Shown here: positions 1-64,000 of the stretch, in pieces
Layout of the letters: every line of letters begins with the position of its first letter
Position numbering within the stretch: the stretch's first letter is position 1
Sequence record: EU863408
Direction: 5' to 3' (one strand)
Source: Escherichia phage JSE
DNA length: 64,000 nt
Program-made: the position numbers and the translations under genes
The notes under the pieces: model-generated
Database searches by the model: none
The model's input: the letters and a program-made list of their open reading frames with translations, nothing else
Told to the model about the DNA's origin: nothing

Positions 1-2109
1 TTAAAATTTAACATTCTTAACCAGTTTCATAAAGTCTTGTGCGCGTTTGTCGTTATGCAGAATACGATACCAGTTATCTACAATATCATACAGTAACGGG
101 CTATTCTCTTTAAACTTCGCACAAACTGCTTTAATTCGTTCGTTTGCTGCCGTGAATTTTTCATCACAGATCTTTTTAGTTTCTTCGTCCATAATCCAAC
201 GAGTATGAAGGAGTAACTTGGAAACCTCTTTATTATAATGACGACCGTACAGTCTGTCAATAAATTCTGGAATACAGCGTTCTAGTTCATCGTCATGAAA
301 CAACATAGTGATCACACCCAGATATTCGCCATACCCCAGATGATTGGTCTTAACCTTCTTCGCCAGACCAGCCAGCTTACCGCGAACAAATTCTAGCGCA
401 CATTCCAATTGTTCGTCAACGAGATATTTTTGTGTCTCGTTTCGAGTAATAATATACTTTGTTACCCCGAAGTAGTCAAGCGCCGTATGTAATGTATTTT
501 CACTATAGATCGATTTACGACTACGGCTTTCGAATGCATCACCTACGCGGAACATGTGCAAGCCTGATAACTCGCGAATCTCTGCCGCTTTCATGTGATG
601 GCTGGTTTTATGCCAACTGTCACCAATCTTTTCCATGATATACACGTTAGGCAGCTTGGGAGTCGCTTCACGTTGTGTACGCTCGGTCTTCTCCGGCTTA
701 ACTGCTTTAGCACGCAGATCATCGGCCTCAGAAACTTTAATCACGGTCATTTCAGAATCATCATAATACTGTTTGATGTACTCGAAAGTCTCCATATGTT
801 TTTCGTTGCGCTGACGGAACACAAGTACCTTTTTATTGATGCCGTATTCCTGGACCATGCCGTTAAGAGTCAGTGCACGCAGTTTCGGTTTATCGGTATC
901 ATCAATAAGACACATAATATCTTCTTTATGCATCCATACAAAATGCGTAATGTTGTATTGACTGCTAACGAAAGCAGGGCGCAATTTACTGATTGTGTGA
1001 CGAGTACGATACAGAGTATACACCTGACCTTCTACGTCATTAGGCGAATCTTTACCCGCATTCACAAACTTATTATAGATTGCTACCGGATCGTCCCATT
1101 GTCCGATCTTACCCATCTTGCTAATAATATTGCGTTGCGTCGATGAATACTCGCTCATAAATTGAGCAAGTTTACGCTCTGTTTTAATGTTGGCGATCTT
1201 TTCTTTAACCTTTTCCAACATCATTTCATTGATTTCTGCAATGCGTTTTTCGATGTTCGCTTTAGTCTCAATTGACAAGTGAACTTCTTCACGCGATGGC
1301 ATCAGGTCCAGATCACCCAACTCAAAATTAATGTAAATGGTCTGGTGCTGGCGGTTTACAGCTTCTAACCATGTTCCGCGAACATATTCATACGGGATCG
1401 GATACTGGATCTTACCCATGATTGCATATACTACATAGGAATCGTTATCACGCCCATTACAAACATAATAATTATCAAAGCTAGGGAAATAATTAATTTC
1501 GATTGCATTGATATTCGGTTTGTGTTCCCCAAAATGACGCAGTACAAATTGCGCTTCTCGATGCCATGTCTGAATGTCTTTTTCTTTCACCGGAATAGTG
1601 ATTTTCAGACCATTGTCTTCACAGGTCGGTTCGTCGAAAATCTGCACCATTTTCGGCATAGAGTTTTGCACAAATGCCGTAAAGCCATAAGCGCGACCAT
1701 TGTAATAGTTTACGATTGTAAAGGTGTCGGTATAGCTATAAGCAGACTTCGCACCTAAACCAAAAGATCCGATATAATCATTAGTCTGGTCTTTTGTTGA
1801 TTCAAAGTAAACCGTAAACAGTTGTTCTAATTCTTTCTTAGACGGAATACCAGTACCATAATCACGCACAGAAAAATACGGTTCGATTGCAGTCGGTAAA
1901 TGAATATCAAACGGACGATCTAATGTTCCGGCTTCTTTGTGAGTGTCGGTAGCATTACATGAATACTCACGGACGCAAGCACGCTCACAATATTGATAAG
2001 TGTTCTTAGAAAGCACCATAAAAGCCTTGCTACTTGCTTTCAGTGAAAAATCAACCGCACCGCTCAAGTCACTGCCAAATACTTCTTCATTATCAATATG
2101 CATTTTCAT
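1..2109 (-). CDS. rIIA: rIIA membrane-associated protein (GHKL ATPase-like domain); C-terminus cut by window edge
   Basis: 702-aa ORF; HATPase_c-like motifs RDYGTGIP and GSFGLGAKSAY; SD GAGGA before ATG at 2107-2109; left end of T4-type map. Confidence 0.85.
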   Translation of the reverse strand: MKMHIDNEEVFGSDLSGAVDFSLKASSKAFMVLSKNTYQYCERACVREYSCNATDTHKEAGTLDRPFDIHLPTAIEPYFSVRDYGTGIPSKKELEQLFTVYFESTKDQTNDYIGSFGLGAKSAYSYTDTFTIVNYYNGRAYGFTAFVQNSMPKMVQIFDEPTCEDNGLKITIPVKEKDIQTWHREAQFVLRHFGEHKPNINAIEINYFPSFDNYYVCNGRDNDSYVVYAIMGKIQYPIPYEYVRGTWLEAVNRQHQTIYINFELGDLDLMPSREEVHLSIETKANIEKRIAEINEMMLEKVKEKIANIKTERKLAQFMSEYSSTQRNIISKMGKIGQWDDPVAIYNKFVNAGKDSPNDVEGQVYTLYRTRHTISKLRPAFVSSQYNITHFVWMHKEDIMCLIDDTDKPKLRALTLNGMVQEYGINKKVLVFRQRNEKHMETFEYIKQYYDDSEMTVIKVSEADDLRAKAVKPEKTERTQREATPKLPNVYIMEKIGDSWHKTSHHMKAAEIRELSGLHMFRVGDAFESRSRKSIYSENTLHTALDYFGVTKYIITRNETQKYLVDEQLECALEFVRGKLAGLAKKVKTNHLGYGEYLGVITMLFHDDELERCIPEFIDRLYGRHYNKEVSKLLLHTRWIMDEETKKICDEKFTAANERIKAVCAKFKENSPLLYDIVDNWYRILHNDKRAQDFMKLVKNVKF

Positions 2110-2123
2110 AATATAATCCTCAC

Positions 2124-2381
2124 TTAATTAAAATCTTCTTTGTCCATCTCTGCGTAGATTACATCCCACGCCCATAAATCAATAAACGCATTATATGTCA
2201 CGGTGCAATCGTTGTCAATCACTTCTTTCGCATATTTCTTGATGTTTTCGTAGGAAACTTGCGGATCAATTTTGTGTTTACGAAGGTGTGCATATTCATA
2301 CCTCAAACATTTCATAAACAGGTCCATCGATTTCTTTTCTCGATGGCACTTGGCGATCAGAAAATCAAAACTTCGACTCAT
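2124..2381 (-). CDS. hypothetical protein (rIIA.1 position)
   Basis: 85-aa ORF directly downstream of rIIA, same strand. Confidence 0.5.
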   Translation of the reverse strand: MSRSFDFLIAKCHREKKSMDLFMKCLRYEYAHLRKHKIDPQVSYENIKKYAKEVIDNDCTVTYNAFIDLWAWDVIYAEMDKEDFN

Positions 2382-2391
2382 TTTCTACTCC

Positions 2392-2586
2392 TTATACATT
2401 TTCAATCACCCATTGCAGATGGGCTTCTGCGTCAACCAGTTCAGCGCGGCTTTTCTCTAAGCACTTGCTGTATTCTTTACGTTCCCACTCGGCAATTTCG
2501 TTTTTCAGGACTTCTTCATAGTAAGCAATTACGCCTTTCAGGTCTGAAACTTTACGGCTTGCCAATTCGATGTAATGGTTACGCAT
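2392..2586 (-). CDS. hypothetical small early protein
   Basis: 64-aa ORF; AGGAGAATCAAA-ATG initiation region; early promoter cassette immediately upstream. Confidence 0.5.
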   Translation of the reverse strand: MRNHYIELASRKVSDLKGVIAYYEEVLKNEIAEWERKEYSKCLEKSRAELVDAEAHLQWVIENV

Positions 2587-2624
2587 TTTGATTCTCCTAA
2601 GTGGTATCTCGTTTCGATGGGGAC

Positions 2625-2653
2625 ATTATGATATATCCCCGATCCAGTGTCAA
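2625..2653 (-). promoter_or_regulatory. sigma70-type early promoter (PeSL-like cassette)
   Basis: minus strand TTGACA, 17-nt spacer, CATAAT; GGGGA/TCCCC inverted repeat around the -10 box. Confidence 0.6.
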
Positions 2654-2660
2654 CAGATTT

Positions 2661-2960
2661 TTAATCTTTTTTCAATGCATCCATTACTCGCTCTGCGATC
2701 AGTTCTCGTAAGCACTGATAACCATGATATTTGATGGCAATGTCACGCAGATCATTAACCAGTTCCCGTACTTCATGGTCTTTCAGATCGTCTCTGTATT
2801 TCGATTTAACCGTGTCTTTAGGTGGATTGTGGATAACCTGAAAACCTTGTTCTGCAATCACTGCGGCTTCGCGCTGGCGTTCATGCTGTACTGTATTTTT
2901 GATCAGGTCTGCTTCCATGAACTTTGCCATACTCATCATCATGTTATTCTTTTTGCTCAT
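2661..2960 (-). CDS. hypothetical protein
   Basis: track ORF 2661-2996; start moved to ATG at 2958-2960 (SD GAGGA) because promoter -10 lies at 2995-3000. Confidence 0.45.
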   Translation of the reverse strand: MSKKNNMMMSMAKFMEADLIKNTVQHERQREAAVIAEQGFQVIHNPPKDTVKSKYRDDLKDHEVRELVNDLRDIAIKYHGYQCLRELIAERVMDALKKD

Positions 2961-2994
2961 TATTAAATCCTCATAAAAGAAAAGGGAGACTCCC

Positions 2995-3022
2995 ATTATA
3001 GAGAATCTCCCTTGTATGTCAA
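2995..3022 (-). promoter_or_regulatory. sigma70-type early promoter
   Basis: minus strand TTGACA, 16-nt spacer, TATAAT, followed by GGGAGTCTCCC inverted repeat. Confidence 0.55.
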
Positions 3023-3582
3023 CTAAAATTTAAAGATGCAAACTCCCCGTGATGAATTTTTGCATATTCATCATATGCTCTAGCGGCTTCCTCCTGAGTA
3101 GCAAACGATCCTATGTATTTTCTGTATCCGTTTATCCTTATTTGTGCTTGCCACGGTCTTTTGCTCGATCCTTTGCGATGAGTAACACCATTATATATGC
3201 TCGTGCACCCGTCCATTTTCTTTTTATTGTACATGTTTTGTTGTTGTGTTGCCTCCCGTAAATTTGGTGGATTGTTGTTTTCTGGATTCCCGTCTATGTG
3301 GTCTATTACCTTAACCTGTGTTCCATATTCAAGAAACCAGACAATTCTATGTACAAGATATGTAGATGTTCTCTTTTTAACCTTATTGTAAACATCTATT
3401 GCCAAATGACCGTAATTTAACTTTTTTGTTTTTACTTTATCACCGACTTGGTAGAAATATCCCTCTGGTAGACCATTAAAAGACGGACTATTTGTTTTGT
3501 GATATAGAACACCTTCCGTGTGTCCAAATCTTCGTTTTAATTCCTCTTGAATTTCAGTATTCCAAAATTTCGCACTTTTCAT
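3019..3582 (-). CDS. free-standing HNH homing endonuclease with C-terminal AP2-type DNA-binding domain
   Basis: 187 aa; HNH core HIDGNPENNNPPNLREAT; AP2-like tail (YNGVT...WQAQI...GSFATQEEAARAYD); start 1 nt after gene 39 stop; paralog at 56960-57535. Confidence 0.8.
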   Translation of the reverse strand: MKSAKFWNTEIQEELKRRFGHTEGVLYHKTNSPSFNGLPEGYFYQVGDKVKTKKLNYGHLAIDVYNKVKKRTSTYLVHRIVWFLEYGTQVKVIDHIDGNPENNNPPNLREATQQQNMYNKKKMDGCTSIYNGVTHRKGSSKRPWQAQIRINGYRKYIGSFATQEEAARAYDEYAKIHHGEFASLNFS

Positions 3583-3583
3583 A

Positions 3584-5407
3584 TTATGACGCCATCCATG
3601 CCTTCCTCATGTCTGAATCTTCACTATAGAGCAAATCGAATAGCTCTTTATAGTTTTCCGGTAACGTGATGATCTCCATGACAGGATCGTTGATCACGCG
3701 ATGATAGTCTGATTCTGTGAGCGATGCTAAACCTTTGATATATCGAATGTTGTAACCTTTGATATTATCTCGGTCGTTCTCGAAATCTTCTAGGTCATAA
3801 TACCATCGAACATCATCACCTTTCTTTGGTTCAGCAATGATAATAGGTGTTTTGATAAACCGGATTCGTCCATCTTCGAACAATTCAGGCCAACGTGCAA
3901 AGAAAGAGATCAGACTAGGTTTAATAGACCCGATCCCGTCAGTATCAGCGTCGGTCATAATCGCAATATTTTTGTATTGCATAACTTCCAATGCATCAAC
4001 ACCAAATTGCAAGCCAGTGATCGCCATGATGTTAAAAATTTCGGCGTTCTTAACGATCTTTGCCTCCGGTTGTTCCCACGTTGTAAGAGTTTTGCCTCGC
4101 AACGGGAAACCTCCATGTAAATCTTGATCACGTACAGAGATCAGATAGTTGATCGCGGAATCACCTTCCGTCAAAAACAGGGTAGTTTCTGCGTCAGTTC
4201 CAATAAGGTTAGCTTTAACGTGTTTTGCTACCTTAGCCCGTTTTGCTGCCTTTGCTGCCTTAGTCGCTGCCGCTTTATCTGCTGCCTCTTTGCGTGCCAG
4301 GACTACAGCAATAATAGGCATGATAATGTTTTCTTTCTTCGCAATGACTTTAGCCAGCTTTTTAAAATCAAGATCAATATGACGCTTGATATCACCAGTT
4401 GGGTTAGTCAAGCGTTCTTTTGTCTGTGAATCAAAACGAAGGTTAGGCAATTCACGAACAATCAAAATACAGGTCAATCCAGACTTAACCGCAGCTTTAG
4501 TAACATCAACCTTATATTCTTTCTTGATTCGTTTTACAATCTCTTCACAAAGATCATCTGTCACGTAGTCTACGTGTGTTCCCCCGTTTTTGGTAAACAG
4601 ACCGTTAGCAAAGGATACTGATTTAAAACCTTCTCCCTCGACCGCCGGAACTAGGGCAAGTGAAAAGTTTTTATCTTCAATGACAAACGGATCATCATTG
4701 TATAGTTTAGCATAATCCTTGAACTTACTAACAATACGTTTACCATTAAACTTAAACGTGATCTTAGGAAATATTACGCTCAATGATTGCAGACGATCAT
4801 GAACAATATCTAAAACAGAGTTGTCCATCATATAACCTTCGAAGTGGTCGAAGTCTGGGCAAAATGTAACCTTTGTTCCCTTCAATTTTGATGGTTTCGA
4901 TGACCATGTGATATTTTCAGCACCGTTTGTACATTGAACGGTCATTTCTGTTTCGCCGTCACAGGTCACACCAGTAAACCAATCGCTAAAGAAATTTGAT
5001 AACGACGACCCAACACCGTTCATCCCTTGCGTTAATCGATTGGTATCATCAAAGTTAGACCCTGCTTTTGTTCGTGTCCATGCGGCTACAGGTTGCGGAA
5101 TCTGCGTACCCTCTGGGGTAGTAACCATATGTTGAGGAATACCGCGACCGTTGTCTGTTACCGTAACAATATTGTTTTGGATATCGACGCTAATCACATT
5201 GGCAAATTCAAAATTAGTGCGAATCGCCTCGTCTACAGAGTTGTCGATGATCTCATCAATGATTTTCACCAGTCCAGGAACATATGAAATTTTTGTCCAT
5301 TTACCGAACAGGAAACGTTGATGTTCTTCGTAAGTTGTTGATCCTATATACATTCCTGCACGCTTAAGGACATGCTCACGATCAGATAAAATGCGAAACT
5401 CACTCAT
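3584..5407 (-). CDS. 39: DNA topoisomerase II large subunit (GyrB-like), gene 39 fused with gene-60 region
   Basis: 607 aa; N-terminus MSEFRILSDREHVLKRAGMYIGS; GHKL ATPase and TOPRIM motifs; one continuous ORF through the region that T4 encodes as gene 60. Confidence 0.9.
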   Translation of the reverse strand: MSEFRILSDREHVLKRAGMYIGSTTYEEHQRFLFGKWTKISYVPGLVKIIDEIIDNSVDEAIRTNFEFANVISVDIQNNIVTVTDNGRGIPQHMVTTPEGTQIPQPVAAWTRTKAGSNFDDTNRLTQGMNGVGSSLSNFFSDWFTGVTCDGETEMTVQCTNGAENITWSSKPSKLKGTKVTFCPDFDHFEGYMMDNSVLDIVHDRLQSLSVIFPKITFKFNGKRIVSKFKDYAKLYNDDPFVIEDKNFSLALVPAVEGEGFKSVSFANGLFTKNGGTHVDYVTDDLCEEIVKRIKKEYKVDVTKAAVKSGLTCILIVRELPNLRFDSQTKERLTNPTGDIKRHIDLDFKKLAKVIAKKENIIMPIIAVVLARKEAADKAAATKAAKAAKRAKVAKHVKANLIGTDAETTLFLTEGDSAINYLISVRDQDLHGGFPLRGKTLTTWEQPEAKIVKNAEIFNIMAITGLQFGVDALEVMQYKNIAIMTDADTDGIGSIKPSLISFFARWPELFEDGRIRFIKTPIIIAEPKKGDDVRWYYDLEDFENDRDNIKGYNIRYIKGLASLTESDYHRVINDPVMEIITLPENYKELFDLLYSEDSDMRKAWMAS

Positions 5408-5510
5408 TATTAAACCTCTTCATAACATAACCATAACTTACTGCAACCGCCACAAAGACGGCTGCAACAATCATATTAAAAATTGAGTGATTGTCAAGTA
5501 TATGACTCAT
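5400..5510 (-). CDS. small hydrophobic ORF (36 aa)
   Basis: hand-translated; ATGA overlap with upstream gene, stop overlaps gene 39 start; one predicted TM segment. Confidence 0.3.
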   Translation of the reverse strand: MSHILDNHSIFNMIVAAVFVAVAVSYGYVMKRFNNE

Positions 5511-5680
5511 GACACGCGCACATTTTTATCATAGTACCCGCCATTAATACCGCGCGGGGCAGTTAATCCCTGTTTGCATTCTTTACCACATTCAGGGCAT
5601 TCTGCCTTTTCACGTTCGGAAATTTTGCGGATTTTCTGAAATTGACCGTGTTCTTCACAAGAATAATCATATAATGGCAT
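5507..5680 (-). CDS. zinc-ribbon protein (FmdB-like CxxC...CxxC)
   Basis: track ORF 5507-5761; likely start MPLYDYSCEEHG at 5678-5680; CEEH...CPEC pairs. Confidence 0.5.
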   Translation of the reverse strand: MPLYDYSCEEHGQFQKIRKISEREKAECPECGKECKQGLTAPRGINGGYYDKNVRVS

Positions 5681-5681
5681 A

Positions 5682-6350
5682 TTATCCCCTTTGTTTCTTA
5701 ACTGAATTTGGATCTGGATTTTCTGGCAAGTCTTCCAGACCCATAGCATAACGTTGTGCATAGATTAGCATAAGAATATCGCGAGCGCAATCATGAATTG
5801 CGTCATGCGCGATAAATCCGTCTAGCGTACCCATTGGTAACGGGCATTCACACATACCACGATGCATCAATGTACGCTCAATGGCGGTGCGAACATCTCG
5901 GATATTCCAGAATCGCACAGGTTCAAGGCTGAACGTCTCTCGTGTATTGTGTGCACGGCGGATCATATCAACTAGTAACGGAATATCAAACGCATTACCG
6001 CGTGACCACATTACGGATTTAACCGGATCTACTCCTACGGCTTCACAGAATGCGTTAAAACGCGCTAAACCTTCTTTAGTTGATACTTCCGTACCATTTG
6101 TGATTAATTGCTTTCTCATGCCTTCTGAGGCGGTATTCTTCCACCATTCAACCACACCATGATCAAACACCCTTACACCTTTCTGGGAAGGAATATCAAA
6201 TTTTACCAGAAAGGAATTGTCAACCAGTTCTTTAAATGTAGGTGGATTGTGCGGATCTTCTTTAAATCCGATTGCCGCCATATTGATAACCGCCCCATCA
6301 GGCGGATAACCTAAACTTTCAAAGTCAATCATTAAATCCACTGGAAGCAT
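5682..6350 (-). CDS. dexA: exonuclease A (DnaQ-like 3'-5' exonuclease)
   Basis: track ORF 5682-6422; start MLPVDLMIDFESLG at 6348-6350 with SD GGAGG; between gene 39 and dda as in T4. Confidence 0.8.
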   Translation of the reverse strand: MLPVDLMIDFESLGYPPDGAVINMAAIGFKEDPHNPPTFKELVDNSFLVKFDIPSQKGVRVFDHGVVEWWKNTASEGMRKQLITNGTEVSTKEGLARFNAFCEAVGVDPVKSVMWSRGNAFDIPLLVDMIRRAHNTRETFSLEPVRFWNIRDVRTAIERTLMHRGMCECPLPMGTLDGFIAHDAIHDCARDILMLIYAQRYAMGLEDLPENPDPNSVKKQRG

Positions 6351-6351
6351 T

Positions 6352-6594
6352 TTAAATATCCTCCGCGATATGCCGGAACAACTCCAGATCGTTTTTATCC
6401 AGAATGAAACCGCTACAATCAATAATCCCGTTACCGTAATTATCGGTTAACAGTCGTTCCGTTGCCATGTATGCGCGTACTTTGTTGTTAAAATTCATTA
6501 CATGTTGTGCATAGTCACAATGAATCTTTTGACGGTTCCACGCGACAATTGATTGTAGATGTATTACATTAGCCACATTATTAATAACAACCAT
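6352..6594 (-). CDS. hypothetical protein
   Basis: 80-aa ORF. Confidence 0.4.
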   Translation of the reverse strand: MVVINNVANVIHLQSIVAWNRQKIHCDYAQHVMNFNNKVRAYMATERLLTDNYGNGIIDCSGFILDKNDLELFRHIAEDI

Positions 6595-6595
6595 A

Positions 6596-6769
6596 TCAAA
6601 AACCTCGCTTAGTGAAATGCTCGATCATTTTATTGATACATGCAGCTTCACTATCGCCGGACACGTTCCAGCCGTATAGACCCCATCTAAAGCACATGGT
6701 AACAGTTCCATTGTGACGGCTTACCGTCACATCATTAAATTCTGGGATACTTCGCATAATCATAATAAT
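6596..6769 (-). CDS. small hypothetical ORF (~57 aa)
   Basis: hand-translated; SD GAGGA before ATG at 6767-6769; fills the gap downstream of dda. Confidence 0.35.
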   Translation of the reverse strand: MIMIMRSIPEFNDVTVSRHNGTVTMCFRWGLYGWNVSGDSEAACINKMIEHFTKRGF

Positions 6770-6773
6770 TTCC

Positions 6774-8165
6774 TCAAATATAGTCTACTCGATACCGCGC
6801 ACGGGTAACACCAACATATAATAACTGCATTGCCAATTCAAAGTCAACATTGTCTGTACACATGCAAGGAGTATACAGGAACACGCGGTCTACGCTGATC
6901 CCTTGTGACTTATGAATGGTGCAAGCTGGTAATGCTTTTACATTCAAGAACATACGCTTCATCGTCCAGAATGAATCCCAATCTGGTTTAAATTTTGGAT
7001 TCTCTTTCTTCATTTCGCGATATTGTCCGGCGACCGTATTCAGATAGATAGAGAAAATGTTCTTCTGACGTTGTTCTGTCAGAATGTTGATTTCTACTAA
7101 ATCCGGTTTATCTGTAGTGATTCCGACTGCATCTAAACCGACTTTCTGATTTAGGATCTCTTTGTCTTCGTCATCATCGACGCTTTCCACTTTCAGAGTA
7201 TATCCTAAAACTGGTTGCGGATCTACCCCCGTACAACGTAATGTAAATTCGCGCGGTATAACCTCTTTAACTCGGATCATCTCACCATTGTTAAAAATAA
7301 CATTAGGAATCTTCTTCCCGCGTTCATCTCGCAGATATTCGATCAATGGTTCCTGAGTAACCAGAATTTCATCTACAATCACTGGTTCATCGGTGTTATA
7401 AACGCGCTTACGGACAATTTCATTGAGTTTTTCGACGCTCTTGTTAGTGTAGGCCAGAATACGGTTTTCTAGAAGGTCTTCCGGCGTTTTAACGGTTTCG
7501 AAATAATGCTTCATAAACTCCGGCAGAGTTGAGCTATGGAATACACCCTCGTTACCGCACTGCTTTTCGAATACCCATTTACCATTACGGACAGCGGTCG
7601 CCACATCAATTATTGGCGCATTAGATCGTTTAATCTCTGTAAGTTCTACATTCTGAAACCTTTCATCCGTGAAGAAAGGAGAGATCGACGTTGCACCGCT
7701 CGGATCAACTGGTCGTAACTGGTGCGGATCGCCAACTGCAATAATAACAATTCGACCGTTGATACTCTTCATGAGAATATCAAATAGTTTCTTATCGACC
7801 ATACTCGCTTCATCAACAATGATGATCTGAACATCATCTAGCTTAGGAGTATCTTTTTGCTCAAATACTTGAGTATCTTCATAGTTGGTCGGGTTTAGTC
7901 GCAGTAGTGCATGTAAAGTAAATGCTTGACGACCTACCGCTTTACTCAAAACTTTTTTAGCCTGGTGGGTAGGCGTTGCCAAAACCACACCAGTTACACC
8001 ACGGCGGACCATTTCCTGAACAATGAATTTCATCATTGCGGTTTTACCAGTACCCGCCGCACCACGGACAGTTGTATGCTTCTTTTGTTCAATGCGTTTC
8101 ATTAGAACATCAAAAGCATGTTTTTGCCCGTCTGTTAACATATCGAAAGTTAATACTCTGCTCAT
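6774..8165 (-). CDS. dda: Dda DNA helicase (SF1B)
   Basis: 463 aa; Walker A GAAGTGKT; near-colinear with recalled T4 Dda (SNAPIIDVATAVRNGKW, YVGVTR). Confidence 0.9.
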   Translation of the reverse strand: MSRVLTFDMLTDGQKHAFDVLMKRIEQKKHTTVRGAAGTGKTAMMKFIVQEMVRRGVTGVVLATPTHQAKKVLSKAVGRQAFTLHALLRLNPTNYEDTQVFEQKDTPKLDDVQIIIVDEASMVDKKLFDILMKSINGRIVIIAVGDPHQLRPVDPSGATSISPFFTDERFQNVELTEIKRSNAPIIDVATAVRNGKWVFEKQCGNEGVFHSSTLPEFMKHYFETVKTPEDLLENRILAYTNKSVEKLNEIVRKRVYNTDEPVIVDEILVTQEPLIEYLRDERGKKIPNVIFNNGEMIRVKEVIPREFTLRCTGVDPQPVLGYTLKVESVDDDEDKEILNQKVGLDAVGITTDKPDLVEINILTEQRQKNIFSIYLNTVAGQYREMKKENPKFKPDWDSFWTMKRMFLNVKALPACTIHKSQGISVDRVFLYTPCMCTDNVDFELAMQLLYVGVTRARYRVDYI

Positions 8166-8479
8166 TATCCTAAAATCCTCACCTTGCGAACACAGATAGT
8201 ATTGAGTTCTCGCCGTACCCGTTCTTTTTCATATTCAGGAATTTTATATTCGATACCATCCCGAACAATTTCAGAAGACCGGATTATGCCAAATTTTCGT
8301 TTAGGTACAACCTTGTATTTCGGTTCACCCGCCAATAGACTCTCACAATAATCTATCTGATCACACATTGACGCTAACGCAGCATCATGTGTTTCGCAAG
8401 TTAGGACGCGACCCTTCGCGTCCACTGAGTATTGAAAGAATCCGTCTTTATCACGATAACATACAGCAAATACATGCAT
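8165..8479 (-). CDS. hypothetical protein (dda.1 position)
   Basis: 104-aa ORF, ATGA-coupled to dda. Confidence 0.5.
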   Translation of the reverse strand: MHVFAVCYRDKDGFFQYSVDAKGRVLTCETHDAALASMCDQIDYCESLLAGEPKYKVVPKRKFGIIRSSEIVRDGIEYKIPEYEKERVRRELNTICVRKVRILG

Positions 8480-9234
8480 TATAAACCTACCTTCGCTTTC
8501 ATCAATTCAATCCACGACGCATCAATCGGAAGCCCGTATTTCACGCGTTCTTTTTGTGCTGGCGTTAAGTTCTCATACTTAGAAAGAGATTCAATCAAAA
8601 CGCTGGTATATTTTAGCACGACTTCGGTATTGTTTGCAATAGCCTTAAGTTTTTCTTCTTTCTTGTTGATTTCGCTAAGGGCTTGCTTGAGATCTGCAAT
8701 TTTCTGATAACGTTCTTCCATACGGAAGAGAGTATTTTTAATAGCTCGCTCGACTGCCTCTGCTTTCTCCGGTTCGTTGTGCTTTTTGTGGCGCTCGATT
8801 GCCAATTTCTTTTCTTCGATTGCTATTTCCTGATTTTTGATGCGATTCTCGTTAAGTTCGATCCACTCTATGTACTTCGCACGTAGGGCAATTTCATCAT
8901 CAGAAAGTTTACCGTTAGTTCCTAGTTCCTGGATCTCTTTAAGAGATTCGATAGTGTGATTGCCACGGAAAGAATTGTATTTCAGTTTAACCGGAATTAC
9001 ATTGCCATCAACATATCCCAGATTGCAATCAATGCGCTCTAAGGAGAGTCCATCATCACCTTCACCGAAAGCCTCACCGGAATAGGCGCAATGAGTCTGT
9101 CGGTAAATGTTACGCACAGTGACTAAGCTCATAGAGAAGTCTTTGTTGCGACGTGAAGCACCAGCCATGATAGAGTTCAGACGGAAAACAACCAGCGCCA
9201 ATTCTTCGTTAGATTTAAAAGCAAACAGTTTCAT
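8479..9234 (-). CDS. srd: Srd-like protein (putative sigma-factor decoy)
   Basis: 251 aa; size and position downstream of dda as T4 srd; coiled-coil C-terminus; not verified by alignment. Confidence 0.5.
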   Translation of the reverse strand: MKLFAFKSNEELALVVFRLNSIMAGASRRNKDFSMSLVTVRNIYRQTHCAYSGEAFGEGDDGLSLERIDCNLGYVDGNVIPVKLKYNSFRGNHTIESLKEIQELGTNGKLSDDEIALRAKYIEWIELNENRIKNQEIAIEEKKLAIERHKKHNEPEKAEAVERAIKNTLFRMEERYQKIADLKQALSEINKKEEKLKAIANNTEVVLKYTSVLIESLSKYENLTPAQKERVKYGLPIDASWIELMKAKVGL

Positions 9235-9262
9235 AATTGATTCTCCTTAGTTGGTATGTGTG

Positions 9263-9292
9263 TATTATTGTCTATCTGGTTTGTGCTGTCAA
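9263..9292 (-). promoter_or_regulatory. sigma70-type early promoter
   Basis: minus strand TTGACA, 17-18-nt spacer, AATAAT/ATAATA; then AAGGAGAATCAA-ATG. Confidence 0.5.
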
Positions 9293-9295
9293 CAC

Positions 9296-9799
9296 TTAAA
9301 TTAAAGAAAATTTGTAAATCTCTATCAGATCGCCATTACACGCGTAAACTTCCTCGATCTCATCAAGGATCATGGTCGTCCCTGTCTTGTATATGCATTC
9401 GCGCTCATCTGCCAACATAGCATACAAAGACAGTCGAGTAGTCGGATTGTCATACTCTTTAGACACCACTCGGTCAATAGCATGTTCGTAATAATTCATG
9501 CAAGGCTTGGTAGGTTTTATTGCAATAATCTTTCCTGTTGCATAAACATCTGTTGCAAAGTCCTCTGCTGTTGATTGCAGTGGCGTAAAGCTCATAGGAC
9601 GCTCTACAACGAAAGAATCACCTACAATTAAGGTATCCAGCTTACGGCCTTCTCTTTTGCTCACACCGCGATACAAGGCTTCATGATGCACTAACCGCTC
9701 AGTCTTTTCAATCAATCCATTAAGGATCGACATATCGATATTTTCTTTAGAGTTCATCACTTCATCAATGATGTTAAGTTCTTCTGGTGTAAATTGCAT
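9296..9799 (-). CDS. ADP-ribosyltransferase, ModA/ModB-like
   Basis: track ORF 9296-9865; start at ATG 9797-9799; R-S-E signature (YRGVSKREG, SFTPLQST, ADERE); T4 mod position. Confidence 0.55.
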   Translation of the reverse strand: MQFTPEELNIIDEVMNSKENIDMSILNGLIEKTERLVHHEALYRGVSKREGRKLDTLIVGDSFVVERPMSFTPLQSTAEDFATDVYATGKIIAIKPTKPCMNYYEHAIDRVVSKEYDNPTTRLSLYAMLADERECIYKTGTTMILDEIEEVYACNGDLIEIYKFSLI

Positions 9800-9808
9800 A
9801 ATAAAAAA

Positions 9809-9832
9809 GCCTCCAATCTTTCGACGGGAGGC
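9809..9832 (-). promoter_or_regulatory. hairpin sequestering the Shine-Dalgarno of the Mod-like gene
   Basis: minus-strand RNA GCCUCC-12nt-GGAGGC then U-run; the 3' arm contains the GGAGG about 10 nt before the ATG. Confidence 0.4.
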
Positions 9833-9880
9833 ATAATAAAACCATTGATTGAGTTTGTCAATCACAAAGTGTATGTGATC

Positions 9881-9888
9881 TATAAATA
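9881..9888 (+). promoter_or_regulatory. candidate T4-type late promoter (TATAAATA)
   Basis: exact TATAAATA about 30 nt before the plus-strand endonuclease ATG; RBS AAAGGAGA. Confidence 0.45.
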
Positions 9889-9917
9889 AGTTTGTTAGAA
9901 CTAAAGGAGATCACAAA

Positions 9918-10838
9918 ATGAACTATAAACGTATTTATGATAACCTGATTGAACGTGCTAAGACTAGAAATATCGACGGATACACAGAAAAGCATCACAT
10001 CATACCACGTTGTATGGATGGAAGCGATGACCCCACCAACCTAGTAAGACTTACACCAGAAGAACATTATATGGCACATCTTTTGTTAGTTAAGATATAT
10101 CCAGATAATAATAAACTGATATATGCCGCTAACATGATGTGCGTTTCTTGTCATGGACAAAGACAAACAAATAAGCGTCACGGATGGTTGCGTAGAAAAA
10201 CGGCGGAAGCGCATAGTAAAAGAATACGCGATAGAATGGAGAACGATCCAGAATATAGATCTAAGGTTTCGGAATGGGCTAGAAAAATGGGTAAAGCCAT
10301 GAAAGGCGTTAAGCGAGGACCGGAATTTAGCAGAAAGTTGGCAGAAAGAAACAGAAATACCGTGATGAGAGAAGAAACTAAACGTAAGATCGGGGAAGCC
10401 AACAAAGGAAAGAAACGTACAGAAGAATATAAAAGAAAACATAGTGAAAGGTATAAAGGTGAAGGTAATCCGATGTATGGTAAACGAGGAAAGGACCATC
10501 CGGCATATGGTACTAAACCGTGGAACAACCAAACATCATTTGTTGAGCAGAAAGCATGGTGGCGGTTCGCTGGCATGTTTTATGACTGGTATCGGAGAGA
10601 TATTGACCGTGGAACACATAAACGCCACGGTCATAAGAGAATGTTGGATGAGTTAGGTTTCGTTGGTTGGCGAGAAAAAGAGCCAGCCGCAGCAAGACGA
10701 TCAATTGAGATGTTCGCTAAAGGCTGGAATCCTTATGAAGACCAAGAATGGTTAGATTATGTTAATACCCGCTTTCCAAACGACGATAGTTTTCCGCGTT
10801 CTTCAACATATACAAGACAAACAGATCCTTCGCAGTAA
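9918..10838 (+). CDS. free-standing HNH homing endonuclease with NUMOD3-type repeats
   Basis: 306 aa; HNH core EKHHIIPRCMDGSDDPTNLVRLTPEEHYMAH; repeated basic ETKRKIGEANKGK-type motifs; the only long plus-strand gene here. Confidence 0.8.
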   Translation: MNYKRIYDNLIERAKTRNIDGYTEKHHIIPRCMDGSDDPTNLVRLTPEEHYMAHLLLVKIYPDNNKLIYAANMMCVSCHGQRQTNKRHGWLRRKTAEAHSKRIRDRMENDPEYRSKVSEWARKMGKAMKGVKRGPEFSRKLAERNRNTVMREETKRKIGEANKGKKRTEEYKRKHSERYKGEGNPMYGKRGKDHPAYGTKPWNNQTSFVEQKAWWRFAGMFYDWYRRDIDRGTHKRHGHKRMLDELGFVGWREKEPAAARRSIEMFAKGWNPYEDQEWLDYVNTRFPNDDSFPRSSTYTRQTDPSQ

Positions 10839-11280
10839 GCCCCAACGCCAAGAATTTACACATAATGAAATGGAGTTGGTCGACGGCTTCTAGGTATGTT
10901 TCCAAACGATCCGCCTCAGATAAATCACTAAAGAGGCGGTTTCGTGCTTCCATATGATTGGCTTTCCAGTGTTTCCACACCGCGCTAGCGTCTTTCCCGT
11001 TAGACATACCACCCAACGCAGTATACAGTTCTCGCGTTTCGTCGTCAAGCGCATTATCATTAGCTCGAATAAAATCTAAAATCTCTCCACATGTTTTCAA
11101 TTCATCAATTTTTGCTACCCACGGACGGTCATTAGATACCTGGTCTTGTAGTGCTTTCTGCATGTCCATCATGTGTTGAAATGGGTTATCACCGTTGGCG
11201 ATAATTTCTTTATATTTTTCTTCTGCAAAATTCAGAGTTTCCGCGTTTACTAAGTGTGCACAAGAATTAAATTCTGACAT
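10762..11280 (-). CDS. 56: dCTP pyrophosphatase (MazG-like)
   Basis: track ORF 10762-11286 (GTG); ATG at 11278-11280 with SD GAGGTG; about 172 aa; immediately downstream of primase as T4 gene 56. Confidence 0.75.
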   Translation of the reverse strand: MSEFNSCAHLVNAETLNFAEEKYKEIIANGDNPFQHMMDMQKALQDQVSNDRPWVAKIDELKTCGEILDFIRANDNALDDETRELYTALGGMSNGKDASAVWKHWKANHMEARNRLFSDLSEADRLETYLEAVDQLHFIMCKFLALGLTAKDLFVLYMLKNAENYRRLESGY

Positions 11281-11294
11281 ATTCACCTCATTAA

Positions 11295-12323
11295 TTAAAA
11301 TTTACAATATTTCATAAACCGCATTTTAGCCATCAGACCTTGTACGGTGTTCTCTTTGATATATTCCATGATCTGGTCGCGTGTAGCGCCCTCGTCCTGA
11401 ATCATGGCATTAACGTCTTTAGAATGCCACGGGCAACGATCCCACAATACAATCTTTTCCCCTGCATTGATAAACTTTTCCAGTCGGTGCATTGTATCGG
11501 CAGATCGTGGTTCCGCATCAAGTACAAACACTCGCTGGTCTGGGAAAGGTATTTCATCTAATCCCAAAGTACCGCCAGTAATTGCACACCCGTTATCAAT
11601 AAACAATGAATCGATCGGACCTTCTAAGAAATACACTGGTTTACTCGGATCGGCGCGTTCAAGACCATAGACCTTACTCGCTAACTCATGAGTTTTAATC
11701 GTCATATATTTGGTCTTTCCGTAATCCTTTCTCAATGCTCGCCCCTGAATGGATTCTATCTTGTTCTCGCGGTTAAAGATAGGAATCACTAAACGCGGCT
11801 CAGGTTGTGGATTCTTGAAAGTATCAGCCTTAATGTGATTTGCTACCTTTTGCCATTCTCTCGTGAAATACAGAAGATCCCATTTATCGTGGGGAATGCA
11901 ACGATCACTGACATACTTTATTATAGGATGATTAGTCGGAAGAGTATCTAATCTCTCGCAGAAAGGCAATGTTTGCACTTTCTTAATCTCCGGCTTTTCT
12001 ACCTTTTTTAGTGGCTTGAACGTGGTGTTCTTGTGGTCGCCTTGTTCCTTCCGTCGTTCCATAAGCCATTCCCTGAATAAGTCCGGCTTATACTGTTTGA
12101 GAAATTCACCTAACGGCTGATTGTAGTTACAGTTGAAACAACCACAACGCAAACTATCCTTATAGGTATAGATACGGAATCGCGCTTGAGTATGATTTTT
12201 CTTTGAGTCACCGCAGATCGGACAACTACAGACCAGCGTAAATGAGCTAGTATGCAACCGTTTAAAATTTCGTTCGCCGTATATGGCTTTTTCCGCTATT
12301 TCATAATCTGCGTAGTAAATCAT
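11295..12323 (-). CDS. 61: DNA primase (zinc ribbon + TOPRIM)
   Basis: 342 aa, same length as T4 gp61; CxxC...CxxC (CSCPICGD...CFNC); TOPRIM acidic motifs. Confidence 0.9.
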   Translation of the reverse strand: MIYYADYEIAEKAIYGERNFKRLHTSSFTLVCSCPICGDSKKNHTQARFRIYTYKDSLRCGCFNCNYNQPLGEFLKQYKPDLFREWLMERRKEQGDHKNTTFKPLKKVEKPEIKKVQTLPFCERLDTLPTNHPIIKYVSDRCIPHDKWDLLYFTREWQKVANHIKADTFKNPQPEPRLVIPIFNRENKIESIQGRALRKDYGKTKYMTIKTHELASKVYGLERADPSKPVYFLEGPIDSLFIDNGCAITGGTLGLDEIPFPDQRVFVLDAEPRSADTMHRLEKFINAGEKIVLWDRCPWHSKDVNAMIQDEGATRDQIMEYIKENTVQGLMAKMRFMKYCKF

Positions 12324-12332
12324 AATAACCTC

Positions 12333-12536
12333 TTATAGCTCAAATTTCATGAAAGTTCCCACACTTTCATTTTCATTCTCTCCGTTTTCATCTAAGCCAA
12401 ATTTGTAGACACTACCATCTGGCGATATGTAAGAGAATACACGAAAACGGCCTACCGGGTCAAGTTCTGTAAATTCATATTCTTTTCCGGCTTCAAAAAG
12501 TGCATATGTGCTTTTAAGACATTTCATCGTAATCAT
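12333..12536 (-). CDS. hypothetical protein
   Basis: 67-aa ORF. Confidence 0.4.
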   Translation of the reverse strand: MITMKCLKSTYALFEAGKEYEFTELDPVGRFRVFSYISPDGSVYKFGLDENGENENESVGTFMKFEL

Positions 12537-12691
12537 TTAAGCGCCACCGATGAGAACATGATAATAATACCAGAATACATAACAGTCTCAGAAATTTTTT
12601 CTGTTTTTGTCTTATATCCAGACAACCCGAAAAAGACAACACCCGAAATAGCCATCACAAGCCCGATAATGAATACAATAAAACTAACCAT
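12533..12691 (-). CDS. small membrane protein (52 aa)
   Basis: hand-translated MVSFIVFIIGLVMAISGVVFFG...; strong SD AAGGAG; ATGA overlap with next gene. Confidence 0.5.
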   Translation of the reverse strand: MVSFIVFIIGLVMAISGVVFFGLSGYKTKTEKISETVMYSGIIIMFSSVALK

Positions 12692-12860
12692 TGTCTTTCT
12701 CCTTTTTGCGTTTTTCTTTACCCGCTACACTAGGTCCACGATTGGTAATAGATCCGCTCGTTTCCCCTGCTGCGATCTTCTCAGGATTGCCGCCAGCATC
12801 GCCAGCGGTCATATCTTCTTTGAGTTTATTTTCTTCAACAAACTGTTTAAAACCAATCAT
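12684..12860 (-). CDS. small Gly/Lys-rich hydrophilic ORF (58 aa)
   Basis: hand-translated; ATGA coupling to upstream ORF. Confidence 0.35.
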   Translation of the reverse strand: MIGFKQFVEENKLKEDMTAGDAGGNPEKIAAGETSGSITNRGPSVAGKEKRKKEKDNG

Positions 12861-13231
12861 AGAATAATCTCTTTCAGTAAGTCAACAATCTGGTCTTTCG
12901 TCAGTTTATCCTGATTCTCTACAATCTTGATAACACAAGCGTTAACATCTTTGCGAGTCACGCGGGAGATCGTTTTAATACGATGAAACGGTTCGTAGAA
13001 ATATACTGCTTCATTATAGGTCGCAGCAATTTTTTGACGCATTTGATCTTTATCGGCCATAAAAACAATTGCAATTTTCGGATCTACACCAGCCACATCA
13101 TAAAGTTCGGCGACTCCCCAGCGTCCTCCCGGTTCAATCATCCCAGCGTGTTTACCGTTAATAAAGATAAGAATGTCTCCGTTATTTGCGGTTTTAAATG
13201 CTACATCTTCCGGCGTAATCATATTCTTCAT
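12857..13231 (-). CDS. hypothetical protein
   Basis: 124-aa ORF between primase and helicase genes. Confidence 0.5.
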   Translation of the reverse strand: MKNMITPEDVAFKTANNGDILIFINGKHAGMIEPGGRWGVAELYDVAGVDPKIAIVFMADKDQMRQKIAATYNEAVYFYEPFHRIKTISRVTRKDVNACVIKIVENQDKLTKDQIVDLLKEIIL

Positions 13232-13261
13232 AATATCGTCTCCTTAGAGTTTCATTATAGA

Positions 13262-13897
13262 TCAAGCGAACGTAGAAAGCAAATGTTTTGTTTCTTTCAG
13301 TTGTCGTTCAAGGTCTTTGCGTTTCTCTTTCAACTGTAGTTTAGCATTGTTTCGTTGTTTTTCAACATCTTTATCAATGTGCTTAGTCCAATTATCAATA
13401 TCAGAATAAGTTGGCATACCCAATTCTAGACCTAATGCGGTTGGATGCAGGGTAACAGTCCATAAACCGCTAATCTTCTTAAATAGGTCTGGGTGTAGTG
13501 TACTATCTACATCTTCCGGTGTCAACTCTTTTTCTTCTTTCAGTGGTGGGATCTCGTCATATGGTTCCAATGCATTTACTTTAATATCAGATACCTCATC
13601 AAAGAATCCGCGTACATCCGCAGGAAATACACAAGCAATTTCCCAACCGTGATCACGCAGAGAAGTAATATTTTTCACTCCCCCACCATGTGTGATGATT
13701 GATGTGACATTGCCATCGAGGTCCACCGAATTTACGAGAAATGGCTTATCGTCTGTCAGATCATTATAAAACTGTGCTTCGGCTGTAGTCATCTCCAGAA
13801 ACAGATCTCGGATCGGACGACCATCAGGTGCGTTACCTTCCTTGAGAGTATAAAAGCGACTTACGATCCATTTTGGCGGTAAAGCATTAGCGATCAT
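13262..13897 (-). CDS. hypothetical protein
   Basis: 211-aa ORF between primase and helicase genes. Confidence 0.5.
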   Translation of the reverse strand: MIANALPPKWIVSRFYTLKEGNAPDGRPIRDLFLEMTTAEAQFYNDLTDDKPFLVNSVDLDGNVTSIITHGGGVKNITSLRDHGWEIACVFPADVRGFFDEVSDIKVNALEPYDEIPPLKEEKELTPEDVDSTLHPDLFKKISGLWTVTLHPTALGLELGMPTYSDIDNWTKHIDKDVEKQRNNAKLQLKEKRKDLERQLKETKHLLSTFA

Positions 13898-13947
13898 GTT
13901 ATATCTCCTATCAAATCATTCACCAGCGCCCCGCAGGGCGCATTTTA

Positions 13948-15360
13948 TTAGAAAGTCATGTTATTTGCTAGCTCGTCGAGTTTTTCTCGTTTCTCGGCTT
14001 GCTGTGCGCTTTGTGGTTTAACTTGTGCATTCTCCTGATCTGCGATCTGGTTTGGTACTTCATACCAACGCTGATTGCCTTTCTTCACACCAACGTTAAA
14101 CCGTGAATAATAGTTCTTGTCACCGTAACGAGACTTGATCTGCTTCATGAGTTGGACGCCCATTTTAGCCAGGTCTTCGGTTTCGATAACACCCAACATA
14201 AAGTCGGCAGTAGCCGGAAGACCTGCTGATTCAGCGGTATCACTCATGTTAAGGTCGGAAGCATCCCAACCCGCGCGGGTAGTCTGTGCCGCAGTCCAAC
14301 CAACAACATCCCACTTAACAAAAAATCCTCGCAGTTCTTCCGCAATCGCCTTAACTAGTGTGTAACTATTTTCAGAGTATACACGCAAGCGAGACGATGC
14401 GCAAATCCCCAGATAGTCAACAATCACAACATCAGGTTTAAACTGTTTCTTGAGTCGCAATTCATTCATTAACGCCTCAAAGTGATTGGAGTTCGCGCCA
14501 CCAGTAGGATACTGCTTGATCATCAATTTTCCAACCGGACGATCTCCGATCTTCTTATTCTTAACACGCTTCATGCGTGCGGAATATTCCGCAAAAGAAA
14601 CATTACCATTATCCAATTCATCTAATGTAATGTCAAGCAAGTTTGCGTCGATACGTTTGGCTACGACATGCTCTGCCATCTCCATTGAGATATACAATAC
14701 ATCATAACCACATTCCATATAATCCGCAGCAAGAGAACACAAGCCAAGCGATTTACCAACGTTTACACCAGCAAGCAACACATTTAGCGTTTTTCTTTCC
14801 GCCCCTCCTTTCGTGATTTTATTCAACATCGGCAGCTTAAACGGGATCTTATTCGCCTTAGTCTGATATAGCAAGAATCGTTTTTCAAAGTCATTAAACC
14901 AGTCATGACCTACATCAGAATCAAACGTAATGGATAGTGCTTCCTGCATGATCTCAGGAATAGCACCCTCACTAGGCAATTTCTTATTCTGTTTCTCTTT
15001 TGGTAGTTGTGCGTTCGCCTGAATCTCTAGCGCCCGTGACATTGCATTATACATGGCACGGTCACGAATAAATTTTTCGGTTTCCTTCATTAACCAATCA
15101 AGGTCTTCCGGTGTATTCTCAAGCGAATCAAGAAGAGTTTTAGCCCCTTCATATGTTGTCTGATTGCCTCTCTCCTTGTCTAAAGCAATCTGTAATGCAG
15201 TTGGTGTAGGAATATTGGAATATTCGTCTACGTGCTTTTTAATCAGCTTATAAATCAGTTTTTCTTCGTCTTCGGTGAAGTAGTCCGCTTTAAGGTGAGG
15301 CCATACATTCGTAAAGAATGCGCCATTGTAAATCAACTGTGAAAAGATAGTTTTAATCAT
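13948..15360 (-). CDS. 41: replicative DNA helicase (DnaB-like)
   Basis: 470 aa; Walker A GVNVGKS; RecA-like core; adjacent to primase. Confidence 0.9.
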   Translation of the reverse strand: MIKTIFSQLIYNGAFFTNVWPHLKADYFTEDEEKLIYKLIKKHVDEYSNIPTPTALQIALDKERGNQTTYEGAKTLLDSLENTPEDLDWLMKETEKFIRDRAMYNAMSRALEIQANAQLPKEKQNKKLPSEGAIPEIMQEALSITFDSDVGHDWFNDFEKRFLLYQTKANKIPFKLPMLNKITKGGAERKTLNVLLAGVNVGKSLGLCSLAADYMECGYDVLYISMEMAEHVVAKRIDANLLDITLDELDNGNVSFAEYSARMKRVKNKKIGDRPVGKLMIKQYPTGGANSNHFEALMNELRLKKQFKPDVVIVDYLGICASSRLRVYSENSYTLVKAIAEELRGFFVKWDVVGWTAAQTTRAGWDASDLNMSDTAESAGLPATADFMLGVIETEDLAKMGVQLMKQIKSRYGDKNYYSRFNVGVKKGNQRWYEVPNQIADQENAQVKPQSAQQAEKREKLDELANNMTF

Positions 15361-15674
15361 ACATATCCCCCAACTACACGCATAACAAAGGTCTTGAGTT
15401 TATACCAGAAAGTTTCTTTTTTCAACTTTTCTTCTGCTTCTTTGATCTGCGCGGTTAACGCCTTAATGACGTGTGGATATACCACATCACGATCTGACGG
15501 CGTGGAGTAGTCGACCACAATACCTTTAGTGTCTGGATCGTATTCAACATTATGAATATAGACAATATGATGTTCTCCCTCTTCATCAACAATTATCAAT
15601 TCCTGAATAACTGTCTTCATTGCTTCTTGAATCAAGCCGTGTGCTTCTTCTAAACTTGTTGGTTTCTTATCCAT
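15357..15674 (-). CDS. hypothetical protein (gene 40 position)
   Basis: 105-aa ORF between uvsX and gene 41; GAGGATTATATT-ATG; positional call only. Confidence 0.4.
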   Translation of the reverse strand: MDKKPTSLEEAHGLIQEAMKTVIQELIIVDEEGEHHIVYIHNVEYDPDTKGIVVDYSTPSDRDVVYPHVIKALTAQIKEAEEKLKKETFWYKLKTFVMRVVGGYV

Positions 15675-15694
15675 AATATAATCCTCTCTAGATA

Positions 15695-15718
15695 TGAAAA
15701 AGGGGCACGTAGCCCCTT
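15695..15718 (-). terminator. intrinsic terminator-like hairpin after uvsX
   Basis: minus RNA AGGGGCU-ACGU-GCCCCU followed by UUUUU. Confidence 0.5.
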
Positions 15719-15729
15719 TACTACCATTG

Positions 15730-16800
15730 TTATGCTAACATATCTTCGATTTCTTTGTCAACTGCTTCGTCGCTGATCACTTGCCCCAGCTTATAATGAT
15801 CGTTGATTGCTTCGTTAAACTTATCGTTTGTCAGAAGTGGTTTCCAGAACTCAATGCTATTGGTTTCTTTAGCACGGAACTTGCGTTCTTCGGTTTCCAT
15901 CTCTCCGGTCTCAGTATTCAGGATTGAACGAGAATACCAGCCGTTTGACGGTTTCACTACCCAGCCTAACTCTACAGCCAACTCCAGCAAACCGGAATAA
16001 GGATCGATACCACCGCTAAATGTTACGCTAATCGGGAACTTAGATTTTTCTTTAACGGTTCGTGATTTTTCCGCATTCAGGATAAAATCATAACCAGTAA
16101 TTTCGGTTCCTTCTTTCTGCTGACGACGACCAATAATGAAAACTTCATTGGCTGAATACATCGCGCCCGTACCGCCGGACATAACGGTCTTACTAAACAT
16201 TTCTTGCGTTTCGTAAGTGTGGTTAATAGCGATGCACGGGATATCATTCATAGTCAGATACGGCGTAACCATACGGAACAAGCCTTTAAGTGCTTTCGCT
16301 CGCGTCATATCCTGTGCGGATTTCTCATTAATCGCGTCTTCAACTTCTTTTTTACTTGCTAAGTTACCGATTGAGTCAATAAAGATGATCACTTTATCTT
16401 CACGGGTAATTTGCTCAAGCTGGTTCATGATTTCAAATTTAAGTTCTTCGATGTTCTTGATTGGAACATGCACCACGCGATCAGGATCTACACCCATAGA
16501 TTCAAGATAAGCGGGTGTAATACCGAACTCAGAATCAAAGAACAAACACGCCGCATCAGGATTCTGTTTCATGTATGCACTAACACAAGTTAATCCCATG
16601 TTTGATTTAAAGTGCTTAGACGGACCAGCAAAGAAAATCAGACCAGATTGAAAGCCTTTTTTAAGATCACCTGAAAACGCAATATTCAGCATCGGGATCT
16701 TAGTGCGAGTATTTGTTTTTTCGTTAAAGAAGCTGGATTTAGACAGTACCGCAGTAGTTTTCAGGGTAGAGTTCTTTTTCAGTTTTTCCAGTACAGACAT
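15730..16800 (-). CDS. uvsX: UvsX recombinase (RecA-like)
   Basis: 356 aa; Walker A GPSKHFKS; RecA-fold motifs. Confidence 0.9.
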   Translation of the reverse strand: MSVLEKLKKNSTLKTTAVLSKSSFFNEKTNTRTKIPMLNIAFSGDLKKGFQSGLIFFAGPSKHFKSNMGLTCVSAYMKQNPDAACLFFDSEFGITPAYLESMGVDPDRVVHVPIKNIEELKFEIMNQLEQITREDKVIIFIDSIGNLASKKEVEDAINEKSAQDMTRAKALKGLFRMVTPYLTMNDIPCIAINHTYETQEMFSKTVMSGGTGAMYSANEVFIIGRRQQKEGTEITGYDFILNAEKSRTVKEKSKFPISVTFSGGIDPYSGLLELAVELGWVVKPSNGWYSRSILNTETGEMETEERKFRAKETNSIEFWKPLLTNDKFNEAINDHYKLGQVISDEAVDKEIEDMLA

Positions 16801-16811
16801 TATTAATACCT

Positions 16812-17039
16812 CTATTCAGTTAATCCGTAATACTTTAATTGCTTCATTGTTATTCGATCTTTGTAGTGCTCTTGAATTAACTTTTTCATCGCATCAACAT
16901 TGATCGTCACAAATACTTCGTTGCTGTGATTTCCGTGAACTTTCTTGAAATGCTCTATGCCTTCCTCACGTTCACGTTTAATCTTTTCAATGTCTCTCAT
17001 AGTATATTTCTCACGTTGGCGGGTATCGTCACCCAACAC
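16812..17039 (-). CDS. hypothetical protein
   Basis: 75-aa ORF; the only ORF between uvsX and gene 43. Confidence 0.35.
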   Translation of the reverse strand: MLGDDTRQREKYTMRDIEKIKREREEGIEHFKKVHGNHSNEVFVTINVDAMKKLIQEHYKDRITMKQLKYYGLTE

Positions 17040-17061
17040 CCGCCATTATACACACTTTATC

Positions 17062-18538
17062 TTAAATGTCAAACAGGTCCGTCAGTGAAGCAACTTTTTC
17101 ATATTGCAGCTTCGCAGCCGTGGTAATGTTCTCCAGTGGTTTGACGAAAGTCTTATTAAACAACAAAGGCCAGTCCAACCACTTCAACACCTCTGATTCA
17201 ATTTCTGGCGGAATACGAGTACCAGACAACCAACCAAAACAGATTTCTCCAAACGGATTTCGGTCTTTAAGCGGTACAATCATAACCTTCTCGCCTTCAC
17301 GAATCGGATCTAGTCCGAATTTTCGAGCATTACGATTATAACACAATACACTCTTAACCGCATACGGACAACCCTTAATCGGATACCCGTTTGAATCGCT
17401 GTATTTCTGTAGGTTGTTTGCAGATGATACCGCAGCAACATCAAGATAGTCAAGTTTTCTAAATTCTTGCTCAAAAATACCGTAGTATTCCTGCAATGAC
17501 TCTTCACCTTCCTGCAACATACGGCGAATACATTCTTTCAGTGATTTCTGGCATGCTTTAGGGGTGGAGCTACGTTGCGTTTCCAAGCCCATGATTTTTA
17601 GCTTAGGTTCAGCAAAGCGCGTTCCTTCCATATCCCAAACATTAAGAGCATAACGCTTTTTACCAGTCCAGAATCCACCGATACCCGCAGATTTCAACGG
17701 AGGACCAGCAATTGCCTCACGGTCCATAAACATCAAGTGCTCATAGTTGTTCATGTACTCGCATAACTCGCGATATCCCTTGTCGATAATAGGTTCCATT
17801 CGATGTTTACCGAAATTATCAAGGAAGTCAACAAGTTTTTCGGTATCGTCGAAACGGTCTTCCCCGCCAACCTTATCAATAACATTGTTAACCAGCACAT
17901 AAACGGAGTCAGTATCACAATAACGAACATATGCAAAATCAGTCGTTCCGCAAAGCTCGTTTAAGTATTCGTTAATCTTACGCTCAATCCACTGAATTGC
18001 AAGCTGACCGAACAGTGTGATCGCACTAGCGTTACGGAGATCATAAAAACGGAATTTAGGATTCCCCAACGCACCATAAAGGGAGTTGATCAAAACTTTA
18101 CGAGAAAGCTGGTTTGTATTGCACAAGATCGACTCGTCTTTACATTCTTCCAGTAATTTCTCTAATGCATCTTTACTCAATTCAGAAAGCATCGATTTAA
18201 ACGCTTCATCGAAGTCGTGACGCACTTCAACGCTATAGCTAATGGTTCCCCCATAAACATGATTTTCATCGTGTAGAATCGCTTTACAGAGTTCAGCATT
18301 GCGGTCACATGCCAACATCATGTTTTTGTACTGCTTACGCTGATCGAATACCTTTTTAATCTCAATCGGTACGATACCGTGAATATCTTTTCTATACATC
18401 CATCCGTTAGGCGAGCAAGAATACTCATCACTCGGACGTGGTGCAGTTTTATTGATATACTCGTGCATCGGTGCAGCATCAAAAGATCCGGCGATTGTTT
18501 CCGGCGAAATATTAACCTGACGGATGATTGATGGATAC
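17062..18538 (-). CDS. 43: DNA polymerase gp43, exon 2 (motifs A-distal, B, C; thumb)
   Basis: track ORF 17062-18468 extended in frame upstream to 18538, adding YPSIIRQVNISPETIAGSFDAAP; contains KVLINSLYGALG and YCDTDS. Confidence 0.85.
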
Positions 18539-19002
18539 CATTATGTTCAGCGTGGTTCGCTACTCCCGCGCCCGTTCTCTTGCGAACTGCTACATGTCAC
18601 CATGTAGATCAGACTATATCACATTCTCATAGAGAATCCTGCCATTTCGAATCGCTTGATTCTACTCTACTCGGTTCGTTACCCTTTCGATAGTCGTTGA
18701 ACAACTGCATCTTTAAGCTCATTTTGATCAAACGGTGTTCTCTTACAGTATCCGCTATAATTCTTCACCCTGATACGGATTAGACACCAGTTTAATGTAG
18801 TCGTTTAATGCTTCCTCGTTATGTATTTCGTACTTTCTTAAAATGTCTTTCATCTCGCGCCTCCAATGTATATCAATATCTATATACATTATAAGACACG
18901 TTAGCTCAAAATGCAACTGCTGCTGATTGTCTCCTTAGAGATTTCCCAGCAATTAAGCAGGTTATTCGATCACTGTCACCAGTGAAAGCCCCATATCAGT
19001 TT
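18539..19002 (-). mobile_element. group I intron in gene 43 (464 nt, no endonuclease ORF)
   Basis: exon 1 ends ...TSL (CCCU|) then in-frame stop; intron AAACUGAUAUGGGG...GAACAUAAUG|; contains UUCAACGACUA and GAUAUAGUCU cores; splicing restores DLTSLYPSII. Confidence 0.8.
18755..18853 (-). CDS. small intron-internal ORF (32 aa)
   Basis: hand-translated MKDILRKYEIHNEEALNDYIKLVSNPYQGEEL; SD GGAGG; no endonuclease motif. Confidence 0.25.
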   Translation of the reverse strand: MKDILRKYEIHNEEALNDYIKLVSNPYQGEEL

Positions 19003-20204
19003 AGGGAAGTAAGGTCAAAGCTCATCATCCAACGGTAAGCATTCGGCACAGGTTCTTTTACGAATGCGCCCGGATAAGTCTGCTTAGGCTGTATCTTGTT
19101 CTCTGGTACTACTTTACCCTCAGCTTTCAGAGATCCGAAGATAATAGCATCCCATACTTTCATCGGGTTATAAACATGGTTAAATTTAATCTTTGCATAG
19201 AAACATAGGCTATACACCAGATCGATAAATCCGCGCTTTTTATCAATCGCCAACACACGGTCAACGTCGCCGATGTTATAATCGATGTAAAGTTGATGGT
19301 TGTCATCACGCAATTTCTTTAACGGACCATCATAATCAACCTTACCGATTCCTGTCTCATATTCAGCAACATAATCTAACGCATATGTTGGTTGAGTCGT
19401 AAAGCTAAATTTCTTGTACAGGTCAATATAATCAAGGCTTTCGATCCCCATGATCGTAAATGCTTCACGCTCGTTGCCAAAATCATCCTGTGAGATTCGG
19501 GATTTAATCTTACCGCACGGGCTTAGACGGTTAGCGGTTCTACTTCCGAACTTATTACTGATACGTTTAATGATATATGGAATATCGAATGTTTCTGTGT
19601 TCCAGCCAGTGAAACCAACGGGTCGGTTTTCCTCAAAGAATCGGATGTATTCTAACAGCAATTCATCTTCTGTGTCATAGACGTTATAAACAACGCGCTC
19701 TACAATATCAGGTCGAAGAATAGACTTGCTAGATTCCCAGATTTCACCGTTTTTTCCTTTCAAATCAAATACAAAGAAACGATCATGTACGGAATCATAA
19801 TGCGTAATTGCATCGATAGGATATTTCGCTTCTTCTGGTTTAGGAAATTCTGGGGCAGTGACCTCGATATCAACCCATGCTACACGGATTTTATTTCGGT
19901 CATATCGAATCTCGCCTTTATACGTATCAGACAGATAGGAGATGATAAAGTCATCCATCCCTAGCGCCTCCTGCCCCATTTCTCCCATCTTTTTACGCCA
20001 TTTGTTGGCCTCGTTCATAGATGGGAATTTTTTAGCAATGCAAGGCTTGCCATAGATATCTTTATAATTCGTAACCATACCAGGCGCGGCATGATGAAAT
20101 AAAGTTGGCGTATATTCAACGTAACGCTCTTGTTCTTGTCCAGCATCATCAATATAACGCTCGTAGATCTTATCACCCACTCGCTCACATGACAGAAAAT
20201 ACAT
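19003..20204 (-). CDS. 43: DNA polymerase gp43, exon 1 (N-terminal and 3'-5' exonuclease domains)
   Basis: track ORF 18996-20234; start at ATG 20202-20204 (SD AAGGAG; MYFLSCERVGDKIYERYID matches T4 gp43 N-terminus); Exo motifs; ends at SFDLTSL. Confidence 0.85.
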
Positions 20205-20236
20205 AATATAAACTCCTTCACTTACGAAAGACACTC

Positions 20237-20265
20237 ATTATAGGGGAATCGACTTAGTTTGTCAA
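20237..20265 (-). promoter_or_regulatory. sigma70-type promoter upstream of gene 43
   Basis: minus strand TTGACA, 17-nt spacer, TATAAT. Confidence 0.55.
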
Positions 20266-20286
20266 TACCCCTATCCCATCAGTATC

Positions 20287-20649
20287 TTAGCGTCCGATCT
20301 GATATTTCTCTATCAGCGTCCACTCTTCTTTCTGTTTGAAAGACAGTACACGGAAATTATTAACTTCGGTAGTTTCAAAATCACTATCAATCAGGGTACA
20401 CAGATTCCACTGCGCAAGAAGTTTTGCAATGTTATTACGGCGTAATTCATCTTCCCACGTCATTTTAACACTACGACCATCTAATTTCAACAACTCCTTG
20501 AAATGAACGATGTAATAGCGCCCTTTCTTCTGGAGAATATGACAAGACTGATACAGTGTCTTGTCTCGATTGTTGGCAATGCCGCAGCGGGTTAAAGTTT
20601 CCTTAATTTTAAGGAAGTTTTCAGGACTAATCAAATTAATTTCAATCAT
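20287..20649 (-). CDS. regA: RegA translational repressor
   Basis: 120 aa; near-identical to recalled T4 RegA (KETLTR, YQSCHILQKKG, NNFRV). Confidence 0.9.
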   Translation of the reverse strand: MIEINLISPENFLKIKETLTRCGIANNRDKTLYQSCHILQKKGRYYIVHFKELLKLDGRSVKMTWEDELRRNNIAKLLAQWNLCTLIDSDFETTEVNNFRVLSFKQKEEWTLIEKYQIGR

Positions 20650-20650
20650 T

Positions 20651-21229
20651 TTACCACCTTTCTATAATCTTTTTAAGTCGTTTCCTTTCTGTCTGATTCT
20701 TAGTAACACCCGCCAAAAGTTCATCGGTCGCATACGGTTTAATGTGCTTCAATAACTTGTCCATATATCCCTTTTCATTAGCCAAATCGAGATAAAACCG
20801 GGCGTCATCCATATTTACACAATATGCTTTCGCCACTGCCATTAAAACCAATTTTTGGTCCAATTCTTCTGTTAGTTTAGCCCATTTACCGTATCGTTTC
20901 CCCTTAGAAATACTCTGTAAAAGATAATCAAAATGCATTTGATCTGGGAGGCCATGACCGATTAAATTCATCACATACGCGCTATATAGGCAATCTGCGT
21001 GCTGGGAAAGAGCGGTGTTAATCCATCTCTGATTATATGCAGAATTGTTTCCCACATTAACACGCTGTTTATCTAAGGTGATATGATCCATCAGAGCAAA
21101 TAATGCATTGTCGGTTTTCTCGGTGAATGTGTCAGCTAATTCAGACACCTTTTCCCAATCACGAGAGCGCCATGCAATTTCATGCTCGTTTAATTGTGTA
21201 TCATCTTCACCGAAAAATTGACCTAACAT
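20651..21229 (-). CDS. 62: clamp loader small subunit
   Basis: 192 aa; QLNEHEIAW and GKRYGKWAKL match T4 gp62. Confidence 0.85.
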   Translation of the reverse strand: MLGQFFGEDDTQLNEHEIAWRSRDWEKVSELADTFTEKTDNALFALMDHITLDKQRVNVGNNSAYNQRWINTALSQHADCLYSAYVMNLIGHGLPDQMHFDYLLQSISKGKRYGKWAKLTEELDQKLVLMAVAKAYCVNMDDARFYLDLANEKGYMDKLLKHIKPYATDELLAGVTKNQTERKRLKKIIERW

Positions 21230-22203
21230 TATACGAACTCCAATTCAACCATTAATTGCATTAACAAAAAGACAATGTGAATCTCTTTATCAGCCGCGTG
21301 CGCAAACATCTGATTATTTTCACCGATAATCTCAGTGAGACGAATAATAGAAGCTGGCTTAACTTGAGTATACAACTCAGTATAAAGTTTCTTGACAAAT
21401 TGAGCGTATGTATTGGTATAGCGTGGTGCGAGTTTACGCACATTAGCAAACTGTTTAGTTTTAAGTGCTTCCACCACATCGGTTACTTCGGTATTGCTAC
21501 TTTCGATAACCATGCTCAATACGCCAGCATCAATTTTACCATGTTTAGCGTAGCGGTCCAAAAGTTTCATTACGCGCCGGAAGTCTGGGAAGTTCTGCTT
21601 AACCAGTTCCGCTAATACGCGCATTTCTTCTACTGGCACACCTTCTTTATCAAGAATTGCTTTACACCGGACGATCATTTCTTTCATCATGCGAAGCTGA
21701 TCATCTTTAGTCGGAGATCCAAACGTGATGGGGTCAAAACGAGATCGTAACGCTGGGATAATACCTTCTAGATCGTTTGCTGTGATAATGAATGTCACAT
21801 TGTTTGAGTATGCCTCAGAGAAACTACGCAAGTGTCTTTGAGCGTCAGCCAACCCCGCTCGGTCATACTCATCGATAATAACAACTTTGCCCTTTTCTCG
21901 TTTTTCTTCATCGAGTGATACACTCTGCGCAAAGCGTGTAATCTCATCGCGGATAAAATCAATCTTACAATCTGCGCCGTTAACAAACAGATAATCAACA
22001 CCCACATCTTCGCAAAGCGCCTTAGCAACGGTTGTTTTACCAGTACCCGGCGATGGGCTATGCAGGATCATAGAAGGGATTCGGCCTTGCTTAACAATCT
22101 GCGCGAAGATCTTTTTATCTGCTTCCGGCAGAATACATTCAGAAATTGATTTCGGACGGTATTTCTGTTCCCACTGAAACTCATTTTCATTAACACTCAG
22201 CAT
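21229..22203 (-). CDS. 44: clamp loader large subunit (AAA+)
   Basis: track ORF 21229-22218; ATG at 22201-22203 with SD GAGAGGTG; Walker A SPSPGTGKTT. Confidence 0.9.
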   Translation of the reverse strand: MLSVNENEFQWEQKYRPKSISECILPEADKKIFAQIVKQGRIPSMILHSPSPGTGKTTVAKALCEDVGVDYLFVNGADCKIDFIRDEITRFAQSVSLDEEKREKGKVVIIDEYDRAGLADAQRHLRSFSEAYSNNVTFIITANDLEGIIPALRSRFDPITFGSPTKDDQLRMMKEMIVRCKAILDKEGVPVEEMRVLAELVKQNFPDFRRVMKLLDRYAKHGKIDAGVLSMVIESSNTEVTDVVEALKTKQFANVRKLAPRYTNTYAQFVKKLYTELYTQVKPASIIRLTEIIGENNQMFAHAADKEIHIVFLLMQLMVELEFV

Positions 22204-22236
22204 ATAATCACCTCTCACAAATTACATCATTAAAAT

Positions 22237-22256
22237 GGGGAGTATTTACACTCCCC
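22237..22256 (-). promoter_or_regulatory. intercistronic RNA hairpin between genes 45 and 44
   Basis: minus RNA GGGGAGU-GUAAAU-ACUCCCC then AUUUUAA, just upstream of gene 44 RBS. Confidence 0.4.
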
Positions 22257-22268
22257 ACAAACATTATA

Positions 22269-22955
22269 TTAGTCGGTGTAGCTGGAGTCAAGGTCACACG
22301 CGATCATATAAGATACGGTTTCACTTGCCAGCCATACAGCCTTACGGCGAGTGAAGCTCAGTTTGTAATCGCCGAAGTCCGTAGCAACCAGTTTCATGTT
22401 ATCTTTACGAATAAAGAAATGGAAGTCTGCGGTTCCGGTATATTCGCCCATATCAAGACAAAACATCTCATTAGGATTATTTTTGTCAATCTCTTCCCAA
22501 CCTTTGATCATCAGACGACCATCAATCGGTAGAAATTCAAGGCGATCCACTTTAAGCTGATTGCTCATTTTCATAAGCTGTTTCAGATCGTCGTTGCTCA
22601 GTTCGTAATCTACATCGCTTGCAGGTGGAGTAACTCGGCCTTTCGGTGATACGATAGCAGCAGCACTAGCACCAGGATAATTAATTTTCAGACGATCATT
22701 AGACACACGAATGTTTCCGGTGCGGTTATCAACCGTAATATCTGCTTCATCGCCCACCAGATTCAGAATGCCCAGGAAAGAGTTAAGATCATAGATCCCG
22801 ATTTCGTGTTCCAGTTCTTGATTCAGAGTCGCTTCACCATATACAACGTTTGTCATGTTTTTGGTGATTAGGACGTTTCCTTTTTTCAGGATGATACCTG
22901 GGTTAATAGCGGAAAAGTTTTTCAGGGTAGCAATGGTTTCTTTAGTCAGTTTCAT
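22269..22955 (-). CDS. 45: sliding clamp
   Basis: track ORF 22269-22958; ATG at 22953-22955; 228 aa as T4 gp45; N-terminus MKLTKETIATLKNFSAIN. Confidence 0.9.
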   Translation of the reverse strand: MKLTKETIATLKNFSAINPGIILKKGNVLITKNMTNVVYGEATLNQELEHEIGIYDLNSFLGILNLVGDEADITVDNRTGNIRVSNDRLKINYPGASAAAIVSPKGRVTPPASDVDYELSNDDLKQLMKMSNQLKVDRLEFLPIDGRLMIKGWEEIDKNNPNEMFCLDMGEYTGTADFHFFIRKDNMKLVATDFGDYKLSFTRRKAVWLASETVSYMIACDLDSSYTD

Positions 22956-22985
22956 CAAATCACCTTTATCATGTTAATCAATTAA

Positions 22986-23363
22986 TTACGGGTTTACTTC
23001 GTGCTCATTTTGAATCTTTAGCATTCTTTCGATAAATTTTTTCTCGGCTTCCTTATCGGATGAGTGAGTATACTTCAATCCAATGTAAGCTGTCAAGTAT
23101 TGTTGCAGAGCATAGACAGTAACAGGATTCTTTGCGGTCTTTTTTCCGTCGAGATATACCAGATCACCACGAACATCAAACGCAAGTTTACGACGAATCA
23201 CATCATCAACAAATTTATCTAGGACAAAATACCACTCAATACACTCTATCCCGTGACGGTAGTTCATTACATCATTATCTTTGATATAGTCAAACGGAAT
23301 ATGACATAATTTACTATTTTGTAGGATGAATAGCATTTGTTCTTTTAAGCTCATACGTTTCAT
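22986..23363 (-). CDS. rpbA: RNA polymerase-binding protein RpbA-like
   Basis: track ORF 22986-23384; positional (just upstream of gene 45) and size match; start choice uncertain. Confidence 0.45.
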   Translation of the reverse strand: MKRMSLKEQMLFILQNSKLCHIPFDYIKDNDVMNYRHGIECIEWYFVLDKFVDDVIRRKLAFDVRGDLVYLDGKKTAKNPVTVYALQQYLTAYIGLKYTHSSDKEAEKKFIERMLKIQNEHEVNP

Positions 23364-23367
23364 TCTA

Positions 23368-23760
23368 TCACTTCCCATCAGCAATTGCGATCAGACGAGT
23401 TACTACTACGCTAGCGGCTTCAATCAGCAGTTCATCAGTGTCAATCTGATAACCCTTTTCGAGAATATCTTTACCTCGAATAGTTTTAGCGCCTTTAGCA
23501 ATTGAATCATCGTAATACTTGCGCATTGCCGCGATCCATTCTTTTTGCACCATATCATCAATATGCGCGTACAGTTCAAAGCGTGCTTGCTGCGGGATAA
23601 CCTTCATTTTAGCTTTCTCGCTTTCTGGCATTTGTAGTACCCATGCTTTACGGATCTTGTTCATTGCTCGGTCAAATTCGAGACTGGTTTTCTTGTTCTG
23701 AATGTCTGCTACAGTAATTTTAGCCAGGTTTGCGGAAGTAGTCATAATATTAATCTCCAA
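23368..23760 (-). CDS. hypothetical protein
   Basis: 130-aa ORF. Confidence 0.45.
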   Translation of the reverse strand: MEINIMTTSANLAKITVADIQNKKTSLEFDRAMNKIRKAWVLQMPESEKAKMKVIPQQARFELYAHIDDMVQKEWIAAMRKYYDDSIAKGAKTIRGKDILEKGYQIDTDELLIEAASVVVTRLIAIADGK

Positions 23761-23775
23761 AATAAAATCAGTATA

Positions 23776-24006
23776 TCACGTTCTAAAGTTTGTTGCAACC
23801 CCAGCATCAGGGTAATCAAGTTTATCAAAGTTGGGGACCAGCATAAACTCATGATGACGACAAGACAACATTTTTGTTATGTCCGCATCGCTGTATATGC
23901 TGTTTTTCATATCCCCCATACTAACTACATATTCTTCACCGGAATATAGATTGATTAATGTATACAATTCTAACTCCGGCTGCGTTACTCTGTCAAATGT
24001 TAACAT
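23776..24006 (-). CDS. hypothetical protein
   Basis: 76-aa ORF. Confidence 0.4.
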   Translation of the reverse strand: MLTFDRVTQPELELYTLINLYSGEEYVVSMGDMKNSIYSDADITKMLSCRHHEFMLVPNFDKLDYPDAGVATNFRT

Positions 24007-25675
24007 TCATTTCAGTGAATCGCCCACGTTTAACCATCTTGAGATGACGGCTAAAATCATCAGGGTTATGGTCACGATGGCTGATAATATACACGTTATC
24101 ATCTAACTTGTCAATGATGGAATCAAGTGCTTTTACGCCCTGAACGTCCGTAGCCCCATCATAAATTTCGTCGAGTACCAACAAAGAAATATTAGTACCA
24201 GATACTTTACCAGCAACATCACGCCATGTAAAGAGCATCGCAAGGTCAATACGTGCCTTTTCGCCTTGACTGAATGATGTATACGAAAACGATTCACGCC
24301 CCCGTGATTTGATTGTTTCGTTAAACTCTTCATCTAGCGTAAAGATATAATCCGCTTCCATGATATCAAGATAATACGCAATCCGATCATTGAAATATGG
24401 AATATATTTCTTGACGATAGACGCCTTAACACCGGAATCCTTCAACATTTCTGTTACAAATCCACGGTGATATTTTTCAAGAACTAGCTTTGATTTTTCA
24501 TTAGTAATCTCTACCAGTTCGTGTTCCAGTTTAGCAAGTTCTTCGGAATTGTCAACCCTTTCTTTTTGCAGTTCCTGCATTGCTTTCTGGATCTGTTTAG
24601 CCCGACCTACAGATGCCGTTAAATTCGCTCTCTGTGACTCTATAGCGCGTTTAATTTCCAAGACCTTAGTTTGTGCTGTCTGGAAAGAATTGGCCTTCTC
24701 TGCGTATTCTACGCGTTTCTCGTCAATCAGAGACAGTTTATGTTCTGCTTGTGCTTTTTGTTCGCGTACAGCTTGATCATTACCTTGAATGATCGGTTGT
24801 GTGCACGTAGGACAGATCCCGCCTTTCTCGTGCATATGGATAACACGGTCAAAGTTCTGGATCTGCGCACCAATCTGTGCGATAGCCGTATTAATTTTAG
24901 CCAATGCCGCGCTAGGATCTTCCGGCATAACAACAGCCAATAGCTCATCGGTCAAGCGCGTTTCTTCGGCTTTAAATGCTTTAGCCGATTCTACCTCTTT
25001 ATCATACATATTCTGCAAACGCTGTAGATTCTCGGCACTAGCCTTGCTCGCGTCCTCTATGTACTTTTTATGAGTGTTGATTTGTTGCTGAACGTGATTA
25101 GCTTTCATTTCCTGCATTTGGATATTCTGGGTAATCTCGCGCACATACGCTTTATTCAGTTTATCCATTTCGCCTAGCGTAGCAATATCAAGCAAATCCT
25201 CGACCAGTTTACGGCGACCCGCTGCCGGAAGACTCATAAACGGAACATAACCAGCAGTGCCTAAAACAACGATCTGTTTAAAGCTGGCTAGGTTCATTCC
25301 TATGATACCTTCAAAATATTCCTGAAAGTCTTTGGTGCTTGCGCTCTCGTCGATCTTTTGACCGTCTCGATGCACTTCGAATACTTCCGGTTTTTGACCA
25401 CGTTTGATATAAAACTCTTTCCCGTCCAGTTCAAACCAGACTTCGACTAACAGTTTCTTTTTGTTGACGCTGTTAATCAATTGGCCTTTCTTGATACTAC
25501 GAAACGGTTTACCGAACAACACAAAGCAAAGCGCCTCGATCATGGTCGATTTACCAGCACCGTTAACACCAGTGATTAGTGTCTTTTTGAATCCGTCTAG
25601 CTGAATCTCAACAGGTTCAGCACCCACGCTCATTATATTTTGATAGCGCAAGGTTTTAAAATTTAACTTTGCCAT
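23993..25675 (-). CDS. 46: recombination endonuclease subunit (Rad50/SbcC-like ATPase)
   Basis: track ORF 23993-25690; start MAKLNFK at 25673-25675; Walker A GVNGAGKST; CPTC zinc hook; long match to T4 gp46. Confidence 0.9.
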   Translation of the reverse strand: MAKLNFKTLRYQNIMSVGAEPVEIQLDGFKKTLITGVNGAGKSTMIEALCFVLFGKPFRSIKKGQLINSVNKKKLLVEVWFELDGKEFYIKRGQKPEVFEVHRDGQKIDESASTKDFQEYFEGIIGMNLASFKQIVVLGTAGYVPFMSLPAAGRRKLVEDLLDIATLGEMDKLNKAYVREITQNIQMQEMKANHVQQQINTHKKYIEDASKASAENLQRLQNMYDKEVESAKAFKAEETRLTDELLAVVMPEDPSAALAKINTAIAQIGAQIQNFDRVIHMHEKGGICPTCTQPIIQGNDQAVREQKAQAEHKLSLIDEKRVEYAEKANSFQTAQTKVLEIKRAIESQRANLTASVGRAKQIQKAMQELQKERVDNSEELAKLEHELVEITNEKSKLVLEKYHRGFVTEMLKDSGVKASIVKKYIPYFNDRIAYYLDIMEADYIFTLDEEFNETIKSRGRESFSYTSFSQGEKARIDLAMLFTWRDVAGKVSGTNISLLVLDEIYDGATDVQGVKALDSIIDKLDDNVYIISHRDHNPDDFSRHLKMVKRGRFTEMNVNI

Positions 25676-25919
25676 TAAGCCACTCCGCAATCACACATTC
25701 CATAATATTAAATGCTAACACATCTTCATCAATGTTGTAAACACTTGCTGCCTTCACTTTAACTAATGTGTCTCTGCGATCTGGCAGCATGATCACATAA
25801 TCCAGTGTCGCAGGATCATATGTCATAAAGGGATCAACATAAATCCCTTTATTCAATGCCAGATATTCGCGAAGACCTTCTATAACCCTGTGTCTAAGGT
25901 AGGTCATCGATAGAATCAT
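25656..25919 (-). CDS. hypothetical protein
   Basis: 87-aa ORF. Confidence 0.4.
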   Translation of the reverse strand: MILSMTYLRHRVIEGLREYLALNKGIYVDPFMTYDPATLDYVIMLPDRRDTLVKVKAASVYNIDEDVLAFNIMECVIAEWLNGKVKF

Positions 25920-26512
25920 TTTAGTTTATGTTCCTCTAAAAATTCTTCAATTTCACCTTGCAGGTCTTCCGCTTGCTGTTCCAGAATATCGCGAAATTCA
26001 CCTACAGTCAAGCGGTAATCACATTTCACCAGTCGATGCGGGAGAATATACCCTTTATACATTGTCTCTGACGCTTCTAGGAATACCCCACTATGCATGA
26101 CAGAGATCCAACCTGTTAACGTCAATGGAGTATTCGGAAAATAATACTTGCTGGATTGTTTCCACTGGACGAAAGCACCATATACAATCGGATTATATTC
26201 ACCAACCACACTCTTAATAATGGATTCTACTTTGTCTTTTACAAAGTCGCCAATGCCCATAGTCACCATCAATTCTTGTGGGTGAATCACTTTAAGGTAA
26301 CGACGGTAGCCGTCATCATACCACAGCTTAACCACTGGCTGACCCCACATTTTAGCAATACGCGCTTTCAGATAACCATAGATCGGATTCTTGTAATATG
26401 ATTGTTTTAGTGTGTACGCGTGCACCAATTCAATAAAATATTCCATTGCTATCGAATCAGGATCAGCCGCGACCATAGTCGTATTCATAATATGTTCCTC
26501 GTTCAATTTCAT
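25916..26512 (-). CDS. hypothetical protein
   Basis: 198-aa ORF. Confidence 0.5.
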   Translation of the reverse strand: MKLNEEHIMNTTMVAADPDSIAMEYFIELVHAYTLKQSYYKNPIYGYLKARIAKMWGQPVVKLWYDDGYRRYLKVIHPQELMVTMGIGDFVKDKVESIIKSVVGEYNPIVYGAFVQWKQSSKYYFPNTPLTLTGWISVMHSGVFLEASETMYKGYILPHRLVKCDYRLTVGEFRDILEQQAEDLQGEIEEFLEEHKLK

Positions 26513-26783
26513 ATTGTTTCAGGTCTTCTAAAAGTTCATCCACTGCTTGTTTCAGCACATGACGCAGCGTAAAGTAATAGCTTTCATCAAATTCTATTTC
26601 CGCGCGAGGAATAGAGCGAATCTTACACTTAACAGTAGTATCGGTGAGTCGCTTTTCGACCATCATCCGAACTTCTTCATGCTCTTTGGAATACCATACA
26701 TCAACGGAGATTCCCTTGCGTCGAGCAAACATAGGCAATGCCGCATTAAATTCCATTACCTTTTGTGCAAGTGTTTTCATCAT
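26463..26783 (-). CDS. hypothetical protein
   Basis: 106-aa ORF. Confidence 0.45.
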   Translation of the reverse strand: MMKTLAQKVMEFNAALPMFARRKGISVDVWYSKEHEEVRMMVEKRLTDTTVKCKIRSIPRAEIEFDESYYFTLRHVLKQAVDELLEDLKQYEIERGTYYEYDYGRG

Positions 26784-27028
26784 ACAGACTCCATAGACCC
26801 ACGAGCAATAACATTCTGGGTAATATCAGCAACCTTACGGGATACGATGTTTGTTAGCCCCTCTTTGGTGATATTTTCACGATCAAATGGGATTTCGTCA
26901 TGAGTCCACAAACCATAGTTAGACCGAAATGATAGCATATACTGACCATCTCGCACAACCTCAAATACATGGATCTTAGTGAATTTCGACAAACCTTCGT
27001 TGATTTCTTTCAGTGCATTAGCAATCAT
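26780..27028 (-). CDS. hypothetical protein
   Basis: track ORF 26780-27040; start at ATG 27026-27028 with SD GGAGG. Confidence 0.45.
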   Translation of the reverse strand: MIANALKEINEGLSKFTKIHVFEVVRDGQYMLSFRSNYGLWTHDEIPFDRENITKEGLTNIVSRKVADITQNVIARGSMESV

Positions 27029-27053
27029 AACAACCTCCAATCAATTTTTAGAG

Positions 27054-27082
27054 AGTATAACGGGGATTTCTCCCCGCGTCAA
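27054..27082 (-). promoter_or_regulatory. sigma70-type early promoter (PeSL-like)
   Basis: minus strand TTGACG, 17-nt spacer forming GGGGA-GAAA-UCCCC stem-loop, TATACT. Confidence 0.55.
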
Positions 27083-28108
27083 CTAACTTTTTGCGTTATT
27101 TACTTCGGCTAAAAGTTCATCAGAAATACGCTTGACCGCCGCAAGTTCTTCCGGTTCTAGGTTTTGTTCTTCCAGATATTCATAGACCATCTGAATAGTG
27201 CTTTTAACTTCAATAACACCTGTTTCCTGTGATGCGCTACTCTCCAGTTTATGGACCACCTTTAGCTTGTGTACAACGGCCTCTAACGCGCTTTCTAACT
27301 TAGTTAACCCATTATCAGCGACCGTTGCGATAAGACGCACACTAAGCCCTTTAAAGCGTTCTACATCGATTTTATCGTCTGACGGGTAAGTGATACGCAC
27401 ATGATAAGTTTTGTCATTCTGAATAAACTCTTTTTTGTGTGTATCGGTATCGAATACCCAAAAACCACGCGGATCGTTTTCGTCACCCGCCGTTAGTGTG
27501 TATGGTGTACCAATATACGTTACGTTACCGCCATCACTGATAGTATGAAAGTGTCCCGAAAACACTTCACGGTATTTCTTGAGGAAGTCCGCGCTATAAC
27601 CTTCGGATTTTAGCCCTTTATAGAAATAGTAGCCAGACAATTCCCAATGGCCTACACAATATTCGCTGAATGAGTTTTGAATAAACTCTAAAATCTCTGA
27701 TTTATTGTCATCACAAAACCACGGGAACAGGTCAAATGATACACCATCAAAGGTAACTGTTTCCGGTTTATCGATAACCTTAATGCAATCATACTGGCTT
27801 AACACTTCACGCGGTGCGTTAGGCTGGATCTTATGACGTTTGAATAGATCATGGTTCCCTACGGTCACATAACAGGTGATTCCAGATTCTTCCAGTAACG
27901 GGATGACCTTAGTACGGTTAAAACTCATCGTCGCATGAGTAATAGCTTTTCGGCAATCAAACCAATCCCCTGTTTGAATCCATGTCTTAATATTATGCTC
28001 TTTGGAGTATTCAACCGCTTTCTTGATGGTATCAAGAATATACTCATGCACCCACGGATCATCGCCACCGATACCAGTATGCAGATCACCTAAAAGCAAA
28101 ATTTTCAT
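27083..28108 (-). CDS. 47: recombination endonuclease subunit (Mre11/SbcD-like phosphoesterase)
   Basis: 341 aa; calcineurin-like motifs (GDLHTG, GDWFD, GNHD). Confidence 0.85.
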   Translation of the reverse strand: MKILLLGDLHTGIGGDDPWVHEYILDTIKKAVEYSKEHNIKTWIQTGDWFDCRKAITHATMSFNRTKVIPLLEESGITCYVTVGNHDLFKRHKIQPNAPREVLSQYDCIKVIDKPETVTFDGVSFDLFPWFCDDNKSEILEFIQNSFSEYCVGHWELSGYYFYKGLKSEGYSADFLKKYREVFSGHFHTISDGGNVTYIGTPYTLTAGDENDPRGFWVFDTDTHKKEFIQNDKTYHVRITYPSDDKIDVERFKGLSVRLIATVADNGLTKLESALEAVVHKLKVVHKLESSASQETGVIEVKSTIQMVYEYLEEQNLEPEELAAVKRISDELLAEVNNAKS

Positions 28109-28199
28109 AGTCTCTTCCTCTCTTCGTTTTCGATGCTCTCACTATATCACAGAAAAATAAAAAGGGAAACCCCTTTCAGAGTCTCCCTTATAAAAGCCA

Positions 28200-28487
28200 T
28201 TACAGCATACTTAATACCGTTTGCCGTGTACTGACCCACATAGCAGAAAGCAGTTCTGGCGTGTGTGGCTGTTTGTAGATATCACGTAATTTTCCGATAG
28301 CGTAGATATACGCATCACGATTATCATCGATGATAGCTTGTTCAGCCCACCGCTTAAGTCGTGCAATCTCTCGCGAGTTCTTACGCAAGATCTTTTCCGC
28401 TTTCTTAGCGGCTTTAGCCTCTAGTTCTGCTTGTACTTTGTCTACTTCATTCACTGCAATCTTGTCATGCTGTTCATCGTAAGTCAT
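28200..28487 (-). CDS. hypothetical protein
   Basis: 95-aa ORF. Confidence 0.45.
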   Translation of the reverse strand: MTYDEQHDKIAVNEVDKVQAELEAKAAKKAEKILRKNSREIARLKRWAEQAIIDDNRDAYIYAIGKLRDIYKQPHTPELLSAMWVSTRQTVLSML

Positions 28488-28488
28488 G

Positions 28489-28722
28489 TTATTTTACCTC
28501 TGGGATATAATCAATTATTAAAGAAAATTCATCTTCTGATACATTATAGCTATGTGAGATTGTACCCGTCAAGACCTCAAGATCCGGTGATTTGATATTG
28601 CACGGATCGATAATCACCGGAACGCCGCAATCTCTCAAAAATAATTTGGCGAAATACGGCACGAGGTCAGTTTCAAACTCTGCTTCTTCCAGCAAACGGG
28701 AAATGTTAATTTTCAATCTCAT
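28489..28722 (-). CDS. hypothetical protein
   Basis: 77-aa ORF. Confidence 0.4.
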
Positions 28723-29239
28723 AAAATTGGTCCAGGCTAGGCAATTCCTCAGTCAATACATCTTCAACCTTTGGCGCTTTCGGTTTATTGACCGATTCCT
28801 CGTAGTTGTTGATTTTATCGTAAATGTCCTGTATGAATGCCTCATCAGCAATCTGGCACATATCAGCGTCGCGTTCGTCATATACATGATGCACAAAATA
28901 TTTGTATTTTGCGGCTGTCGCTGTTCTCTCTTTTTTAATGCGCTGTACAAAAGCATTAAAGCACGCTTGCGTGATGTAAGCATGAGGATTTTTATACTTT
29001 GTCTCGTCAAAATTAATCAAACCCTTGACCGCCGCTTCGATTCCGTCGTCGATCATTTCTTCGCGCCATGTTTGACTATAACCAGAAAAGTTAAAACGAC
29101 GTGATAGATTTTTAGAGATTTGCATAATTGCTAGGCCGATTTGATCGCTCATTGGAACTTGCCGACCTTCTGCTGCAATTTGTTGTTTCCAACGGCAAAT
29201 TTCTTCGTAAAGCTCTTTATTGTTTACATAATCAGACAC
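28706..29239 (-). CDS. 55: late-transcription sigma factor gp55
   Basis: 177 aa, GTG start; [30 protein letters not shown] and FIQDIYDK identical to recalled T4 gp55. Confidence 0.9.
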
Positions 29240-29279
29240 TTCGCACCCTCGCTATTATTTAGGAAATAACCCTTTCGGG

Positions 29280-30749
29280 CTATTCCCCATTGCCATTATA
29301 CTTTCTTTGCTTAGTTATCCACACTCTAACCATCTCTACTGATTCACCGTCAGACGGATCAAGAGTTTTTCCTTTTTTCTTCATGCGATACTTAAATCCG
29401 TTAAATCTTGCATTCTCTTGCTCGTTAAAGTCGAACATCTTTTTAAATGATTTTCGCCCTTTACGCTCACCACATTCTAGCGGAATCATTCGGTCTGTTA
29501 TTACATTGGCATTAGGTAGAAACGTTTTTAGATAATCTACCAACGCCCAATCAGGAACATATAGATTAACATTCTCCTTGCTCTCGTTGTCTCTCAGGTT
29601 ACAACGCAAACATAATTGAAATGCTGGTTCCAGATAATCAGACACATGACGCGCTTTCAAAAACTCGTTTGTCGGGAGATCGCAACTATTAGCAAGACCT
29701 TTTAAAATATCAATCTCCCATCGTTGAGGGTTAAAGCTGAACATCACAGCAACATTTTTATGATGAATGTAAGAGTTAAGACCATAAGATCCGTAAGGTA
29801 TCCGCTCACCAATACCATTTGTGCACGCTTCTCGGTCCCGATTCACGGTATAAATGAAGTCATCGCCACATTCATTTTTAACCATATCAACAAGACGTTC
29901 AAAGGTATTGTTTGTTTCTGACTGGTGACGCGACCAGCGTTCGGAGTCAGTCATAAGGATGATGTTAACTCTATCTGTATTTTTATACTCTTTGAAATAT
30001 AGTCTGGATTCTAGCGCACTCGGAACAAAATCGCAATTTGCATAGTATCGTAGATACTTCCCGCTATATGTATCAAAGAGATTTGCACATGCTATCGTAA
30101 CCTTTTTAAAGTCTCCCCACGTACCGTGTTTGTTATCGTTCAAGAAAACAATTTTCGACCCATTCTTCCGGTGTCCTTCGTTATGTTTTACCATAACGTT
30201 GATTTTCTTCTCTAATAACGCCTCATAAAGCCCTCGAAGAGAAGAATCGATCATATCAGTACCATCCTTTGCACTTTCTATCTTTTCTTTGATAGCGGCC
30301 TTCTCAGAGTCTTTTAGAACTAAGTTCTGTAGGCATTCCGATTCGTCGGCGATTGGTTCGCAATGCTTCGTGATAAGTTCAAGATTAGACTTAAACGGAT
30401 ACTCATTAAATTCAACCAGTTGAGGAACTTCATCAATGTAAAGAGCATAATCACCAAACATTTTTGAACGTTCCATATTAGATAACGCTGTATGTGTAAT
30501 GAATATCACATCAGCACCGTCTTTAACTGATTGCATTATCGACGCTTGCACTGTCTTAAGGCTTCTTAGTCTTGTGCTATCGATCAAGACAGCACGACCG
30601 CCCATTCTTTTAAACTTATTGTAAGATTGTTCACTTAAAACACGAGATGGCGAAGCAATAACCGCTTTTTCTTTTGTCTCTAGGACGTGGGAAAGTATAG
30701 CATCAGTTTTCCCCGCCGCTGGCAATGCGATTAATGTTTCAATCTTCAT
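29280..30749 (-). CDS. P-loop NTPase of unknown function (helicase-like Walker A/B)
   Basis: 489 aa; Walker A LPAAGKT near N-terminus; Walker B-like LYIDEVPQ; no match to a T4 core gene that I recognise. Confidence 0.55.
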   Translation of the reverse strand: MKIETLIALPAAGKTDAILSHVLETKEKAVIASPSRVLSEQSYNKFKRMGGRAVLIDSTRLRSLKTVQASIMQSVKDGADVIFITHTALSNMERSKMFGDYALYIDEVPQLVEFNEYPFKSNLELITKHCEPIADESECLQNLVLKDSEKAAIKEKIESAKDGTDMIDSSLRGLYEALLEKKINVMVKHNEGHRKNGSKIVFLNDNKHGTWGDFKKVTIACANLFDTYSGKYLRYYANCDFVPSALESRLYFKEYKNTDRVNIILMTDSERWSRHQSETNNTFERLVDMVKNECGDDFIYTVNRDREACTNGIGERIPYGSYGLNSYIHHKNVAVMFSFNPQRWEIDILKGLANSCDLPTNEFLKARHVSDYLEPAFQLCLRCNLRDNESKENVNLYVPDWALVDYLKTFLPNANVITDRMIPLECGERKGRKSFKKMFDFNEQENARFNGFKYRMKKKGKTLDPSDGESVEMVRVWITKQRKYNGNGE

Positions 30750-31054
30750 TAGAAACCCTTACGTCGTGCTTTCTGGCATTTCTTGATCATTTTATCAGAA
30801 ATTTCGCGCTTAGGTGCAATCTCTTTCACACCGAAAGCACTAATGCCAAATTCAGAGAGAATATATTCAACTAACAATTCACGCACACGCGCTTTACCGA
30901 TATTCACGCCGTTATTTTTCAGATATGTCTGGCCTTCGACTTGCATCAGATCTAAATCTGCGTCGGTAATATTGATTTCTTCCATGCGCCCAAATCGAGA
31001 ATAAACCATGTGTGCGATTGCATTGTGTACTAACATAATATATTCCTCACTCAA
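30749..31054 (-). CDS. hypothetical protein
   Basis: 101-aa ORF, ATGA-coupled. Confidence 0.45.
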   Translation of the reverse strand: MSEEYIMLVHNAIAHMVYSRFGRMEEINITDADLDLMQVEGQTYLKNNGVNIGKARVRELLVEYILSEFGISAFGVKEIAPKREISDKMIKKCQKARRKGF

Positions 31055-31057
31055 GAA

Positions 31058-31216
31058 TTACTTAATGATACTTACTTTACCAGATCCGTGACAATGAGCA
31101 CAACACCCATCACCACGCAATCCTGTTCCGTTACAGTGTTTACACTTCTTCAACGGTAAAGCCATTATAGCAAATAAAGCAATAATGAACACCGAAACTA
31201 AATTCTCAATAATCAT
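31058..31216 (-). CDS. small membrane protein with DnaJ-type zinc finger
   Basis: track ORF 31058-31282; start at ATG 31214-31216 (SD GGGAG); one TM then CKHCNGTG...CAHCHGSG. Confidence 0.45.
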   Translation of the reverse strand: MIIENLVSVFIIALFAIMALPLKKCKHCNGTGLRGDGCCAHCHGSGKVSIIK

Positions 31217-31475
31217 AAATCTCCCTAAGTTCTTTATAGCCTCCAATGTGCTCGTTGTCAATGAATATCTGGGGGTATACAAATCGGAGGCTCTTTGAGT
31301 TCAGCCTCCCCGCCAGTTCTTCAATCATATCACGGTCGGGAATAATGTCAACCCCAACCTGCTTGAATACTGGTTTAAGTGTATACGGAATACCCAGATC
31401 ATCCAGTAGCTTCATTGCACTAATACAACCATAACAATGATAAGCCTCTTTCGGTATGCCGTATATCTCGATCAT
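31206..31475 (-). CDS. nrdH: glutaredoxin-like protein NrdH
   Basis: 89 aa; CYGC active site; YPQIFIDNEHIGGY. Confidence 0.8.
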   Translation of the reverse strand: MIEIYGIPKEAYHCYGCISAMKLLDDLGIPYTLKPVFKQVGVDIIPDRDMIEELAGRLNSKSLRFVYPQIFIDNEHIGGYKELREIYDY

Positions 31476-31948
31476 TTCTCAGCCTTTAATCGTTCTAGTT
31501 CTTCTTCCAGTTCCTTGATCCGTTGGTCACGTTCAAAGTCACGCTGCAACTTAGTGGCGAATACTCGTTTAAACTGATTGTAATCATCGATTTTAAACAC
31601 TTCTTCTTCGCCATAGCGACGTACAGAAACTTCGTAGTTATTGAAGAATTGTTGCATCATTGCTTCGGATGATAGTTCTGCCGATACTACTTTAAAATAT
31701 TGATCTTCTGTAGGCGAAAACCAATTGCAAGCATAAAGATAAACCTTTTCATTGTCTGGACACTGGTAAGCCTTACCATCGATTTCAATCACAGAAACAT
31801 ATTCAGGTATAGTAGATGAATCAATAGCTAAGACTTTAAACGAACGGTCCCCGATAAACTCGGAGATCACACGATTCGCATCACTGGTTGCAAATGCTTT
31901 ACGCGCTTGTTCGTTTTTCCACTGATAGGTCATACCAACAACAAACAT
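31472..31948 (-). CDS. paralog-family protein (WEVGKTY-type repeat, family A)
   Basis: track ORF 31472-31972; start at ATG 31946-31948; shares N-terminal and beta-rich core with next three ORFs. Confidence 0.5.
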   Translation of the reverse strand: MFVVGMTYQWKNEQARKAFATSDANRVISEFIGDRSFKVLAIDSSTIPEYVSVIEIDGKAYQCPDNEKVYLYACNWFSPTEDQYFKVVSAELSSEAMMQQFFNNYEVSVRRYGEEEVFKIDDYNQFKRVFATKLQRDFERDQRIKELEEELERLKAEK

Positions 31949-31949
31949 A

Positions 31950-32774
31950 TTACCAACCTCGCTCTTTACCAATCAAAAATTCAACTTCACGACGTTTAAT
32001 GTCTTCTTGAAGGTCTTTAATCTTCTGGCGATCTTGCATTATTTCGTCCATCTTGTCAAGTGCTGCGATGAAATCATCGAAACGTTCAAAGGTTTTACCT
32101 TCATTTGCTTCGCCAAATTTAACCATTGTCAGGCCGTAACGACTACTAAACAGACGTTTCAACTGTCCAACGATTTTAGAATCAGTGGTTATAACTTCCA
32201 ATTCTTCTACTTCACGAAAGAATTTTCTATCAGAATCAATAAACCAGCTAGTTCCCTTATGGTCGCTATCTTCTGTTGCGCTCATTAGAGTATGGTCTTT
32301 ACCATCAATTTCAATTACATCAATTTGCCCACATGGACTAACATTTTTAACAGTAAAAGGTCTATAATTTATTGCTCGTGCAATAACATAATTAAGGTTA
32401 GATACGTTTTCAGCATAATGGCAGAAGTCTGTCATAGCATTCGCATCTTTCCAAGTATAAGTTTTACCAACTTCCCATTTCTGGGGAACTTCTTCAACTT
32501 CACGAAAGAATTTTCTATCAAATGGACTAAAGAAATATGTTGCAGTCCAAATGTCTTTTCCTGTAGCAGTTTTCGCCGTATGATAAACACCGTCTAGCTC
32601 TATTGCATCAATCCAACCGTTACCCTCGATCTCGATGATGGTAAATGGCTTGTCACCAATAGCTGCACTAATATCGCTGTTAAGTGGAGAAAGAACACCT
32701 TCTCCGTTAGTAATAAACTCAGTTTTAGCGTTTTCGTCTTTCCAGGTGTAAGTTTTACCAATTTCCCATTTCAT
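31950..32774 (-). CDS. paralog-family protein with two tandem repeat modules (family A)
   Basis: 274 aa; MKWEIGKTYTWKDENAKTEF and QKWEVGKTYTWKDANAMTDF each followed by ...IDVIEIDGK... Confidence 0.55.
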   Translation of the reverse strand: MKWEIGKTYTWKDENAKTEFITNGEGVLSPLNSDISAAIGDKPFTIIEIEGNGWIDAIELDGVYHTAKTATGKDIWTATYFFSPFDRKFFREVEEVPQKWEVGKTYTWKDANAMTDFCHYAENVSNLNYVIARAINYRPFTVKNVSPCGQIDVIEIDGKDHTLMSATEDSDHKGTSWFIDSDRKFFREVEELEVITTDSKIVGQLKRLFSSRYGLTMVKFGEANEGKTFERFDDFIAALDKMDEIMQDRQKIKDLQEDIKRREVEFLIGKERGW

Positions 32775-32786
32775 AATATATTCCCC

Positions 32787-33251
32787 TTAACCGATTTTAT
32801 CAAGTTCGTTTAATGCTTTCTCTGCTTCCTGTATAGCTTGCACCCTTTCCGGCATTTTGTCAAGAAAATCTTTCAACTCTTCAAAACTGGAGATATGACG
32901 CAAGGCGTTAGCACCGATAGCCGCATGTGATTTGCATTCAAAGCGGATTTTATAATTATCCATCGCCAATTTGAGAAGATCAATTAATTTAGATTCTTCT
33001 GGAATAATAATTTCTTCAAATCTGCTACGGTCATGATCCAGAAACCAACAAGATAGACCTACATCGGTTGAACTCATATAAGTTCCATCATGAAGATAAA
33101 CAGACCGCACGTATCCTTTTTTCGCATCAACCGACGCAACTTTAAACGGTAATCTCAGATATTTCAAATAATCAACATCATACCATTTAAAAAATTGGTT
33201 TGCATCTTTTACATCTTTCCACGCATAGGTCTTACCAACTTCCCATTTCAT
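32787..33251 (-). CDS. paralog-family protein (family A)
   Basis: track ORF 32787-33266; start MKWEVGKTYAWKD at 33249-33251. Confidence 0.55.
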   Translation of the reverse strand: MKWEVGKTYAWKDVKDANQFFKWYDVDYLKYLRLPFKVASVDAKKGYVRSVYLHDGTYMSSTDVGLSCWFLDHDRSRFEEIIIPEESKLIDLLKLAMDNYKIRFECKSHAAIGANALRHISSFEELKDFLDKMPERVQAIQEAEKALNELDKIG

Positions 33252-33255
33252 AATA

Positions 33256-33783
33256 TCATCTCTCATTTTTGATACGTGATTCTAATTGGATCATACGGTC
33301 GCGCGTTTGCTTGTATTCGCGGATAGCACCGATCCGGCTAGGCATACCATCAAGCACGCTCTTAATACCTTCTAGGGTAGTAATTTTGGCAATGCTATTA
33401 TGTAACCCCATCTTATCGATCAACTGAATGTCGTAGGCTTCCATAAGCAGACCCAGGCGTTCTAAAGTTAGGTCTTCTTCTTTTTCTTCCGATTCTGGAA
33501 TCTTAGGTTCAATAGTAACTTCGGTAAAGAAACGACGCTCACCCGACCAAAACCACACACCGGAACAGCCAATAGGGGATTCTTTTAACGTCATAGAGTC
33601 GAAATTACTACCAATAATAGTAATTTCTCTAACATCACCATCATCGTCAAGGTCTTCTACCCTAAACGGGCGACCAGCCAACAAGTCCACAATACATCTG
33701 TTAATAGACGACGAAAATTTAGTCAGTTCGGCTTTCGACGCTTCGCATTCAATCTTGTAAGTTTTACCAACTTCCCATTCCAT
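33256..33783 (-). CDS. paralog-family protein (family A)
   Basis: track ORF 33256-33792; start MEWEVGKTYKIE at 33781-33783 with SD GAGGTG. Confidence 0.55.
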   Translation of the reverse strand: MEWEVGKTYKIECEASKAELTKFSSSINRCIVDLLAGRPFRVEDLDDDGDVREITIIGSNFDSMTLKESPIGCSGVWFWSGERRFFTEVTIEPKIPESEEKEEDLTLERLGLLMEAYDIQLIDKMGLHNSIAKITTLEGIKSVLDGMPSRIGAIREYKQTRDRMIQLESRIKNER

Positions 33784-33793
33784 AATAATCACC

Positions 33794-34297
33794 TCAAATA
33801 ATTTTCACTGGAATACTATTAACAATCTTGTATTGTACTTGATTGTCAGACCCCCGCCACGGCTTCTTCGTTGGCATATCTTTAATATAACGCCCATCGA
33901 TGAACATGTCAACTGATTCTACAATTTTTCTTTGCTCATCATTCAATTGGTCAAGGGTATAACCGGACCATAGCCAAATATCTTTATTTGGCATCCATGA
34001 TTTTACTTCATCGATGATCCGCTGTACACCCTTTAAATTGCGTTTATACAACGGATCACCACCTAAGAATGTTAGCCCCTGAATAAAATCAGGTCTAAGC
34101 AGATCCAGAATCAATCCCATTGTATCATCGGTGAATGGTTCCCCGTTCTTAGGATTGAGTAGGCTAGCATTAAAGCAACCATCACATGCGTGTGAACATC
34201 CGGTAACGTAAAGGGAGACTCTCACTCCCTCACCGTTAACCATATCACAATCTTTAATATCGGCATAGCGTAGTTTGCCGTATGTATCAGAACTCAT
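33794..34297 (-). CDS. nrdG: anaerobic ribonucleotide reductase activating protein (radical SAM)
   Basis: track ORF 33794-34303; CSHACDGC radical-SAM cluster motif. Confidence 0.85.
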   Translation of the reverse strand: MSSDTYGKLRYADIKDCDMVNGEGVRVSLYVTGCSHACDGCFNASLLNPKNGEPFTDDTMGLILDLLRPDFIQGLTFLGGDPLYKRNLKGVQRIIDEVKSWMPNKDIWLWSGYTLDQLNDEQRKIVESVDMFIDGRYIKDMPTKKPWRGSDNQVQYKIVNSIPVKII

Positions 34298-34439
34298 ATT
34301 CAATTACCCCGAACTCGTTTACAATCTGCGCTTTATAGTAACCACCGCGAGATGCTAATAGATAAGCTGGGCTTAGGTATTCGTATTCACGGATTTCTAC
34401 TTGTGCGTTTTCAGTTTCCCAAATCAGTAAAGTCCACAT
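34287..34439 (-). CDS. small hypothetical protein (50 aa)
   Basis: track ORF 34287-34514 trimmed to ATG 34437-34439 downstream of promoter; AGGAGAATCAAAT-ATG. Confidence 0.45.
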   Translation of the reverse strand: MWTLLIWETENAQVEIREYEYLSPAYLLASRGGYYKAQIVNEFGVIEYEF

Positions 34440-34481
34440 ATTTGATTCTCCTGTAAAGTTGTATCTCGTCTTGATGAATAT

Positions 34482-34510
34482 AGTATAGGGGATCTCGCGA
34501 TCCCCGTCAA
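34482..34510 (-). promoter_or_regulatory. sigma70-type early promoter (PeSL-like)
   Basis: minus strand TTGACG, 17-nt spacer GGGATC-GCGA-GATCCC, TATACT. Confidence 0.55.
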
Positions 34511-34514
34511 GCAT

Positions 34515-35069
34515 TTATTTAAATTTTTCGAGAGATTTCAACCACAGGCGGCCTGGTAGGTACTCTCCGGCAAACATGAAATTGTCATCTGGATAAGAAC
34601 GCAGCATATTCAAAATAAACTTCCGGCACTCTTCGTAATCTTTACGTTTAAGATAAATCACATTCTCGCCAGTACCGATCACACCTTTTCTGTATCCATG
34701 CTCTTTACGCACAGACCATTGTACAGTATCTTTTTTAACCCGAATCACAACAGGTTCCCAATACCCAGCGCATCCGGCTACACCACACGAACAGGTGAGG
34801 AAGTATTGACCTTTTGCTTTGTTTTCCTCCCACCCGATATTAACCGGATGCCATTCGTGAAACAAGGCTAAAGCATCGTGTGTCTCTTCGATCTGTTTAT
34901 TGTCAATTCTTACCGTAACCATCCATACAGGGATCTTATTTGTTGGTTCATCATCATAACATGAATCATCATCAATATGTTCTAATGTCATGTCAACATT
35001 AATTGATTTTGCGTGTTCCATGTGTCGTTGTGCTTTACGCTTACGATTCAATAATTTAGACATATTCAC
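34515..35069 (-). CDS. hypothetical protein
   Basis: 184-aa ORF; Cys cluster CSCGVAGCAG. Confidence 0.5.
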   Translation of the reverse strand: MNMSKLLNRKRKAQRHMEHAKSINVDMTLEHIDDDSCYDDEPTNKIPVWMVTVRIDNKQIEETHDALALFHEWHPVNIGWEENKAKGQYFLTCSCGVAGCAGYWEPVVIRVKKDTVQWSVRKEHGYRKGVIGTGENVIYLKRKDYEECRKFILNMLRSYPDDNFMFAGEYLPGRLWLKSLEKFK

Positions 35070-35075
35070 CTCACA

Positions 35076-35612
35076 TTATAAACGAAATTGTACGCCATCA
35101 AAATGAGAACTTGCATTACAGCTATTATAGATAATAAATCCTGTATCTGGCGCTTGTACTACAAATTGACTTGCATTAACAGCGGCAACAGTAAAAATAC
35201 GATCCGTGAGACTATGTTTAATTTCTGTCCCAACTTCCAATGGGATGTACTCTTCCTCTTCGACCCCAACACCAAAACAGCCTTCTTCATGGTACGCCTG
35301 AATCTTTTTATCACAATTACACAGTTTAGCAAAATCAAGCGTATACAATTCACGAGAGTTGTCGGTATAAACCAACACAGATTGATTATGATAGCGAATC
35401 ACATACAGGTTATTATCTTCGTCAACGACACAAAAACTACGGATTTGTGTGCCTTCGCCTTTACTCCAGCAGATATTAACAACCGTTCCCATAATAAAGA
35501 AACTTTCTTTTGTACCAAAGCTAGCCAGTGTGCTAGCGTGCATTTTAACAACTACACCATCACCAATTTCTAACTTGCGAATTTTAATTTCTTTATTCAA
35601 TATACAAAACAT
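35076..35612 (-). CDS. hypothetical protein
   Basis: track ORF 35076-35645; start at ATG 35610-35612 (SD AGAGAGGA) downstream of promoter. Confidence 0.5.
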   Translation of the reverse strand: MFCILNKEIKIRKLEIGDGVVVKMHASTLASFGTKESFFIMGTVVNICWSKGEGTQIRSFCVVDEDNNLYVIRYHNQSVLVYTDNSRELYTLDFAKLCNCDKKIQAYHEEGCFGVGVEEEEYIPLEVGTEIKHSLTDRIFTVAAVNASQFVVQAPDTGFIIYNSCNASSHFDGVQFRL

Positions 35613-35633
35613 AATGTTGTCCTCTCTTGTTTT

Positions 35634-35661
35634 CGATGTGAGCATTATACACGAGCTAATC
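35634..35661 (-). promoter_or_regulatory. sigma70-type early promoter
   Basis: minus strand TTGACA, 16-nt spacer, TATAAT. Confidence 0.55.
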
Positions 35662-35667
35662 CGGTTG

Positions 35668-35699
35668 TCAACACCCCAAAACGAAAAAGCCGACCCTTT
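35668..35699 (-). terminator. intrinsic terminator after nrdD
   Basis: minus RNA hairpin CGAUCC-GAAA-GGGUCG then GCUUUUUCGUUUU. Confidence 0.55.
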
Positions 35700-35714
35700 C
35701 GGATCGACTAAAAA

Positions 35715-36707
35715 TTACATGTGCTTAACGCGGTTTACCATCTCGGAGTGTTTCCCGTGGTTAAATGGACGCAGATCAACAGATCCAAGATATCCACTAA
35801 CGCGACGGATAACATTCATCTTTTCCAGATTGTCATTTCCGCAATCAGGGCAAACAAAACCAGACTCGGTCGCTCTCATTTCCTTATTAGATCCGCATAC
35901 ATGACATACATCAGAAGGAGTATTAACACCGAAGTAGTGCAATTTATCCATTGCATAGTCTACTACAGTTTCAAGACCTTTCAGGTTGTTTTTCATGTCT
36001 GGGAACTCAACATAAGAGATCATGCCACCGGACGCCAGCCAGTGATAATCTTTCTCAAAGTCGATTTTCTCAAATGGTGTGACTTTCCGGTCTACGTCAA
36101 GGTGGAATGAGTTGGTGTACCAGTCTTTATCGGTAGCACCCTTAACAATACCAAATTGCTCTCTGTCCAGTCGATTAAATCGATAGCAAAGGCTCTCGGC
36201 TGGCGTACCGTAAAGACTAAACCCAAGTCCGGTTTCGTCCTTCCATTTTTCAGTATAATGACGCAAGATCTTAAGAATATGTTTACCGTATCGCTGCGCA
36301 TCTTCCGAATCAAACGGATGAACACCAAACAGGACGCTCAATACCTCATGTAAACCAATATATCCAAGAGAGATACTAGCGCGACCATCTTTCAGCACTT
36401 CCAAAATTTCATCGTTTTGATGAATACGGAAAAATGCACCTTCTGTATACAGTACAGGAGCAACATTGGCTTTAGCCCCTTTTAAAGCGTCTACGCGACT
36501 CATAAGCGCATCAAAGCAAATAGGCATACGATTAGCTAGCTCTTGTTCGAATAGCTCAATTCTGCGCATTACAGACGCTTTACCAGCACGACGCGCGGCA
36601 ATAAGAGCAATACGCGGAAGATTCAGAGTCACAACACCCAAGTTATTACGTCCGTCTAATACTTCCTCGCCTTTCTCGTTATGCCACACACCCAGGAAAC
36701 TTCTACA
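35715..36707 (-). CDS. nrdD: anaerobic ribonucleotide reductase NrdD, exon 2
   Basis: 330 aa starting CRSFLGVW; glycyl-radical motif RVSGYLG; C-terminal CxxC...CxxC. Confidence 0.85.
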   Translation of the reverse strand, partial: CRSFLGVWHNEKGEEVLDGRNNLGVVTLNLPRIALIAARRAGKASVMRRIELFEQELANRMPICFDALMSRVDALKGAKANVAPVLYTEGAFFRIHQNDEILEVLKDGRASISLGYIGLHEVLSVLFGVHPFDSEDAQRYGKHILKILRHYTEKWKDETGLGFSLYGTPAESLCYRFNRLDREQFGIVKGATDKDWYTNSFHLDVDRKVTPFEKIDFEKDYHWLASGGMISYVEFPDMKNNLKGLETVVDYAMDKLHYFGVNTPSDVCHVCGSNKEMRATESGFVCPDCGNDNLEKMNVIRRVSGYLGSVDLRPFNHGKHSEMVNRVKHM

Positions 36708-37467
36708 CATTATTTGTTCAGGGTAGGTCGCTAATCTACCCCCGCCTTTCGGCTGCTACATGTCGCCATGCAGATCAGACTATATCTTCTATCTTTCGAT
36801 AGTCTACCATTTCGGATCGCTTGATCCTACGCCGCTACATTCATCACGGCTAGTCGTTAGGCATTTCATAGCGGAACTCATATTCATAAGTATTGGTTTT
36901 TCTACCATCAAGAATTGCAGATACATTTTTACGATGCAAGCCCAATGTTTCAGAAAGACTTCTCACGCTTTTAAATGTCTGCTCTTGTCCGGTTTCTTTA
37001 TGGATCGCAGTAACCTTATATGAACGACGTTTGAACTTATAGCACCCGTTTTCGTAACCTTCTTTCGTGTTTTCGCTGTTAGTCCCCCACTCAAGGTTAG
37101 ATGCATCGTTTATAGTTTTATCGTCGTTTTTATGTTTCACATATCGATAGCCGTTAGGATTCGGAATCCAACATTCAGCCACAATAACATGAACACGCAA
37201 ACATAAAGGTTTCTTGTCTCTCCTTACCCTTACTAATGTATATCCGGTATTGTTTTCTATCCAGGTACTCAACTGTTTACCTTTAGGAGAAAACACCCGT
37301 CCATCTTTCGATACCATATATTCGGTATCACGAATTTTTCTAAGTTCCATAATATATCCTCTTATACACATTGGCGTAAAGAGAATATGACCGCTATGTT
37401 TAGCACGGGATTGTCTTCTAGAGAGTTCCCCCGTTTAGGCAGATTTTAGATGAGCTGTTTAAAGTTT
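36708..37467 (-). mobile_element. group I intron in nrdD carrying an HNH homing endonuclease gene
   Basis: exon 1 ends ...SPMG (GGGU|); intron AAACUUUAAAC...GGGGGAACUCUCUAGAAGACAAUCCCGUGCUAAA...CUGAACAAAUAAUG|; cores CCUAACGACUAG and GAUAUAGUCUGAUCUGCAUGG shared with the gene 43 intron. Confidence 0.8.
36850..37350 (-). CDS. intron-encoded HNH homing endonuclease (NUMOD4/HNH_3 with IENR1-like tail)
   Basis: track ORF 36850-37371; start MELRK at 37348-37350 with SD AAGAGGA; HVIVAECWIPNPNGYRYVKHKNDDKTINDASNLEWGT; stop overlaps intron core. Confidence 0.8.
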   Translation of the reverse strand: MELRKIRDTEYMVSKDGRVFSPKGKQLSTWIENNTGYTLVRVRRDKKPLCLRVHVIVAECWIPNPNGYRYVKHKNDDKTINDASNLEWGTNSENTKEGYENGCYKFKRRSYKVTAIHKETGQEQTFKSVRSLSETLGLHRKNVSAILDGRKTNTYEYEFRYEMPND

Positions 37468-38337
37468 ACCCATCGGGCTAACCGGAACACTAGATCCAGT
37501 GATGCTACGGTTATTCTTCGCAGAGATATAATCAGGGTAAAGACGCTTACTAGAACATTCCAATGCAAGTTGCTTAATGTCGTAGTTCGGATCTTCCGGT
37601 TTAAGGTTTAATCCTTCTTCTAAGAACATCACCAGCTTAGGAAACACCGGAGTTATACCGTCTTTACCTAAACCTTTAGTTCGAACTTTCAGGATCGCTT
37701 TCTGAATCAGTTTTTCTTCCCAGCTAGTACCCATACCAAAGGTTAAAGTCACAAAAGGTGTTTGACCGTTGGTAGAGAACAAAGTGTTGATCTCATATTC
37801 CAACGCCTGATATCCGTCTAACGTTTCTTTTTCTGTTTTCTCTTGTGCATAGAGAGTATCAGCTTTGATTCCGTAGGTTTCGGCATCAGCAAGGTGTTTA
37901 TGATATGTTTTCTTAACATACGGCGCTAACACCTGGTCGATGTTTGCAATTGTGGTCCCGCCATATTGATGACTTGCCACCTGTGCGATAATTTGAGCGG
38001 TTACAGCACATGCAACACCGATCGATTTAGGACTTTCGATTTGTGCGCTACCCAATTTAAAACCATTCTCTAACATGTCTTTGAGATTAACAAGACAGCA
38101 GTTAGTAAACGGCATAGCTGGTGCATAATCCATATCATGATAATGAATATCACCGTCTACATGCGCTTTATAGATGTGCTCAGGTAACACGGTTTTAGCA
38201 ATATGTTTAGACACAGCGCCAGCAATCAGATCTCGACGTGTCGGGAATGTTCGCGCGTCTTTGTTCGCGTTCTCTTTGCTTACTTCGTTTTCTTTACCCG
38301 TTGCGATCTCTGTAATGTCTTTGATTAGTTTTTCCAT
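37468..38337 (-). CDS. nrdD: anaerobic ribonucleotide reductase NrdD, exon 1
   Basis: 290 codons ending ...SSVPVSPMG; in-frame stop 2 codons into the intron; joins to CRSFL of exon 2. Confidence 0.85.
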
Positions 38338-38350
38338 TGTATCACCTATG

Positions 38351-38371
38351 AAAAAGCGGGATTTCTCCCGC
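38351..38371 (-). terminator. terminator-like hairpin before nrdD start
   Basis: minus RNA GCGGGA-GAAA-UCCCGC then UUUUUC. Confidence 0.45.
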
Positions 38372-38381
38372 TCGTTGATAG

Positions 38382-38876
38382 TTATTTTACCAGTTCTGCT
38401 AATTCTTTTTCTTTAGCTTCTAGTTCAGCTTTAAGCTGTTTAATCTCTTGTCGCTTCTTATTAGCGGCTTCCTGCTTACTATTTCGGATAACCTGATCTA
38501 GATACAACTCCCAATCCTGAATATTTTTGATAATGTATCCGTCAACATTAATTGGTCGGAGATTCAGTACAGCTTCCAGTTTAGTTGCAAAAACTTTAAT
38601 TGCTGGGGTGAAGTATTCATATTCGTTATCTTCAAACCAATAACCTAGACTTGCATTCTCAATACGAAGATGAAGTTTAAGATCAAGGTCTTTATCATCG
38701 GTATATAGGTCTTTTACACACCCCATAGAATTAACAACAACTTTAAAACGAATTTTATCTACACCACCAAAAACATCTTCAAGAATATCAGCAATTGAGC
38801 TATTAGCGCAAGATTGGTCGCTGAATGCGTCAAGGTTTTCTTTAGTTACAGTATACCAAACATCTTGTACCCACAT
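38382..38876 (-). CDS. hypothetical protein (coiled-coil C-terminus)
   Basis: 164-aa ORF; GAGAGGATTATATT-ATG. Confidence 0.5.
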   Translation of the reverse strand: MWVQDVWYTVTKENLDAFSDQSCANSSIADILEDVFGGVDKIRFKVVVNSMGCVKDLYTDDKDLDLKLHLRIENASLGYWFEDNEYEYFTPAIKVFATKLEAVLNLRPINVDGYIIKNIQDWELYLDQVIRNSKQEAANKKRQEIKQLKAELEAKEKELAELVK

Positions 38877-38906
38877 AATATAATCCTCTCGTTGTTAAGT
38901 GGGAGT

Positions 38907-38934
38907 ATTATAGCATACTCCCTTCGCATGTCAA
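38907..38934 (-). promoter_or_regulatory. sigma70-type early promoter (PeSL-like)
   Basis: minus strand TTGACA, 16-nt spacer, TATAAT inside GGGAGUAU/AUACUCCC inverted repeat. Confidence 0.55.
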
Positions 38935-40109
38935 GCACTAACTTTTTTCTTTACTGCTTTCACCTTCTGGCGAATTACTCGAATCTCTTCGATCTCTTTT
39001 TCAGTCTCTTTAACAATTTCTTTGCGATTCTGAATATCTGTATCGAGATTATCATCAAGTTTAGGCAGCATGTCAATCAAGAACTTTTTAAAGTCTTTCA
39101 GGTTTCGGATAACAGCACCTTCACCCATTACCGCCACACCAACACCATCCGGCAGATCACCAAACAGTTTAACCAGTTCAGACAGATGATCATGGTCTTC
39201 TAATGCTTCCTCCGGTTCAGATGGCAGTTCAACAAAGTTATAACGTTCATCATTGCTGATCAAGTGATACCAGCAAAGCCCGAAAGATTTCGGTGTATAT
39301 TCTACACCATCAATTTCAACCGCGTCAACACTTCCATAATCATCTACTTTAGTTACCTTAAATCCTTGTCCCAGCTTTTGAACAATTTCAACAACATGAC
39401 TTGATACAGTTTCAGCGGTAAACCAATATGGCAAATTATGCTGATTTGGCTTGTAGCGTTCACCTACTTTAAATCTCTGACCATCCGCTTGCATAGCATG
39501 AAATTGTTGTTTCGTGATTTCCGCGAAGTATTCAAATTCGCCACCATCAAACACACAAGCCCATTGATCACAAAAACGATCTGCCTTAACAGTTTCACCT
39601 TTCGCGGTGATCATGGTAGCTGATCCGTGCAATTCTTCTTCAACTAAAAAGCCATATTCGACAAAATCAACAAGTTTCATAGCTTCTTTGTGATCTGGAT
39701 CATGCTCTCCCCAGAATCGCTTAAATTCTTGCAAACCTTCTGGTGTAAACGAATAACATTTACCTTTTTCAAAGTAAGTCGGCATTGCATCCTCTTTCTT
39801 GTTCATCGCTTCGTATGCCTCTTTTGAGATGCGTTTAAAGTATTTACGCTCATCGTGCATAATCATAGTAGCCCAATAATAAACGATATCCTCAGCGGAA
39901 TAAACTACATCTCCAGCTTCAATAGTAATAACATGACCGTTGTCATCTTTTTCTAATACTTTAAAGCCCTTTTCGACGATTTCAGCAACCCGAATATGAC
40001 CACGGCGCGAAGCATCGGTCAGAATAATTGAATAGCGAGAAAAGTCTAGAAACTCATCTTTACCACCTTCACGGAATGCATAGTAATGACCTTCAAAGAA
40101 TTTAGCCAT
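38931..40109 (-). CDS. paralog-family protein with about 3 internal repeat modules (family B)
   Basis: 392 aa; repeated GFKV..., ...IDGVEYT... and KYFKRISKE modules shared with 40173-40733 and 40748-41020. Confidence 0.55.
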   Translation of the reverse strand: MAKFFEGHYYAFREGGKDEFLDFSRYSIILTDASRRGHIRVAEIVEKGFKVLEKDDNGHVITIEAGDVVYSAEDIVYYWATMIMHDERKYFKRISKEAYEAMNKKEDAMPTYFEKGKCYSFTPEGLQEFKRFWGEHDPDHKEAMKLVDFVEYGFLVEEELHGSATMITAKGETVKADRFCDQWACVFDGGEFEYFAEITKQQFHAMQADGQRFKVGERYKPNQHNLPYWFTAETVSSHVVEIVQKLGQGFKVTKVDDYGSVDAVEIDGVEYTPKSFGLCWYHLISNDERYNFVELPSEPEEALEDHDHLSELVKLFGDLPDGVGVAVMGEGAVIRNLKDFKKFLIDMLPKLDDNLDTDIQNRKEIVKETEKEIEEIRVIRQKVKAVKKKVSA

Positions 40110-40140
40110 AATATAATCCTCTCGTTGTTTAAATGGGAGT

Positions 40141-40169
40141 ATCTTACTACTCCCGTTTCATCATGTCAA
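40141..40169 (-). promoter_or_regulatory. sigma70-type early promoter (PeSL-like)
   Basis: minus strand TTGACA, 17-nt spacer, TAAGAT; GGGAGUA/UACUCCC stem. Confidence 0.5.
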
Positions 40170-40172
40170 GCG

Positions 40173-40733
40173 TTAAATGACTTTTTGGATCTCTTTCAGT
40201 TCAGCTACTTTATCGGCGCTGAATTTAGCGTAGGTATCATGTCGAATAATTTCACTTTCAAGAAAGGTTTCCAGCCGAGATCTATTTTCAATAAGGAACT
40301 CTTTCAGGTCTTCCGCGTTCTTGATAAAGATTTTATTGTCAGTAATGTCATCTTCAATCGCAAAGGAGATAGAGCGAACTTTACCAAACAAGTTAATCAG
40401 ATCTTCCAGCGATTCTTCTTTCTTAACTGGTTTCATTTCTTCAAACTGCTTTTTAGTGATGCGTTTAAAGTATTTGCGCTCGCTTGCATCAATCATGATT
40501 GACGCACCCTCATAATCATGAGTTTCTACCAAATACACTTTACCCATAACATTAACCGTAAGAACTTTAAAGCCCCTGTGAAGCACACCATACAGGAACT
40601 TGTTATGTTGTGGATAGCGTTTAACAAATTCCTCTGCGGACTCAGCATTACGGAAAGTGTAATAACGACCTCGTTCAAAAACAGCATCATTTGAAGACTT
40701 AGCTGGATACAATTTATACGTTTTCTGTACCAT
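40173..40733 (-). CDS. paralog-family protein (family B)
   Basis: track ORF 40173-40751; start at ATG 40731-40733 with AGAGGATTATATT. Confidence 0.5.
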   Translation of the reverse strand: MVQKTYKLYPAKSSNDAVFERGRYYTFRNAESAEEFVKRYPQHNKFLYGVLHRGFKVLTVNVMGKVYLVETHDYEGASIMIDASERKYFKRITKKQFEEMKPVKKEESLEDLINLFGKVRSISFAIEDDITDNKIFIKNAEDLKEFLIENRSRLETFLESEIIRHDTYAKFSADKVAELKEIQKVI

Positions 40734-40747
40734 AATATAATCCTCTA

Positions 40748-41020
40748 TCATTTCACTAATTGAACAGCACGAAACAGAATGCGGTCACACGGAAGAAGCA
40801 TAAATTCCCAACGCGGATCAAAGTCTTTAGCGGTATATGTTTTCCCATCAACCGAGATTTCACTTACATAACCAATAGGTGACACTTTAAGAACAGTAAA
40901 CCCATTCTTGATGACTTCGTAGGTATCTTTCAATCCTTCGTAGTCATCCTCTAGGAAGTCTTTACGTGCTTGCTCAGATTTAAAAACATAGGCCACACCG
41001 GATTTAAACATCTTACGCAT
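40748..41020 (-). CDS. paralog-family protein (family B, single module)
   Basis: track ORF 40748-41080 (TTG inside promoter); start MRKMFKSG at 41018-41020 with SD GAAGGAG. Confidence 0.5.
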   Translation of the reverse strand: MRKMFKSGVAYVFKSEQARKDFLEDDYEGLKDTYEVIKNGFTVLKVSPIGYVSEISVDGKTYTAKDFDPRWEFMLLPCDRILFRAVQLVK

Positions 41021-41051
41021 TGTTGATTCTCCTTCTTGATTAGATGGGAGT

Positions 41052-41080
41052 ATTTTACTACTCCCATTTCTTATTGTCAA
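41052..41080 (-). promoter_or_regulatory. sigma70-type early promoter (PeSL-like)
   Basis: minus strand TTGACA, 17-nt spacer, TAAAAT; UGGGAGUA/UACUCCCA stem. Confidence 0.5.
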
Positions 41081-41083
41081 CTA

Positions 41084-41557
41084 CTATCTTAATCTTTGTA
41101 TAAATTGTTTCTTATACTTCTTCGTGATCTCTTCTCTTGTATCAGCGTCACAGTAATCGAAACCTTCTGCGTCCATAATAGCAACCATCTCCGCGCGTGT
41201 CAAGCGTGAAAATCGTTTTACTTTATCAACAGCATATTGAGGATGTAAATGATTGTTGGTGTAGTCTCCTTTGATGTAATTAACATAGTTTGTAGCCCAA
41301 ACAACGAAATCAGCACCTAAAGCACCAACACCAAACCGTTTAAAGTCTCCGGTCAACGATCCTTCTAGGCGGTTGCAACACGAATGAAGCAATCCCCTTA
41401 CACGGCCTTGCCCTTTCCCATCTAGATCGTGGTCGTGGTCAAGATGGTTTTTGCTCATATCCTCAAAAAGTGGCAATTGACAAAGGGGGCAAATACCCCC
41501 CTGTTTTTCGAATAGTTCTTGTTTGTACTCTTTAGCACTCTTAGCAGTCAGTAACAT
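41084..41557 (-). CDS. 49: endonuclease VII (Holliday junction resolvase)
   Basis: track ORF 41084-41572; start MLLTAK at 41555-41557 (SD GGAGGG); 157 aa as T4 gp49; LDHDH...VRGLL...CN motif. Confidence 0.85.
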   Translation of the reverse strand: MLLTAKSAKEYKQELFEKQGGICPLCQLPLFEDMSKNHLDHDHDLDGKGQGRVRGLLHSCCNRLEGSLTGDFKRFGVGALGADFVVWATNYVNYIKGDYTNNHLHPQYAVDKVKRFSRLTRAEMVAIMDAEGFDYCDADTREEITKKYKKQFIQRLR

Positions 41558-41581
41558 AAATTCACCCTCCAAAGAAGGTAT

Positions 41582-41863
41582 TTAACCATGAATCTTGTTT
41601 TTGACTACAAAGGATCGGAACTCATCAAAGCCACCAATATAATCACCATCATAGAAAATCTGCGGCATGGTGGCAATAACTTCTACCCCTGCGCGATCCT
41701 GAATGTCGGCAATGATAGAATCAATCTTTACAGGGCGACCGTTTTCGTCCACACCATCATTGACAGGAATATAGATGTAAGGGATCTTACGCGATTCACA
41801 AAGGCGCTTTGCATTCTGGCAATACTTACAGTTGTAACCTTCAAAACCAAAAATTTCTACCAT
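41582..41863 (-). CDS. nrdC: thioredoxin/glutaredoxin NrdC
   Basis: track ORF 41582-41875; start at ATG 41861-41863; CKYC active site; MPQIFYDGDYIGGF. Confidence 0.75.
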   Translation of the reverse strand: MVEIFGFEGYNCKYCQNAKRLCESRKIPYIYIPVNDGVDENGRPVKIDSIIADIQDRAGVEVIATMPQIFYDGDYIGGFDEFRSFVVKNKIHG

Positions 41864-41871
41864 GTTGTACC

Positions 41872-42684
41872 TCAATCTACGTTAGTTACATAAACTTCTT
41901 GTGTATCAGAAGACTTACCACCTGAACGATCTAGGCAATAGGTCTTATTCAACAGGACGCAGTTTAAATCATTCCGCTTGATAAAGTCAAGGAGATGATC
42001 ATTTACCTTTCCCTTATGATGTGTGACATTACTGATACCAAACCGAAAACCACGCTCCATAATAGATTCTACCCACTGATAGAATTTAATCTCTTCCTCG
42101 TCACTCCAGAACTTATTGTATTCCGCAGAAGTGATAAGGTACGGCGGGTCCAAATAAACGAAATCACCTGGCAAGATCTCGATCTCGTCATAGCGACCAG
42201 ACGTAAAACTGATTCGACCGTCTTTGTTTTCTTCCTTAAAATTCAGGACACGCTCTACCGCGTTTTCGTTAAAAGTCCGGCGACCAAAATTAGCATTAAA
42301 TTCTCCCTTCCTGTTATGGCGGTTAATGTTGCTAAAACTGTGCTGAATCAGAACAAACAGAGATAGCGGATCTGGATTCTCATTATACTTCTTACGGAAT
42401 GCCATGTAAGCGTCTTTATCTTCGCGAGACAAACCATTCTCGGCAATAATCCGCTTGATCGTAGAAACCGGGTCAGGACACTCGTCAATCGCTTTGTACG
42501 CGTCAATTAAGCGGTGATCATAGTCATTAGCCAGCACATCCCCTTCGACGTACAGAGACACGCTCAAGCCGCCACAAAAGGCATCAACAAAGCGGTTATA
42601 GTGCTTAGGGAAATACTTACTAACACCAGGCAATAACTTTTCCTTATTGCCAGTATAGGGAATTAAACCTAATGCTTTCTTCAT
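41872..42684 (-). CDS. dam: DNA adenine methyltransferase (Dam, N6-A alpha class)
   Basis: track ORF 41872-42741; start MKKALGLIPYTGNK at 42682-42684; FCGG motif I, DPPY motif IV; GDFVYLDPPYLITSAEYNKFWSDEEE matches T4 Dam. Confidence 0.85.
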   Translation of the reverse strand: MKKALGLIPYTGNKEKLLPGVSKYFPKHYNRFVDAFCGGLSVSLYVEGDVLANDYDHRLIDAYKAIDECPDPVSTIKRIIAENGLSREDKDAYMAFRKKYNENPDPLSLFVLIQHSFSNINRHNRKGEFNANFGRRTFNENAVERVLNFKEENKDGRISFTSGRYDEIEILPGDFVYLDPPYLITSAEYNKFWSDEEEIKFYQWVESIMERGFRFGISNVTHHKGKVNDHLLDFIKRNDLNCVLLNKTYCLDRSGGKSSDTQEVYVTNVD

Positions 42685-43115
42685 TATCCCTTCCTCAAAT
42701 AAGTTCTCTCGATCTCTACCAGTTCGAAAAATTCTTGCCAATCACACGGAAAATTGCAGTTTCCGAAATGATCCTCTTTGTAAAGTTCTTTACCGGATGG
42801 CAGCTTAATATCTGTTACGCTGTAGTATCCGCAACAATCGCAATCACCATCTGTATATTCTGTTTTAGTCGGAATATCCATCATTGCCAGATACAAAGGT
42901 ACATCGTCTTGCTCAAAGTTCATGTAACCTTCATGGTCGAATGAAACAAAGTTATCATCACCACCGAAAGGGATATAATGGTCATAATCGGTTACAGGGT
43001 GACCGTGTAATTCCCATTCTACAATTTTAACATTACCACTAAACTTTATACCCATAATTTCAACAAGAAAATGAGTATCGTCAATGTAAATCTTACTAGG
43101 GGTTGGATAAACCAT
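42684..43115 (-). CDS. hypothetical protein
   Basis: 143-aa ORF. Confidence 0.5.
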   Translation of the reverse strand: MVYPTPSKIYIDDTHFLVEIMGIKFSGNVKIVEWELHGHPVTDYDHYIPFGGDDNFVSFDHEGYMNFEQDDVPLYLAMMDIPTKTEYTDGDCDCCGYYSVTDIKLPSGKELYKEDHFGNCNFPCDWQEFFELVEIERTYLRKG

Positions 43116-43125
43116 TATATAATCC

Positions 43126-43422
43126 TCATATCTCAGAGAATAGAATCTCTGTTAGCTTCACTGACTGCTCTCTGAATGTTAGCGTATACTCGAAAGGAAA
43201 GTCAATACCCAACTTCAAAAGAGAATAGCCTACCGCCTCTTTATGCTTATCGGTTAGGGCGATCCTAACCAATTCCCGTTGAATCTCTTTAGGCGGTGAA
43301 TGGATAGTAACACGGGTATCATGCAATGTCCAGTCACCATTACGAATCAAGATTAACGGTTTATCGTCATTGAAGATCACCGACCCCTTTCCGGTCGGTG
43401 AGTGTTTTATACTAATCATCAA
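43126..43422 (-). CDS. hypothetical protein
   Basis: 98-aa ORF. Confidence 0.45.
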   Translation of the reverse strand: MMISIKHSPTGKGSVIFNDDKPLILIRNGDWTLHDTRVTIHSPPKEIQRELVRIALTDKHKEAVGYSLLKLGIDFPFEYTLTFREQSVKLTEILFSEI

Positions 43423-43633
43423 ATTCTAAGAAATATTCTGGAACGATATAACCGTTAAAGTCATTACACTTATAAAAATGTGGTGCATTTAATGCTGGAT
43501 GAGCATTAGTAAAGAGTTTACCCTCTAGAAACAGAATGTAATTAATAGGTCTAATACCTACAGAATCAGGGTCTAAACCTTTTTCTTTCAGTTCAGCCAG
43601 CGTTAAAACTCGTCCAGATCGTAACTTAGCCAT
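43412..43633 (-). CDS. hypothetical protein
   Basis: 73-aa ORF. Confidence 0.45.
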   Translation of the reverse strand: MAKLRSGRVLTLAELKEKGLDPDSVGIRPINYILFLEGKLFTNAHPALNAPHFYKCNDFNGYIVPEYFLEFDD

Positions 43634-43919
43634 GATTTACCCCCAATTCATCAAGATTATGTCGCAGCATTTCAGAGTATTTTTCTACTTCCTTAATCTT
43701 AGTGTGGATCTCCACGATCTCATCTTCACTATCAGAAAGTTTAATGGCAATAGCGGTACTTCCTTGACCCGTCTTGATCGCTTCTTTCAGTTCAACCAAC
43801 ATGTCCGCGTGTTTCAATAGCAATTCTTCACGTCGAACATAAGCGACGGTCAAAGCCTCATCAGCGATTTCTAAAGCATTTTCAGCAACACCAACAACCA
43901 TTTTACGAGTAGACAGCAT
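43626..43919 (-). CDS. hypothetical protein
   Basis: 97-aa ORF. Confidence 0.45.
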   Translation of the reverse strand: MLSTRKMVVGVAENALEIADEALTVAYVRREELLLKHADMLVELKEAIKTGQGSTAIAIKLSDSEDEIVEIHTKIKEVEKYSEMLRHNLDELGVNHG

Positions 43920-43933
43920 AAATTCACCTCACA

Positions 43934-44242
43934 TTATTTCACGTTAACGCCGTCATCAATCCAGCCGACGCTATTTGGTTTAACAGTTTTACCATAGGAT
44001 GCATACTTAATCAAGCATGGTTTAACATCATTATCAAATCTTCCTAAACGTACTCCCAAATCAGGAATATCCATGTATGCGGCTTTATATCCCCATGTAC
44101 CGTATTCAGAATCAATCTCAACCGGACGGCCTTTAAAAGCATACACTACACCGTGACGGTCAACGATAACATAGCGATAGCCAGCCGGAAGATACACAGT
44201 TTCGCCGTAAACTTTAACTGGAGTAGCAGAAGAGATAAACAT
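43934..44242 (-). CDS. hypothetical protein
   Basis: track ORF 43934-44278; start MFISSATP at 44240-44242 with GAGGATTATATT. Confidence 0.45.
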   Translation of the reverse strand: MFISSATPVKVYGETVYLPAGYRYVIVDRHGVVYAFKGRPVEIDSEYGTWGYKAAYMDIPDLGVRLGRFDNDVKPCLIKYASYGKTVKPNSVGWIDDGVNVK

Positions 44243-44275
44243 AATATAATCCTCACATCGTTCATTTGATGCGGT

Positions 44276-44304
44276 CATTATATGATAACCGCATTTTCAT
44301 GTCA
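44276..44304 (-). promoter_or_regulatory. sigma70-type early promoter (PeSL-like)
   Basis: minus strand TTGACA, 17-nt spacer, TATAAT; UGCGGU/ACCGCA inverted repeat around -10. Confidence 0.55.
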
Positions 44305-44312
44305 ACAGTTTT

Positions 44313-44619
44313 TTAAAAATCTTCTTCCGGTTTATATCGACCGTCATCGACTGGTTTTGGACTGAATCCTTTATGCGTGCGCGGCTTCGCTTCCGGTTTA
44401 CCAGCAATCATCAAACCAAAACATTTCAGCCCCTTATAACACATAACATTATCAACCACGGTCCACGTTATAGGCCATACGATTGCAGCAATACAAAATG
44501 CTCCTGTATCGACCTCTTTGGTGTCCTTGTCGAATCTGGCGTACAAGCAGAATACTAGATACGAGATCATTGCACCAGTAGTCCAGATATAAAGCACATT
44601 AACAATATCTTGTGTTGTC
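44313..44619 (-). CDS. small membrane protein
   Basis: track ORF 44313-44735; probable GTG start at 44617-44619 (SD AAGGAGG); two hydrophobic segments. Confidence 0.4.
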
Positions 44620-44631
44620 ACATTATCCTCC

Positions 44632-44910
44632 TTACATGTCTTGCAGTGCATAAAAGCATTTTTCTTCATAGTCATAGAAAATGTCAAAGTATGCTTTTTC
44701 CACATACTCGCCATTAATCCAAGCGGCAGTAACAATCAGAGTGGTCCAGTTAGATCCGCTCTCAACGGTAAAGGTTTTAATACCCAGCTTCGCTGCCAAG
44801 TCGAACGCAAACCGGACGCAACCACGGCAGGAAGTGATATTGGAAGTTTTGATTTTAAAGCCACCGCGAGTTTTAGAAATTTCTACTTTAGCGAAAGACA
44901 GGTTGCTCAT
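44632..44910 (-). CDS. hypothetical protein
   Basis: 92-aa ORF; AGGAGAATCAAA-ATG. Confidence 0.5.
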   Translation of the reverse strand: MSNLSFAKVEISKTRGGFKIKTSNITSCRGCVRFAFDLAAKLGIKTFTVESGSNWTTLIVTAAWINGEYVEKAYFDIFYDYEEKCFYALQDM

Positions 44911-44952
44911 TTTGATTCTCCTTAAGAAAGTGTGTTTCGTTTTGATGTGTGT

Positions 44953-44981
44953 AGTATAGGGGATACGTGATCCCCTGTCAA
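44953..44981 (-). promoter_or_regulatory. sigma70-type early promoter (PeSL)
   Basis: minus strand TTGACA, 17-nt spacer GGGGAUC-ACG-UAUCCCC stem-loop, TATACT. Confidence 0.6.
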
Positions 44982-44989
44982 CAAATTTT

Positions 44990-45319
44990 TTATGATTTTA
45001 GTGAATTAACCACTACATCAAAATGATGGACAGAGCACACCTTATTAAACACATACTCATCGTGTTTAGGAATAGCGCCTAACCGCTTTATTTCGCTCGC
45101 TGACACGATAAACCGTTTATCCGGTGCATTTACCTTACATGCTTCAACAACGCACGGGAAACGCGTTTCAGAGAGTTCTGGATAGTTTTCTGAATCCATC
45201 AGGACAATGAATACCCTGTTACATTGATTGTAGAATCCTGTTTTTGATTTCATCAAGTTTTCTTCTCTGTACAATTCGTGCAATCTTCCTTTCATGATTT
45301 CGTTGGTTCTTGTCTTCAC
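44990..45319 (-). CDS. hypothetical protein
   Basis: 109-aa track ORF; true start probably internal. Confidence 0.35.
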   Translation of the reverse strand: MKTRTNEIMKGRLHELYREENLMKSKTGFYNQCNRVFIVLMDSENYPELSETRFPCVVEACKVNAPDKRFIVSASEIKRLGAIPKHDEYVFNKVCSVHHFDVVVNSLKS

Positions 45320-45560
45320 AGTTTACCCATTCAACAAGATCTTTACCCAACTCGAAAGCCCATTCTCGGTCTTGCTTTACGTTTTGTAGGTATGGACTTT
45401 CTGACACTCTACGAAGTGATGTTGTCGTAACAAGAATGATCCCAGGAATGGTCGGATGTTCCTTTCCATATACAATAGGACGCGAGTCACTATCAATACC
45501 TTGTAAGAAGGTGTATCCTGAATCACTTAGAATCATATACTTTTTCATTTCACACATCAC
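45219..45560 (-). CDS. hypothetical protein
   Basis: 113-aa ORF. Confidence 0.45.
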   Translation of the reverse strand: MMCEMKKYMILSDSGYTFLQGIDSDSRPIVYGKEHPTIPGIILVTTTSLRRVSESPYLQNVKQDREWAFELGKDLVEWVNCEDKNQRNHERKIARIVQRRKLDEIKNRILQSM

Positions 45561-45814
45561 AGTTTCCTCAACCAGTTATTAAAGCGAGCAAACCATGACG
45601 CTTTTCGTGCTTCTTTTACTTTATGTGCACGAAAACCACTGAAACACCATTCATAATCATCACCGAAACATGATTCAACAGGAACACCCGCATTTCGTAG
45701 TTCTCTGGTCTTTATCATAAATCCTTGACATAAGGGTCGACCTTCAACAATGATAGGAAGTTTAACTTTTTCCATGAAAGTATACCCAGCACGGTCAATA
45801 ATTTCAATTTTCAT
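45557..45814 (-). CDS. hypothetical protein
   Basis: 85-aa ORF, ATGA-coupled. Confidence 0.45.
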   Translation of the reverse strand: MKIEIIDRAGYTFMEKVKLPIIVEGRPLCQGFMIKTRELRNAGVPVESCFGDDYEWCFSGFRAHKVKEARKASWFARFNNWLRKL

Positions 45815-46059
45815 TTTACATTATCTCCATAGATCTTTCCAGCAATATCAATTTCACCAGCGCGAACATCTAGGATAAGATGCGGTAGGTGTATGCAGTT
45901 TTCCCACCCCACTCGCTTCATTTCTGAAACCGTGACGTAAGCCCATCCGTTCGCTGTAATAAAGTCTACTTCAACCTTGAGAGGAAAGCAAGACTTTTCT
46001 ATGTCTTCAAATCCGATAATGTGTTTTGTCGTTGAATATGGAATATATCCGGTGATCAT
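45811..46059 (-). CDS. hypothetical protein
   Basis: 82-aa ORF, ATGA-coupled. Confidence 0.45.
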   Translation of the reverse strand: MITGYIPYSTTKHIIGFEDIEKSCFPLKVEVDFITANGWAYVTVSEMKRVGWENCIHLPHLILDVRAGEIDIAGKIYGDNVK

Positions 46060-46517
46060 TTTGTGATCTCCTTATACTCAACACACCATAAGCAGGTAGC
46101 CCATGATAAACGCTCATAACGCTGGCAGAAATCGGACCATAGATATTGTGCACCGTTCGGCATAGTTGAAATATGCGTTTTCTCTCCAACTTTCACGAAA
46201 GAAGTATTCGATTTTGTGATCTCGACCGGAGTATATCCGAAAGCGGGTTCCAACTCAACATCTGAACTAAATGCCAATTTAACAGAATTTGTTTTTCTGA
46301 CCGCTGTCCGGTTTCCTTCTGGGTACAGCACAGCAGGTTTAGCGCCTAAGCGGATAAACTCAGTATTTTTAATGAACAGAATATCATGATAACCGTCATA
46401 TTCCGACACTTCCATAGTAACAGGAAAATCGACATGTGCTAAACCTGGTAGATCTCGCATATCATGAAAGGTCGCCATCAACTTTTTCATTCTATATTCC
46501 TCACTCTTCTGTTTCAT
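46056..46517 (-). CDS. hypothetical protein
   Basis: 153-aa ORF. Confidence 0.5.
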   Translation of the reverse strand: MKQKSEEYRMKKLMATFHDMRDLPGLAHVDFPVTMEVSEYDGYHDILFIKNTEFIRLGAKPAVLYPEGNRTAVRKTNSVKLAFSSDVELEPAFGYTPVEITKSNTSFVKVGEKTHISTMPNGAQYLWSDFCQRYERLSWATCLWCVEYKEITK

Positions 46518-46737
46518 TTCTTTTATATGGTACTATAACAGGATTAATACAGCAAGCACCAATTACGTTATGAGCACCACAAGTTAAACATTTATAGTCA
46601 TGGAACTTATTAAGGAATCGACCAAACTCATAACCGACTAGCGCCGCGTGTACTTGAGTCTCGATCTCATCCATATCAGCCAATGTTTTAACCTTCATAG
46701 TATAATCCTCAAATGGTAGTTTTGCGAAGATGGTCAT
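46501..46737 (-). CDS. hypothetical Cys-containing protein
   Basis: 78-aa ORF; CLTCGAHNVIGACC. Confidence 0.45.
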   Translation of the reverse strand: MTIFAKLPFEDYTMKVKTLADMDEIETQVHAALVGYEFGRFLNKFHDYKCLTCGAHNVIGACCINPVIVPYKRNETEE

Positions 46738-46999
46738 TACATGCTTTTAATGCATCAGTCGCGGTGTCATAGCGAGTATTATCATAGCACCAGTAACCAT
46801 CTGTCAACTGATAAATCAATCCGTCCTTTTTAGCTTCGATGAAAGACAATTCTTTGAAAGTTTCTACTTTCTTTGCTGATACTCCACGGTCACGGCGTTT
46901 ATAGAGTTTAGCTAAAATGCGTTCAGCTTGTTCCTCTTTATTGCCAGACAGATCCCAGATGATGTTTCTTATATGCTTGATTAATTGTTCAGTGGTCAT
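46709..46999 (-). CDS. hypothetical protein
   Basis: 96-aa ORF; AGGAGAATCAAAG-ATG. Confidence 0.5.
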   Translation of the reverse strand: MTTEQLIKHIRNIIWDLSGNKEEQAERILAKLYKRRDRGVSAKKVETFKELSFIEAKKDGLIYQLTDGYWCYDNTRYDTATDALKACNDHLRKTTI

Positions 47000-47028
47000 C
47001 TTTGATTCTCCTTAGTTGGTATGCGTGC

Positions 47029-47056
47029 ATTATAGCATTGTGATTATCTTTGTCAA
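47029..47056 (-). promoter_or_regulatory. sigma70-type early promoter
   Basis: minus strand TTGACA, 16-nt spacer, TATAAT. Confidence 0.55.
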
Positions 47057-47061
47057 CACCC

Positions 47062-47093
47062 AAAAACAAAAAAGGCTATCCCGAAGGATAGCC
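47062..47093 (-). terminator. intrinsic terminator after the glycine-rich protein gene
   Basis: minus RNA GGGCUAUCC-UUCG-GGAUAGCC then UUUUUUGUUUUU. Confidence 0.65.
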
Positions 47094-47100
47094 CATAAAA

Positions 47101-47877
47101 TTACACGCGAGCACCGTAGATCGTGCCTACTTTATCCCAGCGTGGAGCATTACCAGTAACGGCTTTACCAGCAGCACCACCGTTATATTCTGTACCGTTC
47201 CCCTGAGTATTACATCTTCCTCCAGCAGCACCAACGTTACCGCCCGCACCGCCTGTATATGCACTAAGAGACCCCTCACCAACAGATCCTTTACCAGGAG
47301 CGGAAATAGTACCAGCAGTTGCACCGGAACTCATATGAGAGGAAGACCCACCAGCACCGAATGGGCGACCACCGCCACCACCAAATACTAGTCGACCCCT
47401 GTTACCGCCGCCACCGCCGCCACCGCCGCCAGCGATAGCACCGTTATTTGTAATTCGTAGACGTGTACCGATAGCGTTATTGATTGCGTTTCCACCAGCA
47501 GCGCCAGCAGCGTTACTACCACCATTACCCCCACGTCCGTAGACAGTCACACCGGAGTTAATGATCAATGTTACATATTCGTTTGTTAACGAGCTAGGGA
47601 AGTCAAGACAAGGAACGCCAGTAGATTGGGAAACAATATCACCAGTGATAGTAATTACTACAGGAGTAGATCCTTGTGCTTTCATCCAGTTAATAAGAGT
47701 GTCTTTATTGTAAGAGTTACTAGCACCAATGCTATAATGAATCTCTTTAGAGCGTCCGACCATTGCCGACATATACGCCGGACGACCTAAGCGTACAGCT
47801 TCCATTGCGGCACTCATCCACCGTTGACCAGTCTCGGACACAGCAGATGATCCTACCCATCCAGAAGATATTGCCAT
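47101..47877 (-). CDS. glycine-rich protein of unknown function
   Basis: 258 aa; C-terminal two-thirds dominated by Gly runs incl. nine consecutive Gly from (GGC/GGT) repeats; own terminator. Confidence 0.6.
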   Translation of the reverse strand: MAISSGWVGSSAVSETGQRWMSAAMEAVRLGRPAYMSAMVGRSKEIHYSIGASNSYNKDTLINWMKAQGSTPVVITITGDIVSQSTGVPCLDFPSSLTNEYVTLIINSGVTVYGRGGNGGSNAAGAAGGNAINNAIGTRLRITNNGAIAGGGGGGGGGNRGRLVFGGGGGRPFGAGGSSSHMSSGATAGTISAPGKGSVGEGSLSAYTGGAGGNVGAAGGRCNTQGNGTEYNGGAAGKAVTGNAPRWDKVGTIYGARV

Positions 47878-47891
47878 AAAATTTCCTCACA

Positions 47892-47913
47892 AGAAAAGCC
47901 CCATTTAAGGGGC
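47892..47913 (-). terminator. terminator-like hairpin
   Basis: minus RNA GCCCC-UUAAAU-GGGGC then UUUUCUU. Confidence 0.45.
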
Positions 47914-47931
47914 ATTGATTGATAATATTAC

Positions 47932-48153
47932 TTAGATGATCTCTGCTTCACCATCCAAGAAGAAAGACCATGTTTTGTTAGGATAGCGAAGCGCCCATGA
48001 TTCGGCAGTTTTAACACCAGTTTCGAACAATTGACGGCTGGTCACTTTAGCCATACCATCTTCGATGGCAACGTTTTCAATAATCATCGGGTACTTAGCG
48101 CCACGCATGAAACCGAAGCCAGCGGAAGATTTGATAATTTTAACAGTTGCCAT
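47932..48153 (-). CDS. hypothetical protein
   Basis: track ORF 47932-48207; start MATVKII at 48151-48153 with AGGAGAATCAAAA. Confidence 0.5.
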   Translation of the reverse strand: MATVKIIKSSAGFGFMRGAKYPMIIENVAIEDGMAKVTSRQLFETGVKTAESWALRYPNKTWSFFLDGEAEII

Positions 48154-48192
48154 TTTTGATTCTCCTAGAAAGTGTCGTGTTTCGATGGGTGT

Positions 48193-48221
48193 ATTATGCA
48201 ATAACACCGGATCGCTGTCAA
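48193..48221 (-). promoter_or_regulatory. sigma70-type early promoter (PeSL-like)
   Basis: minus strand TTGACA, 17-nt spacer, CATAAT; conserved CGAAACACGACAC 5' leader. Confidence 0.55.
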
Positions 48222-48240
48222 CACTTTCTAAGAAAAATTT

Positions 48241-48525
48241 TTAAACTAATCGAATATAGCCCAGAATTTCAGCACCTTTAGCCAGTCCTAAAACTTCCCA
48301 TTCAAGGTCGCCGTAGTCATAATTTGCAACCATCAACTGACCATTTTTCATGCAGCAATCATGAGAGAAAATTTGCCCCGCATAAACTACGATAGTAATA
48401 AACTTTCCTGATTCTGGCGGTGTGGAAGACAAAGCGACCATATGACCATTCAGCTTAGTAACCAGTGATGGAACAATAAAATTCGGGCTTACCTTAATAC
48501 CGTTAAATTCGTTTGTGTCTTTCAT
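48241..48525 (-). CDS. hypothetical protein
   Basis: 94-aa ORF. Confidence 0.45.
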   Translation of the reverse strand: MKDTNEFNGIKVSPNFIVPSLVTKLNGHMVALSSTPPESGKFITIVVYAGQIFSHDCCMKNGQLMVANYDYGDLEWEVLGLAKGAEILGYIRLV

Positions 48526-48872
48526 GCCAGACCTCGCAAAACACTAATAGCATAATCATGCTGGTTATTCATAATATCAATTGCATTGTGATAACGAGCT
48601 AAACCATCAAGGATAAATTCTTGTTTATCCTGTTTCAGTTTGGTATCACGCGCAGCCATAAGAGCATCAAGAACAGGTCCAAAGTGATTATCTAATTCAT
48701 CTTCGGTTGCAATGTTTCCTATTGCCTCGTCTATCCGTGATTCTAATGCTTGCTTTTCGTTGATCACTTGCTGGGTATATTCCAACACATCAAGAATATC
48801 GCGGGTAACGTCGCCATGATAAGGTATTCCCGCATGAAGATGATCAATTAGTCGTTGAATGTCAATGTTCAT
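48522..48872 (-). CDS. hypothetical protein
   Basis: 116-aa ORF, ATGA-coupled. Confidence 0.45.
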   Translation of the reverse strand: MNIDIQRLIDHLHAGIPYHGDVTRDILDVLEYTQQVINEKQALESRIDEAIGNIATEDELDNHFGPVLDALMAARDTKLKQDKQEFILDGLARYHNAIDIMNNQHDYAISVLRGLA

Positions 48873-49207
48873 TTGTAACCCTCCTCTGAAAGCACATCCC
48901 AGATCGTTGAGTCAAGGTGCATTAAATTCCACATAATAGAGTCATAACTACCGAAGCCAGAAGTAAAAATTACATCACACTGGCGATATGTCTTATGAAA
49001 ATCGGTGGCTGTCTCTGCATCAATAGGCATATCGTCACCTGAAAGCACCAGACATTTAAGAATCATAACTCTGTTAGCCGTTGGCGCTTGCTTAGTCTTT
49101 TCAGCATATTTTTCGATGATCCGTTTTGCCTTTTCTTCTTTGATACGTCCAGACCAAATCCGGTTTCGGTATTGATTCATAATAATTTCAATCACATCAT
49201 TTTGCAT
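48869..49207 (-). CDS. hypothetical protein
   Basis: 112-aa ORF, ATGA-coupled. Confidence 0.45.
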   Translation of the reverse strand: MQNDVIEIIMNQYRNRIWSGRIKEEKAKRIIEKYAEKTKQAPTANRVMILKCLVLSGDDMPIDAETATDFHKTYRQCDVIFTSGFGSYDSIMWNLMHLDSTIWDVLSEEGYK

Positions 49208-49406
49208 TCTTCACGGTCTCCATAATGGTTTTGTAAGCCAGTTTAAGATGATCACCGAAAAACTTTGCGGTGTTACCCTTCGGATCGCGGAGCATGGTTT
49301 CTACGATCTCATCGGCAGTAACAATTTCTCCTTTCTTTGCTGCATGTTCTACCATATACTTCAAAGTTTCTTCGGAAGCAAGTGCTGCGGCTACTGGATT
49401 AATCAT
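49197..49406 (-). CDS. hypothetical protein
   Basis: 69-aa ORF; AGGAGAATCAAAA-ATG. Confidence 0.45.
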   Translation of the reverse strand: MINPVAAALASEETLKYMVEHAAKKGEIVTADEIVETMLRDPKGNTAKFFGDHLKLAYKTIMETVKNAK

Positions 49407-49436
49407 TTTTGATTCTCCTTTGTTGTCGATGTGTGC

Positions 49437-49465
49437 ATTATGCTATACCCTATTCCGGTTGTCAA
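49437..49465 (-). promoter_or_regulatory. sigma70-type early promoter
   Basis: minus strand TTGACA, 17-nt spacer, CATAAT. Confidence 0.55.
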
Positions 49466-49470
49466 CACCT

Positions 49471-49506
49471 AAAAACGAAAAAGCCACCCTTTCGGATGGC
49501 TTTTTG
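49471..49506. terminator. bidirectional intrinsic terminator
   Basis: hairpin AGCCACCC-TTTC-GGATGGCT flanked by A-run and T-run. Confidence 0.6.
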
Positions 49507-49735
49507 ATTATATTTTATTCACGTCCATTTGTATAGTAGTGTTTGAATCGACCTTTGCTAAACTAGTTAAACATAGTAACCAATTCACCATCCCTTTCCA
49601 ATGATAACCCTTCCTCGTCTTAGACGGGTCTTCCGATTCGGTAGTAATTGAACACGCGAAAGTATGAGGAAGCCAAATAGTTGTGTTAATGCTAGTATTC
49701 TTTTACTTCTGGTATGCATCCCACGGTGACTAACA

Positions 49736-50134
49736 TTAAGCCAGTCGAGTGAGTTTATAAATTGTTTTAAAGCATAGAGCTTTGATATCGTCTAAAACGC
49801 TCTGTAACGAGCTATCAACATCATTATAAATCTCACTAGCCATTTGCGTTAACTCTTGCAAATAGGCAATTTCGCTAATCTCCTTGCGGACGACCAACTT
49901 TGGCTGATAACGACCAGTGATCCCAATATTGGTTTCAGTGAAATTATCAACCAATTCTTGCATTTCAAGATAGAACTCTTCTAGAGCCTTATGTTTTGCA
50001 TAAGATCCAGGACCAGTTACCCCAAAATGCGCAGAATGCATATAAGTAACACTCATCAGACATTCACCGATAAAGCGGTCAACTTTATTAGCCTTTCCCT
50101 CTTCGGACGTCTTTAGAAAATCACTGAATTTCAT
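49736..50134 (-). CDS. hypothetical protein (weak ferritin/Dps-like pattern)
   Basis: 132 aa; HSAHFGVTGPGSYAKHKALEEFYLEMQE resembles Dps helix A/B; not verified. Confidence 0.4.
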   Translation of the reverse strand: MKFSDFLKTSEEGKANKVDRFIGECLMSVTYMHSAHFGVTGPGSYAKHKALEEFYLEMQELVDNFTETNIGITGRYQPKLVVRKEISEIAYLQELTQMASEIYNDVDSSLQSVLDDIKALCFKTIYKLTRLA

Positions 50135-50423
50135 GTTCTAGATTCTCCATATTATGCAACAGAACAAATTGTTGTGCGGCATATCCCCCCATAATAAAAC
50201 ACTGCCTAGAATCCATACATTTACTACGAGCATACATCTTCATAATATGGGCATGAAATTTCTGGCTGGTTTCAATGGAAGGAGATATTTTGTTTACATA
50301 TACTATCATTGCGCCGTCGAAATAATCAGTAAAGTCACCAGTTGGATCATATTGATCAGCACCGACACTTCCGACCGCAGTCAAGCATATTGCCGCTGTT
50401 AGAGTTTTACGAATAAATGACAT
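50121..50423 (-). CDS. small secreted protein (signal peptide)
   Basis: 100 aa; N-terminus MSFIRKTLTAAICLTAVGSVGA. Confidence 0.45.
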   Translation of the reverse strand: MSFIRKTLTAAICLTAVGSVGADQYDPTGDFTDYFDGAMIVYVNKISPSIETSQKFHAHIMKMYARSKCMDSRQCFIMGGYAAQQFVLLHNMENLEHEIQ

Positions 50424-50456
50424 AAGTCATTCCCCCAGATTGAAAATATTCAGTTA

Positions 50457-50464
50457 TATTTATA
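50457..50464 (-). promoter_or_regulatory. candidate T4-type late promoter (TATAAATA)
   Basis: minus-strand TATAAATA about 33 nt before ATG of 50121-50423, inside a 9-bp inverted repeat. Confidence 0.35.
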
Positions 50465-50491
50465 ATCTGGGGCTTTATTTATGATTAACTC

Positions 50492-51088
50492 TTATTTGGT
50501 AGTACCGTCAATAAAATGTTTACGACACACAGAAACATATTTATCCTCTGCACCAACTTCTATTTGAGCACCATCGCGAATAACATTACCCTCTTTATCT
50601 ACACGAAGGACCATTGTTGCTTTCTTGCCACAATGACAAATACCCTTCATTTCGACCAGTTTATCAGCAAATGCCATTAATGCCGCAGATCCTTCAAATA
50701 GATTGCCCTGAAAGTCAGTGCGAAGGCCATAGCACAGTACAGGGATATTAGCATCATCAACAAGCGCACACAAGCCTAAAACATGCTCTTTAGTCATAAA
50801 TTGGGCTTCATCTACAAATACAGCATCAGGACGCCAGCGATCCGGTCTACGCTTACCTAACGATTCACGATAAACCAAATCGAAAAGATCATCCGATTTA
50901 GTGAAGGTGATCGCTGGGGCACTTAGGCCAATTCGGGAAACGACTTCACTTTCTGAATCTCGATTATCAATCGCTGGCTTAAGAATTAATACTCGCATAT
51001 CACGTTCTGTATAGTTATAAGCACTTTGTAACAGAGAAGTTGATTTGCCAGCGTTCATAGATGCATAGTAGAAATATAATTGCGCCAT
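50492..51088 (-). CDS. tk: thymidine kinase
   Basis: 198 aa; P-loop YYASMNAGKSTSLLQ; C-terminal zinc motif CHCGKKA...CRKH. Confidence 0.9.
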   Translation of the reverse strand: MAQLYFYYASMNAGKSTSLLQSAYNYTERDMRVLILKPAIDNRDSESEVVSRIGLSAPAITFTKSDDLFDLVYRESLGKRRPDRWRPDAVFVDEAQFMTKEHVLGLCALVDDANIPVLCYGLRTDFQGNLFEGSAALMAFADKLVEMKGICHCGKKATMVLRVDKEGNVIRDGAQIEVGAEDKYVSVCRKHFIDGTTK

Positions 51089-51381
51089 TAATTAATCTCC
51101 AAAAATCCAACAAGACCTAAACCGATATAAGTCCAGATACCAATAAAAAAGATGTTAATGCTCATGGCAAGGATAAACCCTTTCAGCGTTTTGGGATACC
51201 CGACCCAATATTCCCGACCATCTTCTAACCGGATCAGTTTATTGCCTTGAGAGTCCATATCAACTACAACATGTTTATTTCGAGATTGCAATAGATATTG
51301 TTTTACAATCTCTACACCCGCCATAATAACAATAACGAAAATAAAAGTCCACACAACAAGATTAATGATAGTCTCAAGCAT
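51088..51381 (-). CDS. small membrane protein
   Basis: 97 aa; two hydrophobic segments; ATGA-coupled to tk. Confidence 0.5.
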   Translation of the reverse strand: MLETIINLVVWTFIFVIVIMAGVEIVKQYLLQSRNKHVVVDMDSQGNKLIRLEDGREYWVGYPKTLKGFILAMSINIFFIGIWTYIGLGLVGFLEIN

Positions 51382-51616
51382 TTTCTATCACCTCCACCCA
51401 ATCAGGTGTTTCCTGAAAGACTCCTTCTCCTTCATGATGGTCGCAACCTTTATTGCTACAATACATCCACCAATCCCACATTCCCCACGGTAAACGCTGC
51501 ATATCGTCGTTACAGCAAGTGAAGATAATAGGCCAACCACATCTAACACATCGGCAGTTTTCTTTCATGTGAGCGGTATTCGGCTTCTTCATAGATGACT
51601 CCAATATAATCGACAT
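51374..51616 (-). CDS. Cys-rich small protein
   Basis: 80 aa; CRCVRCGW...CC...C..C.HHE. Confidence 0.45.
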   Translation of the reverse strand: MSIILESSMKKPNTAHMKENCRCVRCGWPIIFTCCNDDMQRLPWGMWDWWMYCSNKGCDHHEGEGVFQETPDWVEVIENA

Positions 51617-51819
51617 TTACATTTAGGGCAATGCGGTTCTTTAATATAATACCCGTCTGTCTTTGGAACACTAACAGGAGCGGTTTTTATATTGTATTCA
51701 GTGAAACAACGAAAACAAGTTACGTTTTCTACAGACTGACGTTTCACCCAATCACCGGAATATAGATCATTTTTATTTGTCATATTCAACCACCACAATG
51801 TTAATGTCTGGAGTAGCAA
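51589..51819 (-). CDS. zinc-ribbon small protein
   Basis: 76 aa; CFRC...CPKCKC. Confidence 0.45.
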   Translation of the reverse strand: MLLQTLTLWWLNMTNKNDLYSGDWVKRQSVENVTCFRCFTEYNIKTAPVSVPKTDGYYIKEPHCPKCKCRLYWSHL

Positions 51820-52228
51820 TATTAATGATCTCTTCTACACATTCCCACTCAAGGCCACCGATACCGCAACCGATTTTAGGAATATAGAAAGGCTGTATAG
51901 CACCTTCAAAAACATCATTGATAGTCTCAAATCCTTTCAGGATAGCACCATATTCAGCATTTGGACCCGGTCGGAATTGGGTATATAGATTCACCCCGCA
52001 CCAGTTATAACCATTAACTTGATGCGTCCAGACACTAAACCCACCCAGCTTTTCTACCTTACCGCGAGAAGTTTGCTTGTCAATCTCTAACGCTTGCGGG
52101 AACTCTTTCGCGATCTTTGCAGCAATACCAGCACCCATAGTATGAAAACAATTACAACCATGAATTAAATGACCGTTTCCTTGTTTAAACAGGGCGATGA
52201 GATCGCCCTTTACAGTATCAATAATCAT
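51773..52228 (-). CDS. macro-domain-like protein (putative ADP-ribose binding/processing)
   Basis: 151 aa; signature HGCNCFHTMGAGIAAKIAKEFPQA typical of one macro-domain family; SD GAGAGG. Confidence 0.55.
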   Translation of the reverse strand: MIIDTVKGDLIALFKQGNGHLIHGCNCFHTMGAGIAAKIAKEFPQALEIDKQTSRGKVEKLGGFSVWTHQVNGYNWCGVNLYTQFRPGPNAEYGAILKGFETINDVFEGAIQPFYIPKIGCGIGGLEWECVEEIINIATPDINIVVVEYDK

Positions 52229-52243
52229 AATATAAACCTCTCA

Positions 52244-52603
52244 TTAGTCACGGGAAGACAACCCAGCCATAAAACGGCTTAACAGTGTGTCGCGATAAGC
52301 AAAGCATAATTGCTTATCAGGGGCAGTATCACAAAGGTTGCGTTTTGTTTTAGCAAAGCTGGCAATACTCAGATCCCACGCTCGATTTTTTCGTTTTTCG
52401 TCTCGACCTTGTTTGTATGCTTCGTCGAGTTCAAGTGCGATAAAATCACTACACATGTTATCATCATCACAGAAAGTTTTAATGATCTTTTTGTTGATCT
52501 CAAATCCTTTGTATTCGAACTTTGGATAAGGGCGCTCATTACTAGCAAGCGCACCAGCCGAGAACATCATAGCAATCATAGCAATTATTGTCAACTTTTT
52601 CAT
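52244..52603 (-). CDS. secreted protein (signal peptide)
   Basis: 119 aa; N-terminus MKKLTIIAMIAMMFSAGALA; several Cys. Confidence 0.5.
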   Translation of the reverse strand: MKKLTIIAMIAMMFSAGALASNERPYPKFEYKGFEINKKIIKTFCDDDNMCSDFIALELDEAYKQGRDEKRKNRAWDLSIASFAKTKRNLCDTAPDKQLCFAYRDTLLSRFMAGLSSRD

Positions 52604-52610
52604 ATATTCC

Positions 52611-53201
52611 TCAATAGCGTTTAGTCTTAAGAATGCCTTTACTCTTTAGATGGTTAGCCTTTTTTAGTACATCATCAGCATAACCTAACCCGGCTTTATA
52701 GTTCCATCCAGCATTGTAAGAAGCTAGCGCGAGTCGGATATTACCGTTTCGAACATCCAGCCAGTATGCTAACTCATCCATCGCGTAGAATGCAGAAACC
52801 TCGCGATTCATGATAAAGTTGATAGTCTGGCGATCACTCATTTTAACACCGCGCTTTGCATTTTTCGCTTTCACCGTTTTAAGGTAATTTTGAAATAATC
52901 CATAAGCATGATGATTTTTCTTTGGTGCTAAGTTTGCACCCGCGCTTGATTCTTGCCATGCGATACCCGCCAGGATGTGACCTAAACCCTTTCCGTTATA
53001 GCGAATATTCGGATGGTCCTTTTTCAACTTACCGCTTTTCTCGAATTGCTCGCCGTATTGATAGGCGAAATGTAAATTATCTAGTTGGTGTGCTGTAAAG
53101 TTGTCTATCGGCGCTTTTTTGATCGGTGCGCTAGTCGATGCGTGTGTAGCACCAACGGCTAGTGACAGACTCAATACTATCGCTTTTAGAACTTTTAACA
53201 T
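52611..53201 (-). CDS. lytic transglycosylase-like (SLT domain) with signal peptide
   Basis: 196 aa; signal peptide MLKVLKAIVLSLSLAVGATHA; SLT motifs AWQESS, GLFQ, YNAG. Confidence 0.6.
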   Translation of the reverse strand: MLKVLKAIVLSLSLAVGATHASTSAPIKKAPIDNFTAHQLDNLHFAYQYGEQFEKSGKLKKDHPNIRYNGKGLGHILAGIAWQESSAGANLAPKKNHHAYGLFQNYLKTVKAKNAKRGVKMSDRQTINFIMNREVSAFYAMDELAYWLDVRNGNIRLALASYNAGWNYKAGLGYADDVLKKANHLKSKGILKTKRY

Positions 53202-53235
53202 TAATTTCTCCTGTTTGGCTTAACTTTCTGATTCC

Positions 53236-53264
53236 ATAATATAGCCCTATCACCAGAAAGTCAA
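53236..53264 (-). promoter_or_regulatory. sigma70-type promoter
   Basis: minus strand AATGCTTGACT (TTGACT), 17-nt spacer, TATTAT. Confidence 0.45.
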
Positions 53265-53287
53265 GCATTATTTTTAACCAATTTCCA

Positions 53288-53710
53288 TTATTGGTCTACC
53301 TTCAAAACAACCGCCGACATTTTACCCGCCAGTCGTTTTGGATTCTCTATAATCATTCGGCAGCATAGACCGTGATATGGCTTACCCTCTTCGATTAGAT
53401 CTACTGTCATCCCGATCCACATGTTACCGTCAGTAATTTCTAATCGATTCGGTCGGTCTTCCATTTTCAGGAAGTCGAAGATCTCCGGCAAACGAGTTTC
53501 TATCTTATTGAATAGTTCCATTGTCTTATGTTCATCGATATGACGATCGGTTAGACGGTCGATCATATGCGGACTAAAGCGAATGAAAATATACTCACCG
53601 TAACCATCATTCAAGCACTTTTCTTTGATCTGCGCATTGGTTTTGCGCATTTCGGTTTCGAAGAATCTACGCAGCTTACTACGGCGAACATGTACGTTAA
53701 TTGTTTCCAT
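53288..53710 (-). CDS. regB: RegB endoribonuclease
   Basis: track ORF 53288-53752; start METINVHVRRSKLRR at 53708-53710; RLEITDGNMWIGMTV and CRMIIENPKRLAGK match T4 RegB. Confidence 0.75.
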   Translation of the reverse strand: METINVHVRRSKLRRFFETEMRKTNAQIKEKCLNDGYGEYIFIRFSPHMIDRLTDRHIDEHKTMELFNKIETRLPEIFDFLKMEDRPNRLEITDGNMWIGMTVDLIEEGKPYHGLCCRMIIENPKRLAGKMSAVVLKVDQ

Positions 53711-53714
53711 TTTA

Positions 53715-54050
53715 TTATCCTTTCTTAAACAAATTGCGAATCCAGTATACAAACGGGATTTCTTTAAACTTGAATTTCTCTATAGTTAATTCTTTAGTAG
53801 CAAGATGAATACCATAAGCATCATGTGTAACTATATGCCATTTTCTATAGCCCAAATGTGAACAACCGTCTGGATCTAGGTTAATAAGAGTTTCTCGCTC
53901 ACTAGGATTATTTTTCCACAATTTTGTAATAGGATCGCACATAATTCGACCTAGCGTACCATGAATAATCTCACAACGGTAAAGTTTTCCAGCAGTGAGA
54001 TAGGCGCACCCGTCATAGTCGGTATAAACAAACACTTCTTTAACACTCAT
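53715..54050 (-). CDS. hypothetical protein (tandem paralog family C)
   Basis: track ORF 53715-54110; start at ATG 54048-54050 (SD AAAGGAG); DPDGCSHLGYRKW module shared with next two ORFs. Confidence 0.45.
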   Translation of the reverse strand: MSVKEVFVYTDYDGCAYLTAGKLYRCEIIHGTLGRIMCDPITKLWKNNPSERETLINLDPDGCSHLGYRKWHIVTHDAYGIHLATKELTIEKFKFKEIPFVYWIRNLFKKG

Positions 54051-54081
54051 TTTAATACTCCTTTGTTGTTTCGATGGGGGT

Positions 54082-54110
54082 ATATTACTACCCCCGATCA
54101 TGTGTGTCAA
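54082..54110 (-). promoter_or_regulatory. sigma70-type early promoter (PeSL)
   Basis: minus strand TTGACA, 17-nt spacer with GGGGGUA/UACCCCC stem, TAATAT. Confidence 0.55.
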
Positions 54111-54354
54111 CTACTTTTTCAAGATTTTTTTTGATTGCATTCCAAAGACCTTTATTTCCAGGTTGTTTTGGTTCTTCGATCAGTGTCCATGTTCGACCGT
54201 CTAAGTGTGCACAATTTTTAAGGCAAATAAAAATCTGGTGTCCCTTATCAGCACGGATATAACCACTATTCGCAAATCTTTCATGTGGTGTATATTCATA
54301 CAGTGTATTAGGTGTAATATACTTGCGGTTACTATAAGGTGTCATCACATACAT
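54088..54354 (-). CDS. hypothetical protein (family C)
   Basis: track ORF 54088-54372; ...KNCAHLDGRTWTLIEEP module. Confidence 0.45.
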   Translation of the reverse strand: MYVMTPYSNRKYITPNTLYEYTPHERFANSGYIRADKGHQIFICLKNCAHLDGRTWTLIEEPKQPGNKGLWNAIKKNLEKVVDTHDRG

Positions 54355-54548
54355 CATGGTACTAACTCCCAACGATCACCGCGAAGATGAGAACATCCAC
54401 CATCAAGAAGTATCGTAATACGATAACCTATATCATCTTTGATGTAACCGATTGTCGGTGGATTTTCGTCGTCTCGTGCCGGGGTAAAATCATACATCTT
54501 TCCGGGCGTAATATCTTGTCCTTTATTGCTATTGGTATAAACTTGCAT
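54354..54548 (-). CDS. hypothetical protein (family C)
   Basis: 64 aa; ...DGGCSHLRGDRWELVP module. Confidence 0.45.
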   Translation of the reverse strand: MQVYTNSNKGQDITPGKMYDFTPARDDENPPTIGYIKDDIGYRITILLDGGCSHLRGDRWELVP

Positions 54549-54569
54549 TTTCTTAATCTCCTATATTAA

Positions 54570-55268
54570 CTAACCACGGGTATAGTGTTCCAGAACAACG
54601 GTCAGATGAATATATTCTAATAGATCTTTCCAAAAGTCAACATCTGGTTCTTCCGGCATACCGTTTTTCTTTGCCTCTTCACGCGCGAGTTTAACACGCT
54701 CGTAGAGATCTTTCAATTCTTCCCGCACATTATCAAAGGTTCTTTCTCCTAACTTACACGCTAAAATAGAAGAACGTCGCGCGAGCGGGAATTGTAGATC
54801 ACCTGTCTGATAGATTTCAAGTAGCTGATAACCAACACGCAGAGCATGAGAAAGATCTTTCCAGTTACTGAAATACTTTTCAGATTTGGCTACCTGCTTT
54901 TTGAGATAGCCAGACAAACCCCACATACCAACATGATAGAATTTATCTCGATGTGTTCGGATGTATTCCCATTCTCTGGAGGATTCAACCAACATGTTAC
55001 TAGGCGCGTGCACCATATCAATAGCGCCGATATCGCCTTTACATGCCAGATTGATAAACCGTTTTAGACTGAACATATTAACGTCAATATCGTCTTTGGT
55101 GTTCTTGATCCCTTGACCGCTAGTGCTTTGATCATAGTGTTCTTTCATCGATCCTAAGATAATTTCTTTCGCAGTCGGAACAAAGATACCACGATAATCT
55201 TTATCGGAATTTTCAGTATCAAGGCCGTATAAGTGAGATCCGAAGACCATTTTAACCATTGTATGCAT
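54570..55268 (-). CDS. predicted nucleotidyltransferase (pol-beta superfamily)
   Basis: 232 aa; N-terminal GSHLYGLDTENSDKDYRGIF fits the G[SG]...D.D signature. Confidence 0.55.
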   Translation of the reverse strand: MHTMVKMVFGSHLYGLDTENSDKDYRGIFVPTAKEIILGSMKEHYDQSTSGQGIKNTKDDIDVNMFSLKRFINLACKGDIGAIDMVHAPSNMLVESSREWEYIRTHRDKFYHVGMWGLSGYLKKQVAKSEKYFSNWKDLSHALRVGYQLLEIYQTGDLQFPLARRSSILACKLGERTFDNVREELKDLYERVKLAREEAKKNGMPEEPDVDFWKDLLEYIHLTVVLEHYTRG

Positions 55269-55281
55269 AATTAAACCCTCA

Positions 55282-55812
55282 TTAGTATTTTACGTTACGT
55301 CGAACGCCTTTTCGAATCTGACAAATAGCAGACGGTGAAACATTATATTTTCTTGCAAGTTCTACACCCTTCATATGGGGAGAAGATAAAATCTCTTCCA
55401 CTTGGTCGTCGGTAAGTTTTGCGTTTCCGTGGTTCTCTCCCCAATTTTTGTTTAATCCTTCTTCCTTCGCATGAACAAGATTTCGGGTATCTGTCGTCCA
55501 TTCAAGATTATAAAGGTCATAGTTTTGTTTGTTTCCATCCTTATGATTAACTACACGGTAGTTATTTGGATTCGGAATAAACGCAACCGCCATAGCTTTA
55601 TGCATGTTCACGGTTTTTCTAAATCCATCCGGCTTATAACATACTGTAAATTTAGAATAACCAGTTTTACCATAAACACTAATATAATTTCCGGTCTCCG
55701 TATTTCTAACCCTACCATGAGAGCTAATCTCAAATTGAGTGTAGGGCAACAGCGCATCAATCACTTTCCATTCTTCGACAGGATGGTCATCACAATATCT
55801 TTTAATCATCAT
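55282..55812 (-). CDS. free-standing HNH homing endonuclease (NUMOD4/HNH_3 with C-terminal HTH)
   Basis: 176 aa; EEWKVIDALLPYTQFEISSHGRVRN; HKAMAVAFIPNPNNYRVVNHKDGNKQNYDLYNLEWTT; directly after terminator 55822-55852. Confidence 0.8.
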   Translation of the reverse strand: MMIKRYCDDHPVEEWKVIDALLPYTQFEISSHGRVRNTETGNYISVYGKTGYSKFTVCYKPDGFRKTVNMHKAMAVAFIPNPNNYRVVNHKDGNKQNYDLYNLEWTTDTRNLVHAKEEGLNKNWGENHGNAKLTDDQVEEILSSPHMKGVELARKYNVSPSAICQIRKGVRRNVKY

Positions 55813-55821
55813 ATCACCTCA

Positions 55822-55852
55822 TAAAAATAAAGCCAACCCTTTCGGATTGGCT
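55822..55852 (-). terminator. intrinsic terminator after GrcA-like gene
   Basis: minus RNA AGCCAAUCC-GAAA-GGGUUGGCU then UUAUUUUUAU. Confidence 0.6.
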
Positions 55853-55859
55853 TAAAAAT

Positions 55860-56276
55860 TTACATTGCTTCCGTAAAGGTGCGCGAAATAACGTCACGTT
55901 GTTGGTCTGGAGTCAGACTATTGAATCTTACGGCATATCCGCTAACGCGAATGGTTAGTTGCGGATACTTATCAGGATTAGCAACCGCATCGAGAAGAAG
56001 ATCGCGACTCATAACATTGATATTAGCGTGCTGACCACCTTCGACAACCGGAGCACCATTATCTACAATCACCGGACGGAAGCTAGTTGTGTGCAGTGCC
56101 AGAGAATCGACGTCTTCTGCGGTGATCACATGGTCTTCTGCGAAAGTTTTACTAACAATTACTTTAGCGCCGATCAGTGCTTTCGGTTCGGATACCAGAA
56201 TCATAGGCGCGAAGTGTCCACCAATAATAGTACCTTTATGCTCACCTTTCATGATTTGAATTGCTTTAAATTCCAT
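55860..56276 (-). CDS. autonomous glycyl radical cofactor (GrcA/YfiD-like)
   Basis: 138 aa; C-terminus [33 protein letters not shown] near-identical to E. coli GrcA. Confidence 0.8.
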
Positions 56277-56283
56277 AATTCAC

Positions 56284-56412
56284 CTCTTATAGATCAGGAC
56301 GTTCGTCATTAATTTTACCAACCAAAACACCATAGAGTTTATCAGGTTGGACTTTACGATTCTTTTTAATTGTAGCACGGAATCGACGAGCTACGCTATC
56401 TTTATTTTTCAT
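56284..56412 (-). CDS. small basic ORF (42 aa)
   Basis: hand-translated MKNKDSVARRFRATIKKNRKVQPDKLYGVLVGKINDERPDL; TAATG overlap with upstream stop. Confidence 0.35.
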
Positions 56413-56897
56413 TAGTTGATACCTAAGCCAATGAAAATAGGTTGGTCTTCTACATTACCCATCCCAACACTAAGTCGATTCAATTCTAAAAACTGCAATA
56501 CGCTGTCAGTAAATCCGCGCATGGTAGTATCTAGGATAAAAATTGTTTTGTCAAGACTACGACCTCGCCATGTGATCGGATTCAGGAAAGTTCGGATAGA
56601 TGTACAATCTACATCTGAAATATTTACATTTTCACCGCGACCGCGATCTCGGATCGTTTTGGCATGTTCCCGCGTCGTTGAAACGATAAAGACACTATAG
56701 CCTTTTCGCGTATAATGGTCATATAACTTGATTGTAGCGTCTGTATGCCCTGTCTGACGGCCTAAATTGATTGAGACGATGGAATCTAGGTCATCAGCAA
56801 AATTGCGTCGCTTACGGCGTTCTATGATGCCATTTACGGCAGATACACACGCAGCATAAATCAAATCTTTACTTTCTAATTTTACATCAATATTCAT
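56412..56897 (-). CDS. hypothetical protein
   Basis: 161-aa ORF; preceded by inverted repeat ACGGGGAGA...UCUCCCCGU. Confidence 0.5.
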   Translation of the reverse strand: MNIDVKLESKDLIYAACVSAVNGIIERRKRRNFADDLDSIVSINLGRQTGHTDATIKLYDHYTRKGYSVFIVSTTREHAKTIRDRGRGENVNISDVDCTSIRTFLNPITWRGRSLDKTIFILDTTMRGFTDSVLQFLELNRLSVGMGNVEDQPIFIGLGIN

Positions 56898-56959
56898 GGT
56901 AAAGTCTCCAGTGAACGGGGAGAGATCCTTAGATTGTCTCCCCGTTGATGGTTAATATT

Positions 56960-57535
56960 TTATTTTGGATCTGGGAAATTCAATAGAGCATATTCTCCAT
57001 AAAATTTCCTAGCTGCATTATCATAAGCGATTGCAGCTTCGATTTCTGTGTCATATTGTCCAAGAACATGTCTTTGTAGGTTGACCATTATACTAGCTCT
57101 CCATTTCTTACGCAAATCCTTCCTGTTACACTTACTAACACCCTTATACACACTAGAAAACTTTTTAGACTTCTTCTTTCTATTATGTTGATTTTGCGCG
57201 TCGGTTGCCTCCCTAAGATTTGGAGGATTGTTATTAGCAGGATTACCGTCAATATGATCAATTAATCTAACTTGCGTCCCATGTTCTAGAAACCAAACAA
57301 CCCTATGCACGAATAGATGAACTCTAGGAAGACCGTCATCTCTACTATGCCAAAATCTAAGATGACCATCTTTATTTGTTCTGACTTTAACTAAATCGCC
57401 GTGTTTATATCTACTCCCTAATGGTCGTCCTTTGATAGCTTTACTATCGACTCTATAATATAAGATACCCTCTATATGAGCATATCTAAGTTTTATCTCG
57501 TTTTGTAGGGATTCATCCCAATATTTAAAAGCCAT
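56960..57535 (-). CDS. free-standing HNH homing endonuclease with AP2-type domain (paralog of 3019-3582)
   Basis: 191 aa; HRVVWFLEHGTQVRLIDHIDGNPANNNPPNLREAT; also similar to 3019-3582 at nucleotide level. Confidence 0.8.
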   Translation of the reverse strand: MAFKYWDESLQNEIKLRYAHIEGILYYRVDSKAIKGRPLGSRYKHGDLVKVRTNKDGHLRFWHSRDDGLPRVHLFVHRVVWFLEHGTQVRLIDHIDGNPANNNPPNLREATDAQNQHNRKKKSKKFSSVYKGVSKCNRKDLRKKWRASIMVNLQRHVLGQYDTEIEAAIAYDNAARKFYGEYALLNFPDPK

Positions 57536-57580
57536 TTTATAATCCTCACAAAGCCAGCGATTAAGCTGGCTTTATTTTAG

Positions 57581-57970
57581 TTATACCGGGTCTGGATATA
57601 CCTTTTTATCGAGTTCCATATGCGGTCCGTCTTTAAAAGTAACCCAATCAACACCGCAGATAACAGGAACACCCAATTCTCGACCAGCTTGTTTAAATGC
57701 ATCAGCGATCATACGGTAGTATTTCATGTTCCATGTATCCTTATCTTTCGGATACGCTACAACGTCAACCGCGAAACCGTGAAGATGACGAGATTTCATA
57801 GTCTTAGATTTACCTTCCGCAACATATTTCTTTTGCGTTTCTAGACTACGTACACCTTCCGTAATACCAAAATCGACCGGAGTCAGTTCTAACGCACGAT
57901 GAACGACTTTTACCAGGTCTGGATGCACACCAACAAGCCGATCTTTGCTTCTTTGAGATAATTTAAACAT
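57581..57970 (-). CDS. peptidase M15-type cell-wall hydrolase (L-Ala-D-Glu / D-Ala-D-Ala peptidase fold)
   Basis: 129 aa; SRHLHGFAVDV zinc-binding signature. Confidence 0.65.
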   Translation of the reverse strand: MFKLSQRSKDRLVGVHPDLVKVVHRALELTPVDFGITEGVRSLETQKKYVAEGKSKTMKSRHLHGFAVDVVAYPKDKDTWNMKYYRMIADAFKQAGRELGVPVICGVDWVTFKDGPHMELDKKVYPDPV

Positions 57971-57998
57971 TATTCACCCCCTTTGTGAGTGATAATAT

Positions 57999-58190
57999 TT
58001 AGATCCCGGCGATCCTGCATAGAGTTCTTGTATTAGCACCAATAAGGATAGCATTAACGACAACCATTCCCCAATCAACCCACTGATTATTATAAATGCT
58101 AAATCCGTTTGCTAGGCCAAATACAAGCATTCCGGTACACATACTCAGAGCAATAATCAACATCACGGTAAAACCAAATGCAAATCTCAT
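57999..58190 (-). CDS. small membrane protein
   Basis: 63 aa, two hydrophobic helices. Confidence 0.4.
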   Translation of the reverse strand: MRFAFGFTVMLIIALSMCTGMLVFGLANGFSIYNNQWVDWGMVVVNAILIGANTRTLCRIAGI

Positions 58191-58191
58191 A

Positions 58192-58458
58192 TTATTTTCC
58201 TTTTCTCTGTTTACGTTTATAAAAGTAATACATTACCTCATCGCGTCCGGTGATCCAACATGCTAGGGCGGTAAACAGGTTTACAATTCCCAACACACCT
58301 ACTGACGCGGCGCTGTCAACAGACATAGGAACAGTAAAGGCCATAGCTAACATAGCAACGCCACAAATGACATTAAGCACCATTATAATAAGACCGAAGA
58401 AAACCATTGTCAATCCTCCGACACAAGAAAACCAACAATCACGCCAGTGATAAGACAT
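58192..58458 (-). CDS. small membrane protein
   Basis: 88 aa, multiple hydrophobic segments, basic C-terminus. Confidence 0.45.
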   Translation of the reverse strand: MSYHWRDCWFSCVGGLTMVFFGLIIMVLNVICGVAMLAMAFTVPMSVDSAASVGVLGIVNLFTALACWITGRDEVMYYFYKRKQRKGK

Positions 58459-58601
58459 GATGCGCCGCTAATCAGACAACCCGCACCAAGTGATTCCCAC
58501 CAGATCAGAGAAGCGACAATAACACAGAATCCCCATACTACCGCAATCACAACATAGGCAAGGGTCGCCCAAAACATATATTTGTTCATAATAAATCCCA
58601 T
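58410..58601 (-). CDS. small membrane protein
   Basis: 63 aa, hydrophobic. Confidence 0.4.
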   Translation of the reverse strand: MGFIMNKYMFWATLAYVVIAVVWGFCVIVASLIWWESLGAGCLISGASCLITGVIVGFLVSED

Positions 58602-58774
58602 TCACCAAACAAATAAGAAAAAAGCCATATCAACAGAAACGAGGCAATTGATCCGGCAAGCAAAATGATATTAGAGAATCCGCCGTCTATCCAGGCGACA
58701 AAACAGAATACGCCAGTATAGAAGCATAAACCAATTACAAAGCATACTATAAGCAACCATAGATAAAACGCCAT
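58586..58774 (-). CDS. small membrane protein
   Basis: 62 aa, hydrophobic. Confidence 0.4.
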   Translation of the reverse strand: MAFYLWLLIVCFVIGLCFYTGVFCFVAWIDGGFSNIILLAGSIASFLLIWLFSYLFGEWDLL

Positions 58775-58996
58775 AGAAAGCCCTCCATCGAGATAAATTA
58801 GTGCGGGTAGTACATTACCCTACCCGCATTGTTAATCATCGCAGAGCGTGTTCTAGAACGATTCCACACCAACCGCTAACCACACCCAAACACACAGCAA
58901 CAAGCAGATTCATTCGGTCTTTTGGAATCATCGCAAACAGAACAACACCCACACAGAAAGCCATTACCATTGAAGTTAACATTTGTTCAACCATTA

Positions 58997-59335
58997 TCAC
59001 ACCTTTAAAGTCATAGACGCATAAACATTAATGTCAGGCCAGTTAGGTTCGCAATTATACTCAACATCCCACAAATAAAGCGGTTTAGATGTATCAGCCA
59101 AGTTTTTAAAATCTTCTACCCACATTTCAAGGCTATATGATGGATAAACTAGGCTATCATATCCGCCGTAACGTTGGCCTACTGGTCGGTCAGTAAAAAC
59201 TACCTCAAGATCCGGTAATTCTTTTTCAAGGATAACCGCCAGCGCATAAATCAGACGGTCTTCCTTGTTACGCTGCCGAAGGACCGTTGTCAGTGGGTTT
59301 TTCTGGTTCACTAGCAAGCACCTCCACATTTTCAC
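58997..59335 (-). CDS. hypothetical protein
   Basis: 112-aa track ORF; start uncertain (overlaps upstream ORF). Confidence 0.4.
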   Translation of the reverse strand: MKMWRCLLVNQKNPLTTVLRQRNKEDRLIYALAVILEKELPDLEVVFTDRPVGQRYGGYDSLVYPSYSLEMWVEDFKNLADTSKPLYLWDVEYNCEPNWPDINVYASMTLKV

Positions 59336-59588
59336 AGAATGAAATTTTCACAGACACAATTTTACCATAAGTGAAGAATGAATATACATTATCGAGATAT
59401 TCAACGTCACCTACAATCACATCAAACTGCGGATCAGCAACCGCCGCAACATATTCTACCAGTTCATCAAGAGAATGCAACTTAATTTCATCAATTCGGC
59501 TGTATTTGGTTGCATCTTTGATTTTAAAACCACGTTCTTTCAGCTTATCAATTAGAATTTCACGCGGAGTTTCAAACAGTTTGCTCAT
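59268..59588 (-). CDS. hypothetical protein
   Basis: 106 aa; GAGGATTATATT-ATG. Confidence 0.45.
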   Translation of the reverse strand: MSKLFETPREILIDKLKERGFKIKDATKYSRIDEIKLHSLDELVEYVAAVADPQFDVIVGDVEYLDNVYSFFTYGKIVSVKISFCENVEVLASEPEKPTDNGPSAA

Positions 59589-59610
59589 AATATAATCCTC
59601 ACATAGTTAA

Positions 59611-59805
59611 TCAATGGTCAATAATCTTGCACATTATAACAGAAAGAACAAAGACCGCAACCCACATATAGATCCCAGCAATCAATGCAATTTCAATATC
59701 ACAATATCCAAGATATACAACAGGAATAAAAACAAACATACAGACCAGCGCAAAGAAACTAGCAAAGACGCTAGAAAATCCGATAGCAGTATTAGTAATA
59801 TTCAT
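59611..59805 (-). CDS. small membrane protein
   Basis: 64 aa, hydrophobic. Confidence 0.4.
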   Translation of the reverse strand: MNITNTAIGFSSVFASFFALVCMFVFIPVVYLGYCDIEIALIAGIYMWVAVFVLSVIMCKIIDH

Positions 59806-59806
59806 A

Positions 59807-59989
59807 TTAACAATCCTCGCGGCTTAAGTCAACAGCAATTGCATACAGCATAATGAATATGCTAGCCGATCCGAGAATCAATGCACCCTCACATTTTGAA
59901 ACTCGCTCATCAAAATGTAACATTATCCATCCGAGGATGTTAAAGGCGCAGACCGCGCCTATGTTCGCTAACCAATTAATCTTTTTCAT
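59807..59989 (-). CDS. small membrane protein
   Basis: 60 aa, hydrophobic. Confidence 0.4.
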   Translation of the reverse strand: MKKINWLANIGAVCAFNILGWIMLHFDERVSKCEGALILGSASIFIMLYAIAVDLSREDC

Positions 59990-59997
59990 AATATACC

Positions 59998-60324
59998 TTA
60001 GAAAGAAACAGTTTTCAAGAAATCCAGATTTTTAGTACCGAAAACAGAAAAGTAGTGTTTTCCTTTTTCGGTTTTAGAGAAAGCGATTGTCTTCTCTACA
60101 TGGTGACGGAAGCCAGACAGACGATCACCCAGGTCAAGGCGGCAAGCGTAAGTAGTGCCGTTTTCGAAAGTAACCTCGATTTGAGTTTTGTCATATTCGC
60201 TTTCATAGGCTTTTGCTGCCGCTTCCTGTGCTTTACGCTCGAAGTCTTCGAAGTGGAATACTTCGTTTGCGTTAGCGAATACAGAAGATTCAGAGAAGAT
60301 AACTTTAACAGATACTGGTTTCAT
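59998..60324 (-). CDS. hypothetical protein
   Basis: 108 aa; AGGAGTATCAAA-ATG. Confidence 0.5.
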   Translation of the reverse strand: MKPVSVKVIFSESSVFANANEVFHFEDFERKAQEAAAKAYESEYDKTQIEVTFENGTTYACRLDLGDRLSGFRHHVEKTIAFSKTEKGKHYFSVFGTKNLDFLKTVSF

Positions 60325-60366
60325 TTTGATACTCCTTAGTAGTTCGTGTTTCGTTTCGATGGGTGT

Positions 60367-60395
60367 ATTATGCTATACACCCTCTCTCGTGTCAA
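60367..60395 (-). promoter_or_regulatory. sigma70-type early promoter (PeSL-like)
   Basis: minus strand TTGACA, 17-nt spacer, CATAAT; GGGUGUAU/AUACACCC inverted repeat; CGAAACGAAACAC leader. Confidence 0.6.
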
Positions 60396-60402
60396 CAACT
60401 TT

Positions 60403-60591
60403 TTAGTCTTTTTTCATAATTTCTAGAGCAGTTTCTACAGCACCTTTCCAACCTTCCCACATAATGGACATAGTAAGGAAGTTAAAGCACCCGCAGGAAT
60501 CAACCTTTTTAGAGATAAACCATTCTACAAACGCTTCGCTCATACCATGCTCTTTAGCGGATTCGCGTAATTGTTCAATTTGGTCTTCCAT
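60403..60591 (-). CDS. hypothetical protein
   Basis: 62-aa ORF. Confidence 0.4.
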   Translation of the reverse strand: MEDQIEQLRESAKEHGMSEAFVEWFISKKVDSCGCFNFLTMSIMWEGWKGAVETALEIMKKD

Positions 60592-60613
60592 AGTATCACC
60601 TCAACACTTAACG

Positions 60614-60808
60614 TTATTCAAACTCAAACGGTCTATTCATCCTATTGTAAAAGTACATATAACAAGCATAGTTATGTTTTGGTTGTACCGTATCAGATAG
60701 ACACGCTTTTACAGCCTCGCGGTCCGATGGGTCTACACCCTCAGCTTTAAGTAATGCTAAAATCTGGTTATAGCGTACTCTTAGTTGTACTAATGGTTTA
60801 TCCCCCAT
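60614..60808 (-). CDS. hypothetical protein
   Basis: 64-aa ORF. Confidence 0.4.
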   Translation of the reverse strand: MGDKPLVQLRVRYNQILALLKAEGVDPSDREAVKACLSDTVQPKHNYACYMYFYNRMNRPFEFE

Positions 60809-60817
60809 ATTACCCCC

Positions 60818-61039
60818 TTATAGTTGATCAGCGATGTAAGCGTGACAAGCGCGGAGTTTCATTAATGCACTACCTTTCACTTCGCCTACGATGTTCATAA
60901 CTTCTAAGCGGTCGGATGGATTCATCTTAGAGCACCAGATCTGGTTAGCCAATTCCAGTTTACTCATATTTGGTTCCATCTCAAACAGTTCACGCTCAAA
61001 GTCGATAATTTCTTTTGCTGCGTCTTTAAAGTTAATCAT
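60818..61039 (-). CDS. hypothetical protein
   Basis: 73 aa; GGAGAATCAAA-ATG. Confidence 0.45.
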   Translation of the reverse strand: MINFKDAAKEIIDFERELFEMEPNMSKLELANQIWCSKMNPSDRLEVMNIVGEVKGSALMKLRACHAYIADQL

Positions 61040-61068
61040 TTTGATTCTCCCGTTTCGTTGATGGTTGT

Positions 61069-61097
61069 ATTGTAGGGGAGTTATCCTCCCCTGTCAA
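61069..61097 (-). promoter_or_regulatory. sigma70-type early promoter (PeSL)
   Basis: minus strand TTGACA, 17-nt spacer GGGGAG-GAUAA-CUCCCC, TACAAT. Confidence 0.6.
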
Positions 61098-61105
61098 CAC
61101 TTTTA

Positions 61106-61291
61106 TCAGAAATATGCAATATAGTTTGCCAGTCCGACAGAGTCATCATTCGGCATTGCTTTTACTGCCAGTTCAAACCCTGCTTCAACTTTCTGTTTAG
61201 CGGATTCTTCGTTATAACCCCAGATTACCAGAATAGCTACTACGTTTTCTTTGCTTACTGCTTTCAGTGCTTTAGTGATGCGACGTGCCAT
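61106..61291 (-). CDS. hypothetical protein
   Basis: 61 aa; GGAGAATCAAATT-ATG. Confidence 0.45.
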   Translation of the reverse strand: MARRITKALKAVSKENVVAILVIWGYNEESAKQKVEAGFELAVKAMPNDDSVGLANYIAYF

Positions 61292-61337
61292 AATTTGATT
61301 CTCCGTTTAAGAAAGTGTGTTTCGTTTCGATGGGTGT

Positions 61338-61366
61338 ATTATGCTATAGGCCGGATCTGGTGTCAA
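61338..61366 (-). promoter_or_regulatory. sigma70-type early promoter
   Basis: minus strand TTGACA, 17-nt spacer, CATAAT; conserved leader. Confidence 0.6.
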
Positions 61367-61397
61367 CAACTTTTTTTAAAAAAAATTTTTAGGCAAT

Positions 61398-61424
61398 AAA
61401 AAAGCCACTCCGAAGAGTGGCTTA
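61398..61424 (-). terminator. intrinsic terminator
   Basis: minus RNA GCCACUC-UUCG-GAGUGGC then UUUUUUAUU. Confidence 0.6.
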
Positions 61425-61570
61425 TAGGGAAGGTAGCGAATCTTCCTTGTCTCCAACCTGCTAGCGGCCTAGCAAGTGAATGCTTTAGCGTACCGGATCG
61501 CCCATACGCTGCAATAAATGCGGCTAGGTGACGTCCAAATCATTCTAACCGCGCTGTCTTTAGTTCACTA

Positions 61571-61789
61571 TTATTTATATCGCTTTCTCTCGCGACGTTT
61601 TTGATCTTCTTCCTTGATAGAGTTAAATGCATCAAAAAGACACATGACACTAATAATAAACATAACCGTATTTTCTACGATATCCCACGGCTTCGCATCA
61701 GTACAGATCCCCCAAACGGTAAGAAATGCAAATAGTGCAGAAGAGATCACAAGCATGATACTTGCTAAGATATAAAAAGTCATTTTCAT
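61571..61789 (-). CDS. small membrane protein
   Basis: 72 aa; two TM helices, basic tail. Confidence 0.45.
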   Translation of the reverse strand: MKMTFYILASIMLVISSALFAFLTVWGICTDAKPWDIVENTVMFIISVMCLFDAFNSIKEEDQKRRERKRYK

Positions 61790-61980
61790 GGTTTTACCTC
61801 AATTCTTCGATATTCATCACACATCCACGCAGTAAGCAAGAATCCTAACACATAAGCAACAAAATACGTTAATGCTTCTTCTGGTTCTGTGCTGTGTATC
61901 ATCATTAAACCAGCTAGAACGGTCTTAACAATTACATTTAAAATAATTAGCCACGCAAATAATTTCATCGTTTGCCCCAT
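61786..61980 (-). CDS. small membrane protein
   Basis: 64 aa, hydrophobic; ATGA-coupled. Confidence 0.4.
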   Translation of the reverse strand: MGQTMKLFAWLIILNVIVKTVLAGLMMIHSTEPEEALTYFVAYVLGFLLTAWMCDEYRRIEVKP

Positions 61981-62204
61981 TTCGGTCGAGTCTTTTCAAA
62001 CTTATACATTCCGTAACAATCTCGAATCATCCACGTAACAAGAGCACCAGTCAACACAGACAATACACAGAAGAAGTAAAACGGTCCAGTTGCATTATCA
62101 ACATGAGCAAGCCATGTAAAGAAAACACATGCTAAGAATGTAAAGAACATCATAAAACACAAGAAAGCAAAATATTTTATGCTACTCATAGCGCCACCAT
62201 ACAA
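61965..62204 (-). CDS. small membrane protein
   Basis: 79 aa, hydrophobic. Confidence 0.4.
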   Translation of the reverse strand: MYGGAMSSIKYFAFLCFMMFFTFLACVFFTWLAHVDNATGPFYFFCVLSVLTGALVTWMIRDCYGMYKFEKTRPKWGKR

Positions 62205-62292
62205 CAGATCATAAGAAAACCCAACGCAATAAGAATTGCATCAAATTTAGTGAACTCAGGTCCACCTATCAACATCATTCGTTCCTGTTCAT

Positions 62293-62490
62293 TCATAGAT
62301 CACAGAGCCATCTTACAGCACCACATAAAGCGATCAAAAGACTAGGTATAAACGAGATTACAACAAGTTTACAAAAATCATCTAAGGTAACACCGGAATA
62401 GCTACCTACTGTAACAACACCGATCATCAGACACAGAAAGAAAACAAATGCAATCAGAAACAAAGTATTGCTAAACAGTTTAGTGATCAT
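62293..62490 (-). CDS. small membrane protein
   Basis: 65 aa, hydrophobic. Confidence 0.4.
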   Translation of the reverse strand: MITKLFSNTLFLIAFVFFLCLMIGVVTVGSYSGVTLDDFCKLVVISFIPSLLIALCGAVRWLCDL

Positions 62491-62684
62491 TAGACACCCC
62501 CACGACGATCAATTTCAAAAACTTTTTTACCATCAACGAAGCATGTCACAACTGCCTCGTTGACTTCCGCAAATTGTTGTGTCACCCACTTAAGGTCAGA
62601 GCGAAACAATGTTCTATTAATAACAAATGTTTTACCGCTCTTATCCTTACCCATAAATTTTGCTTTAACCATATCCAATTCCAT
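62490..62684 (-). CDS. hypothetical protein
   Basis: 64-aa ORF. Confidence 0.4.
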   Translation of the reverse strand: MELDMVKAKFMGKDKSGKTFVINRTLFRSDLKWVTQQFAEVNEAVVTCFVDGKKVFEIDRRGGV

Positions 62685-62694
62685 ATTATCACCT

Positions 62695-62853
62695 TATTTG
62701 CTAATCGCTAAACCCAATCCGAAGAGAGCACCCGATGCTACAGTATACCCGAAAGTTTCAAATGCAGTAAAGATATCTAAGCCACCAGCTAACAGAGTTG
62801 CAGTAAACAGAGTACCAGCTACGAACATAAAAGTTTTACCGATAAATTTCATT
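62695..62853 (-). CDS. small membrane protein (52 aa)
   Basis: hand-translated MKFIGKTFMFVAGTLFTATLLAGG...; AGGAGAATCAAA-ATG; promoter directly upstream. Confidence 0.5.
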
Positions 62854-62884
62854 TTGATTCTCCTTTCGTTTGTTTGTGGGGGTA

Positions 62885-62913
62885 TCTTACTACCCCCGTT
62901 TCATGTTGTCAAC
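62885..62913 (-). promoter_or_regulatory. sigma70-type early promoter (PeSL)
   Basis: minus strand TTGACA, 17-nt spacer with GGGGGUA/UACCCCC stem, TAAGAT. Confidence 0.55.
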
Positions 62914-62918
62914 TGTTT

Positions 62919-63293
62919 TTAAGAAAATTTTACTTCGTCTACAATGTCTTTCATGACATTGATTTCCATTCCGGTCAGAACACGTTGGAACATGTGCTGC
63001 ACATACGCTTTCAGGTATTCATTTGATGGCTTGCTATCGAAAGTCTTTTTAGTGTAGTAGTCATCACCGAAAGCTACTGTAATTACATTTTCGTCGTCGT
63101 TCCAAGCGATATAAGCAAATTTGCCGTTATCCCAGAAGCGAGCACTAATTGCTACTTTTGTTGAATCGAATCCTACTTCGCTGTGAGATTCAAGAACTAC
63201 TTGCGTACCAGTTTCTTTATGAATGTAGTAGCGGGATACTAAGTCAAAGTTACGGGTGTAGTGACATTCGAATTTATCTTTAAACATCATCAT
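62919..63293 (-). CDS. hypothetical protein
   Basis: track ORF 62919-63362 (alt start inside promoter); start MMMFKDKFECHY at 63291-63293 after AGGAGAATCAAA. Confidence 0.5.
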   Translation of the reverse strand: MMMFKDKFECHYTRNFDLVSRYYIHKETGTQVVLESHSEVGFDSTKVAISARFWDNGKFAYIAWNDDENVITVAFGDDYYTKKTFDSKPSNEYLKAYVQHMFQRVLTGMEINVMKDIVDEVKFS

Positions 63294-63330
63294 TTTGATT
63301 CTCCTAAGTGTGTTTCGTTTCGATATGTGC

Positions 63331-63359
63331 ATTATGCTATAGTCGTTTATGGTTGTCAA
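63331..63359 (-). promoter_or_regulatory. sigma70-type early promoter
   Basis: minus strand TTGACA, 17-nt spacer, CATAAT; conserved leader. Confidence 0.6.
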
Positions 63360-63364
63360 CACCT

Positions 63365-63396
63365 AAAAACAAAAAACCCCGAAAAATTTTCGGGGT
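63365..63396 (-). terminator. intrinsic terminator after 2H phosphoesterase gene
   Basis: minus RNA ACCCCGAAAA-UUUUUCGGGGU then UUUUUUGUUUUU. Confidence 0.65.
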
Positions 63397-63402
63397 ATAA
63401 AA

Positions 63403-63867
63403 TTACAGTTTGGTCGTCCACTCCAGGTCTAGATCTTCGACATACTCATGAGATCGGACAATCTCTAAATCGAACTCTAGGTCAGTGCCAAATTTACGCG
63501 CACCAACATCATAAGAAAGCGTGATATGCGGTACATATTCAGGATAATCCCACGTCGCGCCTAAAGCAGTGCCGATATCGTGTCTGAATTGCATGTAGTC
63601 GCTTTCAAATGCCAACACAAGCGCATTAGTACCGGATTGAGTTTCAAACACTTTCAGATGGCATAGAGAGCCTAAAAACTTTTCACCCTCTTCTGGGATA
63701 AACGGAACATAGACACGAGAATATAAGATAGTGCTATGCAGTTTATCACGAGGAACGGCATTAGGCAGATCGTAGAACTCCTGCAATTTTTCAATGCGGT
63801 CTAGTGTATCCTCAGTGAATTTAACAGCCGCATATGTACCTTTAACGGATTCTCGAAACGGGGTCAT
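63403..63867 (-). CDS. 2H phosphoesterase (LigT/Acb1-like); candidate anti-CBASS cyclic-nucleotide phosphodiesterase
   Basis: track ORF 63403-63873 (TTG); ATG at 63865-63867 with SD GGAGG; two H-x-T/S motifs (H44-S-T, H114-I-T); position corresponds to T4 57B. Confidence 0.6.
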   Translation of the reverse strand: MTPFRESVKGTYAAVKFTEDTLDRIEKLQEFYDLPNAVPRDKLHSTILYSRVYVPFIPEEGEKFLGSLCHLKVFETQSGTNALVLAFESDYMQFRHDIGTALGATWDYPEYVPHITLSYDVGARKFGTDLEFDLEIVRSHEYVEDLDLEWTTKL

Positions 63868-63869
63868 AA

Positions 63870-64000
63870 TCAAGCCTCCGTGATCAGTTCTACTTCCTCT
63901 TCTGCGTCTTCCGCTGCTTCGTCTTTAGGGAGAAGTGCTTTCACTTCTTCGACAATAGCATCAAGGGAAACAGTCCCGTTTTCGTCTGGCTGAATACCCA
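63870..64000 (-). CDS. hypothetical protein, 5' end outside window (C-terminal 43 codons visible)
   Basis: open frame to window edge ending ...EDAEEEVELITEA; stop 2 nt before downstream ATG. Confidence 0.4.
   Translation of the reverse strand, partial: GIQPDENGTVSLDAIVEEVKALLPKDEAAEDAEEEVELITEA

Follow-up and report, generated by a model that had tools for sequence, protein, structure and literature searches.

A phage Vs.6-type GrcA-like gene and an adjoining optional HNH endonuclease gene in Escherichia phage JSE

Two proteins have been validated as spare parts for pyruvate formate-lyase (PFL), YfiD (GrcA) and Y06I of phage T4, both of which are described as restoring PFL that has been cleaved by oxygen (PMC8683613, citing Wagner et al., 2001). 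According to the same source, the radical is placed on YfiD or Y06I by the PFL-activating enzyme and both proteins then bind the oxygen-cleaved PFL; a role for spare parts with other glycyl-radical enzymes is also considered possible there (PMC8683613). T4 contains a single GrcA-like place, gene vs.6, and Y06I would correspond to Vs.6, since vs.6 is the sole GrcA-like ORF in that genome. A literature search pairing vs.6 with pyruvate formate-lyase gave no match. Homologues resembling grcA were found in 1578 of 50,697 phage records, distributed over T4-like, T5-like, Aeromonas and jumbo phages and including T4 and T5, and 'autonomous glycyl radical cofactor' is already the label of many of these homologues and of the gene in several Krischvirus relatives of the phage studied here.

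Free-standing HNH endonucleases (Mob family) are typical of T4-like phages, in which optional HNH genes are routine. The nearest structurally characterized relative of the endonuclease gene described below is I-HmuI of the Bacillus phage SPO1 (PDB entry 1U3E), which is encoded within an intron.

The DNA analysed was a stretch of 64,000 nucleotides from Escherichia phage JSE (sequence record EU863408), referred to as the window and numbered from its first letter. A megablast search with positions 54500-57600 returned 57 phage records, every one of them from Krischvirus, a group of RB49-like Straboviridae related to T4. Phage Whisky matched best, at 98.6% identity across the entire query (100%). 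The genes of this region all lie on the minus strand. The annotated order in RB49 is endolysin, vs.8, a 41-aa ORF, vs.6, nrdC.11, ..., regB, vs.1, so that synteny in relatives, which the initial annotation had proposed as a check, places vs.6 between vs.8 and nrdC.11/regB. Feature coordinates are presented in Table 1.

Table 1. Coordinates of the features in the window and the evidence on which they are assigned.
Feature	Position	Strand	Evidence or remarks
nrdG, radical-SAM activase	33794-34303		Fer4_12 2.4e-43
nrdD, interrupted, two ORFs	35715-38337	minus	37459-38337 matches NRDD profile 1-250; 35715-36710 matches 264-562 plus Gly_radical
nrdC.11-like nucleotidyltransferase, downstream flank of the slot	54570..55268	minus	Pfam RlaP 2.3e-14; phrog_388 2e-79; RB49 name nrdC.11
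Right junction of the insertion, nrdC.11-like ribosome-binding region TGAGGGTTTAATT	55269..55281	minus	No difference between empty and occupied genomes
Free-standing HNH homing endonuclease gene (HEG A)	55282..55812	minus	176 aa; phrog_59 ~1e-36; I-HmuI 1U3E E=7.5e-8
HNH catalytic core of HEG A, residues ~87-115, VVNHKDGNKQNYDLYNLEWTTDTRNLVHA	55468..55554	minus	Aligned to I-HmuI; Pfam HNH_3 covers 87-112
Diverged patch: 3' third of the grcA-like gene (last 55 codons) plus terminator, abutting the slot	55820..56025	minus	Sliding-window identity, dS
Intrinsic-terminator-like hairpin	55830..55853	minus	10-bp GC-rich stem, GAAA loop, T-run; closes the vs.8/41-aa ORF/vs.6 run
vs.6/grcA-like gene, candidate spare-part glycyl-radical protein	55860..56276 (including stop)	minus	138 aa; ORF, Pfam, PDB, phrog_1209, RB49 annotation
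RVSGYAV glycyl-radical fingerprint codons	55929..55949	minus	G113 codon 55938-55940, read from the sequence
41-aa ORF	56287-56412	minus	Upstream, co-directional
vs.8-like gene	56412-56897	minus	Upstream, co-directional

The initial annotation had reported a 138-aa ORF with an ending near-identical to that of E. coli GrcA/YfiD. This was borne out: across the 31-residue stretch that it had singled out, two positions (D/E and S/A) distinguish the protein from E. coli K-12 GrcA. The best matches in the PDB were E. coli GrcA (6OWR, E=6.4e-29, residues 37-137 of the phage protein) and the C-terminus of PflB (1H16/1CM5, residues 698-759, E=9e-26). Gly_radical was the sole Pfam match (E=4.7e-15, residues 78-119), and from these three E-values the match is far above chance. 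The profile of the phage family phrog_1209 matched the protein from end to end (3e-48), and the gene is named vs.6 in the RB49 annotation.

The window protein was aligned using MAFFT with E. coli K-12 GrcA, the PflB C-terminus, T4 Vs.6 and four Krischvirus alleles. The alignment contained 31 invariant columns in total, among them the R-x-S-G-Y-A fingerprint. The conserved glycine, on which the earlier proposal depended, is present as G113 and is equivalent to GrcA G102, PflB G734 (735 with the initiator Met) and T4 Vs.6 G95. Searched against NCBIfam, the protein scored 127.4 bits with TIGR04365 (spare_glycyl, the bacterial GrcA equivalog), over residues 37-138 only and under the cutoff of 170, which is missed because the N-terminal half is unlike that of bacterial GrcA. 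On sequence criteria it falls within the phage Vs.6 branch of GrcA-type proteins and is no strict equivalog of bacterial GrcA.

Compared with T4 Vs.6, to which residues 4-138 are 60.2% identical over 118 residues, the Krischvirus protein is likewise small and of the same architecture, and shares the RVSGYAV...TFTE C-terminus; its gene has the same surroundings, with the endolysin/vs.8 genes on one side and regB on the other. It differs in having 18 additional residues in its N-terminal half, and in T4 vs.6 is followed by vs.5 with no endonuclease gene. Residues 37-138 align with residues 29-127 of E. coli GrcA (6OWR) at 61% identity (60.8% over 97 residues), with identity at 47 of the last 62 positions, whereas the N-terminal ~36 residues could not be aligned by HMMER and the homologue here belongs to a virulent phage. 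The protein also resembles the C-terminal glycyl-radical domain of PflB, with 46 of the last 61 residues identical to PflB 700-760 (75.4%), a segment that includes G734/735; unlike PflB, the phage protein stands alone at 15 kDa and has neither the catalytic barrel nor the Cys418/Cys419 site. The GrcA-type autonomous glycyl-radical identity given to the ORF at the outset is thus upheld by its sole domain and by the similarity to both T4 Vs.6 and PflB.

The grcA-like gene is under purifying selection. Codons 1-83 show 0-1 amino-acid changes between the window and kvi, G2248 and RB49, and in the same comparisons codons 84-138 give a dN/dS of 0.06-0.10 despite strong divergence. Recent capture of the gene from the host was considered and ruled out, as the DNA of E. 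coli pflB is only ~70% identical to the 3' part of the gene and no long match was found; this level of identity points to an old phage gene. E. coli genomes contain a median of two places similar to this 3' part, pflB being the best.

From sequence we infer radical formation, PFL rescue, and the activity and target of the endonuclease. In the proposed mechanism, the C-terminal 60-odd residues of the 138-aa protein would mimic the glycyl-radical domain of host PflB, and host PflA would place the radical on G113. The protein would then dock into PflB that has been cut by oxygen at its radical glycine, or into inactive full-length PflB, and docking would allow infected cells to convert pyruvate to acetyl-CoA and formate again when oxygen is low or fluctuating. 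The phage would rely on its host for both PflB and PflA: no homologue of either was found within the window, in which the sole radical-SAM activase is NrdG, and the mechanism presumably needs the host proteins for this reason. The joint explanation that we favour, at a probability of roughly 0.8, is that a Krischvirus Vs.6 protein acting as a PFL spare part is encoded ahead of a terminator and a selfish HNH gene, next to a patch made by recombination.

The initial annotation had set the gene alongside the phage's own NrdD and NrdG, and both nrdG and nrdD do lie within the window (Table 1), which indicates that the phage invests in anaerobic metabolism. Since NrdD is also a glycyl-radical enzyme, is encoded together with its activase NrdG and shares RVSGY with the 138-aa protein, the latter might be imagined as a spare glycyl-radical domain for phage NrdD instead of for host PFL. 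This idea was rejected as extremely unlikely: beyond RVSGY no similarity to the C-terminal part of NrdD was detectable (BLASTP E about 1), the glycyl domain of NrdD has a zinc ribbon that the 138-aa protein lacks, and it is PflB that the last 61 residues match so closely.

Service to another host enzyme of the formate-lyase type (e.g. TdcE, 2-ketobutyrate formate-lyase), instead of or besides PflB, is improbable. The two similar places in a typical E. coli genome would suit it, as would the wider role for spare parts raised in PMC8683613, but PFL rescue is the only rescue shown for the family and other glycyl-radical enzymes matched far more weakly (E 1e-10 or worse), TdcE and PflB not being separable here. 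We give very little credence to the protein being a decoy that soaks up host PflA or blocks PflB so as to redirect fermentation. It carries the activase recognition motif and its N-terminal half is unlike bacterial GrcA, as a decoy might; the whole C-terminal docking region is conserved, however, and not just the activase-binding loop, and the T4 homologue is reported in PMC8683613 to restore PFL activity rather than to inhibit it. A PFL spare part therefore remains our preferred reading of the 138-aa protein. We know of no in vivo tests to date of the role of phage spare-part proteins in low-oxygen infection.

Transcription of the run of genes upstream would end at a hairpin seven bases past the stop codon of the grcA-like gene (55853-55830), with the sequence AAGCCAATCC-GAAA-GGGTTGGCTT followed by TATTTTTAT. 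Its folding energy was -17.2 kcal/mol (z=-4.2) and none of 200 shuffled sequences was equally stable. The stem is invariant in seven genomes, and a terminator is annotated here in the G2248 record. A scan for consensus promoters found 16, which does not exceed the 11.5 +/- 3.7 expected from shuffled sequences, and gave no clear promoter; an Rfam search of the whole window at gathering thresholds gave no matches and thus linked no RNA element to the locus.

The endonuclease gene that had been reported directly after the terminator was recovered there as an HNH ORF, and the placing of the GrcA-like gene 'upstream' of it is correct by the direction of transcription. Translation of HEG A probably starts at the second ATG (55809), which is favoured by its spacing to GAGGTG and is also the start annotated in Whisky. 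Pfam matches to HNH_3 (23.6 bits, cutoff 24.8) and NUMOD4 (20.7 bits) both fell just below gathering, and an NCBIfam search with the protein gave no match. When aligned with I-HmuI, the core NHKDGNKQN...NLEW...N..H lies opposite VVDHKDGNKDN...NLRWVTQKIN. Both the N-terminal β-rich DNA-binding part and the HNH core align with I-HmuI, whereas the C-terminal part of HEG A looks more like a helix-turn-helix (weak CENP-B-like match, E=0.2) than like the C-terminus of I-HmuI. Moreover, the gene stands free between two genes and does not lie in an intron. HEG A resembles the free-standing HNH endonucleases of T4-like phages in being small, optional and next to conserved genes. The ORF is intact and its dN/dS relative to the copy in phage phiS is 0.25, from which it appears to be maintained; 'homing endonuclease' is already the label of this gene in GenBank records of relatives.

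Occupancy of the slot was assessed by searching with the vs.6-nrdC.11 junction from a relative in which the slot is empty. The search covered the 57 Krischvirus records, a number that counts records, some of them duplicate GenBank/RefSeq entries, and not independent phages. The slot was empty in 45 records, which gave a one-piece match of ~601 bp, and occupied in 12, which gave a two-piece match spanning 1105-1175 bp. HEG A was present in three records (011D4 and Whisky at 99.6% nucleotide identity; phiS at 81% nucleotide and 74% amino-acid identity) and a different 197-aa HNH gene, HEG B, in nine; the two proteins are 28% identical over 129 residues. The suggestion that the locus is an endonuclease insertion hotspot agrees with a slot that is mostly empty and otherwise holds one of two different HNH genes.

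On the nrdC.11 side, all slot states come together again at TGAGGGTTTAATTATG, where nrdC.11 has its ribosome-binding site and start. In phage phiS the spacer of the empty type persists ahead of the endonuclease gene; this places the insertion point just 5' of TGAGGGTTTAATTATG and identifies the spacer as ancestral intergenic DNA. An ATGATG mini-ORF in the empty slots had been considered as the footprint of an endonuclease deletion and was rejected, since phiS keeps the same spacer beside its endonuclease gene. The optional and presumably selfish I-HmuI-like HNH gene sits just 5' of the nrdC.11 ribosome-binding site.

The two flanks of the slot differ sharply. Sliding-window identity to empty-slot relatives fell to 75-85% within 55820-56025 only and was 97-100% on both sides of this patch; on the nrdC.11 side identity returned immediately to 98-100%, a level held by the nrdC.11-like gene right to the junction. 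Synonymous divergence (dS) was 1.08-1.29 for codons 84-138 of the grcA-like gene against 0.05-0.07 for codons 1-83. Flank identity to kvi was 84-92% in all 12 occupied genomes and >92% in all 45 empty ones. JK32, which carries HEG B, has a patch of its own (~300 bp, 51-72% identity) and phiS has another. No donor of the window patch was found by a sensitive blastn search of the phage collection: beyond four other Krischvirus phages with the same patch, all matches were at <=82%. At least four patch types can be distinguished in Krischvirus, those of the window/KFS-EC, phiS, JK32 and RB49/kvi. RB49 and kvi, both with an empty slot, themselves differ at vs.6 codons ~84-95, where RB49 has QHLNINVLLREMLL, and mosaicism in the 3' half of the grcA-like gene therefore extends to genomes with an empty slot.

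The bounded drop at the slot, the foreign and synonymously saturated character of the patch and the flank divergence in occupied genomes make the patch a likely candidate for an endonuclease-associated gene-conversion (co-conversion) tract. Repair set off by the endonuclease, in which the flank of the donor is copied, would be expected to leave such a pattern. Recombination stimulated by the endonuclease would most probably account both for the presence of two HEGs in one slot and for the foreign 3' patch, and the recoded flank possibly confers resistance to cutting. KFS-EC and FL15 have an empty slot yet carry the window-type patch (96% identical; KFS-EC 850-1210), switching to empty-type sequence inside the terminator loop, so a patch can exist without an endonuclease gene. 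Either the gene has disappeared from these phages, or the patch is older than the gene and represents an allele that possibly resists cleavage; the patch might be such an older allele, beside which the endonuclease gene was inserted, rather than DNA imported with the gene.

A more specific version of the co-conversion reading, that both HEGs home by cutting the glycyl-radical-motif DNA of vs.6 and have repeatedly overwritten its 3' end with foreign recoded alleles, is conceivable but doubtful; if it were true, KFS-EC and FL15 would be cleavage-resistant survivors. It is unlikely that the endonuclease gene has become fixed or domesticated, or is decaying as a relic, and that the patch arose by ordinary homologous recombination unrelated to it. 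T4-like phages do recombine heavily, and the patch without the gene in KFS-EC and FL15 would fit. However, HEG A is intact with the dN/dS given above, the slot varies in presence and absence with two different genes, the identity drop starts exactly at the slot in every occupied genome, and a second endonuclease gene in the window (56960-57535) is accompanied by the same one-sided drop, there in the end of the endolysin gene. Co-conversion associated with the endonuclease thus remains the likelier origin of the patch.

Both the grcA-like and the endonuclease gene are real but ordinary for RB49-like phages, and genes of their kind are already known: phage GrcA homologues have been recognized and biochemically validated since 2001 (T4 Y06I), and ~1600 phage records contain one. 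What is gained is a firm annotation for genes that are still 'hypothetical protein' in the records of several relatives. The bounded recoded tract is a new detail, tidy but expected. The locus is a clean natural case of a slot in three states, beside which part of a metabolic gene has been recoded within sharp limits, and could possibly be used to test homing and co-conversion.

Two intron-like inserts were observed elsewhere in the window. Relative to RB49, nrdD contains a clean insertion of 760 bp (36708-37467) between codons 290 and 291, which carries a 173-aa HNH/I-HmuI-like ORF (36850-37371) and gives a weak match to the group I intron model (RF00028, 27.4 bits, E=9e-5). Only phiS among phage records matches the insert, and then in part, as the phiS record begins inside it; nrdD is uninterrupted in the other relatives listed. 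Gene 43 (DNA polymerase; 17062-20234, minus strand) is split into ORFs of 412 and 468 aa by an insert of about 464-475 bp (18539-19013) that scores 42.9 bits (E=1.6e-9) with the group I intron model, for which the gathering score is 50. Twelve relatives have the same insert together with ~650 bp annotated as an HNH/NUMOD3 endonuclease, by comparison with which the insert in the window looks like an intron without its ORF; the insert is absent from RB49 and Whisky.

Two further ORFs combine HNH_3 and AP2 domains. One (187 aa; 3019-3582, minus strand) lies directly beside gene 39 (topoisomerase large subunit, 3584-5407), at a position where RB49 has small hypothetical ORFs only. The other is the optional gene at 56960-57535 (191 aa, minus strand), which is situated between the endolysin gene and vs.8 and is lacking in kvi and in many other relatives; the adjoining 3' end of the endolysin gene (57600-57700) has 74-83% identity to kvi, a one-sided drop like that at the vs.6 slot. 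Between this HNH-AP2 gene and vs.8, at 56898-56959 (minus strand), there is a GC-rich hairpin that lacks a T-run (ACGGGGAGA...TCTCCCCGT) and might have a part in RNA stability or processing.

Follow-up and report, generated by a model that had tools for sequence, protein, structure and literature searches.

Thirteen clustered genes for small hydrophobic proteins, mostly predicted two-helix hairpins, in Escherichia phage JSE

We analyzed a 64,000-nt stretch of DNA from Escherichia phage JSE (EU863408; hereafter the window), in which an original prediction had placed clusters of about 12 small membrane proteins of 50–90 aa. JSE, treated there in the context of T-even phages, is a Krischvirus, that is, an RB49-like, pseudo-T-even member of the T4-type coliphages. 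Once start codons had been corrected with reference to the annotations of RB49, phiS, and GEC-3S, 13 ORFs of 36–74 aa, each with one or two hydrophobic helices, were found on the minus strand at 57999–62852 (Table 1). All 12 ORFs named in the prediction are present on that strand, a thirteenth (gP) had been missed between its ranges, and the size range is lower than proposed. The block lies inside the variable stretch bounded by vs.8 and 57B (acb1), which in phage T4 contains e, e.2–e.8, tRNA genes, and ipI. Small TM ORFs are strongly concentrated here, with 13 of the 16 in the window falling inside 4.9 kb (binomial P ∼1e-12). Of the 20 distinct ORF names with TM predictions in the published TMHMM table for RB49, 13 are found in 3% of the genome (P ∼1e-15).

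Table 1. Coordinates of the membrane-protein genes, neighboring genes, and candidate regulatory elements, numbered from the first nucleotide of the window.
Feature	Position	Strand	Length (aa)	RB49 ortholog	Remarks
gA	62694..62852	-	52	ORF124	glycine-rich, hydrophobic; first gene behind PeSL
dmd	62490..62684	-			antitoxin against RnlA/LsoA; not a membrane protein; phmmer vs. T4 Dmd E=2e-16; PF17587 in relatives
gB	62293..62490	-	65	ORF122	2 TM helices; start overlaps dmd stop codon (TAATG)
gC	62186..62296	-	36	ORF121	1 C-terminal TM helix; ATGA-coupled at both ends
gD	61965..62189	-	74	ORF120	2 TM helices, basic tail; strongest conservation of the set
gE	61786..61968	-	60	ORF119	2 TM helices; ATGA-coupled
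gF	61571..61789	-	72	ORF118	2 TM helices, basic tail
gL	59807..59989	-	60	ORF112	2 TM helices
gM	59611..59805	-	64	ORF110 allele, 34% identical	2 TM helices
gP	58836..58994	-	52	ORF107	2 TM helices; overlooked in the original prediction
gQ	58586..58774	-	62	ORF106	2 TM helices; no basic residue
gR	58410..58589	-	59	ORF105	2 TM helices; ATGA overlap with gQ
gS	58192..58407	-	71	ORF104	2 TM helices, basic C-terminal tail KRKQRKGK
gT	57999..58190	-	63	ORF103	immediately 5' of the endolysin gene; SD AAGGA
lys (endolysin)	57581..57970	-			M15 L-alanyl-D-glutamate peptidase, soluble and without a signal sequence; final gene of the predicted second operon
PeSL cassette	62853..62921	-			TTGACA-17-TAAGAT, G5/C5 stem-loop over the -10 box; would drive gA-dmd-gB..gF
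Intrinsic terminator (61423-61402) and PeSL	61292..61430	-			end of the predicted gA..gF operon
PeSL cassette	60325..60405	-			TTGACA-17-CATAAT; would drive gK-gL-gM-gN-gO-gP-gQ-gR-gS-gT-(lys)
Degenerate PeSL-like element	58803..58835	-			TTAACA, stem-loop GCGGGTAG/CTACCCGC, TACTAC; between gP and gQ; read from sequence
Palindromic terminator-type hairpin	57550..57573	.			just 3' of lys; possible end of the second operon

The predicted one or two hydrophobic helices per protein were confirmed by hydropathy analysis. With 19-residue Kyte-Doolittle windows at ≥1.6, two segments were detected in 10 proteins and one in gA, gC, and gT; gA gained a second segment at a relaxed setting (17-residue window at 1.5), and gT has one strong and one weaker hydrophobic helix. 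Published TMHMM results for RB49 give two helices for every listed ortholog except ORF121, the gC ortholog, and place those of ORF103, the gT ortholog, at residues 5–27 and 37–54 (Nolan 2006). An AlphaFold2 model of gS is a helical hairpin (pLDDT 77). The T-richness of the coding strand (AT skew +0.20 at 58–60 kb) was also counted toward membrane character. The N-termini are generally basic, the short loops (∼6–18 residues) acidic, and the C-terminal tails of gD, gF, and gS strongly basic. By the positive-inside rule the proteins would sit in the inner membrane with N- and C-terminus on the cytoplasmic side. The exceptions to this charge pattern are gQ, with zero basic residues, and gP, whose basic loop suggests the opposite orientation.

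The 13 genes were annotated in RB49 (NC_005066) in 2003 as the hypothetical proteins ORF103–107, 110–112, 118–122, and 124, and TM helices were predicted in these orthologs by TMHMM in 2006 (Nolan 2006, Additional file 2). Eleven of the set are labeled "putative membrane protein" in the phage W115 record. The observation of small membrane-protein genes is therefore right but not new, since the genes had been annotated and membrane-predicted in relatives beforehand. In several GenBank records some of the 13 ORFs were omitted by the gene callers. A literature search for expression, localization, or phenotype data, or for a published function of the 13 genes, returned none.

The ORFs are real protein-coding genes. 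Gene order is the same for all 13 across the 16 relatives compared, and more divergent metagenomic contigs show the same order. The frames are intact apart from isolated lesions; in the 12 GenBank relatives, where gM could be compared in four only, these are a frameshift in gQ of Whisky, an ATA start codon in gC of Phi1, and a stop one codon early in gD of SSG23. When the two gene sets were concatenated for tblastn, both were detected in 57 Krischvirus genomes: the gA–gF set was complete in 57 of 57, as six pieces each, and the gP–gT plus gL/gM set reached at least 80% query coverage in 44. Synonymous changes were in excess in 12 of the 13 genes (pN/pS 0.16–0.49, Fisher p<0.01), with gD, gE, and gT well conserved at 0.16–0.18 (gT 0.16, p=5e-5). 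The 13 genes are under purifying selection across the genus. On the question of conservation raised by the original prediction, the relatives examined thus keep the ORFs, nearly all of them intact.

These data bear directly on the possibility that the ORFs are non-functional, either frames left open by chance in T-rich DNA or decaying genes preserved by linkage alone. They are very short, lack homologs, have a low-complexity hydrophobic composition, and are in part passed over by gene callers, and the diverged gA allele has a pN/pS of 0.76 (p=0.36). Against this reading stand their intactness in nearly all relatives, the synonymous excess, the clustering described above, the conserved ATGA coupling, and SD sites of at least 4 nt in 11 of the 13 genes vs. 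a background of 10%. We regard it as very improbable.

Five related promoter cassettes could be aligned in the region, with the consensus GTTGACA-17-(C/T)AnAAT, a conserved 5' leader, and then GGAGAATCAAA-ATG. They share the PeSL architecture: AT-rich DNA on the upstream side, sigma-70 boxes with a stem-loop between or over them, and then SD and ATG. In RB49 and phi1, cassettes of this class have been found by experiment to be strong promoters and terminators (Arbiol 2010, PMC2839356). Promoter cassettes had been proposed to separate the small ORFs; the cassettes exist, but they part operons, not single genes, as gA alone is directly behind a cassette and the other 12 genes are deeper in operons. 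The arrangement points to two polycistronic early operons, gA-dmd-gB-gC-gD-gE-gF and gK-gL-gM-gN-gO-gP-gQ-gR-gS-gT-lys. The hairpin that may end the second was scored on the plus strand; its stem is self-complementary, and no T-run follows the stem on the minus strand. Judged from these promoter motifs, the host's sigma-70 RNA polymerase would begin transcription at the PeSL cassettes as soon as the cell is infected. T4 dmd is an immediate-early antitoxin gene, and the presence of dmd in the same predicted operon as gA–gF was counted toward early expression. The predicted ATGA coupling was found at five junctions (gB/gC, gC/gD, gD/gE, gE/gF, and gQ/gR), together with a TAATG overlap at dmd/gB and spacers of 1–2 nt at four more junctions, and translation is probably coupled through them.

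ORFan modules flanked by PeSLs occur in the hyperplastic regions of T4-type phages (Arbiol 2010; Comeau 2014). The JSE region belongs to the same phage group and is of the same kind, with gene content and alleles that vary between isolates. Its cargo likewise consists of database orphans that differ among close relatives (gM vs. ORF110 plus ORF111, and the alleles of gP, gF, and gA). The earlier studies focus on the cassettes and on how genes are shuffled rather than on the membrane nature of the cargo (Arbiol 2010; Comeau 2014), and transmembrane proteins are nowhere mentioned in the text of Arbiol 2010.

Twelve of the genes have a direct RB49 ortholog that agrees in size and order, with nucleotide identities of ∼84–100%, whereas gM has none: it diverges from ORF110 between flanks that are ∼97% identical, and ORF111, which accompanies ORF110 in RB49-type genomes, is absent from the window. 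Two allele classes of gP were found (∼84% and 99–100% nucleotide identity), of which JSE carries the rarer one, common to phiS and JK32. Alleles of gF, gA, gS, gP, and gB that are 67–80% identical sit beside soluble genes that are 95–100% identical, the 67%-identical gF allele occurring in metagenomic relatives. Pooled omega was 0.25 for the membrane genes (dN 0.091) vs. 0.11 for their soluble neighbors (dN 0.031), so that amino-acid substitutions accumulate about three times faster in the membrane genes than in the interleaved soluble ones. Faster change is expected anyway, because TM helices tolerate hydrophobic substitutions, and alone it is no proof of an arms race. Diverged alleles beside near-identical genes are consistent with conflict-type evolution.

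In agreement with the original prediction of no assignable homologs, none was detected outside the genus by Pfam, PHROGs, NCBIfam, PADLOC, tblastn, or two billion-scale protein searches, and the 13 proteins have no detectable similarity among themselves. At E≤0.1 no Pfam family matched any of the 13, Imm (PF14373) included, and the PADLOC defense-protein models gave no match. A phmmer search with T4 Imm gave a best E of 0.19 (2.9 bits), i.e., no similarity. Among holin families the sole match was gD vs. PF07332 at 13.5 bits, below the cutoff of 28.4, and NCBIfam had none. No relative of gS beyond its own cluster was found among 1.84 billion representatives. No spanin was recognized: extramembrane domains do not exceed ∼20 residues, whereas an inner-membrane spanin has a long periplasmic domain behind an N-terminal TM helix, and the lipobox (L-[ASTVI]-[GAS]-C) of outer-membrane spanins was not seen at the obvious candidate cysteines of gT, gP, and gB, which were inspected by eye and not systematically.

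The position of gQ-gR-gS-gT directly 5' of lys, in the same orientation and with no PeSL between, raises the question of whether these genes, possibly with others, encode a holin, pinholin, or antiholin and make up a module for lysis control. Such a module would have been acquired together with the non-T4 M15 endolysin, whose release it would gate or time. The endolysin itself stands in place of T4 e, to which it is not orthologous. The product of gS, the second gene upstream of lys, has a nearly invariant TM2 plus tail, and gS, gD, and gF resemble class II holins and pinholins such as phage 21 S21 (71 aa) in their ∼70 aa, two TM helices, and basic, cytoplasmic C-terminus. They differ from them in having no family match, no evident dual-start motif, and an early-type promoter context; gS also has no relatives beside endolysins in other phages. 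The T4-type holin t is present in RB49, and an rI-type antiholin (PF24205) in a close metagenomic relative. The JSE endolysin is of the soluble type served by t, and a pinholin would not suffice, because the enzyme lacks a SAR domain. Although gQ–gT adjoin lys, they sit behind an early-type promoter, whereas lys has a late-like promoter, TCTAAATA, just 5' of it, and its SD and AUG are buried in a hairpin in the read-through RNA. Because of holin t, the rI-type antiholin, the early-type promoters, and the sequestered lys ribosome site, a lysis role is disfavored for the membrane genes, which are probably neither holins nor antiholins, and a lysis-control module appears unlikely.

We slightly favor the reading that the genes encode non-essential early inner-membrane hairpin proteins for phage-host or phage-phage conflict, and not lysis machinery. 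Host sigma-70 RNA polymerase would transcribe both early operons from the PeSL cassettes, and the products would enter the inner membrane. Since almost nothing protrudes from the bilayer, action in the plane of the membrane or via the short cytoplasmic tails is likeliest. The proteins may bind host or phage inner-membrane proteins and serve in envelope-level conflict as accessory factors, each dispensable by itself. They might keep out the DNA of superinfecting phages as T4 Imm does, and/or neutralize membrane-associated abortive-infection or defense effectors. Counter-defense genes neighbor the membrane genes, namely dmd and 57B, which is Acb1 (PF23474).

Small bacterial membrane proteins, AcrZ, MgrB, and MgtS among them, act on housekeeping membrane functions, and the JSE proteins might similarly be host-takeover factors, not weapons, that optimize the infected cell through transport, respiration, Sec/YidC, FtsH, or division. 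Hairpin architecture and the predicted early expression fit this equally well, and the low pN/pS of gD, gE, and gT is as expected with a fixed host target. Variable targets are the better match for proteins that are restricted to one genus and replaced by strongly diverged alleles (34% identity for gM/ORF110, 67% for gF), and the neighbors are counter-defense genes. We consider host takeover possible but doubtful.

Among known systems, T4 Imm (83 aa) is comparable in outline: it is made early, is non-essential, resides in the inner membrane, and combines two TM helices with a charged C-terminal tail. gD, gF, and gS are similar to it in general size and outline, 10–11 of the 13 proteins have two hydrophobic segments, and early expression is likely for the JSE genes. 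The Imm family is widespread (1496 phage records), whereas the JSE proteins are confined to one genus. T4 Sp (Spackle) was rejected as a counterpart: Sp is periplasmic, ∼75 aa long, and made with a cleavable signal peptide, the JSE proteins have no periplasmic domain, and phmmer with Sp gave E≥0.87 against the membrane ORFs. The exclusion or lysis-timing role mentioned in the original prediction is thus an analogy. Elsewhere in the window, tblastn gave a weak Sp-like match at 14101–14295. Phage T4 also has predicted membrane proteins in the same vs.8-57B slot (e.2, e.3, e.4, and trna.4, the last a 61-aa two-helix hairpin), with no sequence similarity to the 13 JSE proteins. There are four such genes in ∼9 kb of T4, mostly of 100–130 aa, compared with 13 of 36–74 aa in 4.9 kb of JSE.

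Thirteen small ORFs with membrane character (gA to gF, gL, gM, gP and gQ to gT) were located on the minus strand at 57999-62852, after their start codons had been corrected from the RB49, phiS and GEC-3S annotations. The original prediction had listed about 12 such ORFs of 50–90 aa, carrying one or two hydrophobic helices, in four ranges. These ranges hold exactly 12 hydrophobic ORFs (gT, gS, gR, gQ; gM, gL; gF, gE, gD, gC, gB; gA), a thirteenth, gP, had been missed, and the actual size range is 36–74 aa. Kyte-Doolittle and Hessa-scale windows, by which hydrophobic segments were called, gave two segments in most ORFs and one in gC and gT, in agreement with the predicted number. For RB49, TMHMM gave two helices in ORF103, 104, 106, 107, 110, 111, 112, 118, 119, 120, 122 and 124, and one helix in ORF121 (Nolan et al., 2006, Additional file 2). 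The N-termini are basic and the central loops acidic, and the tails of gD, gF and gS are basic; from this charge distribution N-in/C-in hairpins with very little outside the bilayer are predicted, an orientation expected for gA, gD, gE, gF, gL and gS. The AlphaFold2 model of gS, built from the gS alignment, has a helix at 2-25, a turn and a helix at 30-69 (mean pLDDT 77), and the predicted fold is a generic helical hairpin. A Foldseek search of this model against BFVD retrieved the Phi1 ortholog alone (all other matches at E>0.4), and structural matches of hairpins are uninformative. The plus-strand AT skew is +0.20 at 58–60 kb vs. ~-0.07 elsewhere; the coding strand is T-rich there, as expected from codons with U at the second position. 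The clustering of the transmembrane (TM) ORFs far exceeds chance: the 64-kb window has 16 small TM ORFs, and 13 of them are packed into 4.9 kb (P ~1e-12). Likewise, the published TMHMM table of RB49 has 20 distinct names of TM-predicted ORFs, and 13 of these fall within 3% of the genome (P ~1e-15), concentrated in a 5-kb, presumably early region beside counter-defence genes.

Comparison with related phages shows that the ORFs are genes. Conservation in no relative had been named as the outcome that would speak against them, and the opposite was found. The compared ORFs are intact in 12 GenBank relatives with three exceptions (a gQ frameshift in Whisky, an ATA start of gC in Phi1, and a gD stop one codon earlier in SSG23); gM could be compared in four relatives only, because RB49-type genomes have ORF110/111 at that place. 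For the most divergent pair per gene, pN/pS was 0.16–0.49 (Fisher p<0.01) in 12 of the 13 genes; only the diverged allele of gA gave a non-significant value, 0.76. In tblastn, 57 Krischvirus genomes gave matches to both concatenated gene sets; the gA-gF set was complete in 57/57, and the set of gP-gT plus gL/gM reached at least 80% query coverage in 44. Gene order is kept in four metagenomic contigs from a more divergent lineage. Of the 13 ORFs, 11 have a Shine-Dalgarno sequence (SD) of 4 nt or longer spaced 3–12 nt from the start, vs. 10% of background ATGs, and the two ORFs without it, gC and gE, both start inside ATGA overlaps. The proposed ATGA coupling was borne out by five ATGA overlaps; a further junction overlaps as TAATG, and at four others the spacer is 1–2 nt. 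Two conserved soluble orphans set between the membrane genes, gN and gO (omega 0.05–0.09), overlap by 44 nt, and the GTG start of gO lies behind the SD GGAGGTG within gN. The RnlA/LsoA antitoxin gene dmd carries a 1-nt indel relative to most relatives, giving 64 aa with an altered C-terminus vs. 67 aa elsewhere and shifting the gB junction from an 11-nt overlap to TAATG; Makalu_003 and SSG23 have the same 64-aa form.

Five promoter cassettes of common layout were aligned: an AT-rich stretch, GTTGACA, 17 bp, (C/T)AnAAT, CATCGAAACGAAACAC, and GGAGAATCAAA-ATG, with stem-loops placed between or over both promoter boxes. By sequence, they are PeSLs, the cassettes of sigma-70 boxes and a stem-loop described by Arbiol et al. 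(2010), whose work on RB49 and phi1 showed strong activity of elements of this class, both as promoters and as terminators. The cassettes would define two membrane-gene operons, listed below with the other features. The claim that small membrane genes are separated by promoter cassettes therefore holds between clusters and fails between individual genes, since gA alone stands directly behind a cassette.

Features of the membrane-gene interval and related sites (window positions; strand and content where reported)
Feature	Position	Strand	Content or basis
PeSL cassettes (five)	63397-63294, 62921-62853, 61430-61292, 61111-61040, 60405-60325	minus	sequence alignment
Putative operon 1			PeSL, gA, dmd, gB, gC, gD, gE, gF, then terminator 61423-61402
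Putative operon 2, 5' part			PeSL, gK (LPD25 domain), gL, gM, gN, gO, gP, degenerate stem-loop
Putative operon 2, 3' part			gQ, gR, gS, gT, lys, then palindromic terminator-type hairpin 57573-57550
gP	58836-58994	minus	thirteenth membrane ORF
gM	59611-59805	minus	comparison sequence L001 3491-3885
gN/gO	58997-59588	minus	soluble orphans
dmd	62490-62684	minus	antitoxin gene
gF-gG gap	61292-61580	minus	279 nt
Late-promoter motif TATAAATA	61579-61572		in gF-gG gap
lys hairpin	58001-57964 (window 57964-58003)	minus	SD and AUG paired
Late promoter-like motif TCTAAATA	58003-57996		upstream of lys
lys 3'-end tract	57581-57620	minus	39 nt
191-aa ORF	56960-57535	minus	between vs.8 and lys
Duplicated segment in JK32	58659-58924		comparison sequence L007 1460-1990
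57B	63403-63873		comparison sequence L013 2333-2797
gp61.1 homolog and Spackle-like match	12693-12860, 14101-14295		tblastn
Orphan membrane protein	51088-51381	minus	97 aa

The gF-gG gap holds an exact late-promoter motif, of which the 64 kb contain only 3. The 178-nt sequence that follows it folds strongly (MFE -63.9 kcal/mol, z -4.0), ends in the intrinsic terminator of operon 1 and is 94–98% conserved in 16 relatives, even beside the 67% gF allele. It has no Rfam family match and is not similar to T4 rnaC/rnaD; we consider it a candidate late small RNA.

Two features would fit a lysis role for gQ-gT: they adjoin lys, the M15 endolysin gene, and gS resembles a holin in outline. However, RB49 already has a T4-type holin t, an rI-type antiholin (PF24205) is present in a close relative, the endolysin is soluble, holin profiles gave no match among the membrane proteins, and a stable hairpin (MFE -15.9 kcal/mol, z -4.3) takes up the SD and AUG of lys by pairing them with upstream sequence. 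The late promoter-like motif just upstream (one mismatch) overlaps the gT stop codon, so that late transcripts would start within the 5' arm of the hairpin and free the ribosome site; only such transcripts would be translated. The putative control of lys, which encodes a non-orthologous M15 endolysin, resembles the translational control of the T4 lysozyme gene e. Given the masked ribosome site and the late-like motif, the membrane genes upstream appear to be early genes, with transcripts that simply run on into lys.

The statement that these proteins have no assignable homologs was upheld on a larger scale. Each protein falls into its own small genus-specific PHROG of unknown function and matches nothing else in PHROGs; Pfam, NCBIfam and PADLOC gave only sub-threshold noise for the 13. 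In tblastn against 50,697 phage records, the concatenated proteins found only the 57 Krischvirus records, even at E<=1. Word-seeded searches of gS, gD and gF against 5.8 billion protein clusters returned only relatives at >=80% identity, and a gS profile (full HMMER) against 1.84 billion representatives returned its own cluster only. No similarity to the 13 was seen for T4 Imm, Sp, 61.1, 61.2, 61.4, e.2-e.4 or trna.4. All-against-all phmmer and blastp detected no paralogy among the 13, the sole match being gM vs. RB49 ORF110 (34%); a tandemly duplicated family was thus rejected.

The membrane proteins are 67–90% identical to those of the metagenomic lineage (gF 67%, gA 71–82%, gB 72–78%, gP 79%, gS 80%, gR 83%), whereas the soluble proteins of the interval are mostly 92–100% identical (g124, gG, gH, gK, gN, gO and lys). 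Among the latter, gI is at 88–94%, and gJ (55.3) at 69% and dmd at 82% have diverged alleles. At similar dS (0.36 for membrane genes, 0.29 for soluble genes), pooled dN was 0.091 vs. 0.031. RB49-type genomes carry in place of gM the 34% identical ORF110, of the same length and topology, and an extra two-helix membrane gene, ORF111, between flanks ~97% identical, a clear case of modular replacement within the operon, with junctions lacking a PeSL. Within gS, variation is concentrated in TM1 and the loop, and TM2 and the cytoplasmic tail GRDEVMYYFYKRKQRKGK hardly vary. In Shigella phage JK32, a 266-bp tandem duplication yields an additional gQ-like ORF, a chimera joined to gP sequence; the duplication may be genuine or may stem from misassembly.

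When 57500-63400 was compared by Megablast with 50,697 GenBank phage records, 59 matched at 94–98% identity, all RB49-like coliphages of the genus Krischvirus, Straboviridae. The minus strand carries every gene of this stretch, and the interval holding the membrane genes is flanked by vs.8 and 57B; the equivalent slot in T4 holds denV, ipII, ipIII, e, nudE, e.2-e.8, rnaC/D, tRNA genes, segB, trna.2-.4 and ipI. ARAGORN found no tRNAs in the region and Rfam gave no family over threshold. 57B, also annotated as 'RNA ligase', matches Pfam Acb1, an anti-CBASS phosphodiesterase (PF23474); with dmd inside it, the interval is bracketed by counter-defence genes.

The best-supported reading is that the 13 would be dispensable inner-membrane effectors in phage-phage or phage-host conflict, acting by Imm-like exclusion or by neutralising membrane-associated defence. 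Their predicted early expression and co-transcription with dmd, the adjoining acb1 (57B), confinement to a single genus, allelic replacement and faster protein evolution point this way. Modulation of housekeeping membrane proteins is the main alternative. A more specific form of the conflict reading, which we regard as rather unlikely, is a battery of fast-evolving, mutually unrelated two-helix miniproteins that act from inside the bilayer and each bind a distinct target in the host inner membrane, such as abortive-infection membrane effectors or sensors, or the channel through which incoming phage DNA passes. Differences between E. coli strains in these targets would then be mirrored by the diverged alleles (gM/ORF110, gF, gA, gS), and the battery would be a membrane-embedded counterpart to the adjoining soluble anti-defence genes dmd and acb1. 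If some of the 13 are exclusion or anti-defence factors inside the membrane, they would represent a phage effector class invisible to sequence homology and a small gene set that can readily be cloned and screened, conserved across a genus widely isolated for phage therapy. No functional data on the genes were found in the literature searched, including Arbiol 2010, Nolan 2006 and Silas 2023.

The genes are already catalogued as orthologs of RB49 ORF103-124, deposited in 2003; TM predictions for the RB49 orthologs were tabulated in 2006 (Nolan et al., 2006), 11 of the genes are labelled 'putative membrane protein' in one GenBank record, and reports of 2010 and 2014 already describe the promoter cassettes. 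Our finding confirms existing annotation rather than adding a new discovery. The coding-status test, operon structure, clustering statistics, faster evolution relative to soluble neighbours and exclusion of known families are added here.

Some minor observations were made nearby and elsewhere in the window. The 191-aa ORF, annotated in related records as an HNH homing endonuclease or AP2/ERF-domain protein, is found in phiS, Whisky and JK32 and is missing from RB49; the final 39 nt of lys align only with genomes having this ORF, a pattern suggestive of co-conversion during homing. Neither the window nor RB49 135–164 kb showed a homolog of T4 Imm. A T4 gp61.1 homolog (E 3e-13) and a weak Spackle-like match (27% identity over 74 aa, E 0.028) lie ~45 kb distant from dmd, so the T4 order dmd-61.4-sp-61.2-61.1-61 is broken up in this phage. 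The orphan membrane protein at 51 kb, with a TM helix at each end and a soluble middle of ~40 residues, has its own PHROG and no Pfam match; judged from size and topology, it is probably the counterpart of RB49 ORF088c (TMHMM helices 4-26 and 68-90).

Follow-up and report, generated by a model that had tools for sequence, protein, structure and literature searches.

Phage T4 carries two small structured RNAs, rnaC and rnaD, which lie on the early strand downstream of genes 57A and 57B. Both are processed out of tRNA precursor transcripts, and rnaC ends in a tRNA-like T-arm. No small trans-acting regulatory RNA of T4 had been functionally characterised at the time of a 2010 review, which also listed rnaC and rnaD without a known role and hoped that the genomes of relatives would offer small-RNA candidates (PMC3014915). 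In Stx phages, one published account (PMC7547250) describes a short RNA that starts at the late promoter PR′, is stopped at tR′ and is the regulatory small RNA StxS. The 3′-UTR-derived Hfq-type small RNAs of enterobacteria lie at the end of an operon and share its terminator, a hairpin with a long U tail; they are released by processing or from an internal promoter, and they pair with their targets through seeds. In RB49 and Phi1, PeSL cassettes have been described, which recur in hyperplastic regions, are a known recombination substrate and have stem-loops that are effective terminators (PMC2839356).

Here we describe an element within a window of 64,000 nt of the Escherichia phage JSE genome (EU863408) that resembles several of these systems. 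As in lambda 6S RNA and StxS, a late promoter (a candidate one here) is followed directly by a terminator, which would give a short non-coding RNA. PR′ is a sigma-70 promoter, whereas the element has a box of the gp55-dependent type, TATAAATA, and there is no sequence relationship between them. To our knowledge, no antitermination logic is known for T4-type late promoters. With the Hfq-type small RNAs the element shares its place at an operon end and a shared operon terminator with six U's, and by analogy it could be released in the same ways; unlike them, it gave no seed-target pairing in the RB49 genome. Like rnaC and rnaD, it would be a small structured RNA on the early strand and downstream of 57A/57B, and its 3′ module weakly resembles a T-arm, as the 3′ end of rnaC is a tRNA-like T-arm. 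The T4 RNAs are found directly downstream of tRNA genes, whereas the element stands without tRNA genes and has its own candidate late promoter and terminator.

The locus

The JSE window belongs to Krischvirus (RB49-like, T4-type coliphages), with the genes on the minus strand, and 601 bases around the element matched 57 phage records at 95-99% identity, all of them Krischvirus. The gene order in RB49 is 57A, 57B, two ORFs, dmd, five small hydrophobic-looking ORFs, a 278-nt gap and the next small ORF, and the element sits within this gap. PHROG scans of ten neighbouring ORFs returned a function for Dmd alone. Dmd is an anti-RnlA/LsoA factor, and 57B belongs to the Acb1 family. A regB homologue is present in the genome. 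A literature search found no RNA-seq of any RB49-like phage and no description of this element. The locus is made up as follows.

61571-61789, minus strand: 72-aa membrane ORF, the 5′ neighbour of the spacer, with the 3′ end AAG CGA TAT AAA TAA TAG TGA
61572-61579, minus strand: exact T4-type late-promoter box TATAAATA, made of the codons TAT-AAA-TAA (Tyr-Lys-stop) that end ORF 61571-61789
61565-61573, minus strand: in-frame stops TAA TAG TGA at the end of the same ORF (TAG at 61570-61568, TGA at 61567-61565)
61570-61425, minus strand: spacer of 146 nt between ORF 61571-61789 and the intrinsic terminator
61396-61423, minus strand: intrinsic terminator, AAGCCACUC-UUCG-GAGUGGCUU followed by a U-run, which is the stem-loop of a PeSL cassette
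61338-61366, minus strand: PeSL early promoter of sigma-70 type (TTGACA, 17 nt, CATAAT)
61106-61291: next gene downstream, predicted to be driven by the PeSL early promoter
63359-63331 and 62912-62884, minus strand: upstream early promoters, the predicted source of transcripts that cross dmd and the small membrane ORFs and enter the spacer

A sequence-only reading of the window had proposed a non-coding segment bounded by a late-promoter consensus and a terminator. When the sequence was re-read on the minus strand, all of its coordinates proved correct. The box is an exact match to the consensus and the terminator is real, and the segment between them is constrained, predicted to be structured and not filler. 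In one isolate, E26, the three successive stops TAA TAG TGA read TAA CAG TGA.

The terminator and early transcription

In the terminator, a stem of 9 bp (61423-61402) capped by a UUCG loop is followed by six U's. TransTerm predicts the same terminator in RB49 with a score of 100 (Nolan 2006 supplement), and the ARNOLD annotation in the G37-3 record gives it as well, in agreement with the terminator at which the segment had been said to end. The three parts of a PeSL, namely a stem-loop, an A/T-rich tract and a strong sigma-70-like promoter, were found at 61423-61338 only. Here the terminator (61423-61396), an A/T-rich tract and the promoter (61366-61338) form a typical PeSL of the kind known from RB49 and Phi1 (Arbiol et al. 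2010). In our first search we obtained matches at three to five places per genome, which were taken as the repeated PeSL cassette. While the PeSL is repeated in the genome, the 146-nt body of the spacer lies outside the cassette, is single-copy and is more conserved than the cassette.

No terminator-like site was found on the minus strand between 63376 and 61423. By these predictions early transcription of the dmd operon runs on into the spacer, which forms the operon's 3′ untranslated end. Early transcription through the spacer and the membership of the terminator in a PeSL cassette had both been missed in the sequence-only reading.

The late-promoter box

T4-type late promoters, which depend on gp55, gp33 and gp45, consist of an 8-bp box about one helical turn ahead of the start, with an A/T-rich stretch downstream, and lack a -35 element (PMC2988020), and the box spans positions -13 to -6 relative to the start (PMC1524935). 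The stop region of ORF 61571-61789 had been read as an exact late-promoter consensus, and we found the match to be exact, running from 61579 to 61572. Given the spacing above, the predicted start is the G at about 61566. Directly after the box comes ATAGT, in which four of the five bases are A or T, in keeping with the A/T-rich requirement.

We then compared the number of boxes with expectation. TATAAATA was observed three times in the window (5.7 expected) and 14 times in RB49 (about 15-20 expected); the box count alone is not above chance. The placement of the boxes told a different story. In RB49, 12 of the 14 exact boxes were found 25-50 nt upstream of late-gene starts, preceding rI, 53, 9, 18, 22, 23, 24, uvsW, 51, the gp31 homologue, 34 and a gene at 150156. 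Since so many are promoter-positioned, non-promoter motifs must be strongly depleted (two observed outside promoter positions, roughly 15 expected, about 7-fold or more), and spurious boxes purged. The caution originally attached to the motif, that it could be chance, thus holds for the count but not for the placement, which is far from random. In the window, one of the two other boxes precedes the rI homologue and the second precedes a plus-strand ORF of 306 aa with a NUMOD3 homing-endonuclease motif.

The box at 61572-61579 is one of only two orphan boxes in the RB49 comparison, an orphan because neither a Shine-Dalgarno sequence nor a conserved ORF follows it. The region of the other RB49 orphan box (94996) was not significantly similar to the element, as the same score was reached by 385 of 1,000 shuffles. 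The box at 61572-61579 was invariant in 17 of 18 variants; in one metagenome contig a 14-nt deletion removes the box together with the stop codons, and the rest of the spacer is retained. As the box is built from coding and stop codons, its conservation is inseparable from constraint on the protein. It is absent from the 17 late promoters predicted for RB49 by Nolan et al., a list that also lacks the exact boxes preceding uvsW and the gp31 homologue. We consider late initiation near 61566 plausible.

Part of this evidence would also fit a spacer that acts in cis alone, as a 3′ untranslated region. Its hairpins and terminator would lend stability or insulation to the early mRNA of the dmd operon, or would govern how that mRNA decays, possibly via an exposed GGAG, a site of the RegB type. 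TATAAATA would then be a harmless by-product of the Tyr-Lys-stop codons, tolerated since any late transcript would die at the terminator. Such a role agrees with the position of the spacer between the last ORF of the early operon and its terminator, with the composition of the box from codons, with the contig that keeps the spacer but not the box, with the omission of the box from the published list and with the regB homologue. It is harder to reconcile with the purging of spurious boxes elsewhere, or with an untranslated tail of 146 nt, which is unusual in a tightly packed genome. We regard a purely cis-acting region as possible but somewhat doubtful.

Predicted RNA structure

Structure prediction, one of the checks suggested together with the original observation, gave four hairpins and the terminator, and the minimum-energy and alignment folds concurred in this. 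The parts of the predicted RNA upstream of the terminator are listed from the 5′ end.

61553-61566, minus strand: 5′ leader GAACUAAAGACAGC, the single-stranded start of the predicted late RNA
61520-61552, minus strand: hairpin 1, with an 8-bp basal stem GCGGUUAG/CUAGCCGC, an AA/C internal loop, a 4-bp stem and a 6-nt loop
61487-61510, minus strand: hairpin 2, with a 7-bp stem, a short apical stem and a hypervariable loop with indels of 0, +1 or +2 nt
61452-61480, minus strand: hairpin 3, with an 8-bp core CUUGCUAG/CUAGCAGG (61476-61457), a GCCG loop and a possible 4-bp extension UUCA/UGGA
61428-61446, minus strand: hairpin 4, GGAAG-AUUCGCUAC-CUUCC, within a tRNA T-arm-like segment

The minimum free energy corresponded to z = -4.5 and -4.1 with the terminator and to z = -3.4 for the spacer alone. 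The latter value ranks among the best-folding 4% of 1,597 windows of equal size on the same strand, for which the mean over the whole 64,000 nt was -0.6. Several coding windows reached z of -6 to -7.7. With about 4% of windows folding equally well, and coding ones down to -7.7, folding energy alone is unremarkable.

Among isolates, one position of the leader is G, A or deleted. Hairpin 1 was invariant save for one C>U change in the loop (diversity 0.003), the core of hairpin 3 was invariant, with a pair of the possible extension broken in one isolate, and hairpin 4 showed one A>G change that keeps the pairing as G-U. Variation was concentrated in hairpin 2 (diversity 0.11). Its pair 59:82 was G-C in 12 sequences, G-U in one and A-U in two, and three other pairs varied through G-U only. 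In the four well-supported helices every stem substitution preserves pairing, and 99.7% of alignment cells pair. The covariation score was reached by 10 of 500 shuffles, with 59:82 as the only pair changed on both sides. The pattern of substitution is consistent with an RNA structure, at a diversity too low for proof.

Outside the hypervariable loop of hairpin 2, loops and linkers were as invariant as stems. This speaks against a region that serves the early mRNA only as a 3′ stabiliser, which needs stems, yet here the loops and linkers are equally conserved.

Two functional classes were considered from the fold and set aside. For a riboswitch or attenuator, no alternative pairing with the terminator was found and no Rfam riboswitch matched. 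A CsrA sponge, for which enrichment of GGA motifs was the sign, was dropped, with about four GGA triplets by our own count and about 2.6 expected.

Coding capacity

The coding capacity of the spacer was examined in a comparison set of 19 aligned sequences, drawn from phage records and metagenome contigs and including the window. Mechanical ORF calling gives frames of 24-36 aa that overlap the spacer, and none survives the comparison. An ATG-started ORF at 61543 ends after 15, 19, 24 or 55 codons, depending on the isolate, and has accumulated five non-synonymous and no synonymous changes. The spacer carries indels of 1 nt in the 5′ leader and of 0, +1 or +2 nt in the loop of hairpin 2. The view that the spacer has no ORF of its own holds, since the ATG-started ORF varies in length and shows this 5:0 ratio and the spacer carries indels; on this comparison the spacer is non-coding.

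We nevertheless considered whether translation from the ATG at 61543 yields a micropeptide of 15-55 aa (MIWTSPSRIY...). No variation is seen in this ATG or in the first 10 codons, the ATG lies 28 nt past the late-promoter box, a spacing like that of true late genes, and some annotators call small ORFs in the spacer. Against translation, no Shine-Dalgarno sequence precedes the ATG, which is buried inside hairpin 1; the product would differ in length between isolates as given above; and all five substitutions are not only non-synonymous but fall at compensating positions of RNA stems. We find such a peptide highly improbable.

Sequence conservation and distribution

Pairwise diversity was 0.008 in the spacer minus hairpin 2, and 0.003-0.006 in hairpins 1, 3 and 4 and the terminator. 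In ORF 61571-61789 it was 0.100, with 0.19 at third codon positions and 0.055 at first and second positions; the PeSL region gave 0.052 and the third codon positions of the downstream ORF 0.055. Diversity of the spacer is thus 12-fold under that of the adjacent gene and 6-fold under that of the adjacent PeSL. The phage sequences had been sampled for low spacer identity, so the figure for the spacer is, if anything, inflated. Identity between isolates is mosaic, and several coding stretches are likewise 97-100% identical, so part of the conservation of the spacer could reflect recent exchange. As judged from these alignments, sequence constraint on the spacer is much stronger than on the regions beside it.

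The spacer was present in 57 of 57 Krischvirus records, the same 57 that have 57B, and also in metagenome relatives whose flanking ORF is just 81-83% identical. BLAST searches with the spacer found no match beyond Krischvirus in 50,697 phage records and matched the terminator alone in 5,426 E. coli genomes; in IMG/VR and GTDB genomes there was no match beyond Krischvirus relatives, or the terminator alone. Three further Krischvirus-like contigs were recovered from JGI metagenomes. The body of the spacer is single-copy, once per genome. A covariance model of hairpins 1-4 (R1) detected no second copy in the window or in the whole of RB49, and no homologue in the T4 locus or in 56 57B neighbourhoods of diverse T4-like phages (1.1 Mb). 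Rfam 15 gave no hit in the window at the gathering threshold, and a permissive search of the spacer against all Rfam families returned 10 weak sub-threshold hits, driven by the terminator.

Constraint of this kind could in principle act on DNA, if the spacer were a protein-binding site, a recombination anchor by the PeSL or an origin-like region. The invariance does extend to positions that are unpaired in the predicted RNA, and the spacer adjoins the PeSL cassette, a recombination substrate (PMC2839356). However, the spacer is unique in the genome where PeSLs are repeated, and the PeSL itself is more variable (0.052). Substitutions in hairpin 2 moreover obey RNA pairing, including G-U intermediates that are meaningless in duplex DNA. 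A DNA-level element is in our view distinctly unlikely.

Resemblance to tRNA-Asn

The R1 model gave two sub-threshold matches (E 1.6 and 7.4), both of them tRNA genes, and these were the source of the following lead.

61418-61451, minus strand: tRNA-like stretch GACAAGGAAGAUUCGCUACCUUCCCUAUAAGCCA, 34 nt, identical at 26 of 34 positions to the 3′ part of tRNA-Asn(GUU)

The matched segment of the tRNA is its last 34 nt, comprising the variable region, T-arm, 3′ acceptor strand and GCCA end. The tRNA-Asn(GUU) in question is 83 nt long, and several T4-like phages carry it some 2 kb downstream of 57B, in the same orientation and the same neighbourhood relative to 57B as the element. Statistically the match is weak (BLAST E 0.12 in 0.9 Mb; shuffle p 0.015 against 285 tRNAs and 0.0025 against the trimmed tRNA), and across the RB49 genome it shares first place among tRNA-like matches. 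In contrast to the tRNA, the element has no cloverleaf and no 5′ acceptor partner, and the equivalents of T-loop A58 and G53 are altered. ARAGORN found no tRNA genes and the Rfam tRNA model gave no match at E values of up to 10; tRNA genes are absent from RB49. A resemblance of hairpin 1 to an acceptor/T-arm minihelix of tRNA-Asn was also tried and was not above shuffles.

In T4 the cluster of tRNAs, rnaC and rnaD occupies the equivalent place, downstream of 57A/57B on the early strand. A similarity search against the T4 small RNAs had been suggested as a check, and alignment with rnaC and rnaD showed no similarity. We consider a tRNA origin of the 3′ module plausible, with perhaps one chance in three.

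If the module does derive from a tRNA, the element might be what is left of an ancestral tRNA (or rnaC/rnaD) cluster, decaying and without function, and its conservation would be due to youth or hitch-hiking. Its position at the T4 tRNA and rnaC/rnaD locus, the 26 of 34 positions shared with a phage tRNA-Asn in its 3′ half and the lack of tRNA genes in RB49 are what such a remnant would leave. A pseudogene, on the other hand, would be expected to change no more slowly than synonymous sites do, and the spacer is 12-fold less diverse than the adjacent gene and 6-fold less than the PeSL; the substitutions in hairpin 2 preserve pairing, and all 57 genomes have kept the element. We judge a mere remnant very unlikely.

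Resemblance to ToxI

The same 3′ module resembles the repeat of the RNA antitoxin ToxI. GAUUCGCUACCUU (61442-61430) matches ToxI GAUUUGCUACCUU at 12 of 13 positions, with a shuffle p of 0.014 that is uncorrected for the choice of ToxI, which was picked after the resemblance had been noticed. We confirmed the exact ToxI repeat on pECA1039, and 49 records of small E. coli plasmids also carry it. Phage PhiTE uses ToxI mimicry, and C27 and U28 of ToxI are needed for ToxN binding (PMC3475682).

By analogy, the element could be a pseudo-ToxI, an RNA antitoxin mimic able to neutralise the ToxN-type toxins of type III toxin-antitoxin defence systems. The 12/13 match and the occurrence of the exact repeat on E. 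coli plasmids speak for such a mimic, as does its position beside dmd, an anti-RnlA/LsoA factor. The spacer nevertheless contains no tandem repeats (about 36 nt expected) and no AAAU processing site, C27 and U28 have no counterpart in the element, and no toxin-antitoxin RNA was among the 10 weak Rfam hits of the spacer. The tRNA T-arm similarity explains the same 13 nt at least as well. We rejected membership in ToxI, given a match of 12/13 only, p 0.014 and no repeat, and of all the readings we give the antitoxin mimic the least credence. Two resemblances at p near 0.01 on the same 13 nt are a warning against over-reading either of them.

Discussion

The reading we prefer, and hold with middling confidence, is that the spacer is a Krischvirus-specific structured non-coding RNA element, which most likely accumulates as a discrete small RNA. 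Late in infection, polymerase of the gp55 type would start at about G61566 from the box in the last codons of the upstream ORF, and transcription would halt at the terminator about 170 nt on (61566 to about 61397). The small RNA would in this way be made independently of the early mRNA. The transcript length of about 150 nt given in the sequence-only reading has to be revised, as the predicted RNA comes to about 170 nt once the terminator is counted. The terminator hairpin and the internal hairpins may protect the RNA from exonucleases.

As loops and linkers are as invariant as stems, the RNA probably makes sequence-specific contacts with a protein or with another RNA. A role in trans, as a regulator or a decoy, is therefore probably to be favoured over that of a mere 3′ stabiliser. 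Complementarity to the rest of the RB49 genome amounted to two 12-mers, with about three expected, and was not above chance.

The 3′ module may descend from a tRNA gene. A more specific version of the trans role would be a tRNA-derived decoy, a fragment of the old tRNA cluster kept and reshaped after the RB49 lineage lost its tRNA genes and expressed late from its own promoter. It would titrate or misdirect a host factor, for instance a defence nuclease of ToxN type or one that targets tRNA, by which tRNA-like or antitoxin-like RNA is recognised. We consider this version unlikely.

The element described here is an unannotated, single-copy candidate phage small RNA whose ends are defined by a consensus late promoter on one side and a strong terminator on the other. 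Within one genus of therapeutic coliphages it is universal, and the orphan genes around it are far less well conserved. Exact TATAAATA boxes are almost never spurious in the RB49 lineage, and orphan boxes can therefore flag unannotated RNA genes. If the tRNA-origin lead is true, the element would show the fate of a phage tRNA cluster after its loss. If the decoy reading is true, it would be an RNA-only counter-defence gene in the same small island as dmd and the Acb1-family 57B.

Other exact late-promoter boxes

The metagenome contig MAVA01000028.1 was found to carry a 14-nt deletion at the equivalent of window positions 61568-61581, which takes out the TATAAATA box together with the stop codons. 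There is also a 2-nt insertion upstream of this deletion, while the rest of the spacer is identical. Either this is a true natural variant in which the box is missing, or the contig was misassembled.

In RB49 we found only one other exact TATAAATA that is an orphan, i.e. without a late-gene start 25-50 nt downstream. It lies at 94996 (NC_005066 94996-95368; positions 44996-45368 in our RB49 segment, outside the window), where a 503-nt gap that has no annotated gene follows the major capsid gene 23. No ORF start was detected within the next 45 nt, and the box could point to a second late transcript that does not code for protein. Similarity of this region to the 146-nt element was not significant.

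At 9881-10838 the plus strand of the window carries an exact TATAAATA, then AAGGAG, then an ATG at 9918 that opens a 306-aa ORF with a NUMOD3 motif. The ORF looks like a gene of the homing-endonuclease type that was inserted among early genes of the minus strand and has a late promoter of its own. The plus-strand box is probably absent from RB49, as no plus-strand TATAAATA was found in the first 64 kb of that genome.

Folding and a second ORF-free stretch

Six 146-nt minus-strand windows gave folding z-scores of -6 to -7.7, far stronger than the present element. At least one of the six lies in an ORF, namely that of the rI.-1 homologue.

Strongly folding 146-nt windows (z-scores -6 to -7.7)
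49895-50040, minus strand, inside the rI.-1 homologue ORF
20215-20360, minus strand
53215-53360, minus strand
50375-50520, minus strand
56895-57040, minus strand
33895-34040, minus strand

Another long ORF-free stretch (49407-49735, minus strand) separates the rI.-1 homologue (49736-50134) from the next ORF; its RB49 counterpart is a 328-nt gap at 47675-48002. It is closed by the following feature:

about 49500-49483, minus strand, terminator stem, with a PeSL promoter

This stretch is where late transcription from the rI promoter box (50457-50464) would stop.

Neighbouring genes and ToxI on plasmids

A 61-aa DUF7421 ORF (61106-61291, minus strand) lies directly downstream of the PeSL, the cassette of stem-loop terminator, A/T-rich tract and early promoter. 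About 117 records of E. coli and Shigella phages outside Krischvirus, whose genomes are roughly 50 kb long, contain homologues with 56-80% identity. This distribution suggests that unrelated phage groups have exchanged the gene.

The 57B homologue (63403-63873, minus strand) is annotated in RefSeq as 'RNA ligase', and in related contigs it carries the Pfam Acb1 (anti-CBASS) family. As dmd follows about 0.7 kb downstream, the stretch with both genes may be a small counter-defence island.

A PLSDB search with the 36-nt ToxI repeat from pECA1039 (Pectobacterium) returned 75 plasmid records, mostly at 95-100% identity and most of them small; 49 of the 75 come from Escherichia and 12 from Salmonella. 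Hosts of these phages therefore commonly carry ToxIN with this antitoxin.

Follow-up and report, generated by a model that had tools for sequence, protein, structure and literature searches.

A Krischvirus orthologue of T4 gene 57B predicted to encode the anti-CBASS nuclease Acb1

Introduction

The product of gene 57B of phage T4 was identified as Acb1 by Hobbs et al. (2022; Nature 605:522; PMC9117128), making it the founding member of a family of anti-CBASS nucleases. T4 Acb1 cleaves 3'3'-cGAMP, cUA, cAAA, and cAAG but not cGG or cA4, and T4 Δacb1 suffers a >300-fold loss of plating on CBASS hosts (PMC9117128). When T4 Acb1 and nine further homologues were assayed, all 10 enzymes cleaved 3'3'-cGAMP and cAAA (PMC9117128). 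The reaction is metal-independent and proceeds via a 2',3'-cyclic phosphate, the cut being made 3' of adenosine (PMC9117128). The catalytic HxT/HxT tetrad of the T4 enzyme consists of H44/T46/H113/T115, the bases are stacked by the four aromatic residues Y12, W74, F107, and W147, and the adenine N6 is contacted by E141, which explains the need for an adenosine (Hobbs et al., 2022; PMC9117128). [quoted passage not shown] Escherichia coli LigT and other 2H phosphoesterases (PF02834, PF13563; PDB 5LDI) have the 2H fold and two HxT/S motifs in common with Acb1, and LigT and Acb1 both use metal-independent acid-base chemistry via a 2',3'-cyclic phosphate (PMC9117128).

Among phages of the RB49 type, vB_EcoM-G2494 was one of the 57 phages included in the lysate screen of Hobbs et al. 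(PMC9117128), and a full-text literature search found no publications on Acb1 of RB49-type phages or of Krischvirus. The genomes of RB49 and phi1 are known for cassettes termed PeSLs (promoter-early stem-loop), for which a stem-loop of the GGGG...CCCC type has been described (Arbiol et al., 2010; PMC2839356) and which mediate the shuffling of ORFans (PMC2839356). Here we describe a gene at the boundary between conserved and variable DNA in a 64,000-nt stretch of Escherichia phage JSE (EU863408; hereafter the window), a gene that a sequence-only reading had put forward as a candidate anti-CBASS nuclease at the position of T4 57B.

Gene Model and Upstream Region

The acb1 coding sequence (gene 57B) lies on the minus strand at 63403..63867 and comprises 154 codons followed by a TAA stop, a gene model supported by the open reading frame as well as by matches to Pfam PF23474, PDB 7T26, and RB49 gp57B. 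As read from the sequence, the start codon is an ATG at 63867-63865 and the TAA occupies 63405-63403. The ORF call (63403..63873, minus strand) opens at a TTG, but a start at 63873 was rejected because this codon overlaps the 57A stop and no ribosome-binding site precedes it; a GGAGG does stand 7 nt before the ATG at 63867. This Shine-Dalgarno sequence (63875..63879, minus strand), likewise read from the sequence, lies inside the last codons of 57A, and together with the TGA stop of 57A at 63872-63870, only 2 nt before the acb1 ATG, it identifies the ATG as the likely start of the gene.

Both catalytic motifs could be placed within this coding sequence. The first H-x-T motif, His44-Ser45-Thr46 (codons CAT AGC ACT; 63730..63738, minus strand), is contained in KLHSTIL (K42-L48, with the His44 codon at 63738-63736) and aligns with H44/T46 of T4 Acb1. 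The second motif, His114-Ile115-Thr116 (codons CAT ATC ACG; 63520..63528, minus strand), is contained in VPHITLS (V112-S118, with the His114 codon at 63528-63526) and aligns with T4 H113/T115. The sequence-only reading had described a 154-aa ORF at 63403-63867 carrying two such motifs about 70 residues apart and had left the strand unstated; the ORF is encoded on the minus strand, and His44 and His114 are indeed separated by 70 residues.

Immediately upstream lies the 3' end of gene 57A, encoding the tail-fiber chaperone (63870..64000, minus strand), which the edge of the window truncates and which was assigned from a phrog_1002 match and the RB49 annotation. The 42 codons at 63873-63998 (minus strand) match phrog_1002 with E=1.9e-7, and both RB49 gp57A and T4 gp57A belong to this PHROG. 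A BLASTP comparison of the 42-aa fragment with T4 gp57A gave no match, and it was the profile search that identified the fragment as phrog_1002. According to the annotations, the gene order 3-1-57A-57B is common to RB49 and T4, and acb1 of the window directly follows 57A as it does in both of these phages, in agreement with the T4 57B position proposed earlier.

The closest named relative of the gene is that of RB49. The encoded protein is 100% identical to RB49 gp57B (NP_891697.1/AAQ15381.1; UniProt Q7Y455), the DNA within the gene differing by two synonymous substitutions, and both genes are flanked in the same way, by 57A on the upstream side and by a terminator/promoter cassette on the downstream side. 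This relationship extends beyond the gene, as the window derives from another Krischvirus isolate with approximately 96-99% identity to RB49-type genomes. Its last 1.1 kb match 57 phage records at 95-99% identity, and the last 24 kb of the window show approximately 96-97% identity to RB49-type genomes.

Family Assignment

The window protein matches the Pfam family PF23474, "Anti-CBASS protein Acb1," with E=1.5e-51 and a score of 174.4 bits (cut-off, 27), the match spanning positions 1-143 of the 144-position profile, and the same domain is carried by all 64 database homologues of the protein. The sole match in a sequence search of the PDB was Acb1 of Erwinia phage FBB1 (7T26/7T27; E=1.8e-43), to which the protein is 52-53% identical according to the joint alignment and Foldseek. 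BLASTP against T4 gp57B (from NC_000866) gave 47% identity over the full length with E=3e-47, and the joint alignment confirmed the 100% identity to RB49 gp57B. The homology to T4 57B/Acb1 put forward in the sequence-only reading is thus established by alignments to both the T4 protein and 7T26, and the outcome which that reading had named as refuting, a lack of alignment to Acb1, clearly does not apply.

The protein has been named inconsistently in the databases. PHROGs assigns it to phrog_755, labelled 'RNA ligase', and NCBIfam holds no model matching it. Homologues occur in 1,474 phage records (tblastn) and are annotated variously as 'hypothetical protein', 'RNA ligase', or 'anti-CBASS protein Acb1'. 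An exact-sequence look-up found the identical protein on 316 contigs, with accessions including AAQ15381.1, and the UniRef name of this protein is 'Anti-CBASS protein Acb1 n=16 Tax=Krischvirus RepID=Q7Y455_BPRB4'. Acb1 of the screened phage vB_EcoM-G2494 differs from the window protein at a single position (D129N).

Active-Site Residues

A joint alignment allowed the nine functional residues of T4 Acb1 to be transferred to the window protein, where they correspond to Y12, F74, Y108, W150, E144, H44, T46, H114, and T116, all nine being equivalent. The T4 enzyme (NP_049750.1) thus shares its HxT/HxT tetrad, base-stacking aromatics, adenine-contacting Glu, and lid Trp with the window protein, whose gene occupies the same slot after 57A. 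The catalytic histidines, which the sequence-only reading had placed at about the same positions in T4, do lie there, since H44/H113 of T4 align with H44/H114. The two proteins differ in length (152 aa in T4 and 154 aa in the window), by one 1-residue and one 2-residue indel, and in the number of the second His (113 in T4 and 114 in the window), and the window protein carries the substitutions W74F and F107Y. The 2-residue insertion, E131-F132, is seen relative to both T4 and FBB1 and precedes the C-terminal strand and lid. Both substituted aromatics, F74 and Y108, are identical in FBB1 Acb1, the enzyme that was crystallised and is active. The host genus of FBB1 differs.

Conservation was assessed in an alignment of 62 homologues with 31-79% identity to the window protein. 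H44, T46, H114, and T116 are kept in every one of them (62/62), and this invariance, together with the whole-protein Pfam and PDB matches, argues against a chance occurrence of the motifs. Tyr is found at position 12 in 61/62 homologues and Glu at position 144 in 56/62, column 74 holds F or W only, and column 108 holds F, Y, H, or W. The lid residue W150 is present in 47/62 homologues, the remainder showing mostly gaps at truncated ends.

Some Krischvirus records deviate from this pattern. In phage Cognac, the acb1 call is split into pieces of 64 and 82 aa, and in phage vB_Eco_TB34 the C-terminus is frameshifted and is without the lid Trp; the proteins concerned come from the same 90% cluster. 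These disrupted calls could be sequencing errors or could represent real inactivation; if the inactivation is real, a parallel exists in the acb1 nonsense mutant Bas43 and in Panoptes escape mutants (PMC13577387).

Predicted Structure

A single-sequence AlphaFold2 model was unusable (pLDDT 37.5), and we therefore used a model built from the 62-sequence alignment (pLDDT 91.6, pTM 0.84). Poor definition in this model is confined to residues 1-5 and 151-154, and the low confidence at residues 151-154 would fit a lid whose end is flexible. In a Foldseek search against the PDB, 7T26 ranked first with a TM-score of 0.86 on the query and 0.97 on the target, an rmsd of 0.9 Å, and 52% identity, followed by 7T27 (TM 0.85/0.93). 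Next came a phosphodiesterase of Burkholderia phage BCSR5 at a TM-score of approximately 0.7. E. coli LigT, CPDases, and Usb1 were retrieved with TM-scores of 0.5-0.63, 10-18% identity, rmsd values of 4.5-7 Å, and a probability of 1.0, the score of E. coli LigT itself being approximately 0.5.

The modelled protein has the pseudo-symmetric alpha/beta fold of the 2H superfamily with H-x-T motifs at residues 44-46 and 114-116, and by comparison with 7T26/7T27 it shows the compact 2H fold of Acb1, in which the beta-sheet forms a U-shaped pocket and the C-terminus a lid. The proposal that the gene encodes a 2H phosphoesterase was thus supported, as the model matched 7T26/7T27 first and LigT and CPDases more distantly. 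With 7T26 as the best match in the Foldseek ranking and LigT a distant one, the protein is classed as a 2H phosphoesterase of the Acb1 type and not of the LigT type.

The Region Downstream of acb1

A PeSL cassette of the kind described for RB49/phi1 (PMC2839356) is found at 63321-63396 (minus strand). It is made up of a GGGG..CCCC stem-loop, a tract rich in A and T, and the promoter TTGACA-17-CATAAT, behind which a conserved stretch includes ACAYMCATCGAAACGAAACAC. A terminator scan detected its stem-loop half 6 nt past the acb1 stop as an intrinsic terminator (63376..63396, minus strand) with the sequence ACCCCGAAAATTTTTCGGGGT and a T-run behind it. Its promoter half, detected in a promoter scan, is an early promoter of sigma-70 type (63331..63359, minus strand) that fits at 11/12 positions and serves the next gene. 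A motif scan found five copies of the extended promoter motif in the window compared to 0 expected by chance, the further copies lying at 48183-48221, 49427-49465, 60357-60395, and 61328-61366, all on the minus strand. The promoter 3' of acb1 could be aligned to the copy at approximately 61.35 kb, where a stem-loop likewise lies upstream. The conserved 3-1-57A-57B block closes with acb1, and a series of ORFans bounded by PeSLs begins directly beyond the gene; since the PeSL cassette sits directly after acb1, the gene marks the boundary between the conserved block and a hyperplastic region.

The downstream neighbour of 57B in T4 is ipI, whereas in the window acb1 is followed by an ORFan, a second ORFan, and then dmd. 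The first of these (62919-63293, minus strand; 124 aa; phrog_15253) stands in the T4 ipI slot behind its own PeSL promoter, but a relationship to ipI was rejected (E=0.17), and its only Pfam match, Gp30.7 (E=0.004), was sub-threshold. Its neighbours make this ORFan a candidate counter-defence gene, as yet uncharacterised. The second ORFan encodes 52 aa and lies between the first and dmd. The latter gene (62490-62684, minus strand), which encodes the antitoxin against the host toxins RnlA/LsoA, was assigned from Pfam PF17587 (E=6.6e-15) and phrog_2102, and its T4 synonym in the RB49 annotation is 61.5. With only two small ORFans between them, acb1 and dmd are two counter-defence genes that are near neighbours in RB49-type phages.

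Past dmd, at 61571-62490 (minus strand), there is a run of overlapping or abutting ORFs of 36-79 aa that are strongly hydrophobic and membrane-like; the small ORFs scanned in this run each belong to a Krischvirus-type PHROG (phrog_17225, 15290, 15717, and 15168). It is followed by a non-coding gap of approximately 280 bp (61292-61570), unusually long for a densely packed region, which holds a stem-loop terminator (61423-61402, minus strand) and a PeSL promoter (61366-61338, minus strand). RB49 has the same gap of approximately 280 bp between RB49p117 and RB49p118. Within the 64,000-nt window, no homologue of T4 Vs.4, the Acb2 cGAMP sponge, was found by tblastn (best E=0.75), and neither tRNA genes nor Rfam families were found.

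Discussion

Our analyses show directly the homology of Krischvirus Acb1, its conserved residues and fold, and the synteny and signals of its gene, and we consider it very likely that this gene represents the orthologue of T4 57B in Krischvirus, encoding the anti-CBASS nuclease Acb1. The earlier wording, a candidate anti-CBASS nuclease, is supported by family, residues, fold, and synteny, and 'candidate' now applies solely to the predicted activity of the orthologue. By analogy to the characterised family members, the orthologue would be expected to have the enzyme activity and substrate range of Acb1 and to counteract CBASS in vivo.

Membership of the 2H superfamily would also fit a LigT-like RNA 2',3'-cyclic phosphodiesterase or 2'-5' RNA ligase whose substrates are RNA ends, as in the repair of tRNA or mRNA, and not immune signals. 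Weak Pfam matches to 2_5_RNA_ligase2 (E=0.0011) and LigT_PEase (E=0.057), the appearance of LigT, CPDase, and Usb1 structures in the fold search (TM 0.5-0.63), and the name 'RNA ligase' in RefSeq and PHROG 755 point in this direction. However, both Pfam matches stay below the gathering scores (19.4 against 27 for PF13563, and 14.1 against 23.3 for PF02834), compared to a score of 174 for Acb1, and LigT-type structures superpose with 10-13% identity, a TM-score of approximately 0.5, and an rmsd of at least 5 Å, as opposed to 52% and 0.9 Å for Acb1. Based on these sub-threshold scores and the poor superposition, an identity as LigT or RNA ligase was rejected, and we regard it as extremely unlikely. 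The window protein is also smaller than LigT-type enzymes and has an Acb1-specific lid and base-stacking pocket, in which the features specific for cyclic nucleotides are kept, namely the four aromatics that stack on the bases, the Glu that reads the adenine, and the Trp of the lid. The label 'RNA ligase', in turn, is an older name given at the superfamily level that predates the characterisation of the family in 2022.

Assuming an enzyme of the Acb1 family, its main target in Krischvirus hosts may still differ from CBASS, for instance if it depletes the cA3 used by type III CRISPR or by other cOA systems, or its substrate range may have shifted, and 'anti-CBASS' would then describe it only in part. 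Acb1 does degrade cA3, and Panoptes guard systems of types I and II are triggered by phages that carry acb1 (PMC13577387); furthermore, the window protein departs from T4 by the 2-residue insertion and by W74F/F107Y. On the other hand, F74 and Y108 are common to FBB1 Acb1, which was crystallised with hydrolysed 3'3'-cGAMP, 10/10 tested family members cleave 3'3'-cGAMP and cAAA, and there is no sequence sign of a changed pocket, making a shifted target or substrate range very unlikely. A more specific proposal is that the Krischvirus lineage of Acb1 has a substrate range different from that of T4, such as better cleavage of 3'2'-cGAMP or cGG, or a range narrowed so as to evade Panoptes-type guards. 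This is suggested by the identity of 47% to T4, by the two residues inserted ahead of the lid, and by F74 and Y108, and we consider it highly improbable; if it were true, the disrupted acb1 calls in some Krischvirus records would reflect ongoing selection by Panoptes-type guards.

Taking the protein as an Acb1 orthologue, its mode of action may be outlined from the T4 and FBB1 enzymes. Krischvirus Acb1 would be a compact, metal-independent 2H phosphoesterase that captures the A-containing cyclic di- and trinucleotide signals of CBASS, after which the lid would close. The bases would be stacked by Y12, F74, Y108, and the lid residue W150, and the adenine N6 would be read by E144. The H44/T46 and H114/T116 tetrad is then predicted to break the 3'-5' linkage on the 3' side of adenosine by acid-base catalysis, with a 2',3'-cyclic phosphate as the intermediate. 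Once linearised, the signal would no longer activate CBASS effectors, and abortive infection would be avoided.

The gene is already known, as its family, mechanism, structure, and genomic position were published in 2022, and the protein is already named Acb1 in UniProt/UniRef and Pfam. Thus, the acb1 call opens no new question, and a known immune-evasion gene was correctly called from sequence. Its practical value is corrective, since RefSeq and PHROG labels still read 'RNA ligase' or 'hypothetical protein'. Judged by the characterised Acb1 enzymes, this Krischvirus is very probably able to degrade the cyclic-nucleotide signals of CBASS, which bears on host-range prediction and on the choice of phages for therapy against E. 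coli carrying CBASS or Panoptes.
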